Below, in pieces: positions 1 through 64,000 of a stretch of DNA of 64,000 bases. The notes under the pieces were generated by a model. That model saw only the letters and a program-made list of their open reading frames with translations. It ran no database searches and had not been told where the DNA came from. A program made the translations under genes and the position numbers. Position 1 is the first letter of the stretch. The number at the start of each line of letters is the position of its first letter. Source of the stretch: Oopsacas minuta (taxonomy: Eukaryota; Animalia; Porifera); the NCBI GenBank assembly GCA_024704765.1, contig JAKMXF010000110.1, positions 434,001 to 498,000 of the forward strand. The letters are read 5' to 3'.

Positions 1-1970
1 TTAATATGTAAATTTGATAGCCGCTTAAACCAGTTTTACGAGTAACATAAAGCTAATTATATTAAATTTGAAATATTGAAACTTATCATCATGCGTATGC
101 AAATTGTGAATGTAAAATGAGACATGAAACATATACGGAACGCTGTATTATATGGAGTAGAACTGCGATAATAATTGTAAATTTGTGTGTCTTTGTATTT
201 GACATAAGTCAGTAATAATTTACCGAAATATCTAACCTAGCAACGAATTAGCCGTTAAAGAATTCTAGTTATCTTTGATTTACAAAAGGAAATAATTCCA
301 AATTTATTGGAGAAGTTACATTATAATATGTGTCTTATCTTTCTGCAGTTAGATGTTAACAAGCGGTAATTAGATTTGGGAATGTTGAAGAGATTTGATT
401 GTGGTATACAATACATTATCTACTGTTAGAACCTCAGAACACAAGTTAACGTAGGACCTCTATTTTAATTATTGGAGATAATATTGGGAGTAAAGTGCTT
501 TACTAACCGAACAATTCAGCTTTCGATTCTTTAGACATAATCATCCCAAAACAACAAATTTGGAAGCTAATTACATATATAACTTCTAGACATTGCATTA
601 GTGCACCTGTATTAATTGATTGAATAGTGAATTCTTTATCCACCGAAATGCATTACTATGTTTCCCACACAAATTTCCACAAAACTCTTCAAACTTTCCT
701 TTAAATGAGTCCTATCACCAATACTTGATTTTCGAACGACTAATTTAATTGTGGCTTATATGAATGTTTGTGGAGAGCCATATGGGGCAATGCTTTGATT
801 TCTGGCAATTCCTTAATACCCAACAAATTTTGCTCAAATGCAGTCTATCGGAAAGATCAAAGGAATTGTATTGTTCAATAAATTTATAGTTCTCAACAGG
901 TGGTTTGTTAAATCAAAAATCCTTTCGATATGGATATACACTCATTGCAAAGTTTTAAGTATTTTGCAATTATAGATGAGAGAGTAAATGTTAATTCGAA
1001 AATAATACTCAATATATTTTGTAATAATACATGACGTAGGATTCCTTAGGAATATTCTTGGAAATACTGCAGAAACGAACAAGAGGAATAATAGAGAAAT
1101 AATTCTATAGAATTCACCACCGTATACGTATTGCTCCTCTTTCTATAAAGTATAAACCAATACCTTAATTAGAAGAGAATTTTCTTGAAATGTTTCATTA
1201 ATTTTACTATTACAGCATAATGATTCTGAGATCAAATTTTTAAAGGAATCAGGTTTCAATGGCAATTACTTAAATAATAATATTTTACAAGAATTCACGT
1301 CTATACTTAAATATATATATGATTTAATAAATAATTAATTTCTGTCATATTTAATTTTGATTTCAATTTGTTGTGATTCTTACAAACAATCGACTTATGC
1401 AATCACAATTACACAAAATTAAATGCTACGAAATTCACTTTTAAATACAAATAACCAAATTTTTCACTTATCCTGCTTCTATCGTTAGTAAAGTTTCTAA
1501 TCAATAGAACTAAATAATTCCTGTTAAATTTGGTTAATAAAGCTTGTTTGCTGCAATTAGTGGTGAGTAAGTCTAATTAATTTGGTGCTGAAATATGTTC
1601 ATTTTACGTAGTTAACTGAAGTACAAAGTTCTTGAAGCTGACAAAGTTCTTATTCAAAGACTTATGTCTATTTATCACTAATTTATTCAATAGTTTGTAG
1701 TTGGACAAATATCTGCTATTTAAGAAATATCCTTCTAATCAAGGTACAATGCCAGATTCATTGTTTATAGAAGGGGCTATTAAGTATGTAATAAGTATAT
1801 CACCATTATTTAATTTCAGTTTTCAGACACAAGCTGAATTGAGGTAGTTACGCATAACACAATAGCTGAACTAACACTGAAAACAGGTGATACCATGTAC
1901 ATTATGTTTAATTATAGAGACTGAAATCAATATAGCATAGCTTAGTTGTAGATTAGGAATATAATAATAA

Positions 1971-2050
1971 TACAGTAAACCTCCACAAACGGGGAAACGA
2001 GGTAGCAATATTCGGCATCCCTGACACCCTGTTGTGTAGTTTACACTGTA
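1971..2050. mobile_element. Short MITE, family B (TA-flanked, TIR TACAGT(GT)AACCTCCACAAAC-like)
   Basis: Left end tacagtaaacctccacaaac is an imperfect inverted repeat of right end gttgtgtagtttacactgta. Related termini occur at about 20797, 23590 and 35791-35871. Confidence 0.55.
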
Positions 2051-2454
2051 ATAGTGTATTGTACTTACCGTATAGTTTGTGCTTGCTGCATAAGTAGCAT
2101 ACGTGAATCCATTGGGACACTATTAATAAAGATATTTATTAGTTAATAATAATAAACTCATGTCTAACCAATAAACTTAATAGACTTGATTTGCTACAAA
2201 TACGTATCAGCCATATTACTGTTTAAGTTTGAAAGTTGTCTGTGGTTGTATTCATCAATAAAATATCAAACAAGTTAATAACCACGCTAACAAGTTCAAT
2301 ATATACTAACGCCATATGGTGTAGTTCATTTTAATTATTTCTATTCAAAGGAATAGGAGGAGCGATTCTTCCTGCTAACCGACAGTAATTAACCAGGGCA
2401 GTAAACTAATATTTTATTTAATGCTTCTACGAGTTTAAATGACGAAATATTAAA

Positions 2455-2578
2455 TTAGCGGTTCCTACCAGTGACCCATGGACACTTTGGTGATCCACGG
2501 AGGTCAACAGGGAGTTCCACACGATCTCAATATTCGTATTGTAGCCTATGGGGGGTCCACGAGTTAGGGACCGATGAA
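2455..2578. mobile_element. hAT-like MITE remnant (family D)
   Basis: Shares the agcggttcc..., ccatggac/tccacgga and ggggtccacg...ggacc motifs with copies at 45080 and 57460. Confidence 0.4.
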
Positions 2579-2735
2579 TTAAAATGCTTATATTTCAGAT
2601 GTCATTTTGGGAAACGTATCCCAACATTCGAAGATTAATTGAAATATTAGCAAATTGATGTTCATTAATTAATTAAGCCCCATTATACGCATTAGTAATG
2701 ATATATAATAAAATACTTCCGCCTCGTTACAATAA

Positions 2736-5113
2736 CTAATTGATTGTAGAATAATTTTCCCAATCACCATTTGACCAATACACTAGGTAAGTCCCACCTT
2801 GGAACAAGCAGCAATTCAATACATAATTGTCCCCATGTGATGTAGATAGCACAATGATGTCAAATGTATTCAGGAGGCTTAAGAAATTTGATAGTGCATA
2901 GATTACATCAATAATACATCTACTCAACATGGATAATTGCATGTAATATGTTGTAAATGTTCTGTTATAATGTCCAGTAACATTAGAGAATATCGTTATA
3001 TAGTTGTTTCATGTTTTGGGCATTTCTAATAATCAGGTCTTATATTTCTCAGTAACTATCTAATTGATAGATATTGTATATTTGAAAAATAGATTTGAAA
3101 TAAATAAGACAGATCTTTCGAGAAATGAGTAAGGAAATAACAGAAAATGTATAGTAACAAGATTATGGTAATTAATCATATATACCTAGATTTTGCTATG
3201 TTCCAAAAGAAAACTTCGTGACCTGCAGTAGCCGCGACTAAGTTATGCTCACTGGGTGCCCAGTGCGCACTTCCCAAGGGCCCAGGTACTTCTAGAGAAG
3301 TTACAGCTGTGTGAGAACGGATGTCGTAGAATCCAATTTTCCCGTGTTCTTCTGCTACCATTAACTAGAGGAATGTCCGATAATACCTAATATGTATAGT
3401 ATACTGGTGTTTGCTAATTAGCAAGTGATAATTTGCACATTTGCACAGATTTCCCTGCTAATGCTCGTACTTATTCAGTTCTTAGAGGAAATAGTCCCTG
3501 AAAAACTTGCTATCAGGCAAATAAGTATTGTTCAAATGCATTAATAAAGCTTGAAAATGTCAAATATTACAAAATTCTATTTCAGTAGTCCATCTACATA
3601 TATAACCATGGATAATCAATAAGGATAGTAATTGGTACCTGTGTGGGAGAGTCTGAATGGAAATTCACAGATATTCCAGGAGATCTGAGCTGAATCTGGG
3701 ATATTTCTTGTGCCTTGCTTACATCCCATATCTTACAGGTATAATCATCTAAATTAGATAATATTTTGTAATTCTGAATTACACAATTCAGTATTTTACA
3801 ACACAAAAGAAATATTAATTCGTGTCTAATAGAGAGAGAAATTTGTTTTAATTATTTACTTTGTAGCCGTCAGATAAATTTTATGAAATAATTAATCAAT
3901 AAACACTGATAATTTGAATGAGATGGTTGTATCGGTATGATACCGAGCTTATAAACAGCTGATTATCGCCGTACTTGAATAATACATCATTTTATCCATA
4001 AATAATCTTTTTGCATAGATCTACGAGGGTGATAATTTGCTGCACATATGTTGTACATAGCACGAACTGAATCAAACCGTTGTATAGTAGTAATTGTAGA
4101 TTTGATGTGTTGAGCACAGATTTAATATTGGATAATGGTATATAACCATAACATAGTGCATGTATATTTAACAAATTGCTTAGATCTCATCCCAAATTTG
4201 AACTACAAGTATTAAAACGGCATAATATCACTACTAATTGTATTAACCTTATTTCAATATACGTAAATGAATTCTATGATTTTTATTCTATACTTACCGC
4301 TAACACTAGCCATAAGGCATGCATCGCTTGGAGAAAATGCAGTTTCATTAATCATCCCTGTATGATGACCAATTTCCTAAATTGTAATCAACTCTAACGT
4401 ACAATAGGTAATCAAATGGATCAATAATATGAAATGAAATGTTATGTACATATACGTAAACTAAGGATATGTTAAAACTCCTCAAAGAAATTAGAGTCAA
4501 ATAAATAAATATTTATATTCAATGCGATTTGTTCTGCTTAATCCATGGTATATATCAAACTAAGTTTCAACCTTGGATAACATAATAACATAATTACAGA
4601 CTGAAATTGCAAGAAATTTACAATTCATTACTTACAGTGAACTTGGGATTATCTGCCATATCAATTTGATAAAGAATTACTTTGTAATCTCCAGTAGCTA
4701 TCGCAAACCTAATTATAGATATGAGGTATTGACCATGTAACATTATAAAGCATTATTACAATCTATTGAATTTTCCACCATGGCTTACAACCTATTATCC
4801 TTTAAAATTACTTCAAAATTATTGCAAACATTATTATTTCTTTGTTTCCATAATTAACACTTTGGAATTAATTGTAAAACTACAAACTTGGTACTCCTAA
4901 ACAGTATATCATTCAAATTAATTGCTAAAGAATAACTGGCCTGTTGCTACAATATAAATTATCAAACAAATCTTACTCAATACATCTTGGTGTATGTGAA
5001 ATATTCGTGTTAGGACTCCATGTCAAGTGACTCACATCTCTTCCATGAAATACAACCATCAAATCTTTAACCTGCAATACATCTTTCAGGTCTCCTTGAC
5101 CTAATGTCTTTTC
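2736..5113 (-). CDS. NUP37: Nucleoporin NUP37 (WD40 repeat), multi-exon; first and last exons not resolved
   Basis: Spliced minus-strand exons give peptides matching NUP37 in order: VFHGRDVSHLTWSPNT (~5113-4975), FAIATGDYKVILY (~4727-4657), GHHTGMINETAFSPSDACLMASVS (~4379-4296), DDYTCKIWD..SPGISVNFHSDSP (from 3748), MVAEEHGKIGFYDIR..GSAHWAP..AATAGHEVFFWNI (~3361-3186). GGTYLVYWS near 2800 may be the C-terminus. Confidence 0.8.
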
Positions 5114-5363
5114 CTGAAAAGAAATATATGCGAAATAACAGCTGCTATTCTATCAACATCATACTTCACTGGAATTTGTATGATTCGTACCAAAATCTTA
5201 TGAGTTGAACTTGATCGTATCGTATCGTTGTATAAATACAAGTTTTTCCCGAAGCTTCAGCTGTTCAAACCTATTTTTTTAGATTCTTTATTCATGTGTA
5301 ATTGTATTGGGAATTTCATCACCAAGCATTTAGATGTTATTAACAGGTATGTGATTGTTAGAA

Positions 5364-5528
5364 TACTGTAGAACTCGGATAAGACGTATTCTAGGTTAAT
5401 ACATGCTAGTTCTTTCAAACAAAAATAGTCCCCATTCATTTTAATCCCTATTCCGATTAGAAGTACTCTCGGATAGTACGTACTAATTATTGTCCGCCAG
5501 TGGTAAGTCTTATCCGAGTTCCACTGTA
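5364..5528. mobile_element. Tc1/mariner-pogo-type MITE, family C (TIR TACAGTGGAACTCGGATAAGAC)
   Basis: tactgtagaactcggataagac at the left end and gtcttatccgagttccactgta at the right end are inverted repeats with TA ends. Confidence 0.65.
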
Positions 5529-5869
5529 GTTAAGCTCGTTATCCATAATGGTTACAGATCCAAATATTGTTTTTAAGATGGAGACTAAATTCACATGAAT
5601 TTTCTGAAGTAACTATTTTATGTTCATATATGAACCATAAGCGACGATAAGATTCTGGAACTTTCACACTATTTGCTAGCATCGTTAACCATCAATTAAC
5701 ATTCATATTGAAGGTATATACGCCTACAATTCATGTGATTTATGGTTTAAAATATACAATTCCTGAATCCAAATAAACCTGTAACATACTACATAGTTCT
5801 CCGGCTAGCTTTGCATACAATATTTGGCTATACATCTGCATGGGTGTAATATTTGATTAATTATTTACC

Positions 5870-6500
5870 TTTGAGAATTTAAGTTGCTGGAGGTAAAACT
5901 TTTTTTGACCACAAACGTTTAGAATATCTTTTCCCTGAACGAAAGGACAAAATTCTAAAGCTTGTATCTCTTCTGGAAACTCTAGTTCGAGCTTATTACT
6001 TGAAACAGACATCTAATCTAGTTAGATAAATGTAAATTGAATTCCACTTTAATTGTGTGATAGAGAATTGTAGCCAGTGTGACTGGTGAATTATTGATGG
6101 ACTTGATAAAATAATGAACTAAGATAAAGCTGATAATGACACGATATGTTGGTTATAATATGCAAACGAATCTTTATAATTACGAGTAGGATGCTAATTT
6201 GGTTCCTAGAGAGATTAATCATTGAGATTAATTCGTTATGGAATTTTAATTATATGGTCAACACAAGTAGCATATTTTAATAATACAAATTTTCGCATTT
6301 GTTGGTCATTGCAGATGGAATGTAATCATGATTGCTGATGGTCATAAATTACAAAATTAATGGCATGGATATAATTTCCGCCTGTTGTTATTGCGAAGCG
6401 GAGAAATCATTAGAAATGCCAATTTACAATAAGTTAACCAACAACAGCCCCGAGTTAAATTATACATTTTAATTTATCCACTTTACACATTGATAGTATG
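5870..6500 (+). pseudogene. Possible highly decayed hAT-like transposase remnant
   Basis: Broken frames give EYLFPERKDKILKLVSL, KLIMTRYV, IADG and QPRVKLYI in the order expected for hAT transposase motifs. There are many stops and frameshifts, so support is weak. Confidence 0.25.
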
Positions 6501-7362
6501 TTATCACAAATAGTAATTATAATTCGTTTTCGGAATATTTAGTAGCTCAAATTTGCTGATAAAATTGCATTGAAAAACAAATGTATATGGCATTTGAATT
6601 TTTATTCTTAAGTTTCAAATTAAAATGTTTTCAGTTTCGAATAGGAAAGGAATACTTCTTTTTGAGAAATATCCACGTCTTATAATGGGGAAGAAATAAC
6701 TAAGAAATATGAAAAGATGTAGAATTCGGATAATACGTACACCCTAGGGAAAAGTATGCACTAATCGAGTCTACTGTAAAACCAAGATCTGCAAATAACC
6801 GAAAAATATTTCAATAAATACACAGAAAATAAGTTCACAATAAACCGGTATGATTTCACTGACAATAGCTGAGTAGATTAGTAAGCTGGTGGTTGATTAT
6901 AAATAAAAGTGGCAATGATGTGTTACTTCATCCAGCTCCATTTGTGTTTACAAGTAAACAACATTTGCCGAATACATTAAAGTTAAACTGATCGATGAAT
7001 CATTTCAATAACTTCTCTTATCCAAACGACTGCATCAAATATATTCAGTGAACTCTGCAGTTTTCTGCCATATTCAATTATAGACTCGATTTGTTCATTT
7101 TATGGTTAGGGACACTTTTCATAGACTTCTCAAACTCCCAGAATTAAATAATAGAAAAAAGATATTAGCTTTGATTCTTGGTAATTTTTCAGGGCATTTG
7201 ATATCTTGAAACATTCTTTCATAACCACCAAATTGTGTATGAGCTCTTTCTCGTATAAGTTCAATTTACAACTGTGTAGCTAATGAATAATTATCATCCT
7301 CAGTCAGTTTGTCTGTCTCGAATTCGCTGAGTTAATAGGTTTAGCGAGTGCTAGAATCAATT

Positions 7363-10300
7363 ATGATGGCTACAGTTAACTTCTTTAGCAAGAAATCATT
7401 GCCAATCTCGAGTGAAATCTCTCCTTTCTTTGACGACAGTTCACATGAGAATGGATTCATTAGTCCCCGTGATATCTTAGTGCCTGAAGATCAGTTCCTA
7501 GCTGAAGAGTATATAAGGCAAACGGTTCTACGACCAATACATAGTCATACACGATCACACTCAATTCACTTGCAATATTCTACACCCATTCTTGAAAGCG
7601 AAGAGGACATGGAAAGAATCAGGGATACAAAAACGAAGCTAGGGAGGGCACGGAAACTTTCTGGATCTTTTAATTTGTCACGATTGAGGATAGGTTCTGC
7701 TGGGAAAGTGGAAAACCAATCTCATACACTAACAGGAATACAGAATAGATCGCAGAGTTTTAGGGTAAACTCTGATTTAGATTCAAGTACAGTAGTTGCA
7801 AATGGAGGTAAATTGAAGAAGTGGAAGAGGAGATTATCTGGTTCTCTTCAGAAGCTTGCACGTACTCAAAGTCATTCTCCTTCTGAACTATTGGCACAGT
7901 CAAAGGACTCTCTATCATGTTCAAAAGGATTCCCTACTCTCAAGGAAGACTCAAGGGAGCCATTTGGTGATAGTACAGGTAAGTATAACATACAGTTAAC
8001 TCCCGTTATATCAAAGTCTGAAATTGTACAAATATGATCCCAATTGCCCAACCATCAAAGTAACATCGTACTCCGCTTATATCAAAGTAATTTGGGCTGT
8101 TTCGATTTAACGAAAGTTGACTGTAGTCACTGGTACTGACAAATAAATACGTACATTGCTTTATATATATTTACACAGAAATCACTTCAACTTTTAAATC
8201 TAAGAATTCAGAACCAGTTCCTTCTCCCAGTAGAACTAAATCAGTCCAACATCATATATCAAATACTCTACTAACAAAATCACATAGTGTAACAGGCTTA
8301 GAACATAATGGACGTGGCAATACATTACCTCGTAGCTATCAAAAACACGATCTTAACAAACACTTACTGGAAGGTACATCAGAGATGAGCGTGAGTGTCT
8401 CTACTATCCCCCAAGATCCAAATAATGAGATTTTTGTGGGACATAAAGTCAAATCTTCATCAGTTAGTCAGGTATGCACGATCTAAATTATTTGAATACT
8501 CCCATCTCATAACTATGAATAATTAATCTTACAGCAACGATCCTAATTATTTATTGGGGTGTGGCAAACTAAGTAGCGTTTGAAACATCTCTATGAGATT
8601 AAGATTTGCATAACATACCTCCAAACTGGTAGCTATATCTCTCATTATCTCACTTGTTTTCTATTACAATATTACATAATTGTAATTAAAGCTTATTCCA
8701 TTACTCATTTTGAGTATCGTGTAATTGTGAGATTATAATTTGTAAGTTTCTATGTTTGTAGAGGACAAAAGTTCAAATTTATAATTTCAATAAAATTGCC
8801 AATTAGAAAAGTTGTCGCATATTTATCTCCTACTTTGAAAATACTTCAAATTAATTCGGAAATAACTAGAAAGAATGCATTACCTTTTAATAATGCTGAT
8901 ATACTCAACAATAAATTTTTGCAAGCAGTTAAGGTGATCTAATACCTTGCGATTCTTAAACATGTTTTCCAGCTGTAATTTTCTTGATACCCGATATAAT
9001 AATTTTAACTACCATATCGAGACTCTACTGTTTATTATCTTATCAATGAAGATAGTGATAATACAGGGGATGAATGCGAAATTTTGAGAGTTTTTCAAAT
9101 TATGTGTTCCCCAAAGAAATTTAATAATTTCACGATTATCAGTGGCTACTAATGATGAAATTTAAAATCTAAGAACTTTGCTTAGAGCTCCAATTATTGC
9201 TGTGTAATTAATTTAATTCCTATTTTCAATTTATAGCCTGGAGTACCTATATCGTTTAATGGCAGTACTCCCCCATCAGCTGGCGAATTTTACCGCAGAA
9301 GAAGAAGACATTCCTGTGCAAGTCTATACTCTTCTGTCGAGAAGCTAGATGGATATAAAAAACTAGAGTTTCTAGGCCAGGGCTCGTATGCTACTGTCTA
9401 TAAAGGTGTTTGGGTTAGAACTGGTCAGAAGGTTGCACTCAAAGAAATCAAATTGAATCCAAATGAAGGAGCTCCATTCACCGCTATAAGGGAGGCGTCG
9501 CTTCTTAAAGGCCTCAGACACACTAACATCGTCACGTTGCATGACATTATACACGTGCCTAATAGACTATGTTTTGTGTTTGAATTTGTGGATACAGACC
9601 TTAGCAAGATTCTAGACACACAGGTTTGTTGTTAATTAACACCTCTAAACAATAATGGGTTCTTATACCCAACGTAAATAATTAAATTTACATTATAAGT
9701 AATTTAATGTTGAACTTTTCCACTTTTCTTTATGAATAGGGTTACTTTATGAAATTATCCTTTTATGGTTAGATAATCATATTAAGCTCAAAGTATACAA
9801 ACTAATACAAATTATATTTCTATAATAATTGTATTACTGTTATTGCATTATTTGATAATTTGTAATTTTTGGCTAAAGTCTAAAGTACTTTGGTAATACG
9901 TATCTCCTACTTTTCAAGTAAATACTTCCATTTTCTATTTTAAATGCAAAAATACCATCAGTAGACAATTGATTAGTTAATAATGATACGTTTTTATTTC
10001 GTTGGCTAGTTTATTCGCTATTAGGTGAGAATTAGAATATCGTTATGAGGTTAAGTCTCCGTTCGCAAACGTCTCTCTTCATTAGCACTAATATTATTAC
10101 TCGTAATTAGATGAATGTAGTTAGTGATAACCACATCTCATAGCACATCCTGTCGAAATATACCTGAACAACAATAACCTAATGAGTTAATTTGGATACA
10201 TATCTGTGGAGTAACGAACTTAAGTTATTTGACAACTCGTCTCGAGCTTTTGTCAGCTAGATAACATACCGCAGGTAATTGGCTTTAGAGTTTACAGTCA

Positions 10301-12883
10301 TTGAAAACACAGATAAATATCTGAAAATATTTCAATATTTCCCCAATTTATGGCAAAATTGCAATCACCAATTTTTGAAAAATTCTGATGTATCTTATCT
10401 ACAAATTCGTATACTACTGTAATTGCAACTTTGCCCTTAACTATAACTAGCAAGCAATGATATTATTTACTAAATCACTAATTAGGATTGTGTATCTTCC
10501 AATTAACCCCCTCCCTGATTATTGTCATACTCGCAAAACAACACTCCTAACACACACACGCAATAGACAGTAAACTCTTGCTCAATACATTACGTATATT
10601 TATGTAGAACAACCTTGCAAGATAACATTGTCTGAACTTTAGACCACAAATGTGACAGCTATACGTAGCTGAACCTCAAGCCACCATACGTTGTTATGAA
10701 CAGAGGGGAATATGAATATTTAATTGAAGATTACTCACCAAAATACTCAGTTATTCATAGAACACGCAATCTTATTATTTAGAGTATGTCAATGGTTGTT
10801 CTTTGTGGAATTGTCAATGCTTACAATCTTTGAATTTTACTTTTTCGCAGATAAGTAAATCGTTATAAGTGCGATTGAATTCAAATTAACGAATATTAAG
10901 TTGAAATAGTACAGTAATTGTACTTAAGAATATCCAGACATCAAGTAGCCATTAGTCCCTTAACTATAGAATACCCTAAATAGCATTGATATAAGTTTGA
11001 ACTTTGTTTTATTTGATATCTTTGTGTCTGAATTCATGGCGTCACATAAATTAGAGTAGTTCACTCAATCTGAGACAAGTGGGAATCTTGTTTTATCAAT
11101 ATATTATAAGGCTTATGTCCGTGTATATAAGGTTATAATAGATAACATGATATCTGGATAATAACATGCTTCAATTTATCATCAAGGAAGTCTGAAATAA
11201 TTCTATCATGTAACTCAAATATTAATTGTTTCAATATATTTATTTGGAATTGAACTGAATAAAGCCTCATTTGATGTTCTAATTATGCAGAATTTCGCAA
11301 TGTTTGATTTATTTGATTCTAATTCGAAAAGTTCACTCATTTACAACCAAATATTAGTCATTGGACGAATTATAACGATTATCAAAACAAGGAAAAATTG
11401 TAAATTTCCTCATCGTGATGATACCAAATAATTCAATATAACCGGAATATTATTTGATAGGATCATGGACTTTCTCAAAAACATACACAACTATTCACAT
11501 TTCAGCTGTTACGAGGGCTCGATTACTGTCATGTTCAAAAGATATTACACAGAGACATTAAACCACAGAATCTACTCGTCAGTAAAGGTGGAGAACTCAA
11601 GCTAGCTGATTTCGGACTAGCTCGAGCTAAGTCTGTGCCAAGCAACACTTATTCAAATGAGGTATGTGGTGGTATAATTAAATAAATCTAATTTTTACTA
11701 TGGCTGAAAACTTAAACTATTGAAAATCATTGCAGATATTGAACATCGATAAAAGGAATATTCCCATAAAGTCAATGATTTAACACACATTATTATTTAG
11801 GTGGTAACATTATGGTACAGACCCCCAGATGTCCTCCTGGGTAACAAGAAGTACTCTACATCTCTTGACATGTGGGGAGTTGGTTGTATATTTGTGGAAA
11901 TGTTAACTGGACAACCTCTTTTCCCTGGTCAGAAAAACCCAGAAAATCAGTTATGTAAGATATTTCAAGTGATGGGAACACCATTAGAATCTGAATGGTC
12001 TCAATTAGAAAATTCTGAGATATGGAATATGTTCAGGTATATTAAACCAGCAATACTAGTATATTATTAGTGGATGCATGTGTTCTAAGTTCACTAGTAA
12101 ATTTGTATAATATTTTCCGGGTCAAGATAGTACTTCCTTTTTTTACCAGTTAGTGTTATCTAATCACTATAATTATGTAAATGTTGTATGATTTGATCCT
12201 ATCTCCTCATGCCTGCTACATTTACAATGATGTTAACAGTACTTATACCACAGCCTTATGGTATGAACTGGCGAAAATTCCATTCATCTGAAATAATGAT
12301 TTGCCTGTTTATTAGTACAGCAATAAGAAATTTCCATAAATTATCACTACCGACTTTATGAAATTGTGCATTTACTTGTTCACCTGTTGCAATTAATTAA
12401 CCTTGTTTTACATAACAGTCAATTTTTATGCAAATTCCTCTGATATGCTATCACACTATTAAATCATAATTGTCCGTGTGTGGGTTGTTAAATGGTAGTT
12501 AACCCTTCACGTGGCGACCAAATAAATTGATTTCATATGATATAAAATATGGGAACTTTACACACAAACCATTGCCTACTTGTAGGCGGATACAACATTT
12601 TATTAACCAAATAGAAAAATAAATAATGTAATTATTATTTAAATTTCTTAGATTTCCACAATATCCTGTTCTAAGATTGGGATTGTCTGCTCCACAGCTT
12701 TGGCGTATGGATCACGCAGAAGATTTCGCACATAAACTCCTTCAATACCAACCGGAAAAACGTCTAAGTGCAAGCGAGGCTCTTAGACACCCTTACTTCT
12801 CCAATCTACCCTCCCAATTAAATCTTCTCCCACCTGAAGTTTCTATTTTTAGCACAGGGCTTGTAAAATACCTCTCAAAGTAG
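7363..12883 (+). CDS. CDK14: PFTAIRE-type cyclin-dependent kinase (CDK14/15 family), about 6 coding exons
   Basis: [37 protein letters not shown] (9453-9624), [10 protein letters not shown] and [20 protein letters not shown] (~11460-11661), [14 protein letters not shown] and DMWGVGCIF (11801+), [18 protein letters not shown] (to 12883). Long Ser-rich N-terminal exon 7363-7978. Confidence 0.92.
7991..8125. mobile_element. MITE family A (TIR TACAGTCAACTCCCGTTATATCGAA) in CDK14 intron 1
   Basis: tacagttaactcccgttatatcaaa ... ttcgatttaacgaaagttgactgta, with the shared internal gtctgaaattgtacaaatatg motif. Confidence 0.75.
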
Positions 12884-14625
12884 CGAAATTTAACAATTTT
12901 AACACGCACTTTGTATTGATGTACTTTACACATGCATTTGTAAGCTATTTCTCCTGCATGGATATATTGTACCTTGTTTTATTATTGATTGTATATTGTG
13001 TTATATTTACGTATATTAAATTCAATTATTTTAAACCCCAGGATAATACAGGGTTTCAGATAAACAGTATTCATATATTTTAGTTGAAAACAGTACTTGT
13101 TAAAATGTATTATAGTAAAGGAAATCAAATGAAGACCAATTGTATGGGCGTAGAAGAAGGTCAGATTAGTCAGATTTCAACTGGGCCAACATTTAGATTA
13201 CTAATAGAAACAGACGTGTCCCATATAAATTGTTTATTTCGACCTGACCATTAGTTGAAATCTGCTTACTATTGAGAGAAGCGCAAATGATCAAATTGTA
13301 ATTCCTAAATATATTGGAAATATTGAATTGTTTTCACCATTCATAATTCTATCCAAAATTCAAGTATTGAGCCCTAGTTATTATGCGGGAAATATTTCTG
13401 TTTTCTGTAGCCACATAATTGTGTAGGCTAAATGTTACAGATGTACTTATCAGTTTGTCTGTATGTTGTGTATATTAATTCTAGAGCCCTGATAAGTATA
13501 TAGATGCGAATAATGTATCTAATATTAATTAAATATCTGTCTCACCCCAACCCAGACTTAACAGAAACAGAATATACGTGAATACATTATCTATATTATC
13601 TCATTAGCTTGTAGCTACAGTAATAATATCTTTATTTGCATTGTCATGCATTATATATGACCGGTTTTCAAATCATTAATTCAGCTATTAGCAAGCCGTA
13701 TTTTACACGAATTTCCCTTGCTAATAAGCGAATAACTTCAATTAAGATCATAAAATCCCTAACACTGACATAATTTACAAGAATATTTCAAATTTTGAAA
13801 TACGAATTATAATTATAATACAAGTTGTGAGAATGGACAGATGGATAATATCTGGAAATATGACTAGTTAGTGATTACAATATATTATAGCATTAGTTAT
13901 TTCTAAAATAGATTGTTTTCAAACAGAATATTCGTATTTACGCGGGCCTGCGAATTTGCCCGCATTGCATTACCAATTTTTATAACTTTGACAATGGACA
14001 TAGTAAATCCAATCCAATAAGGTTAGATTGTAACTTCCCTAACTATTAGTTATTTCATATTGAGTCCATTTAGCTATGGTCCAGACCGATGGAGAACATT
14101 TGAAGGTGTAAGCAACAGTCCCACTTATACAGCTGATTAATTGAGTTTATTAAATTAGAATTAAGTAAATCAGATCCATCAATATCCTAAATATTCTACT
14201 GGATAATATGACTAATGTCTTTAGCAGTTATCTCGTATTACAACTCTAATAATTGATGATCGTATGACTCCCTCAATCCACAGATTATATTTCTAACAGT
14301 AATTCTTCGTTCAAATAGTTACTAAGCTATTATTTACGAGTTCAAAAGGTAGTATATAATTCCTATTTCATATTTCTATTCAAGAGTGTTTATACTCTTG
14401 ACTTTAGTTCTAAACAGGAAGCTTACATACTGTCGTAGTTGGATAGTCTCTATAATTATTTGCTTTGTATGTGTTCTATTTTATTATCTTCAATGATTAC
14501 TCTTAACTATGATTATGTATTACTATGTACTTTGGGACAGCTATAGAGGAACTTCTGAGTATTTAGAGCCATCGACCAGCTTTAGAATTGATTCATGAAT
14601 TTTTAGGTATCTGACACTATAATAC

Positions 14626-26479
<11,854 letters not shown>

Positions 26480-26827
26480 ACTTGATTTTTAGTTCTATTT
26501 TTTGTTCGAATAGGTAGTTCTTATTATTTGCGAGATTTATATTCTCTTTATTCGTATATTTATTTAGTTTCTGTGAAATTTTTACTTTTGTATTACTATT
26601 TACAAAATATAATTGATATATTGCATGAACTATGTAACATTGTAATTTGATTTTTTGCTCGCTCCCAGTAGTGTAATAAATAAGTTACTAAAAACGGAGA
26701 AATTACAATATGTGCGACAGTTGTATCTTAATTGTAATCATTTAAAGTGGCTATTATTTGAGGCCACTATAATGTTAAGCTTATATGTATAAATTTCATT
26801 ATGCAAATATAATGCATTAGTTGTGTC

Positions 26828-28789
26828 ATGCTATCTGGTGTCAGGAATATTCGTTACTTGAAAAAGTTCTGCCCACAAACTCAACAATTCCGGGATAATT
26901 CAACTCAGAAACAGAAAGTTACGTTGATAGAAGGAGATGGGATCGGTCCTGAGATATCATTAGCTGTACAGAGGATATTTGAGGGGGCTGGTGTACCAAT
27001 TGAATGGGAACCTGTAGACGTTAAGCCTATAGTACTCAGCTCTGGTAAGACTACTATACCAGATAAAGTGATAACTTCTTTACAAGCTAATAGGATAGGA
27101 TTAAAAGGTATTATATATGAATTTTAAGAGATTAGATATTCACTAAACTCTACAAGGTTACGAGTATACTATATTCTGTTTAGGACCATTAGAGACACAG
27201 ATTGGTAAGGGCAAAATCTCACTTAACTTGACTCTACGGAAGGTATTCAATCTCTACGCTAACGTAAGACCATGTAGAAGTATTCCTGGAATAATAACAA
27301 AGTATAAAGATGTTAACCTGGTCACTATACGGGAGAATACTGAGGGAGAGTACTCAGGGATTGAACATCAGGTTACTACTATTGTATACAGAATAGTTCT
27401 ACCTGCTATTAAGTCCATAAAAGTGGGAGAGTCGTTGTTGACGAATTGGCATAAACAGTCAGGGGGAATTACATGTAAAATATCTAGCAATTACGAGTGC
27501 AAAGTACGATACTTATGGGTTTGGTTTTGAACTCCCGGAGGTTGTATTTCTTAAAATCTGGCATAGATCCGAAATTTTTTAATCTATTATTTGTGTACTC
27601 AGATAGTCGATGGAGTAGTGCAGAGTATCAAACTTATCACTCGTGAGGCTAGCCTGCGAGTAGCTGAATATGCTTTCAATTACGCTACTATGGAAGGAAG
27701 AAAATCTGTATGTGCAGTACACAAATCAAACATAATGCGAGCATCTGATGGATTGTTCTTAAAGTGTTGTGATGCAGTAGCAGAGAAGTTTGTAAATAAG
27801 CACAGTAGAACTCGTATAAAACTTATTAATATAAGTAATTTTGTTACCCGAAGGGATACACACGTCTTATCCGAGTTCCACTGATTTGTAGATTATATTT
27901 TACGAGTATTTTATCTCATAATATTTGTACAGGTATCCTGACATATCCTATAATAAAACACTCATAGATACCTGCTGTCTCAATCTTGTAAATGACCCTT
28001 CTCAATATGATGTGCTAGTTATGCCTAATTTGTATGGTGATATCCTATCTGATCTATGTGCTGGTAAGTTATGCTGGTTCGTTGAATCATGGGAGGTGTC
28101 CTATTGGTATGGACGATGTCCATTCGTTCGTCCGTTCGTCTGTCAGTCTGGGGTGTTCTGAGAAAACACTACATGAATATTGGTGGGTAGATTTGTACCT
28201 CAGGTATACAATTCGTCTATTGTGAATATTTTACACCTTTTGGCCAATATTTCAAATGATGCTAAAGAATTCATTTTCAACGGTTAGTCCGGTGTAATCG
28301 TGTGCGTAGAATTAGATTATGACATTTGCAAATATCAAACATGAATATTTATCATATATATCTAATCATAATTTGACAGGTTTTGTTATACACTTGCGTC
28401 TGTCGGCTGTGCATTTATTTTGTTGTTCAAGGCAAGTCTTACATAGATATTTAGACCCCTATCTATATGCTAGTGCTGTAGGTTTGATCGGAGGTCTGGG
28501 AGTAACTCCATCTGGTAACATGGGTAAAGATGGTCTCGCTCTGTTTGAAGCTGTACACGGGACAGCACCAGATATAGCTGGACAAGACAAGGCTAATCCT
28601 ATAGCACTTATTCTCAGTGCATGCATGATGACAACACATATGGGATTAGGAATGTATGGTAAACAGATAGAGAATGCTGTATACAAGTGTTTAGCAGAGG
28701 GGGCTAAGACAGGAGACTTGGGGGGTAAAATGAAATGTTCTGAGTTTACTGATGCAATTATTGAAATGATTCATGAAGACAAGCGTTAA
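26828..28789 (+). CDS. IDH3A: Mitochondrial NAD-dependent isocitrate dehydrogenase subunit alpha, 5 exons
   Basis: Basic N-terminal transit-like peptide, [102 protein letters not shown]. Confidence 0.95.
27801..27884. mobile_element. MITE family C in IDH3A intron
   Basis: cacagtagaactcgtataaaac ... gtcttatccgagttccactga; same termini as 5364-5528. Confidence 0.6.
28085..28420. mobile_element. Interspersed repeat family E (possible Helentron-associated element, HINE-like) in IDH3A intron
   Basis: Contains a cgttcgtccgttcgtctgtc microsatellite. Positions 28190-28400 align along their length with the reverse complement of about 45535-45730 (gaatattttacaccttttggcc, gtaatcgtgtgcgtagaatt, gttttgttata). 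Confidence 0.6.
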
Positions 28790-28934
28790 ACATAATCACT
28801 TGTATTTGATTATATTATTATTAAGAATTGATCATCTGTATTTGTAAATTTATACAATAATATTCATATACAATGTGTACTATGTTTAATTACTTGTTTA
28901 TGCGATACAGCATCTATTCTACGTATTTAGAATA

Positions 28935-29116
28935 AGGTTGGAATGCCTATAATTTCCCGATGTTACATTTCGATCCTCAGGTAGAGGTTAATGAGACAAC
29001 TAATTGGGAGCTGGCCTCTGTTCCTGTTGAGCGTGTGACAGAGGAACGGGAACCTCATGAGGATCATGAAGAGGAGCTAATTATCGATGGACACGAAAAG
29101 GTGTGAAATTTTATTC
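28935..29116 (+). pseudogene. Decayed duplicate of the 3' half of a RAD21 coding exon (35578-35758)
   Basis: aggttggaatgcctat..ttcgatcctcaggtaga.gttaatgagacaactaat..ttcctgttgag..gtgacagaggaacg..cctcatga.gatc.tgaag.ggagctaatt..gtgtgaaattttattc aligns collinearly with the RAD21 exon, including its splice donor, with small frameshifting indels. Confidence 0.85.
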
Positions 29117-29394
29117 CTATGTTTAATATTACAAGCCGCTTCGCTTGCTTGCGCTGCGGGCTTGGACGAACACTTCTTGTTCGTGGAAGTCGTCCTTCCG
29201 GCGCCTCTAGAATATGTACATACTATGCTAGTAGCTTATATGCTGAATTACTGATACACTTATGTGTACTTTATTTTATTGCCCAAATTTCGTGAAAACA
29301 TTTTAGAGAATACATTATATGAAATAAGTAACAAACTATCAATTCGTATAATAACAAGAAAATAAACTATTTGGAGTTCCAAGATATTATTATA

Positions 29395-30612
29395 TTATTT
29401 TAGACTCCTTTTTCCTGAGATTATTGCTTTCTTCTTGAATTCTTCCAAACGTTCTCTCATTTTACAGAACTCGACTGAATTTGTGGGGCAGCTAGAGAAT
29501 TTGAAAGCATTTTGTGGATTACTCGCCAGTATTTCGAATTTTCCTAAATTTCTCACTAAATTGTTTAACTTGAGACAGAATTGTGAATCAGTTTTTACAA
29601 CAAGAGCTACATCATGAATACCTGTGACATATAGTAGGATCTGTTTTAAATTAACTGAGAGTTCAGAAATTTGTTTCATTTTATCTTCTAATTTTCGAAT
29701 TTCATACTTCTGTCTCGCTATATGGATTTCAAACTGTGCAATTTCTCTCTCTGCTGAGCTACATTCCTCCTTTATTTTTGATATTCTCATTGAAGTATTA
29801 TCCAATTGTAATCTTTGATCTCTCAATTGACTTTCCCTGAACTTTAATTGGCTTTCTTCACTCATCAATCTACTTTTTGTTCTCTCTAATTTATTCACTC
29901 TCACTTCTCTTTCACACTCATATTCCTTAATGGATTTATTGATATTATCAATACATATCTGTGTGGTGATTGCTCCGGCACTGGCGGTTGCTCCGGCGGT
30001 TGCACCGGCGACTGCTAACAGTGGTGCTGCTGCACCCAATGAAGCTACAGTTGCTACAGCTCCAACAACTGTTCCTGATATGAATAGAAACCTGAAACCC
30101 TTTCCAATACTGCCTTGTTCTTGCTGCAATGATATAGAGTTTTGTATTATTCTTATCTCTTCTCTAATGTCAACGATTTCGCGTTCTAAACCATTTTTCT
30201 CGTAGTTTAATTGATTTATTGTACTTTGTATTTCATACACATTAGATTCCAATCTTCTTTCATCCTTTTCAATCCCCTGATGTTTCGCCTCTAATTCGGA
30301 GAGAATTATCTTCATTTCGTCCTTCTTTGTGATTATCTTCTTGTTATCATCCTCTAATCTTCTATTTTTCACCAACATATCTTTAAGTTGTTGTTCATGA
30401 TGTTTCTTTTCTCCTTCAATGGAACTAAGTGTATCGGACAAACGTTTTTCTAATTCGGATATTTTGCCCTTCACTATCTTAGATTGTTCACTTTCTAATA
30501 ATGACATACCGAACTTGAACGTCAGAGCTTCTAGTTCTACAACCAGATCTGTAACTGCATAGTAGATCGGATTCAGAATTATTGAAAACTGTGACCTCTC
30601 AATAACTTCCAT
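29395..30612 (-). CDS. Uncharacterised 405-aa coiled-coil protein with a central Gly/Ala-rich hydrophobic segment
   Basis: Long uninterrupted ORF in AT-rich DNA. E/K/Q-rich heptad helices flank FLFISGTVVGAVATVASLGAAAPLLAVAGATAGATASAGAITTQICI. Confidence 0.8.
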   Translation of the reverse strand: MEVIERSQFSIILNPIYYAVTDLVVELEALTFKFGMSLLESEQSKIVKGKISELEKRLSDTLSSIEGEKKHHEQQLKDMLVKNRRLEDDNKKIITKKDEMKIILSELEAKHQGIEKDERRLESNVYEIQSTINQLNYEKNGLEREIVDIREEIRIIQNSISLQQEQGSIGKGFRFLFISGTVVGAVATVASLGAAAPLLAVAGATAGATASAGAITTQICIDNINKSIKEYECEREVRVNKLERTKSRLMSEESQLKFRESQLRDQRLQLDNTSMRISKIKEECSSAEREIAQFEIHIARQKYEIRKLEDKMKQISELSVNLKQILLYVTGIHDVALVVKTDSQFCLKLNNLVRNLGKFEILASNPQNAFKFSSCPTNSVEFCKMRERLEEFKKKAIISGKRSLK

Positions 30613-31486
30613 TGTATGGAAGGATTATTGACTAAAGCTATATACGTATACTATTTTGTTAATTCATAAAACCGATTGACTTGAATTTTGGTGAATTGGT
30701 TCAGTGATAAATCTAGTGTACGTAGATCTGTACAATTTGAGTGTAGCTGTCAATACTTGACAAATTCAAAATTTAATGGTGATTAAGCTTAGCCACCAAA
30801 CCACTAAATTTCTGGTGGAAAGTTACATCAAGGTAAATTAAGATTGATAATTATATGAGGCATCAGTGAGTAATAAGTAAATTGACCGACTAAAGCACCG
30901 CAGTTTGACCTCAAATCCTATAATTAAGTACAATGCACACTTCAAATTCTCCGTGTAAAAATATTTGGAGGGCTTAGCCACCAAACCACCAGATTAGTCG
31001 GGCTACTGGTAGCTGTGAAATTTGTATACCGTTCTGTTTCTACTAGTTAGATTTATCCTATTAATCGACTTCGGTGCAACGGGTAGTAAATGACAGGTAA
31101 TATTTGATTCTGGTTTCAAATATACGTATGTATACAATATAGTGTAGTGTGACCTAACAAGAAAGACACATTAGCAAACAATGGAATGAGAACAATACAA
31201 ATGAATTCAGCTTGCTAGCATCACTAAACTAATTTGTTGTCTACGTACGTATATACATACTAAACTCCGGATTACGTAAAATTCTATTTATACAATTGGG
31301 GAAAGACAATATAAAAATGGTAATAACTACTTCCATTCTAAGATACATTACTAAGTACTACATTGTAAGAGAAGAAATGGTATACGTCAGACTAACATAT
31401 TCTACCAGATATACTAACTATACTAGTAATACTACCAGACACTATACTATACTAACTACCTTCCAAAGGACAAAGCGATGCGGGCA

Positions 31487-33356
31487 TTACTTAATTTTCA
31501 GTTCAGTTCTTTGATGTTCGATCTTTTTGTCTTTTTGTTGTTTTTCAAACTCAACAACTTCCCGAATATAATCAATTGCATCTTTTGATTTTAATTGAAT
31601 TTCCTCCGACCTTTTCTTTATCTCAAGTTTATCTTTTTCATTTTCTGGATCTAATGTCAAAAGAGTTCCTAACTTTATGATAGAAGGCATTAAGTACTTA
31701 TCTGAAATCTTCATATAACTTGTCGATATTGCACTCGCTACATAGCATTGTGTATACGCCTCGAAGGATAAGGCTAGAATTCGTCTCTTTTTAAATGGAT
31801 TAATCTGTTGTTGGGATTCTAGTACTCCTGTTACTGATTCAGAAAAGAATTTAATACTTTCTTCCATTGCAAGTTCCAGATTATTAGCTACTTTTATAAA
31901 ATAAGCTTCAAGTGTTCTCCATCGCTCCTCGAGCATTGATAATTGTTTAATGCCTTCCCCTATTATATTCTTTATATCTTCCAGGTCTACTTTCTCTACC
32001 GTGTTTGAAAGTAACTTCATATTAGCGGCGCTAATTTTTTCTGATAAATCGTAGAACTCATTCTTTTCAGTTTCAATTTCCTTTTCTATATTTTCCTTTT
32101 CTTTGAGCCATTTCTCTTCGCTGTCTGTTTTGGATTTAACCTTTTTTTGTGTTGTTTTTACATCAACTTCCAGCATATCCACTTTTTTAGTTGTTTCATC
32201 AAATAATTGTTTTTTCTTATCCCTATCTTCTACTCTCTCACTGTAATCACCGCCTATCGCCGCTCTAAGTGAATGAGCAATACCAGCTGTCCCGAAATTG
32301 ATTGTGCTAAATAGCTTTCCAGAAGTTTTGGCTTCTTCATGTGCTTTCCTAGCGTGTTTTTGCTCGACAATCATTTTTTGAAGTGCTTCTTCCTCCTTTA
32401 TGATATCTACTTCAGAAACTGAAATTTCTTTTTGATTTTTCTCGAATTCTTCCTTGCGGCGAATTCTCTCTTCTTCGATTTCTTTGATCTTGTTTTCTCT
32501 TTCTTTCTTCTTTCGTTCGATTAACTCTTTTTCCTCATCTACTTCCGCTTTATGCTTTACGAATTTTGCAATTTGATCCTTATTCGTCTTCTGAGTAATT
32601 TGACACGCCAGATCGATTTCTTCTAGCAATTTTAGTGCATTATAAAATCCTTCCTTAATCTCTCTGCTCCAATCTGTACATTTTTTCGCTGTTGCTTTCA
32701 ATGATTCTAGTGAAATCGGTACAAACATTTCTATATCACTATTATCCCCTTTCGTAATACACTCAGTTATTGCATCGATATGCTCTCCTATGTGATCACA
32801 AGATAACATGATCTTATCCATGTTTGAGTGAGCACCAAGAAAGGCACGAAATCCAGCATTGTATACCTAATGATAAAAGCAAAAGAGTATACCAATAGGT
32901 TTCGTTGAATATACGATATCTTTGGTATAATCCTTCAATGAGGCAAGCATCCCTGGGTAGGGGAATTTTAATTAAACCCAGTTCGAGGTCACATCAAATG
33001 GTGATAAGCTACGCTACTAAATACACCTTTATCGTGTTACTGAGCGACAGAGCTAACCTATATAGTGAAAGAATCTACATAGTAGCGTTAACTTTCTACT
33101 AAACACTAACTTGTAGCAATGATGCTCTGAAAGATTCCGGATGAGATATGTGCTTGAAGTCTGATTTCTTGGAAAATAAATACTCTTTGTCACTTCCTGC
33201 TAGAGGCTTTGTAATGAGGCTAAAATCTTCATGAGTAGATACTAGCATTATTTGTCCGAGTAATGCTATAGAGATTGGAGCTTCGATAATATTATCTTGT
33301 AAGGAACAAAGTTCCTGAAATTCCTTTTTCTCCTCAATACTCGTTGGTTCAGCCAT
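31487..33356 (-). CDS. Uncharacterised 541-aa helical/coiled-coil protein, 2 exons (33356-33111, 32866-31487)
   Basis: The phase-0 GT-AG intron 33110-32867 joins ...ESFRASLLQ to VYNAGFRAFLGAHSNMDKIML... and fuses the 85-aa and 444-aa ORFs. Long K/E-rich coiled coil. Confidence 0.82.
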
Positions 33357-34775
33357 TGAAAATTAGGTACACTAAGCTACTATTTATGGAAATTTGGATA
33401 ATTGGAGGAAGAACAGTTAGTAACCGTTACGTACACATACTAAAATATTAAGAAGTTATATTTCGAATCAGTACTCTTGTTGTAACAGTGGTTGTCAACG
33501 GGTCTGCCTCAGAGCGTTATTAAGTGTGCCACTAAAATTCACTAGCAAAAAACATGTACGATTGAGATGCTTTCAGAGGCTTCGTTTCTGACCGTCTGTA
33601 CATGAAAGTGCTTAAATCTAAAGAGCAATTCTCCTTTATACACAATATTACAATCTAAAGAGGATAATTCTATGAAAAATTGACACAGCTGTTATTTATA
33701 CACTACAATATCTGCTACATTTGCAAAAGGTTGAGTATCAGGTGTTATAATTCTAATAACTCATGCCATGTAAGGGATATAATCCCTTATATGGCACGGG
33801 GGTTTTGTGTTTTGAATGAAATACCTGACTGAATTATAGCAAATATATCTAACTTTGATGTGTTGTTACTGTGTTTAGCTGTTTTGATGTGTAAAATCGT
33901 TTTTGTTTGTAGATGTTTTCTGTACTTAGAGGTCAAATGTGATGAGTTGATATATATATATACTCTTATCAGGTTCCGATATTATGCATATTAGCGTACT
34001 AGGTGTTGCTACTGGGAGGTCTAGCAATCTAGCACGTCACAGTAGTGGTAATCAATTTTCTCACTATAGAATTCTATACACTAGTAACAGCTCATGAACA
34101 ACTTTTCCTCATTATAATTCACCAGTGTACGATTATGCGGAGTCCCTTGTTCGTGATAGAAGTTATGGTTACAAAACCTGCTACCTTTGGCGCAACCATG
34201 ACAACTTTTGTTTAACATTGGCCCCTCGAATTTGTGTCCTCACCCATATTCAAGGGCTTAGTCCCGCCTATGTAAGTACCTTACTGTCCTTTCGATCATC
34301 TAAATTTCCATAAATAGTTGTCGAGTATACAACTAGTTTTCAATCGCTGAAGCAATGGGAGTTGGAAAGAAATGTCAGGAATTTAGTTACCTCAAGATAA
34401 ATTCAATAATATTATCTAAGCTCAGGCTCTATAGCTGTAATTACTCGGAGGAATATGCTGTTATTTACTCATCAAGAATTTAGCCTAATTACAAAGCTTC
34501 CAGCAGGTGAAAGCTGTGAAACGTATTCATTTTCAAGAAATCAGACTTCAAGCGCATATTTCATACGAAATCTTTCAGAGCATCAAAACCTGACCAAACT
34601 TGAACCAAAAATCTATTTGGTGTGGTAATGATATATAATTTTACACAAGGTGTCCATAGACCATGAGAGTTTGGTAACACTGACTCAATCCCAATTTCAA
34701 CATAGATAGCTTTATATTATTGATTTATGAATTGTTATAGAATATTATTGCAATCACATAGCTTAGCCAAAATTA

Positions 34776-37696
34776 ATGCTTACCCCCGGATATATAACAG
34801 CTAAGAAAGGCCCTCTCTACACAGTATGGCTAGCAGCTAATTGGGAAAAGAAACTCACAAAATCGAATATTTCTGACCTCAACTTAGAATCTACAATAAA
34901 GACTATTCTCTCTCCTTCAATGCAGATAGCTCTCCGTACCTCTGCTCATCTCCTATTAGGAGTTGTACGTATTTATAGCAAGAAAGCGAAATATCTTCTG
35001 ATTGACTGTTCGGAAGCATATGTACGGATAAAGTCAGCCTTTAGACCAGGGATTATTGACCTTCCGAAGGAGATAAAGGGAACAGCTGGACACGATCCTA
35101 ACATTCTTCCTGTCGTGTTCACAGACTTTGATATACCAATGCATGATACACTCTCAATCAGGTTAGTCAGTCAGTTATTATTCACTAATGAACCAGGGAT
35201 AAATTGTAAAGTCAACTCCCGTTATATCGAAATCTGAAATTATCCAAATATGATCTAAACCTTTTATAGTGGAGCAGAATTCCTAGAACCAGAGCCTCAC
35301 CTCTTGAACAATCTAGACAAGATAACTCTTAGGAATACTCCTACTCTTACACGACAGATAAATGGCTTGAATGAGTTTGATATGAGTGATATGATGGAAG
35401 GTACGGACATATTACGAGGCCGTAAGAACTCCACCATCAGTGAAACATACATGCCTAACGATCAGACAAGTATCCATGGTGCTAACTTGACGCCTCGTCC
35501 ATTTGCTACTCCTGATTCTCGGAGAGATTATGACGCTCCTATTGGTAATGATTTCGGAGAAATGGATATGAATCTGGAGGTTGGAATGCCTATAGATTTC
35601 CCGATGTTAGATTTCGATCCTCAGGTAGAAGTTAATGAGACAACTAATGGAGAATTGGTTCCTGTTGAGGGCGTGACAGAGGAACGAGAACAACCTCATG
35701 AAGATCGTGAAGTGGAGCTAATTGTCAATGGACATGAAAAAGGTGTGAAATTTTATTCATACGATTACTGTAAAATCTTAAAAGTTGCGGTGTAACTTCC
35801 ATAAACTGTGTCAGGGACTCCGTTTCCAGAATTTCCCCATTTCCACAACCCCAATTTGTGGAGATTACACTTTACTATTCTTCTTATAGAGACATCTGTC
35901 GATCAGAGTAATACAAGAGATTATGAAACTACATTCCAACCTGATGAAGGTAACAGAGGTACATATCTGCTACAACCAATGAGTACTACTAGAGATAGAG
36001 GTAAGAGGAAACGGAAGCTAGTTATAGACAGCTGTAAAGTCCTAACTAATAAGATGATTCGTACACAGTTAAGTGATTGTGGAGACACTACTTACCAGAC
36101 TAGAACATTCCCGCCTATTTCTAGAAGAGCTATTCAGTGTAAAGCTAAATGTGCTGATGAGACATTATTGACAATGCCTTCTATTGTAAGTATATTTTGT
36201 TCTATTTTGGCCCACTGTTAGTTGGAAACTTGTTTCAGCTCCACCGCCCGCATCAAGTTTACCTGTCACATGAATATTGTCATTATTTCACCATTTTATC
36301 AGTGAAATACAACTACACAATATATTTACTAACTAACGGGTGAATAGTAGTGATTGACATCATGTGAAGCTGAAACAAGTTTCTCATTAACAGGCTCCTT
36401 ATTATGAATTTATTTAGGCTGTAAATCAAGATTGGTTTCCAGAACAAATTATCGATATTTTCAACTCAAACTTTACTCATGAACGCTTCAAGGTGTCATA
36501 TGATCCTGCCCCATTATTCGACCGTACCAATACACCTCTCCCTGATAACAGTCTAGTAGACGGACCAACTAACCTCCCTGATAACTCTCTACTTACCCCA
36601 TACCCCCCTCAAGCAGATTTATCAGAAGTATTAGACTCTACTGTAGCTCTATCTATCAACAGAGAATCACATACTAATCCTTCACACATAGAATTAGAAG
36701 ATATACAAATACCATCCAGTCCACAACCTAATATAGATGACGTCATAACTCCTTATCCTAATACTGATATAGTTGAGATGGAACCTCCTGAACCCGACAA
36801 CACAGGTTAGCTTATAATTTTATTAAATTTGATGTAATACTTGAATTGGAAAGATATTATCAGAATTGTGTCCGTAGCTCGGGAAACTAAAATGAGTATA
36901 ATATACTATCCGAATACGAATAGGAGATTTAATTTTTGTTGTGGTATAAGATATACAGTCAACTCTCGTTTATCAAACACAGTTATAGCAAAGTCTGAAA
37001 TTGTACAAATATGGTCCCAAACCAAAGTACATAAATTACACCAGTCATATCGAAGTAATTATCGCGGTCCTTGTTTTTCGACATTCTGGGAGTTGATTGT
37101 ACTTTAACTACACGCTATAGTACATATATTTATTTCAACAGCTGAATTGACACTTGAGAAAGCTGAAGAATTAGAAGAGAAGAGATGGACTTATAGAGTT
37201 AATGTATTCTTAAAGACTCTGAAAACTAATTTTCAAGAGAAAGAAGAAGTTACATTTTTCACAGACTTAACTACTCCTACTACTAATCGTAAGAAAGCTG
37301 CCTCTATTTTCTATTCCTGTCTATTGTTAGCTAAGGAAAATACAATTAAAGTTACACAGATGGAATCTTATGGCGATATTACTCTTAGAAAAGGTAATAT
37401 GCTACAATGTAACCTCCGTAAACGAGGGTGCTAGGGACACCAAAAATGCATGCATAACCCGTTCAGGTTTCTGCCAAATTCCCCGGTTTATGGGGGTTCA
37501 TTTGTATGGGAATTGGGAATCGCTCAATTTATTTTCACTACATTTCCAGAAGTTCCCTGTTTCTATAGGCCCCGCGTTCGTGGTATTTTCGCAGAATTTA
37601 TGTCTTTGTTAATTACTCAAATCTCAATATTTATGTTATTTTAAGTTATTTACATCTGTAGGTGATGGAAACAAGGATTCAACATTCAGTTTATGA
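34776..37696 (+). CDS. RAD21: RAD21/REC8-family kleisin (cohesin subunit), about 6 exons
   Basis: N-terminal KKGPLYTVWLAANWEKKLTK..IALRTSAHLLLGVVRIYSKKAKYLLIDCSEA; STAG-binding-like RKRKLVIDSCKVL..IRTQLSD; C-terminal winged helix NRKKAASIFYSCLLLAKE..VTQMESYGDI. Probable last exon 37662-37696. Confidence 0.88.
35207..35262. mobile_element. MITE family A, truncated, filling about half of RAD21 intron 1 (35162-35269)
   Basis: gtcaactcccgttatatcgaaatctgaaattatccaaatatgatctaaacc. Confidence 0.65.
35791..35871. mobile_element. MITE family B in RAD21 intron
   Basis: gtgtaacttccataaact and atttgtggagattacac are inverted ends; internal tttccagaatttccccatttcc. Confidence 0.55.
36215..36393. mobile_element. 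MITE with TIR ctgtta..gaaacttgtttcagct.cac in RAD21 intron
   Basis: ctgttagttggaaacttgtttcagctccac pairs with gtgaagctgaaacaagtttctcattaacag. Confidence 0.6.
36954..37101. mobile_element. MITE family A in RAD21 intron
   Basis: tacagtcaactctcgtttatcaaac..gtctgaaattgtacaaatatggtcccaaacc..ctgggagttgattgta. Confidence 0.78.
37434..37585. mobile_element. MITE family B in the last RAD21 intron
   Basis: tttctgccaaattccccggtttatgggggttcatttgtatggg..tttccagaagttccctgt..cgcgttcgtgg matches 17868, 20797 (reverse complement) and 23420. Confidence 0.6.
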
Positions 37697-37869
37697 AACT
37701 CTCAATAAATAACAATTCCAGTTAATCAATGGATATTCCTAACTGGCCTTACTACATTAAATTTGTTCTTTTAGTCAAAGCAGCAATATACGATACCAGT
37801 TTGTTATAATAGATATCTCTTGAACTATTTAATTATACCGCAATTTTTCTCGAATATTCTATCTGTTAT

Positions 37870-38150
37870 AAGGCTGTGGCTACAGTGCCGACAACGGTAC
37901 TCTCTCCTATAGGAAGATGGAATAATGACATGGGTGATGTGCTACGTCCGTCCGTGCTGCTGTGTAAAATCTAGAAGTCGGATTAATATGAAAATAGGTA
38001 CAGATATACATTTTTGGTCGGAGATTTGCATCTGGGGTATGAATTTTTCAAAATGAAGCTTTGACACATTTTTGGAATTGGGTGTGAAAATATAATTAAT
38101 CATCAAAATATGTGAATTTTTTGGACCATACCATGCGAGCACTTAAGAAG
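37870..38150. mobile_element. Family E-related repeat between RAD21 and eIF3c
   Basis: cgtccgtccgtg microsatellite; gaaaataggtacagatatacattttt..ggtatgaattttt and gggtgtgaaaata resemble the 45700-45780 copy. Confidence 0.4.
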
Positions 38151-38223
38151 AAAATTTGGACACCGTTTCCTGCACTCTAGCCACTTCCATAAATTTAACA
38201 AACAAACACTGAATTTTATACAA

Positions 38224-40731
38224 ATGTCTGAAGTTAGATTTGATTATAACATTGAAATGGCAAACTTAATCTGGAGTAATAGCAGCGATGACAGCGATAA
38301 AGAGATTTATGAAAAACCAGAGAAACCGGGCATTAAAAAGTCCCGCCCAATGCTGGCCCTTGACAACGAAGAGACCCAAAAAGTGGTAGTTAGGAATGTT
38401 AAAGAGAAACGTACTAAAGAACTTGATGATACAATTAAACTAATCAATAACAGTGCTAGGATACGAGATGTCTCAAAAGTATGTGATTTATTTGCTAATC
38501 TCATTCAAGTATTTGAAAAGGGAAAATTCAATTTGAAAACCGATATGAGTATTGGGAAAAGTTACTTCAAGACTCTGTTGGATATAAAAACATTTATAAA
38601 CGAGCAGTGGGAGAGTAGATCAAGATTGAACAGGACAAATGCTAGAGCACTTAACACTCTGAAACAACGTTGGAATAAATACACTAAAGATTTTCAAGCT
38701 GAGTTAGAAGCGTATAAAGAGAATCCTAATAGAACTCCTGAGCCTGATATTGATGAATTGGAGGAAGCAAGGGAACCAACACCTGTTGACTCCCCTGTAA
38801 CCGTCCAAGAGGAACCACTTCCTCCTCCCGCTAGCGATAAGCCTGATGAGAAGGACGATAGTGAATGGAGCGATGAAACTGATTCTAGTGACGTTACGAC
38901 TTCATCAGATACTGACAGTGATATTGGCAGTGAGATTCGGCTAACAGCTAGACATTTCTTGAAGTCATACACTCAAGCTAAAAAGGCGAGTCAAATATCT
39001 AGGAAGAGAACTACAGAAGCGAAGGAGAAGAAACCAAAGGAGGAGTTAGACGATGATAAAAAGGGGCCTAAAGCAGGGGAGACCCTAGAAGAGCTAACTA
39101 TACAGAGGGTCCTAAACGAGGAGGATAAGATCTTGTCTTTACGTGGAAGAACTTCCGAACGTCCCACACAGCTAGTTGACGGATTGATAAAGCTCCAGGC
39201 TAAATCCAGAGAAGCTAAATTAGGAGATGCTCTCGCACTTCGTCTCTGTTTCAGAATTATATCAGCCATATTTGACCTCAAACCTGGTCCAATTAACACC
39301 ACAGGGCAATCCAGAAAATGGGAGCTCTCCCTTAAATACGTCCGTGAGATGTTAGATCAGTTACTTCAACATCCTGAGATCAAATTATACTCTACATACA
39401 CAGACAGTGAGATCGAAACAGTTGGAGAAGAAGTACTCGTTATTGGAGATCCTCTTATGTGGGTAGAACGGTTAAACGATCAGTTGTTTAATCTCCTACA
39501 GAATACAGATCACAATTCTATCCTATATATTGACAGACTACGTGATGACGTCACGCTATTTGTTATATTTAACCTGTTAGAAGATTTCCTTAAATCAATA
39601 TCTGCTACTCCCGATTCATTTGTACGTTTAGCTGTTATGCGATTAGAACATCATTACTATAAGCCGAGTGCTCTATTGAAGGCTACATACTATAAGGACG
39701 AGACATTAAATCCCGATGAAATTGTCCTTAAAATGGGTGAGTACGTGTTTGAGAATGATTCAAAGGAAATGTACGTTAAATCTGTTATATTTCTGGTGTA
39801 TTACTTGGCTATTAATGATGATTGGATACAAGTACAACACATAATGCTTACACATAGAGTACAAGATATTGTACAGCAGTACTCTAAACAGGTACAGATC
39901 CTGTATAACCGTGCTCTTGCTCAATTAGGCATCTGTGCATTCAGACATGGACATCTTGATATAGCACATGACACCTTATTAGACCTTATTTCTAACTCCA
40001 GACTTAAGGAACATCTCGCTCAAGGGTTCAACCCCCGATCGCTTGATTCAGAACAAGAACCTGTTGCCATGAAGTTCATACTCCCCTACCATCTACATAT
40101 TAGTGTAGAGCTTATTGAGTGTGTGTATATGTGTGCGGCTATGATCAAGGAAGTTCCTTATATGGCATCAAAAGAGTTAGAAACTAAGAAACGACTAATT
40201 TCACGTCTCTTCCATAATCAGCTGAAGAACCGTGAGAAACAGCTGATCGTGGGTCCACCTGATTCAAGTCGTGATTACGTCATTGCTGCCGCATACAAAA
40301 TGCGTGAAGGCAACTGGAAACAATGCTGTAATCTAGTGCTTAATGTTAGAGTATGGTCTTTATTCAAGCAAGAGAAACAGGTCAAGGAAATGCTGGAAAT
40401 ACGAATTAAGGAAACTACATTAGAGACATATCTATACGGATTTTCACAGGCTTATTCTTCCATTAGTTTATCCTCTCTAGCTGATAAGTTTGAGTTACCA
40501 GAATCTACTGTGTGCAAAATTGTATCTCAGCTGATCAGCTCTCATAAGTTACAAGCTTCACTTGACGAGCCTTCTCGTAGTATAATAATACACAGCACAC
40601 AAGCTAATAGACTACAGCAATTATCTATTAGGTTATCTGAAAAATTAGATTTGTTAACTTCCGCTAATCAAGATATGGCTAAGTTCAAGCAGATTAATAT
40701 TCCTCAAGAGTATCAGAGAGGGAGACATTAG
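38224..40731 (+). CDS. EIF3C: Eukaryotic translation initiation factor 3 subunit C, single exon, 835 aa
   Basis: LNRTNARALNTLKQR, acidic linker, QILYNRALAQLGICAFRHG, LPYHLHISVELIECVYMCAAMIKEVPYMA, GPPDSSRDYVIAA, and a PCI winged helix (YSSISLSSLADKFELPESTVCKIVSQLI..LQASLDEP). Confidence 0.93.
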   Translation: MSEVRFDYNIEMANLIWSNSSDDSDKEIYEKPEKPGIKKSRPMLALDNEETQKVVVRNVKEKRTKELDDTIKLINNSARIRDVSKVCDLFANLIQVFEKGKFNLKTDMSIGKSYFKTLLDIKTFINEQWESRSRLNRTNARALNTLKQRWNKYTKDFQAELEAYKENPNRTPEPDIDELEEAREPTPVDSPVTVQEEPLPPPASDKPDEKDDSEWSDETDSSDVTTSSDTDSDIGSEIRLTARHFLKSYTQAKKASQISRKRTTEAKEKKPKEELDDDKKGPKAGETLEELTIQRVLNEEDKILSLRGRTSERPTQLVDGLIKLQAKSREAKLGDALALRLCFRIISAIFDLKPGPINTTGQSRKWELSLKYVREMLDQLLQHPEIKLYSTYTDSEIETVGEEVLVIGDPLMWVERLNDQLFNLLQNTDHNSILYIDRLRDDVTLFVIFNLLEDFLKSISATPDSFVRLAVMRLEHHYYKPSALLKATYYKDETLNPDEIVLKMGEYVFENDSKEMYVKSVIFLVYYLAINDDWIQVQHIMLTHRVQDIVQQYSKQVQILYNRALAQLGICAFRHGHLDIAHDTLLDLISNSRLKEHLAQGFNPRSLDSEQEPVAMKFILPYHLHISVELIECVYMCAAMIKEVPYMASKELETKKRLISRLFHNQLKNREKQLIVGPPDSSRDYVIAAAYKMREGNWKQCCNLVLNVRVWSLFKQEKQVKEMLEIRIKETTLETYLYGFSQAYSSISLSSLADKFELPESTVCKIVSQLISSHKLQASLDEPSRSIIIHSTQANRLQQLSIRLSEKLDLLTSANQDMAKFKQINIPQEYQRGRH

Positions 40732-40899
40732 TAGATATGTATAGGTTCATTGTAGGAGAATAGATACAGGATTTATATTGTTAATTACTATAGGAGTATT
40801 ATTGAGGGTACATTCCGATTCTATTTTATCTCATAGAATAGGACAGCGGACTCATTCATTTTCTTTAGAATTTCCCCACAGTACTCATAGCTATTCAGT

Positions 40900-43534
40900 A
40901 TGGAAGATCCTATGGAGAAATATGATGGTATTCTAATGACAATAGCACAGCAACACGGACAGGGAGGGATAGAAGCTCTCTTGGATACATTCTTTGGATT
41001 TCTTAGAAGAAAAACTGATTTCTTTCAAGGAGCCCAGAATTTACCTACAGTATGTACAACCGTCCGATCACGATTATTTGGTTAAAATACAATCGTTTCA
41101 TTTCAAAATTGTTACAGTCAAGTCAACTCCAGTTACATCGAACACGGATATATCGAAATGCCCGCTTATATCAATCACGCTCCCTAGAGCTTCTATATCA
41201 GAAAGTTGATTATATGTTTTTTCTAGGTAGAACAAATAATAACTAAAAGTCTACGCAAAGAATTCAAAATATTCAAAGACGAGAAAGATCGAGAAAATCA
41301 AGAAAAGTTTAAAAAAGAAGAAAAACTTAGAAAAGCTAAAGAAGAGAAAGATAAATTGGAACAGAAGAGTAAGGTAAGGGAAGTTACAGATGAAGAAGCT
41401 AAGAGGTATTATTTGGATGATTTATTTGGCTAGAAGGAATGTTAATTTTATTGGTTTGCCAATTAGAATTGAGAGTGGTGAGACTGTAACTCCTCCTCCC
41501 GTAAAAGCTAAGGATAACCCTGAAACAGAGACTGATAGCAAATCAGGTAACTCATATAATTTTTCGAAAATACTGGGAAATTATTTAAAGGAGTTTGTAC
41601 ATATGTAGACGGAGAAGTAGAGAAAGATGAAGATGATGATCCTAACAAACTTAAGCCTAATGCTGGTAACGGAGCTGATTATGATACCCACAGCTGGACA
41701 CAGACACTAGTTGTAAGTACAATTTATATTACTTTTAAAATAATATTATAATCTATGTGAAATGATTTCCCCCCTAGGATATAGAGATTAAAGTACATCT
41801 TGTTGGTAAAGTTCGGTCCAGTGATGTAACTGTAAAGTTCGGTGTGGAATCTCTATTTATACAAATCAGAGGACAACCTCCTGTGATTAACGGTGATCTA
41901 CAGAAGAGAGTAAGTTCATTATACCATATATGGTAATATAGTACAATTAATATCTGTATATACAGATTATGCCAGATGACTGTGGTTGGCTTATAGACGA
42001 TAATATGTTAGTGCTTCAAATGGAAAAGAAAAATAAGAGTGAATGGTGGTCTAAACTAGTAACAACTGATCAGGAAATTAATACTAAGAAAGTTACTCCT
42101 GAGAACTCTAGATTATCTGACCTAGATGGAGAGACTAGAGGTAAGTTATATGTCAATCTCTTGACTAGGGGGGTATTCTAGGAATCGATTTTGCCAGCTC
42201 ATATGGAGTTGGCAATTAACTACAGTCTACTCGTGATATATCGAAGCTCAAGAAACCGCGATAATTTCTTCGATATGACGGGAGTTGTCCTTAATTGATA
42301 GACAATCTAAGCTCTAAATTTATTTAATTACAAATGATTGCAAAAAGAAATTTGAATTCTGAGAAATAACAAATATAAATTCTAATTCAGAAACAGAAAT
42401 ACCGAATGGATATACTAATTCTCCTCTCCCATGACCTTCTCTACCTATGACCTGAATAATCTCCCCTGACGGAGATAGTATCTTAATATCATGACGACAA
42501 TAATCACTAATGATAATATTATCAGATAGATCCAAGTAGAAAAAGAATGGATTACAAACCATACCGTCTCCCCCATTAGAAACACACGATTTCAACAGTT
42601 GTCCACTTCTAGAGTAGAAGTGGACACAATTTGGACTGTTGTCTAGCACTACGATACTATTTCTAGTGATGTTTACGTCATAAACGGAGAACAGCTGTTG
42701 AGTACCGAAATGATTTATGAATTTAAGTTCTTCAGAGAAAACCCCTACTCTATTATTCTCGCAATCAGCTACATACACATCTCCGTTATAGTCAATACAG
42801 AGTCCATACGGATTATCTAGCTCTCCCTTTCCTTTACCAAACATGCCAGTCTTTGCTACTTTGTAATCGCTGAACTTGTTTAAAGTGTGGTGGAATGCGT
42901 CCGTAACGACGACGTGATCTTCTATCACTTCAATACCCCATGGCCATACGAGTATGTCTTCTCCAAATCTTGTTACAAAATTTCCTTCAAATGTAACAAT
43001 GTATATGCAATTGTTACCTGTATCTGCTATGTAGATCAGCTGATTACGTTCATATAAAGCTAGACCTCTTGCAGTGACTAGTTCCTTCCCTACTGCAATA
43101 ATAGGTTGATTATTGTAAGAATAGCCCAGACTAGCTTCTACATTCACTGTTACATTTATTGCCATTGTTCGAGTTTAACTCAGTTTAAAATACTATTTTA
43201 TTAAAACAAACTCTTTTATACTTGCGAATACCTATTTACGTCGATCGTTGCTATGAGACTACTGAATCTTCCTGGCTGTGATTACCAATTGACTATCCCT
43301 ACCCCTATACATTTACCAGCGTTACGTAACGTTTAATGGACATTATTTGTTCTCATAAAGCCGCTACAGTATTTAATTAATGTACCTCTAGGTGTTGTAG
43401 AGAAGATGATGTATGACCAGCACAGACGTGAACAAGGTCTCCCTACGTCAGAGGAACAACAGAAACAAGATATTCTTAAGAAAATCATGGAGAAGAATCC
43501 TGGAATGGATTTCTCAGGGGCAAAGTTTACCTAA
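40900..43534 (+). CDS. NUDC: Nuclear migration protein NudC, about 7 exons
   Basis: [37 protein letters not shown]; [18 protein letters not shown]; CS domain [29 protein letters not shown]|G. Last exon 43392-43534 reads [37 protein letters not shown]. Confidence 0.93.
41113..41213. mobile_element. MITE family A, short, in NUDC intron 1
   Basis: tacagtca.gtcaactccagttacatcgaacacggatatatcgaaat..ccctagagcttctatatcagaaagttgat. Confidence 0.65.
42221..42290. mobile_element. MITE family A, minimal copy, in the last NUDC intron just past the NHL gene stop
   Basis: tacagtctactcgtgatatatcgaagctcaagaaaccgcgataatttcttcgatatgacgggagttg. Confidence 0.7.
42320..43165 (-). CDS. Intronless NHL-repeat (six-bladed beta-propeller) protein, nested antisense in NUDC intron 42141-43391
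   Basis: 281-aa ORF with NHL repeats: [103 protein letters not shown]. Confidence 0.88.
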   Translation of the reverse strand: MAINVTVNVEASLGYSYNNQPIIAVGKELVTARGLALYERNQLIYIADTGNNCIYIVTFEGNFVTRFGEDILVWPWGIEVIEDHVVVTDAFHHTLNKFSDYKVAKTGMFGKGKGELDNPYGLCIDYNGDVYVADCENNRVGVFSEELKFINHFGTQQLFSVYDVNITRNSIVVLDNSPNCVHFYSRSGQLLKSCVSNGGDGMVCNPFFFYLDLSDNIIISDYCRHDIKILSPSGEIIQVIGREGHGRGELVYPFGISVSELEFIFVISQNSNFFLQSFVIK

Positions 43535-44355
43535 TATTTGTGTTTGTAATGAACTTAGATTTCTTAGAGTTTATAGCTTTTTAGATGATAATTTTAATTT
43601 TGAATAGATTTTGTGTGTTTTGCGAATCTTATGAATGGTTGGAACATCACTAAATTTTACCTATTTCGTCAGTGGCCCCCTCCCATATACTGTAATCTGG
43701 GGCGTAGGCAGCACTAGAAGTAAGGTATCACCACGGCTTTTCAACTGGCGTCACCGTTATAGATTCCTAAACTTAATTTGCCAAATTCTTCACCTTTTAA
43801 ATTCAGCATTTTGTCCCAATTTTCATGAATTTACCAATCCTTTTACTACGTATAGAATGTCACCCACCTACAACTATGCATGTATTGTAAGATGATCTTG
43901 CATCAATCTTGCTTATTTGCAGATTGCCTACAAATCGAACACAATTAAAATATCTTGAATTTTATAAGACCTATCCCAGTGACTCTTTGAAGTACTTTTA
44001 GTATAATTGTATCATCAATTCACAACCATAACTTCTGGTTAATAATGATCAAAGATAGTATACAATTCAATAAAGCACAAATGCTCACATAGTGATTACC
44101 GATATCACTCCCAAATCAATTCTGTTTAAGTTGACTGCTAAACCCCTGTCATACCATAACAACCACAGTATAACCATGGAATTTGGTTCTTCCCCTCCCA
44201 ATACAATGCCTTCTGTCTTAAATCCTCAACTGGAATATAGAATTACTTCCAGGTGCTGATGTGGATATGTAGGCTTCCTGAAAAAATGTCCACGAATTGA
44301 TCGGCTCTCTATAAAGCTAAGAATCTGTCCATTTATATATACTTTGTAAAGTCTA

Positions 44356-47300
44356 ATGAAAAAACGATATTCTTTCGGCATGTGTACGTCTGAATCTTTT
44401 GTCATTATTAAAACGGAAAATTCCGATAGAGAAATTTCAAATTCCAGTCCAGAGAATAATTTTCAGAGTGAGCCTAATAATGAGAATTATTTGGATATCA
44501 GTTCGGAGGAGACTGATAAATGGAAGAATACTCTCAGCGGGAAAAAGAGAAGTTCTTTGTTTGCTGATGTTAAAACACTGGAACAAGATGGATGTTGTTC
44601 TGTAGCTTATGAGTATCTGTGTAGAATGGAAGAATTCAGAAGGTAAATTGACTTAGTAATCATGATTGCAGTATTCTTGAACATAGATGTATCGACATAC
44701 CGGCTGATATCTAAGTTTTAAGTTTTACAAATATGGTCCCAAACCCCCAAAGTAGACTAAATTTCATTAGTTATATCGAAGTTCGATGGACCGCGATAAT
44801 TACTTCGATATATCCGTGTTTAATGTAATGAGAGTTGACTTAAATATATCCTTTGTTTCCGATAGATACTTAAGTTTTATGCTGAATACAGATCTCGACA
44901 CACTACCTGCTAATCTAGCCTTTGAGCATCAGCTATCTAATGGAGTATGGTTATGTCAGCTGTTAGAGGAAGTACTACCTGCTAAAGATATTGCTAGCAA
45001 GATATTTGATGTAGATCATGATACTTACAAGGTAATTACCAATATATAGCCTGAATTACATTTCTAGCGTTATATAAAACAGCGGTTCCCAACCTGTGGT
45101 CCACGGACGACAGTTGGATCTCAAAATGTGTATTGCAGTCTATAATAGGCATCCACGGATGAAAAAGGTTTGGTACCGCTGCACTGTCTGTAATAAACAA
45201 ACTATAATGTACCAACGAACAACACACAAACAATTAACAACTATTACCTCTCCAGGAAGAAGGACTCGTATACAGACATCAACAGAACATCTGTCTGTTC
45301 TTAGACAATATACAGGAGCTATCATTCCCTGATGTACTAATGCCTACAACACAGGAAGTATTTGTAGATGAGAATAGAATTAAACTGATATACACAGCTT
45401 GTGCATTAGCTTATTTCCTAAGAGAGATAGAGCTTACTAATCATAAGATTGATAATCTGGAGAAATATCTTAAATTTGATGGTAAATTGGTATATAACAA
45501 TAATCTGAAAATGTTGTAGTGTAGCTCAGTTCCTGCAAGTATATAACAAAACATGTCAAAATATGGTTAAATATGATAAATATCCATGCTTAATATTGGC
45601 AGATGCCAAAATCGAATTCTACGCACACGATTACCCCTGACTAACAGTTGGAATGAAATATTTAGTATTATTTGATTTATGGCCAAAAGGTGTGAAAATA
45701 TTCGTAGTAGATGAATTTTATACCTTGGGTGCACGCCTACATCCTAAAATATACTTATGTGCCAATTTTCATGTTTGGTGATCTCCCTATAGGAACCTCA
45801 GATCTTTATATGTATGTCTTCCTTTAGAACCTGTATTAGTCGAGATTATGACTATGCTAGAGTCTAAAGCACTTGATCTACCATCATTTGAGTGCTTACA
45901 GTCGTTAGTAGATGATGAATTAATATATCAAAGATTGAAGTTTGATAACACACCGCTTCCTTCTCCTTCTCTATCCACATCAGAGAAGAGTTATATGACA
46001 ATGAAACCGTCCAAGCATGATAATTCCTCTGGGGACTCTGGGCCAGAAGGTCATTATTCTAATAAGGCGATGGACAAGGGGAGGGGGTCTAAAGGATATA
46101 CGGGTACTTTCGGACCTGATGGAGAACCGATTTATGAAGATGCTGACAAATATATCAGTGAGTTTTCAGTCTAACATTTTAGAAATACAATCAACTCTTG
46201 TTCTATCGAAGCTCAAGGGACCGTAAAAATATTCTTCGATATAACCGAAGAAATATATGTTGCGTTGATGGCTTGGAACCATATTTGTACAATTTCAGAC
46301 TTGGACATAAGCAAGTAGCGGGTATTTTGATATATCTATGTTCGATATAATGGGAGTTAACTGTGATTACAAATTGTCAATCAATATGTGAACTCCATAA
46401 TAACATAATTTAGTATATACTAGTGCCATATTTATTTTAATTAATATTTAATTAGTAGCTGTTTCAATTGTATTATAAGTAGTATGACTAGCAAATACAG
46501 ATATTAGGCAGATTATGTTTGGAATATATTCGTATTGTTATGATTGGTGTTGGTGATGATTTTTGTACACAGGACAAAGGAGAGCTCCGCCTTGCTATAT
46601 ATATATATTCTATCCACCTTTTTATACTTTGGAAATCTTTGCTATTTCATTGTTCAATATTTGTGCTACTTATAGAATCAGAAGTTCAGGTCTCGGGAGA
46701 TTTCCTAGACTCATTTGACAGTCCCCCTGATCCTCTAATATCTTCTACATTTGTATCTCCAGACAAAGATAACAATCCTAGGCGTAGGAAACTATCTAAA
46801 TCAAGAGTGCATGCAGTACCTGCTTGGGGGTCTTCTCAACTGACAATGTTCCCTTCTCGATTAGAATTTAATCTCTTTACCTGCAGAGATAATTCTATTA
46901 GAGTTTGTATGTACACTAAACCTAAGATTGATATGATTATACCAACTTCTCCTAGTAAGGGAATGCCGCTCAACCTTAAGCCACTACTTGAAAAGGTAGT
47001 TACATTATCTGTTAGTATCAGTCAACTCCTATTATATCGAAGCTCAAGGGACCGCGATACTCAATCGATATATGCGGGCATTCAATTTATTCGTGTTTGA
47101 TATAACGGGATTTTACTGTACATATTTTGGATGCTTTTTGATCAGTCATATGTCTGTTATATCTTCTATTATTTCTAGTTAAAGCAATCTGTGTTGTCTG
47201 GTAATATAGAAGGAATGATGGATGTTTTGAAATGCAAACATTTCCAATTTTCATCTGTTAAAGATTGTAATTCAAGCTTATACTTACAAGCTTTAAAATT

Positions 47301-50300
47301 AGAGTTAGAGGATAGTTTGAATAAATGTGCACTAGCTGTATATTATGGAATGAAGAAGGCACAATCTGAGAAATATCTAGCTCAGAGTGAGCAAGGAAGT
47401 TTCTTGTTAAGAGTAGGAAAGAAATCTCCTCCTAGTCTAACGTTTAGTTTCAGAAACAAGAGAGGGATTAAACATTTCAAGGTATGTCAGTATCTGTATA
47501 TTAACCTATCTATTACTGTGTAATACTAATCTAATCTCTTCATAGAAACATATAACCATTAGGCGTAGACCCCTCCCATAGCCTGCAATTTAAATTCTGA
47601 GATCCTCTGGTTTAATTTATCCGTGGTTAAACAGTTATAACGGTGCTTTCACTAATTCATCAGTTTCCTTATCGAAACTCTGATAATTGTCTCTTATTAC
47701 TTTGAGCAAAGTCATTCATGAACTACACTACGGTAATTGAATTAACACCAAACCGATAGACATTAGTTGTCTATGTTTTGTTACTGATTTAGAAATTAAT
47801 TTTGCTTTATAATACAGAACTAATATTAATTACAAATAAATATAATATTATTATAACTTCTTATAAATAGAGAGGAAATAGAAAATAATAGAAAACATTA
47901 TTTCATAAATATTAGTAATGAATTATTAATCACACACTACGCTACATAACCTGTGCTTCTACCTGTTGCTGTCGTTTAATTTCCCTCTCTGCACTAATCC
48001 GATTATATTTAGGTTTAAACCCAAACACATACACTATCAGCACTGCTATAGATAATGCATTAGTGAAATAGAGAAAGTATGTGTAATCTAGTCCCTGTAT
48101 ACTCGAGTTGACAGTTGTATTTACTGATACTCCACATTGACTGATGTGTATGTACTTTGAATCAGGTTGCTTTCCAAAGTACGGAGCAGAGAATGTTAGA
48201 ACTGATCCGAACAACTCACCGCATGTGTACAATATTCCACTACATGTAGCTACTGCTATCGGGTAGGTAACTTCAACAGCTAACTCCATGAAGACGGGTA
48301 TTTGTATTATTGCGAATATTGCATAAGAAATTTCGGCGAATGCGACTAAATATGGTTGATTTGGTATCCTGAATACTTCCAATATTAGGATAGAGCATAG
48401 TATTGATATACCCATTGTGAATTTTGACACTTCTTCAAACCACTTTGTTCTGTCTACAAAATACCCAACAAATATTCCAATTATCATACCGGATAAAATT
48501 CCTATACTCCCGATAATTCCGGCATATAACTGACTGTATCCATATGGACATATGAACTGAGGGTAGAGTACTAGAAAAGAATTACCCATACCTCCCTGTA
48601 ACATCCATACCACACATAGAAATAAGAATCGCCAGTTTCTCAGTAATTTCTTAACTCCAGGTAAAGTTTTCATCCCCTCCTCGGCTGAAGGGGAGGGTGG
48701 GACAGTTGGTTTCTTCTTCCACACACCAAATACAGTCATAGCCATGGCGACGAATGATAGAACAGTCGTAGCTATAAGTAATATTGGCAAGTTGCCTGTA
48801 GATTGTACAATAGCTGTGCTAACAAGCATTGAAGCTCCGTTACCCAAGACACCGCTTAGAGTAGCTATACTGTTAGCTAAGACTCTCTCATTTTCCGCGA
48901 ACCAGACAGACGCTAACTTAGCAGGGGAAATAAGGGCATATGACTGTGCTAACGCTATCGTAAATTGTCCTATAATAGCTGTTACGTAGCCTAAATACGG
49001 TATATTCATGGGAAGATAAGCTGATAACAGTCTGATCGATGTACCGAGAAAATTTAGAATAGTACCGAGCCATAGAGCTTCTCTTAAACTGAATGTATCC
49101 ATTACGTACATACCTAGTGGAGCACCAACAACACCTCCAATAAAGTATATACTTGAAATATAGTTAATCTCAATCTCAGTGACTTGATAATATTCACTAG
49201 CATATCTATATACTGATGCGAATGTTAGTAGGTTAATCCCGTGACTGAATGCGAATAATGCTAGAGACGTGAGTATGTACCATCTCCATGGATGTGGTTT
49301 GTAGATCGGCTGTAAGAGGGGGATAGAATCGTTTATATTCCCTGACATTAGGAATATAATTGTTTAGTATTACAAACACTTATCTATATGTATTATTTCA
49401 TGGATATTAGATATGTACTTCAATAAGAACGCAGGCTTTATGTATGATCCAGGAACTATTTGAACCTTACTTATATTGCCTAAACGACACCTCGTTATTT
49501 TGAGAGATACCCAGAAATATTCCCAAAAGTATTATGGCAATCTATATTTGTATTAACAGTTATTCTGAATTAATTATAGAATGTATTAACTAACATTTCC
49601 ATATCTTGATTAGACCAGTCAGTTTAGATATAATTATGGCTTTAATTGCTTCTATTTTTGTAAATATTATTTAATGCTGTCTAGTCTGTTTGTCTCTATT
49701 AATGATACAACAACAACAACAACAACAACAAAAATATAATTATGTATTTATGCACACATAAGTTTTAATAATATTTTAAATTCTCTTTTTAGATCCAAAT
49801 TAAATCCAACAAATTGTCTTTGAAGAAACGTGACGTATTGAGACATGAGTATAATTTTGTTGAAGATTTAATTCGTGAATTAGTTGACTTCCTACAAGAC
49901 GCACATAAGCAGACTCTATCTAACTGTGTTACTCCTGATCTAGCTATAAATCCTAATCTCAAGGAGTGTACCTTCTTTACTGTAAGTTGTGACAATTCTC
50001 GTTAAATGAAAGCTAAAGGGACCGCCGTAATTATATAACTGATGAAGCATATGTTACTTTGACGGTTTCGTTCATATTTATAATTTCATAATTCGATAAA
50101 AAACTGTACTTTTATGGTCTGTTTGGCCCAATTGCGAAGTACAGCATTTAAGGTATCATATTTGCAATTGATCAACTTTCTACGTACTTTTCTACATATT
50201 TGTTTATTATCCATAGTCATATTATATAGTCACTGTGTTTTGATAAAGTCCAATACTGTATTAATGCAGTTCACACACAAAAGGAACTAAGTTCCAAACT

Positions 50301-53300
50301 CAGAGCCTCTGCCACATGGGTACCTCCTAAAGAGAATCCCTACACTGGCCTATGGGCTAAAGAAATGGTTATTCCTGTAGACAGATTCGCGGCAGAACTG
50401 CTTCTGTTGCAGTACGGAACAGTTGGGTCTTATATTGTACGTCCTAAAGTGGAGGGTCTTAAGAGAGATTACGTTATTTCAATACGGTCAGTTGATCAGG
50501 ACTTAGTACAGATTCTAACTTAGCCTATCTAGAGAATATTTTTACTTCTATTCGAAGAATTTTTGTCCTTTCTAATAACTGGGAACTTTAACTTCCGTTA
50601 CATCGGAGCTCATTGAACCGCGATAATTAAGAGAAATCCGAATACCCGTAGAAATACATCTATATATTACTTTGACGCTTTGGGACAATATTTGTATAAT
50701 TTCAGTTTTCGATATATCAGTGTTTGATATAACTGGAGTTGAATGTAGTTTTTAATTCTCAAATTCTTCGCCCCAAACACTGACTAGTAATAATGTTCTT
50801 GCAAAAATACTGTGTAGGCCAGCAATAATCATAACAGTATTACATTTTCAATTGCCGAATCATCTTCAATTGATTTATTTTAACTTTTTCCTTACGAAAA
50901 ATAATATCTGTAAAATCATGATAAGGATAAGAAGAATTACTACAGGTACACCTGTACAGCATATCCATTGGGATGATTAATATCTAATTTTATCATTTTT
51001 AGTGATAGCATTTGTATTCATGGCACAATCATCAAAAGAAAATTATCGGATAATTTAGAATATATTTTACGAGTTACTTCCTGTTAAATTTTTATACTTT
51101 AAGCTATTATTAATTATGTCAATTTCTAAAAATATGAAGTATTGCCCATTCTTTCAGTAAATGAAGTAATCATTATTATTCAATTTGTTAAGGTTTGTTT
51201 TTATTTATATTTTCATATAATATTGAAAATCTTCGTTGCACTGAATTAATTTGACTTATAATTTGGTGACAAAATCGAGTGTTTTACTGTAAAATTCAAA
51301 GAAACATATTTTTCAGATCCTTTAAAGGTGTTCTAGTTACAGTTTTATCGAATTTATTTGTAATTTATTGTATTTCATAGAAGGATGCTATACCCTATAA
51401 CCCCACTAACATTCTACATTTCTCAATTATAATAATATCTGTTCGTCTGAGCTATTTATAGTAGATTACCAGATATATAATGTTGCTATATTTTAATGAA
51501 CATCTAAGTATTAGATATCACCGTATGACTCGAGTAGGCGATTGCACTTTTATATCATAATTGTACTGCAGAGGAGGTATTCTAGTTTATGTGCTAAATA
51601 CAAGTTAGATGAACTTAGTAGAATTTGATATAGTAGCTCCGCGCGGTTGTCACGAGTTTAATATGGCTGTAGGATAGAATGCAATTTATGCAATAATTAC
51701 TAATTAGAAATTGAATACCTTTGAAATGTGTATACGTTAATATCACGATGGAATGATTTTACTGTATATGCTTTAAAGAAATGATTACAATCAGTTGTGG
51801 CTAGGTTACATCTTGAAGGGTTGGAGCAGTTCCTAAATTTACAAAATTGCGATACGATGGTCCTCAAAGCTATTCCTCCCCCCAAGAATGGTATCATCCA
51901 TGAGTACAGGTATTTCTGGTCAAGCACTGGACGTGCAGAAACTCTTTTTTAGACTGTAGCACATTGACTCTATACATATTTGAGTCTCATTGTCGGCCTT
52001 TTGTGCCCTTCATGGCTGCTGAACTGACACAATCCTTGGTTAAGACATGCCTTATGTACTTAGGAGTTATACTCAGAAGTTATAACCATAAATTATCATA
52101 TTTCTAATTAGCTATAATCCAATTTCTTTATAACAACGTGAGTATTTCTTACAATTATCTCTCTACACTTATATACACTTCTAGAACCTGATTACTGTAA
52201 TTCTAGCGACCCTTACAACTAGCAACTTGAATATCAGAATTCTGAATTTCCTCGAGAACTTTAATTTTTCAAATTCTCTGTAATTATGTCACTACTCTTA
52301 AGCCGAGCCTATTACAGCTAATATTTCTAAATATAAATTATTGATTATACATTAAGGTTAATCTAGTCATGGCTTATATCAGAAATTTAGCCTATAATAT
52401 TACCCTCTGAATAGCCATACGCCCTTTAGGTTGTCTTGTGACTATGCTTGAACTTTCTCTCATGGGCAGGTCTATTTGTAATTAAAGTATGTCTCTCAGA
52501 GATGAGAAATAGTTCTAATTTTGTGAGTAGATCAGGTATTAACTCAGATATAACTACAGCAATTCATAATATGAATTGAATTCGAGGTCCCTAGCACTTC
52601 GTTATAGCGATTATTATTGTATTTGCTTGTAAAACATTTCCTCTAATTTTTTGCATTTGTCAACAGAAACTTAGATTAAAACTTTGGCTTAAATATTCAG
52701 CAAATAAATATTCCGTTATATTTAGTATACAAAGGAAATTTGTAAATGCATTGTATACTTTAATTTGCTTTGATTGCTATTTGTTATTCTTGATTCTTCT
52801 AAATTTTGAATATTCACTTACCCACATTTCTATGAAATGAATTTTTACAAAGAAACCTCGTGTATACATGGTGGAGTATGACTTGGTACCAGGGCATGTC
52901 CAGATAATCGAGGTTGCACTATAATTGGATCAATATAGCATCTAAAAATGGATCGTGTGCAGACCTGGTGTTGATTACTTTACTACTGAGTGATTACAAT
53001 TATGATTACTTTCTGCTCGATTACAATAGTAATCGTAACCAATCCCTAGGTTGGTTGTATATCTACATTTTTGAGATCCTGTGGACCCCCTGCTGTCGTC
53101 GGGGGAGCATCCAAGGGGTTCATTGATCCCAGGTTGGCAACCGTGGAATTACCCATATACGATTAGAATAGGAATGAAGGTGCGTTCCCTTCCCATAACA
53201 CAGTTACAATATGATCCAATCCAAACTATTAGTTTCAACAAAATCGCCTTGTAATACCAGACGGTATTTCCAGAATTTCCTTACCCACATTTTATTACGA

Positions 53301-56300
53301 ATACATTTCTAATAATAATTTTTAGTAGTAATGACTCACTATTCTCCCACACAAACCTGTTTTAGATAGAAATAACCTTCTATATATGTATTTATATCTT
53401 TATTAATAGTATACTATTAGCTATTTAATAATTTAGCTTACACTATATTGAATATGTCTGATTCAGATGTATTGTCTATACTAACAGCTAACCGCGAGAA
53501 TTCCTTCGATAAAACCGATGGAATTTATGTTACTTTGGGGGTTTAGAACCATATTTATACAATTTCAAACTTCGATATAAGCGGGTATTTATATCTTCGT
53601 GTTCGATATAACTGGAGTTAACTGTGTTATTCTTTTTAGAACTGAGAATGACGTAACTCATGTCAAGGTAGTTGAGGGAGAGAATGGTTATTCTCTTCCT
53701 AACTCTACTGATGCTACTCCTAGCTTAGAACAGTTCGTAGAAGTATTTACCTTCAAGGAGAGTCAGTTAGCTAATATCTCTCTCAAACCGGTTAGACTCC
53801 CAACTGAAAAGATTGAAGAGTTCAAGAAGAAAGGTTGTTGTAATTATAGTGTAATACACACAAATATGGGTCTGGAACGCCGAAAATAATGTATTATAAT
53901 ATTCCTACTGGTTGTATCCCACAAACGTTGAAGAAATGACAAGAATCTTCGAACAAATATTTCTTCACCTTTGAAGTACTAAGGTATTTCCCTGAAAACT
54001 ACTGTACGAATGAACTTCAGCGCTTATCAGTAATAATATCAGACTACCAGTATATTACAGTGTTAATTTCCTGTAGTAAGGTAGTTATAATTCTAATTTG
54101 CTAACTATTGTTGGTATATCTTGACATATTTTTGTTTCTGTTCCAATGCAATGGAATACTTTCCAAATACACAGTGAAATTCGGCATAACTTAATTGTTG
54201 TAATTTCAATTCGGTAGGAAATGCTTTCCAATTTTTGTGTAAAGACAAATTGATTCCTTTACAATTTGGAATCTTCTCCAGCCATTATGACTGACTGATT
54301 TTCCAATTTTCCTTTTCTGCTTATGTAAAACTGATGAATTTTCGAAGAAATATTGTTGCAACTTCCATAAATCATAAATATACATTGATAAGTGATTGAT
54401 AATTCATAATATCTTATTAATGGTTTAACCTTAATTAAAATCATGCAACCTAGCTATTTCTATATTTAATCCTAATTTCAACTCTTTAATTATTGTTACA
54501 TAACCGGAGAGATCGGTGCACATACTCTTGATCAGCTGATTAATCAAATAAATATTAATCACATTCCATTTATCCGCGTAAGTTGTCGACTAACTGATTA
54601 TCCTGACTGTCTTCTATGAATAGCAACTATTGGATGTATACGTATATGTTTGTTACTTTCTAAAGCTATTCTATTTATAATTTAATTCACGTAGTACAAA
54701 CGATATGGATTTACATCTAATAAGTTTCTCTTCGTCATAGTAGATTAATGAATCACAGTTACGAATATGAGATTTTTGCCAGCATTAGTAGCAGTTCGAA
54801 AATTCCGATTTTGGCAGGATAAACTCTTAGTTCAGTGTCATGCCCCGCAATTTGTGTCCTTCATGGCTGCTCACTTTTGGGTACCCGCCAAAACACCTTA
54901 ATAAATCCCTGCGTTCAGCTTATGGCCGAAATGCGTGACGTCATGCATTTTGAGATTCTAAAGCTCGGTATGAAAGCCTCAATATTTATTTAGTACAATC
55001 CGCATTACGTCAAAATTATTTAAATATTTAATGACTTTTTTGGATTATCTAACCCGAACTTTTGTACATTCTGACTTGTAACTCATTAGAAATAATGTGT
55101 GCATACTCTAGGCTGTTATATTAGTCTCAATATTGTGTACACCTCATTCGTATAATGTTGATTCTTCAGTAAATTTGTTATTTTAAGAATTCTAATTAAT
55201 TTAAATATTTTGATAAATTACTGTCTAGAGAAATTACTTGCAGTATCATATAGTATGAAGATACAAAAATGTGCATTTTCTGGTATTTGTATGCTATTTT
55301 TGTAAGTTTCATACACCGATAGTTAAGCCTTTTAAATGTGTTGAATACAATTAAATTCCTCATTTTCACGTCGAGTTGTTTCTTAGAAATTGTTTGACCT
55401 AAAATTTGAATTGTGTGGATATATTGTTTGTGTATTATGCCATGAGGTTGTAGCCCTATCATATAGGTATCAAGTAAGAGTTTAAACCTGGAAAAGTTGG
55501 TCATATTGAAACTCGACCAACTGGACCATCTCTCTCTTATGTGCTTGAATGATACACATTCAATTCGTTTCAGGCAGTTTGCCCCAATATAGCTGTGTTC
55601 CCGATTAACCTATAAATAATAGTATTACCCCTATGGTATGAGTTGTAATTAGGATTCGCAATTAACAACCAGTAAGGTCAGATGCTAGGCAATAAACTAC
55701 GCAGAATAATTCTGGTATGATGTTCACAAAAATTATCAGGAATTCTCTATTAATGAAGCATTCAAGTAGAGCAATTATGAGAACAAGAGAGATAATATTA
55801 TCATATATACTATCAAGCCATACGTGACATAGAATAGAGGCGATATAACTAATTGGCTATCGTTATAAGAGACTTTTGGGGAAATCTGACTTATAATTCA
55901 TAGAATAAATAACGAATATACATGTAACATACTTTAATATTTCATATGTGCTTATTAGTTGGTATGGTATGGTTTGGATTATTATGTAGTAATATTTGAT
56001 TGCATGTTATTTCTGTCATAGATGAAGAGCGTAGAGGAACACAAGCTGTTCAGGGTACACTCCCTCCTGTGGTTAAGAAATGTGCCCTGAAGAAAGGGCA
56101 ATCTGTTGAGGACCTACTCAAATCTCTCCCTCCTCCATTTGTGCACGCAACCATGACCACGTCCACCAGTGGTTATGAAGGGGACACAGACACCCTTGAG
56201 TCAATCCCTCCCACTCCTCCTCCCCCTTTCTGTCCCGATATGGCCTTCAGCCCGGCGACATCCACTAGAGATATATCAGAGCATAAATTAGCTCATACTT

Positions 56301-57836
56301 CACTAGCAGCAGCTAATGAACGTTCCTGTTCTTTCACTGCTCTTAATTCATCTCTTATTATTCCAGAAGATAGCATTGTTGATTCAGTGACTAATCTCAT
56401 TGATAGTTTTGGTTAGTTTGTGTAATACAGTCGACTACCGTTACATCCAACAAGGAAATTTTGAAATTCCCATTATATAGAAGTCCCAAACTGCCAAAGT
56501 AACATAATTTTCAACGGTTATGTCTAAGTAATTATCGTGGGGGACAGACATATTATTAATCTTATCACGAGCAATTAGTTTATGTTTCCTATTTAGCATC
56601 TTGTCCAGTCCTCCAAGAACAACCTCTAAGTCCTACTCCTCCTAGGAAAAATCTAACCCAGAGAGTTTCAGCAATACACACTCCATTACCTCCTGTTCCA
56701 ATACACTCTCCAAGTTTGAATAAAAAGTTGAAAGATTCCTTTCCTAACACTTCACCGGATGTTCAGGACTATATGTTCAATGAGTATGATCATCCCCTTG
56801 CTCCCCCTGTCCCATTCCGACCCCATGCTCTGACTAAACCTACTTCTGAGAATGATTTCAAGGGAATGTGGAGAAATCAGAAACCTGATAGCAGGATTAA
56901 GAGACAAAGACCTCTCTCTATTAAAATGACAAGGTTTGTATTATTTGTTCGTTCTGTATATTAAATACTCCGAAAGATTATAAGTTTCCATTAAACAAAG
57001 TCTTGTGCTGTCGGCACAGAATAAAATTTAACATTTTTACAGCTCAGTTCAGGATTTCCGTCCACCAATGCCCTCGAGCATCAGTACTATAGACTTCTCA
57101 TCTCCACAACGTTCAGATTCAGACCTGGCTAGAACGAGAAAGGGTAGTGTTGGATCCCGACCCTTTAATGTCAACCCAATTGGTCCTACCAACAGATATC
57201 ATACTCAGGTGGAGCGTAAAATTAGTACAAACCTTTTCCCTACTCAACCTACTCTACCTATCGTAGAGGACAGACCTACATCACAGCTTACTCCTGAGCC
57301 TATACAGGAGCCTGATGCTGTTGATGATAATCTACCGGATATTGAGGGTTGGAGCATTGAAGAGGTAAGTCATTATTCGTGCTTCTTTAAGTAGTTTGTT
57401 GATGTAGAGTATATCTCATATTATCTATTGAATATTACACTCAATGGGTCACATAGATTAATTGGTTCCCAACCTTTTTTCACTCATGGACCAGGATTTG
57501 ACCCCCTATACCAACTTTAACGCATTCTGTGGACCCCTTGCTGTCGTCCATGGACCGCCAAGGGGTCCATGCCTCACAGTTTGGGACCGTTGCACCGAAG
57601 GATGTCTGTTTTCAAGCTGTTGGTACATATCTTTTTATTTGTGTATTTATCAGGTTGGGACTTGGCTAGAAGAAATTGGACTTCCTCAATACAAAACTAC
57701 ATTTTCAGATAACGATATAGATGGATCTGTTCTTACAATGCTAACTAATGAGAATCTCAAAGATGATATAGGGATTACTTCCTTCGGACATCGAGCCAAG
57801 ATCATCAAACAGATAAAGAATATACAAAAATATTAA
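44356..57836 (+). CDS. Multidomain signalling adaptor: IQGAP-type calponin-homology domain, Tyr/Ser-rich linker, SH2, SH2, Pro-rich region, C-terminal SAM; 13 exons, 1167 aa by my model
   Basis: Exons 44356-44642, 44866-45031, 45256-45481, 45828-46157, 46676-46995, 47179-47481, 49793-49981, 50230-50486, 53640-53833, 56022-56411, 56597-56933, 57043-57364 and 57654-57836 all join by GT-AG in matching phase (3504 nt). CH: AYEYLCRMEEFRRY..LSNGVWLCQL..GLVYRHQQNICLFL. SH2-1: YYGMKKAQSEKYL..GSFLLR..LTFSFR..IKHFKI. SH2-2: VDRFAAELLL..GSYIVRP..YVISIRTENDVTHVKV. SAM: WSIEEVGTWLEEIGLPQY..NDIDGSVL..DIGITSFGHRAKII. Confidence 0.8.
44690..44842. mobile_element. MITE family A, degenerate, in intron 1 of the CH-SH2 gene
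   Basis: ttacaaatatggtcccaaacc..gttatatcgaag..ccgcgataattacttcgatatatccgtgtt..gagagttgact. Confidence 0.6.
45080..45181. mobile_element. hAT-like MITE (family D; TIR CAGCGGTTCCCAACC)
   Basis: cagcggttcccaacc ... ggtttggtaccgctg are inverted termini, with internal gtggtccacggac. No target-site duplication is visible. Confidence 0.6.
45530..45795. mobile_element. Interspersed repeat family E in intron 3 of the CH-SH2 gene
   Basis: The reverse complement aligns with 28190-28400. Confidence 0.6.
46186..46364. mobile_element. MITE family A in intron 4 of the CH-SH2 gene
   Basis: tacaatcaactcttgttctatcgaagctcaagggaccg ... ttcgatataatgggagttaactgt. Confidence 0.78.
47018..47120. mobile_element. 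MITE family A in intron 5 of the CH-SH2 gene
   Basis: cagtcaactcctattatatcgaagctcaagggaccgcgata ... tttgatataacgggattttactgta. Confidence 0.75.
47942..49348 (-). CDS. SLC49A3: Intronless MFS transporter of the SLC49/FLVCR family (closest to SLC49A3/MFSD7), nested antisense in intron 47482-49792
   Basis: 468-aa ORF with about 12 hydrophobic segments; WRWYIL, INYISSIYFI, SPAKLASVWFAENERVLANSIA, FVDRTKWFEEVSK, ELAVEVTYPIA. Confidence 0.82.
   Translation of the reverse strand: MSGNINDSIPLLQPIYKPHPWRWYILTSLALFAFSHGINLLTFASVYRYASEYYQVTEIEINYISSIYFIGGVVGAPLGMYVMDTFSLREALWLGTILNFLGTSIRLLSAYLPMNIPYLGYVTAIIGQFTIALAQSYALISPAKLASVWFAENERVLANSIATLSGVLGNGASMLVSTAIVQSTGNLPILLIATTVLSFVAMAMTVFGVWKKKPTVPPSPSAEEGMKTLPGVKKLLRNWRFLFLCVVWMLQGGMGNSFLVLYPQFICPYGYSQLYAGIIGSIGILSGMIIGIFVGYFVDRTKWFEEVSKFTMGISILCSILILEVFRIPNQPYLVAFAEISYAIFAIIQIPVFMELAVEVTYPIAVATCSGILYTCGELFGSVLTFSAPYFGKQPDSKYIHISQCGVSVNTTVNSSIQGLDYTYFLYFTNALSIAVLIVYVFGFKPKYNRISAEREIKRQQQVEAQVM
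49990..50108. mobile_element. MITE family A, degenerate, in intron 7 of the CH-SH2 gene
   Basis: ctcgttaaatgaaagctaaagggaccgc..atatgttactttgacggttt..ataatttca..ttcgataaaaaactgta. Confidence 0.55.
50586..50747. mobile_element. MITE family A in intron 8 of the CH-SH2 gene
   Basis: aacttccgttacatcggagctc..ccgcgataatt..tactttgacgctttgggac..tttgatataactggagttgaatgta. Confidence 0.7.
53070..53145. mobile_element. hAT-like MITE remnant (family D)
   Basis: ctgtggaccccctgctgtcgtc..ccaaggggttc..caggttggcaaccg matches 57525-57592. Confidence 0.5.
53480..53625. mobile_element. MITE family A next to the acceptor of intron 8 of the CH-SH2 gene
   Basis: atgttactttg..ccatatttatacaatttcaaacttcgatataagcgggtattt..gttcgatataactggagttaactgt. 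Confidence 0.7.
56426..56545. mobile_element. MITE family A, truncated, in intron 10 of the CH-SH2 gene
   Basis: tacagtcgactaccgttacatc..gtcccaaactgccaaagtaacata..gtaattatcgtgg. Confidence 0.6.
57460..57592. mobile_element. hAT-like MITE (family D) in the last intron of the CH-SH2 gene
   Basis: ggttcccaaccttttt..catggacc..tgtggacccc..ggggtccatg..agtttgggaccgttg. Confidence 0.6.
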
Positions 57837-59626
57837 CTATTCTACGTGTGTATGTATATGTTGACACTCTCTATATAGTGTTTTAGTTCATATAGTTATT
57901 TTTGTGTAATTAAAGATCGTATATCATCCGGTTCAATTTCTACATTTATTGCTGAATTAGATGTGATAATCGAACTATCAATTAGCAGATGTATTGTTAT
58001 TAATAGAAAGTGCAGAGTTTGTTAATTATAGTTCATTTTCAGCAATCAATATTGCGCAATACGAATACTTTACGGAGATTAATCTTGTCTAATTTTAATT
58101 ATTGAAAAACAAATTTATAACATACAGTGAGTGGTATTCGCCTAATAACAAGGGACTTTAGAGTCCATTTTTTATTAGAAATTATTCATCAGAGCGAGGA
58201 GGCAAGTAAGAATCTTTGCGTCATAAATATTCTAATTTCAATAGGGAGATGAGGGAAAGGGGAAAAATGCGGAGAGGCTCCTCTGCCTCAATACTAGTAA
58301 TGCATAACGCTCCTGGCTTAAATACATTAGAACATTTAATTATGATGAACTTGTGTAATGCGACCAATTCGGAGTCCCTTCAGGTTGTTAACACGTTCAA
58401 TTCATGCGTTGAATCCAATGAGGGCATTTGGGCGTAGGCGTAGAAAGTAATGAACTATTTAGGGAAATATCTAATCAATTTATCATATCTTAATTTAGCT
58501 ATAACCATGCTCCCAACGTCATTGTATTCACTATTGTTGCGATATGATGATTCAAGCTATGTCTTTATCCAAATACTCATTCTATCGTCATAGTACAATT
58601 CCACTGAAGAAAATAGTCCAATATTTCGTATAATATTTCAAAGCGATAATAGTATCATGCACACTACCACAATATGCTAATAATAGAATCTATTCAGCTT
58701 AACAATATAATTCATAAATATGTAATTTAAGACTTCGTGGCTTGGTAGATTCCTATTGTTAGAATATGGCTTGATAATTACCACTGGTGATTAACATAGA
58801 GACCGTAATGCTGCTATGGAATGTGATCACTAATTAGAACATATTCATACATTCCATTTGTTTCTGAAAAATAACTTTTCTAACCTGATTACTATCTGAT
58901 CATTATTTTGATTTCAAACTCTCGTTGTTAGTTTCATTATAAGCGGCTATAGGATGGGGTAAGAATCACTACGTTAAAAATGGGAGTTTCCCTATGTTCC
59001 CATATTACACAGGACCTAACAAATGTTTACTGATGTTATTGCATTTATACGAATATTCCCAGCTTATGGAATCCGTGTTTCTTTGCTTATACATTTATTC
59101 TACTTCAGTATTATTTTGCTTGTGATTGAGCTATAATAATATCTACAATAAGATAATTATATTTCATAAATAGATTTTACAGATTGCAACTTTATCCATC
59201 TGCTATTTGGCTGACTAATATTACAAACCAATTGTAATTGGAGCCTTTGAGGGGGGGCCTTGAGTAATAGTTCATTCATTCAGGAACTTCGTACACTTCG
59301 CTTTTCTCCACCAACCATGCAAATAACTATAAGAATCAAAGATAACAATTTGTGTTGCCGTTTCCCATTGCCTCCATTTGTTAGTATAATTAGTTGTATT
59401 CATGCCTAATTGATTTGATAGGATATTTTGTTGTTTGTTTATTACTAATTACTCATACACTTAATTAATATAATGATACTCTCATTAAAAAATACTATAA
59501 TGTCACATCGAACATCTATCAGTAACTTTGAAATAAACAACTCATTCGACCTACATTCCTTTTGGCGTCCTATTGTGGCGTGGTACGCCCATTTAGCCCT
59601 CTCCCCTATCGGGGAGCTTACAGGAT

Positions 59627-60834
59627 CTATGGGGTAAACTCCCAAGGCTGGGAACTAGAGGCTCCAGTTGTTAATGTAGTTTCTAAAGTCTGTGGCTGTA
59701 CACAAGGAATGTCTCCGTAAAGACAGTTGTCAAATTCCATGAGTTGACCTATGAAACCAATGTTGGGGTCGATGCATGGCCTTTGTAGCTTTACAAATTG
59801 GATAGTGCCTTCAAACCTCCACTGCCTTGACCACATAAGGTATGCAATTACCATAGTGGAAGATCGCGATACACCCGCATGGCAATGTATAAGAACACGG
59901 CCTTGTTTTGTCTTTGCTGCATCAATGAATGCGAATGCCAGTTTGAAAAATTCTTTGAGTGATTGCCTATGAGAATCCATGGCAGGGAGTGATAAATAGT
60001 GAATTTTGTTTTCAGAGAAATTATTAGGGATATCTGTCGTCATGTTGATGATATGTGTGATGCCGTTAGCTTGCAGAACTCTCAAGTTTGTTGCATCTTC
60101 TCTTCCCGAAATGTAGAGTGTCTCTGTGATTCGGGAGATAGGATTAGTTATTCTTGCAGGCTCCGGCAAAGAATACTCGGCTTTTACTACTGAAGAAACT
60201 GTGCATAGAGTTCGGCAAGATGTACAGAGGTGAGGAAACATTGATGAAAAACTTTCGAAACCACCTAAAAAATTGAAAAAATATTATAAAACAATATTCG
60301 AAGAAAGTGCTTATTCTGTTTTTAAAGAAATTTCAATTTACCTTGTAAATAATGCGTATTGTCACCAAAGATGGAAAGTAATTTTTCTACGAGGATTGTA
60401 GCAAAAGAAGTTGGGTTCTCGAAGTCTTTCATGCCTTTTTCTGTATGGCAGATAATTGCAGATTTTATTTCAGAAACATCTCGACATTGCATTTTTGATT
60501 CCTTGATCAGATCAAGCGGTGAAATTATACCTTTCTTGAGTCTCCTTTGGATTAAACTGGTTGAAGCGATATTGACGGCATTTATAATGTGATTCTGGGT
60601 ATAGTTGCAGAAAGGACGTATGTCTATTACTATTACTGGAGTTGTACTCGATAGAATCTGAATAGAAAGAAAAATCATAAAATATATTTCAATAAAATAA
60701 ATGCAAATAATTTTTGGAATTTTCATAAAACTTACCGAAGACAATATTTCTGCTTCGATGCCGGACAGATTTGGGTTGGTCCTGGATGCGTAGCAGCCCA
60801 ATCCTGCAGGTAGTGATTGTGTCATTGAAACCAT
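59627..60834 (-). CDS. Dual-specificity MAP kinase phosphatase (rhodanese/CH2 + DSP), 3 exons (60834-60736, 60657-60342, 60264-59627)
   Basis: VIDIRPFCNYTQNHIINAVNI, kinase-interaction motif IQRRLKKG, YLQG|GFESFSSMFPHLC, catalytic VLIHCHAGVSRSSTMVIAYLM, RPCIDPNIGFIGQL. The DUSP subfamily is not resolved. Confidence 0.92.
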
Positions 60835-63800
60835 TTTATTGAAGTGTTTTGATTTAATAATTCAAGAATATATTTAATATTTATTTAGCACTGTTGTACT
60901 CGTATTTACTCTAGTTTGATTTATATTGTATTATTTCCATAATACAACCGTATTTATACCTTCTCTATATTCCAGTAGTGAAACAGAATAGTTCTATTAA
61001 TAGAATATAGTCAGAGTTCAATATTAATGTAGTTGAAAGAGTTCTCAAATTGTGATTTCAAACATGAGCAAAGCACCACACCTAATTTCATATTCTCAGG
61101 AATGAATTATGCAAAGTTACCTCTTTTCTTGCTTGCATTTTTTACAGATTATGATTGTTGTAATACTTTTGCAAATCTGGATAACTTTAGAAACGAAAAA
61201 AATTCAATTTCTCTCTAAAACCTTTGTATATTTTCGTTACAAATGTGCCAGCGATTTTCACCTTCGTTCATTCAAAAGCTAAGACGATTTCCTTTCGATT
61301 AAATTATGGCGGACTTTGATGAAAGCGGATATACAAGATACGCGAACAAAGACTTCAGGTCAGATATCTTTCCAAATTTCAACCTTCATACATTGAATTC
61401 TCCACTTTTTGCTGTATAATACATTCTAGAATTCATAAATTTCGAATACTTAGTCTCACACAGAATTAAAGGCATTATCTACATTATAAAGCTTGTTACA
61501 ATGCTATATGAAGATTCTCACTTTATAAATGCAATTAACTCGTAATCAGATTTGGTTGAACATCTGTAGTGTATTACGTATTCACAGCTGTGATAATTAT
61601 AATCTATAAATCACTTATTTATTATTTGTATTTACGCTAGTGCTGAGGAATTCTAAATACCATATACGTAATGACGTCATTTATATGTTGTACTAATATT
61701 AGCTGCAAAATTGCAAATACGATAAAATTTTTGATTTCTACAAAAGGATCCATTTCTAGAATTAGCATATTTTGATACTTAATATGATATATTAATTGGT
61801 GTTATGTTGATTAATAATATGATGAAACTTTACACCCTTGAGAGACTATTTTTAGCCAAGACGTCATGCTTACAAATGACTACTTTCATCGCGTATAATT
61901 ACGCATAGAGCAATATGTATATCTTTCATTCTTTTGTTTAGACAACATTTGCAAATTAATATTTCTCAAATCTATAAAAGTGTATAGATAGTATTTACAA
62001 GTTTTCCTAGAAGTATTTGAGATTAATTATCGCCGACCTGTTTAATGTTTATTACATAATCTAGAATTGTATTTTTCGAAGTCTCTTTTCCAAAAGTTAA
62101 ACCATGGTGTCATAATTGTAACTGAACTGATTCACAAGATGTAACTAGATTAACCTCTAGCGTCTATAAGATTCTGTGCAAATAAATCAAGAATTTTCAA
62201 AATCCCCATTAGCGAGTATTATCCATTATTATATTTATCTGTGAACTTACCAAATTATACTAACGAATGTTTGTTACTATTTGCATATATGTTATATGAG
62301 ATTGCATACCATGGCTCGCGATGGGTTACTCTCCTGGACCTTGCTGATTGTTTACAGTAGACACACATCTGGAACTTGAGCCCCCCAGATTACAAAGCCA
62401 TACGACGTCACTATAATTTGAATAACTTCACTAATTTAGCTGTGTAATTATGTGGGAAAATATTTTGAGAAAATCACTTTGACAGACTTACCTAACTACG
62501 AAAAGTATAATAATAATCTAAGATTCCATAAAGTTATTTCAAAATTCGTTGAGAATTGAGAAACGGAATTTCTTCAAATTCACCAGAACTCTGATAAAAT
62601 TGTCTCTAAACTCAGACAATCGTTAATTCATGAGTTTATATGGAAATATCATTTCTTGTAAATTCGTGGATTACATAGCAGTTAATATCAGAAAATCCCT
62701 ACGAATATGACCCGATTTTATGTGGACTCTAAGCTAAATATTTATCAAATGAAATTGGCGGTTATGTCAGATTATGATCTTATCTTACTTCGTTATTCAC
62801 TTTCGATTTGGAATTTTACGTCCCCAAAAAGTATTATTTCATTATCATCAATTCTATAAGTATTTACAAGCTGTTTTACAATATCTGCATAGGTAAACGC
62901 TTTATCCAGAATTGCAATGCGTCTAAATATTCGTCTAAGCAAACAAATGACCCTACCACCTGAAACAGTAATGGGTTGTTTATTATTGTATAACTACTAA
63001 AACCTGATGCTTTCCAATTTGCATTTTCAGTAAATGAATTGTTTGTATTTTGTAATTCACCTAATTTATCACTCTTTGAATTTATCCAATTTTTTTTTTT
63101 TAGTAGTTAAAATGTCATATTTTGTTTGAACAGAACTTCTGTCATATGATATGAACCAGAGGTCTATCTAGGTGCGTGGCGGGCACTTTTTCAGAACCAT
63201 AAAGGACACAAAGTTCCTGCGGCGAGACTCCAATTTGTATAAGGGGAATTTGTTACTGTCCTCTGCCTCAATGCTGGTTACGTCCTTATGAAAATATGCA
63301 ACTCACTTCAATAATTGTCTAAACTTTTTCCACAAAGCACATGATGTATTCCCATAAATATTTGTGTGCTACATAATAGGAATAAATTCCATCTGAATTC
63401 TACTAAAAATGACAAGATCTGAGTAAGTTTGTACAACTCTCTTTACCTTTTTTGGGCAGATGAATTTGATACTGAAAGTTTTTAGAAAATTAATTTAGGA
63501 TTTTTCTACTATCTTTAGGATACTGAAAGGATAATTATTTCTATGAAAGCTCTCCAATTATAATCACTATAAATCTTGAGTTGTATTTTAATAAAGTAAT
63601 AATTCTGAATGATTTGGTTAAGCGAGTAATTATATTCTTGGCAGTTTCAATTTTATCTCCCGCAAGACAAATGTTTGTTATCGTAATATTCGCTGAAGAG
63701 TATTTTCATGCTAGTTACTACACAAATATGCATTAATTTCTATGCTAGATCAAGAATTATGAACTTCAGCAAAATTCATCCTTTAAACACTATGACTAAT

Positions 63801-64000
63801 AATTGGTACGTATTTACTCATTGCATTAATTCTAAAATTGACCACTTTCCTAGATAGAGATTATGTATATCCTGTTGTTCAATAATGTATACTGATAGGA
63901 TGCTATTATGTAACCCACCTTCAAGAAGATTGAAGATTACTCATTGTTCATGACTACCAGAGGCCTTGGTTCCCTGAAAGTGTTTGTCATCTCCAGTTTG

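Follow-up and report, generated by a model that had tools for sequence, protein, structure and literature searches.

In the IQGAP proteins (IQGAP1-3, Rng2 and Iqg1), an N-terminal CH domain is combined with IQGAP repeats, a WW domain, IQ motifs, a GAP-related domain and RasGAP_C. The N-terminal half of IQGAP1 binds the sides of actin filaments via the CH domain, and dimerisation is required for bundling (PMC8886817). Vav, which connects tyrosine-kinase signalling with the actin cytoskeleton, joins a type-3 CH domain to a DH-PH-C1 exchange-factor core and an SH3-SH2-SH3 segment, and is catalytic on Rho GTPases. SH2, Pro-rich and SAM elements occur together in SHIP2 (INPPL1), with a single SH2 and a 5-phosphatase domain, and in SLP-76/BLNK; SLP-76 has an N-terminal SAM, Tyr motifs that recruit other SH2 proteins, and a single C-terminal SH2, the class as a whole being marked by a SAM or acidic Tyr region at the N-terminus. 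Neither SHIP2 nor SLP-76 has a CH domain. Two SH2 domains per chain are found in SHP1/2, Syk/ZAP-70, PLC-gamma, PI3K p85 and RASA1, accompanied by phosphatase, kinase, lipase, SH3, PH, C2 or RasGAP domains. Tensin is non-catalytic, binds actin filaments and reads phosphotyrosine at adhesion sites through its SH2 domain; its domains include a PTEN-like region and SH2-PTB, with no CH or SAM.

The glass-sponge adaptor described here resembles the IQGAPs in its N-terminal ~180 residues, including the AYEYLC helix and an LPxF...(D/N)EL segment, but is unrelated to them after residue 257 and has no counterpart of their other features. It shares the pairing of CH and SH2 with Vav; however, its CH is of the IQGAP type and the remaining Vav parts are missing. 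Compared with SLP-76, the order of SAM and SH2 is reversed and the SH2 is doubled, and unlike the tandem-SH2 proteins the adaptor has none of their accompanying domains. Tensin would be a functional analogue only, its domains being unrelated. We put at about three in four the probability that the locus is a single gene for a cytoplasmic, non-catalytic scaffold of 1167 aa that would couple tyrosine kinases to actin.

Gene structure and public annotation

The window analysed is a stretch of 64,000 nucleotides from the Oopsacas minuta (Hexactinellida) assembly GCA_024704765.1 (contig JAKMXF010000110.1, positions 434,001 to 498,000). Rebuilding the gene from the raw sequence gave 13 exons on the plus strand (44356-57836) and a CDS of 3504 nt including the stop codon, or 1167 aa, with all 12 introns GT...AG and in phase (Table 1). 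These are the same figures as in the original prediction, whose exon pairs 47481/49793, 50486/53640 and 53833/56022 were also correct. In the public annotation the gene is covered by two models, LOD99_15720 (P0014, 557 aa) and "SAMD15-like" (P0015, 637 aa), and joining residues 1-544 of P0014 to residues 15-637 of P0015 reproduces the 13-exon translation exactly. The last 13 residues of P0014 are intron read-through and the first 14 of P0015 are encoded by an intronic CAA repeat. The break between the models coincides with intron 6 and halves the first SH2 domain (SH2#1): exon 6 stops in mid-domain, matching positions 6-53 of the 77 in the Pfam SH2 profile, with the remainder in exon 7, and the alignment of SH2#1 to the Grb2 SH2 extends to the final residue of exon 6. 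A Trinity transcript from Vazella pourtalesii (P0007, 886 aa), which encodes the CH, both SH2 domains and Pro-rich sequence and can be placed on the window exon for exon, is contiguous across the exon 6/7 junction (...GIKHFKIQCKNNKLSLKKRDVLRHEYNFVEDL...). Because intron 6 splits SH2#1 and an orthologous mRNA spans the equivalent of the 47481/49793 junction, the sequence indicates that LOD99_15720 and "SAMD15-like" are a single gene, as predicted, wrongly split by the public annotation. The join to the SAM exons is based on the public Augustus model, in-phase splice sites and genomic collinearity in L005, the Vazella transcript ending within exon 10.

Augustus in its default mode is not known to predict a gene within the intron of another gene, and the MFS gene nested in intron 6 is the likely cause of the public split. 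According to the Oopsacas genome paper, annotation was done with BRAKER1 and Augustus on unstranded reads.

Both L005 and the Vazella transcript retain the start MKKRYSFGM. The exon 8 acceptor at 50230 was set by tblastn of P0007, and the resulting exon sequence agrees with P0015. Alternative boundaries were rejected: an exon 8 acceptor at 50284 and an exon 11 start at 56672, where the Vazella transcript and P0015 give 50230 and 56597, and an exon 10 donor at 56386, the frame being open through the equivalent of ...VTNLIDSF in L005 and Vazella.

Table 1. Features of the adaptor locus (positions in the window).
Feature	Position	Strand	Content
Whole adaptor gene	44356..57836	+	13 exons; P0014 and P0015 models merged
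Exon 1, aa 1-96	44356-44642	+	Start MKKRYSFGM, low-complexity N-terminus, AYEYLC helix
IQGAP-type CH region, aa 80-257	44593..45919	+	End of exon 1, exons 2-3, start of exon 4
Exon 2	44866-45031	+	Within IQGAP-type CH region
Exon 3	45256-45481	+	Within IQGAP-type CH region
Exon 4, aa 227-337	45828-46157	+	LPSF..DEL post-CH segment and Tyr-motif linker
Exon 5, aa 337-443	46676-46995	+	Block aa 385-445 begins at 46819
Exon 6, aa 444-544	47179-47481	+	Helical pre-SH2 segment; N-terminal half of SH2#1 from 47329; ends ...GIKHFK
Intron 6	47482-49792	+	Hosts MFS_1 gene on opposite strand
MFS_1 transporter gene, single exon, 468 aa	47942..49348	-	Nested in intron 6; separate from adaptor
Exon 7, aa 545-607	49793-49981	+	C-terminal half of SH2#1 to 49915; inter-SH2 linker begins
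Exon 8, aa 608-693	50230-50486	+	Remainder of linker; N-terminal half of SH2#2 from 50350
Exon 9, aa 693-758	53640-53833	+	C-terminal half of SH2#2, to 53796
Exon 10	56022-56411	+	Pro-rich
Exon 11	56597-56933	+	Pro-rich
Exon 12	57043-57364	+	Pro-rich; SAM begins at 57338
Exon 13, aa 1108-1167 and stop	57654-57836	+	SAM domain

Domains of the predicted protein

The predicted order along the chain is CH (80-257), Tyr linker, a conserved block (385-445), two SH2 domains, Pro-rich region and SAM. The CH, both SH2 domains and the SAM all exceed their Pfam cut-offs. The CH scores 30.2 bits (cut-off 26) in the Oopsacas protein and 32.6 bits in the Vazella orthologue P0007. A phmmer search of the PDB with the CH region matched the CH domains of IQGAP1 and Rng2 only (E 8e-22 to 2e-15), aligning it to IQGAP1 residues 16-189; the Vav CH was absent among PDB matches at E <= 0.01. 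The best full-length matches outside glass sponges were IQGAP3 proteins (E 4e-14), which carry the RasGAP-related domain and RasGAP_C, and 46 columns are invariant between the CH region and fish IQGAP3. The PDB matches and the IQGAP3 alignment bear out the assignment of this CH, with its AYEYLC lead-in and LPSF..DEL tail, to the IQGAP type. The region is ~30% identical to IQGAP CH domains, a level at which actin binding may have been lost. The AlphaFold2 model of the P0014 CH region (aa 70-270; 6 rows including IQGAP3) was of low confidence, with a mean pLDDT of 40, and gave no structural confirmation.

The rest of an IQGAP is missing, as anticipated: Pfam scans (E <= 0.1 to 10) found no IQ motif (PF00612) in the exons, P0014, P0015 or P0007, and the RasGAP-related domain and RasGAP_C (PF00616, PF03836) had no Pfam match. 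Pfam finds CH, SH2 and SAM only, with no DH, SH3, PH, C1 or catalytic domain and no match to the inositol polyphosphate 5-phosphatase domain. SH3, PH, C2 and RasGAP domains were found neither in the window's exons, those of the inter-SH2 linker being scanned to E 10, nor in P0014, P0015, P0007 or P0004, a Geodia homologue (see below), at E <= 0.1.

Exon 4 encodes the tyrosines Y260 (LIYQRL), Y282 (SYMTM), Y303, Y317, Y329 (PIYEDAD) and Y335, all invariant in Vazella, L005 and L003. This linker is conserved about as well as the domains (78% identity to L005), and the motifs named beforehand (AYEYLC, LPSF..DEL, IYQRL, SYMTM and IYEDA) are each present in the translation. The YxxM motif is classically bound by PI3K p85. 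Further along, aa 385-445 form a strongly conserved block (85% identity to L005) that has no Pfam match and corresponds to no known domain; the original prediction had missed it. For Vazella P0007 aa 375-615, comprising this block and SH2#1, AlphaFold2 with a 4-row alignment gave a mean pLDDT of 44, again a low-confidence model.

The SH2 domains occupy aa 494-585 and 648-745, with ~60 residues between them. For the two Oopsacas halves the Pfam SH2 scores are 28.8 and 27.6 bits (cut-off 21), the second domain in P0015 matching profile positions 7-76 of 77; the uninterrupted Vazella P0007 reaches 64.6 bits over two stretches. As read from the sequence, both domains have the betaB5 Arg (FLLR, YIVR) and the betaD His (KHFK, THVK), while the alphaA2 Arg of SH2#1 is replaced by Lys. 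With fold and pocket Arg/His retained, both of the SH2 domains that had been proposed are predicted phosphotyrosine readers. The best PDB relatives of SH2#2 are the SHP2 N-SH2 and RASA1. Recent tandem duplication of the pair was rejected (Smith-Waterman z 1.7; introns at different positions and phases), as was a degenerate RASA1-like SH3 between the domains, where there is no Pfam match and no ALYDY or WW signature.

Exons 10-12 together encode aa 758-1107, a Pro-rich region of ~350 aa (for example PPTPPPPF, PLPPVP and APPVPFRP) that holds 15 of the 17 PxxP matches in the whole protein and two conserved tyrosines, Y809 (GYEGD) and Y951 (EYDHP). It leads into the SAM domain (aa 1099-1167), which scores 68.7 bits with Pfam SAM_1 and 69 bits with SAM_2, so that the Pro-rich exons and C-terminal SAM both stand as proposed. 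Among solved structures, its nearest neighbours are the SAM domains of liprin, SARM1, caskin, Shank and DGK-delta, of which those of SARM1, Shank, DGK-delta and caskin polymerise or oligomerise.

Sequence searches found no protein with a CH, two SH2 domains and a SAM, and searches of the literature on sponges and choanoflagellates no paper on one, in keeping with the original prediction; the CH-SH2-SH2-SAM architecture looks undescribed, though built of familiar signalling modules. There is ample earlier documentation of lineage-specific SH2 shuffling among choanoflagellates, filastereans and early animals, which limits the novelty.

Conservation and distribution

The adaptor exons are found in the same order, with 54-86% protein identity, in three other glass-sponge sources, and this conservation is far beyond chance. 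The CH (82%) is among the best-kept parts of the protein, and SAM exon 13 is 80% identical in L005. The exons are collinear in two further glass-sponge assemblies. In L002/L005 all 13 of 13 are collinear, including the SAM exon, with an intron 6 of only 1.6 kb that lacks the nested gene; the flanks are also the same, with eIF3c and NudC upstream and a DSP phosphatase downstream. L003/L004 also carry the MFS gene, nested at this position and on this strand (61% identity), and it is missing from L005.

Beyond glass sponges, the relatives found were true IQGAPs, through the CH, and, in the demosponge Geodia barretti (CAI8041069.1), a homologue with tandem SH2 domains. The latter was automatically named "Ras GTPase-activating protein 1"; the Geodia-like contigs available are 0.6-2 kb long. 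P0004/P0012 align collinearly to aa 394-742 (E 2e-19), the best match of each Geodia SH2 (SH2a, SH2b) is the domain at the equivalent position, and SH2a spans both halves of SH2#1. Upstream of its called start the P0004 reading frame stays open, and the C-termini of P0004 and P0012 differ. An exhaustive phmmer search with exon 6 gave glass-sponge proteins and Geodia only at E <= 0.001. No other relative of the non-CH part was found in word-based searches (proteins <= 1550 aa; profile search <= 1207 aa).

The original prediction called the protein lineage-specific and a product of exon shuffling. Lineage specificity stands in part: the full architecture is seen in glass sponges only and is provisionally taken as specific to them, but the tandem-SH2 core is collinear in a demosponge. 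Exon shuffling is unsupported because no domain boundary coincides with an intron: the CH runs from within exon 1 to within exon 4 and SH2#2 from within exon 8 to within exon 9, and the starts of SH2#1 and the SAM lie within exons 6 and 12, respectively. Moreover, the introns within SH2#1 and SH2#2 agree neither in position nor in phase.

Discussion

From its domain content, we infer a role for the adaptor as a phosphotyrosine-to-actin scaffold. The SH2 pair would dock onto tyrosine-phosphorylated receptors or scaffolds, and additional SH2 and SH3 proteins would be brought in by the protein's own Tyr motifs, once phosphorylated, and by its PxxP motifs. The CH region would attach laterally to actin filaments in the manner of IQGAP1 and Rng2, and the SAM, as a predicted oligomerisation module, would give the self-association that IQGAP1 takes from its W-IQ region for filament bundling. 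In this way, signals from tyrosine kinases would be relayed to actin, which would be cross-linked or anchored locally.

Two independent genes, a CH protein of 557 aa and an SH2-SAM protein of 637 aa with the MFS gene between them, would match the annotation of record in GCA_024704765.1. Such genes would, however, leave half an SH2 domain in each product and have intron sequence as the supposed C-terminus of P0014 and N-terminus of P0015; an orthologous Vazella mRNA crosses the junction, and in the L005 species no gene lies between the flanking exons. We regard this arrangement as very improbable. A single gene might still encode a tyrosine-phosphorylated docking platform of the Gab, IRS or SLP-76 kind, having no direct actin role, whose CH serves calmodulin or partner binding or dimerisation. 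Invariant Tyr motifs and abundant PxxP motifs would suit such a platform, and a lone type-3 CH domain, as found in calponin or Vav, does not reliably bind actin by itself. The N-terminus of IQGAP1 also dimerises and binds calmodulin, according to a paper cited in PMC8886817. The adaptor CH, however, resembles only the IQGAP/Rng2 subtype, whose isolated CH binds F-actin, and its high conservation also argues for the scaffold with a direct actin role; the docking platform is the unlikely alternative of the two.

A different question is the age of the architecture: it may come from an older family, in sponges or beyond, whose remaining members appear in current databases in truncated or split form. 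The collinearity of the Geodia proteins and their positional SH2 matches point that way, as do the open upstream frame and the differing C-termini of the two Geodia versions, and the searches for relatives were limited by query length and word-based filters. Against it, the exon 6 search stops at glass sponges and Geodia, and the word-based searches turned up no further relative of the non-CH part. An older family seems less likely than not, and the glass-sponge-specific architecture remains the provisional reading.

The tissue of glass sponges is largely a syncytium. One speculative and rather improbable extension is that glass sponges evolved a self-assembling, phosphotyrosine-gated actin cross-linker in which the block at aa 385-445 is a new small switch domain. 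The SAM would then stand in for the IQGAP dimerisation region, and phosphorylated Tyr motifs would bind the SH2 pair of neighbouring molecules, such that kinase activity would turn a monomeric side-binder into a multivalent network bundling or anchoring cortical actin.

The merged gene corrects two public models in the only annotated Oopsacas genome and points to nested genes as a concrete route by which automatic annotation hides real domain architectures. It also offers a rare instance of a protein other than an IQGAP that has taken up the IQGAP CH module. The combination of an IQGAP-type CH with two SH2 domains and a SAM expands the set of phosphotyrosine-signalling parts in an animal lineage that branched off early and, if the proposed function is true, would provide a direct, non-enzymatic link from tyrosine kinases to actin in sponges.

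A single adaptor gene is split in the public annotation

The public record places two genes at the adaptor locus, with an opposite-strand MFS gene between them: LOD99_15720 (P0014; 557 aa), encoding a CH domain and a weak SH2 match, and P0015 (637 aa; SH2 and SAM), named "Sterile alpha motif domain-containing protein 15-like". Rebuilding the gene from the raw sequence gave 13 exons, 12/12 introns being GT-AG and in phase, with a coding sequence of 3504 nt and a product of 1167 aa, exactly the frame and junctions of the original prediction. The exon 8 acceptor was set by tblastn of the related Vazella transcript and the exon 11 start by P0015. Residues 1-544 of P0014 and 15-637 of P0015 are identical to the 13-exon translation; the final 13 residues of the former are read-through beyond the donor at 47482, and the initial 14 of the latter derive from an intronic CAA repeat. 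Several introns contain a short interspersed repeat (core ...tcgaagctcaagggaccg...), which generates spurious look-alike ORF fragments (SSRDR...).

The two-gene split cuts the first SH2 domain (SH2#1) in half. Exon 6 ends having covered positions 6-53 of the 77-position Pfam SH2 profile, its alignment with the Grb2 SH2 reaching the exon's final residue (...GIKHFK); exon 7 carries on with IQIKSNKLSL...EYNFVEDLIRELVDF, the betaD-to-alphaB portion of the domain. Searched exhaustively with phmmer, exon 6 retrieved a cluster of Trinity transcripts (EukProt) from the glass sponge Vazella pourtalesii. The protein of one isoform (P0007; 886 aa) contains the CH domain, the linker, the entire SH2#1, SH2#2 and the Pro-rich region without interruption, is collinear with exons 1-10 of the window (52-87% identity), and reads ...GIKHFKIQCKNNKLSLKKRDVLRHEYNFVEDL... 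uninterrupted across the disputed exon 6/7 junction. In the orthologous glass-sponge locus L002/L005 (ENA assembly ERZ25069837), all 13 exons are found in order, including the SAM exon (80% identity), and the neighbors are those of Oopsacas: upstream lie eIF3c and NudC, and downstream, on the opposite strand, a DSPc phosphatase. At 84% identity to the Vazella transcript, this copy belongs to a relative of Vazella and not to Vazella itself. Exons 1-9 are collinear in a further glass-sponge locus, L003/L004 (ENA assembly ERZ25072730). The halved domain, the transcript crossing the junction and the collinear exons of L002/L005 all uphold a single gene, which is real, conserved and mis-annotated in public data. 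Augustus in its default mode is not known to place a gene within an intron of another, which would explain the split. The Oopsacas genome (JAKMXF000000000) was annotated with BRAKER1 and Augustus from unstranded reads (PMC10280926).

Coordinates of the adaptor gene and associated features (window positions unless a locus is named).
Feature	Position	Strand	Remarks
Exons 1-6	44356-44642, 44866-45031, 45256-45481, 45828-46157, 46676-46995, 47179-47481	+	rebuilt from raw sequence
Exons 7-13	49793-49981, 50230-50486, 53640-53833, 56022-56411, 56597-56933, 57043-57364, 57654-57836	+	rebuilt from raw sequence
Block aa 385-445	46819-46995	+	61 residues
Intronic short repeat	~44720-44850, 46190-46350, 47010-47110, 50000-50030		
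MFS_1 transporter gene	47942-49348	-	single exon, 468 aa, Pfam 90.5 bits
NudC gene span	40900-43534	+	
NHL-repeat ORF	42320-43165	-	intact, 281 aa, Pfam NHL 58 bits
DSPc phosphatase ORF	59627-60241	-	
Rhodanese-like ORF	60322-60834	-	adjoins DSPc ORF
Extra intron after ...SLNKCAL, L002	10147-10200		
Extra intron after ...SLNKCAL, L003 and L004	~10150-10290		

Nested and neighboring genes

The MFS_1 gene lies within intron 6 of the adaptor gene, and its ORF has an identical product on contig JAKMXF010000110.1 of GCA_024704765.1. It occupies the same intron in the same orientation in L003/L004 (61% identity) and is absent from the 1.6-kb intron 6 of L002/L005. The NHL-repeat ORF, within the NudC gene span, is not called as a gene in the public record and probably represents a second nested gene that the annotation missed. 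Downstream of the adaptor gene, the DSPc and rhodanese-like ORFs may be two exons of one MKP-type phosphatase; the DSPc neighbor is also present in L005.

Domain content and conservation

Pfam detects all three predicted domain types: CH (30.2 bits in P0014, cut-off 26; 32.6 bits in P0007), SH2 (64.6 bits across two stretches of P0007) and SAM (SAM_1 and SAM_2, ~69 bits in P0015). With the CH region (aa 80-257), PDB matches at E <= 0.01 comprised five distinct sequences, all IQGAP1 or Rng2 CH domains (E 8e-22 to 2e-15). The alignment spans IQGAP1 residues 16-189 and takes in both the AYEYLC helix that precedes the CH fold and the LPxF...EL segment that follows, as had been proposed. Exon 3 alone gave the same result, and 46 columns are invariant against fish IQGAP3. 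Domain searches detected no IQ, RasGAP, RasGAP_C, DH, PH, SH3 or catalytic domain anywhere in the protein, in keeping with the predicted lack of IQ and RasGAP regions.

Both SH2 domains retain the betaB5 Arg (FLLR, YIVR) and the betaD His (KHFK, THVK), with Lys in place of Arg at the alphaA2 position of SH2#1. They hardly resemble each other, SH2#1 being nearest Grb2 and GADS and SH2#2 nearest the SHP2 N-SH2 and RASA1. The nearest solved relatives of the SAM domain are those of liprin, SARM1, caskin, Shank and DGK-delta. The protein contains 17 PxxP matches, 15 of them within the Pro-rich exons.

Identity between Oopsacas and L005 is 82% in the CH domain, 78% in the Tyr-motif linker, 86% in SH2#1, 84% in SH2#2, 78% in SAM, and ~61% in the N-terminus, inter-SH2 linker and Pro-rich region. 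The linker tyrosines Y260 (LIYQ(R/K)L), Y282 (SYMTM), Y303, Y317, Y329 (PIYEDAD) and Y335 are invariant in Vazella, L005 and L003; Y809 (GYEGD) and Y951 (EYDH) are retained wherever sequence covers them. The block at aa 385-445 (QLTMFPSRLEFNLFTCRDNSIRVCMYTKPKIDMIIPTSP...), a feature additional to the original prediction, is conserved as much as the recognized domains (85%), without a Pfam family match or a confident predicted fold. Both AlphaFold predictions were of low confidence because the alignments are shallow.

Origin and distribution

Classical exon shuffling would leave domain-sized exons flanked by introns of matching phase. In the adaptor gene, introns nowhere coincide with domain boundaries, and those interrupting SH2#1 differ in position and phase from those in SH2#2. 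The exon-shuffling origin once proposed is therefore unsupported, though later gain and loss of introns could have obscured an old shuffling event. An additional short intron follows ...SLNKCAL in Vazella, L005 and L003, at a position inside Oopsacas exon 6, indicating either that the compact Oopsacas genome lost it or that the other species gained it.

Outside glass sponges, the exon 6 phmmer search found only a Geodia barretti protein, CAI8041069.1 (P0004; 365 aa), auto-named "Ras GTPase-activating protein 1", and its close 408-aa variant P0012. P0004 aligns with P0007 in one collinear stretch (aa 394-742 of P0007, E 2e-19), each SH2 domain best matching its positional counterpart. On its contig the reading frame stays open 5' of the called start, and the C-termini of P0004 and P0012 differ. 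Apart from true IQGAP3s, matched via the CH domain, word-indexed searches admitting long proteins (<=1550 aa; <=1207 aa for the profile search) returned Vazella and Oopsacas proteins only. No description of a CH, SH2 and SAM architecture was found in the literature, and SH2 and tyrosine kinases are absent from the text of the Oopsacas genome paper (PMC10280926). The combination is apparently undescribed, as first thought; the modules themselves are well known. The full architecture has been seen only in glass sponges, and the Geodia homologue makes the proposed lineage specificity provisional.

A putative scaffold

Since the protein consists of interaction modules only, without a catalytic domain, it is most readily interpreted as a scaffold. 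Its SH2 pair would be expected to dock onto phosphotyrosine sites, and its invariant tyrosines and PxxP motifs to attract further proteins with SH2 and SH3 domains. YxxM is classically a p85 motif; [ILV]xYxx[LV] resembles an ITIM, and YDxP resembles Crk/Nck motifs. By analogy with the N-terminal half of IQGAP1, which binds filament sides via its CH domain (PMC8886817), the CH region should do likewise; its identity to IQGAP CH domains is only ~30%. Bundling by IQGAP1 requires dimerization from another region (PMC8886817), a role for which the SAM domain would be the obvious candidate in the sponge protein.
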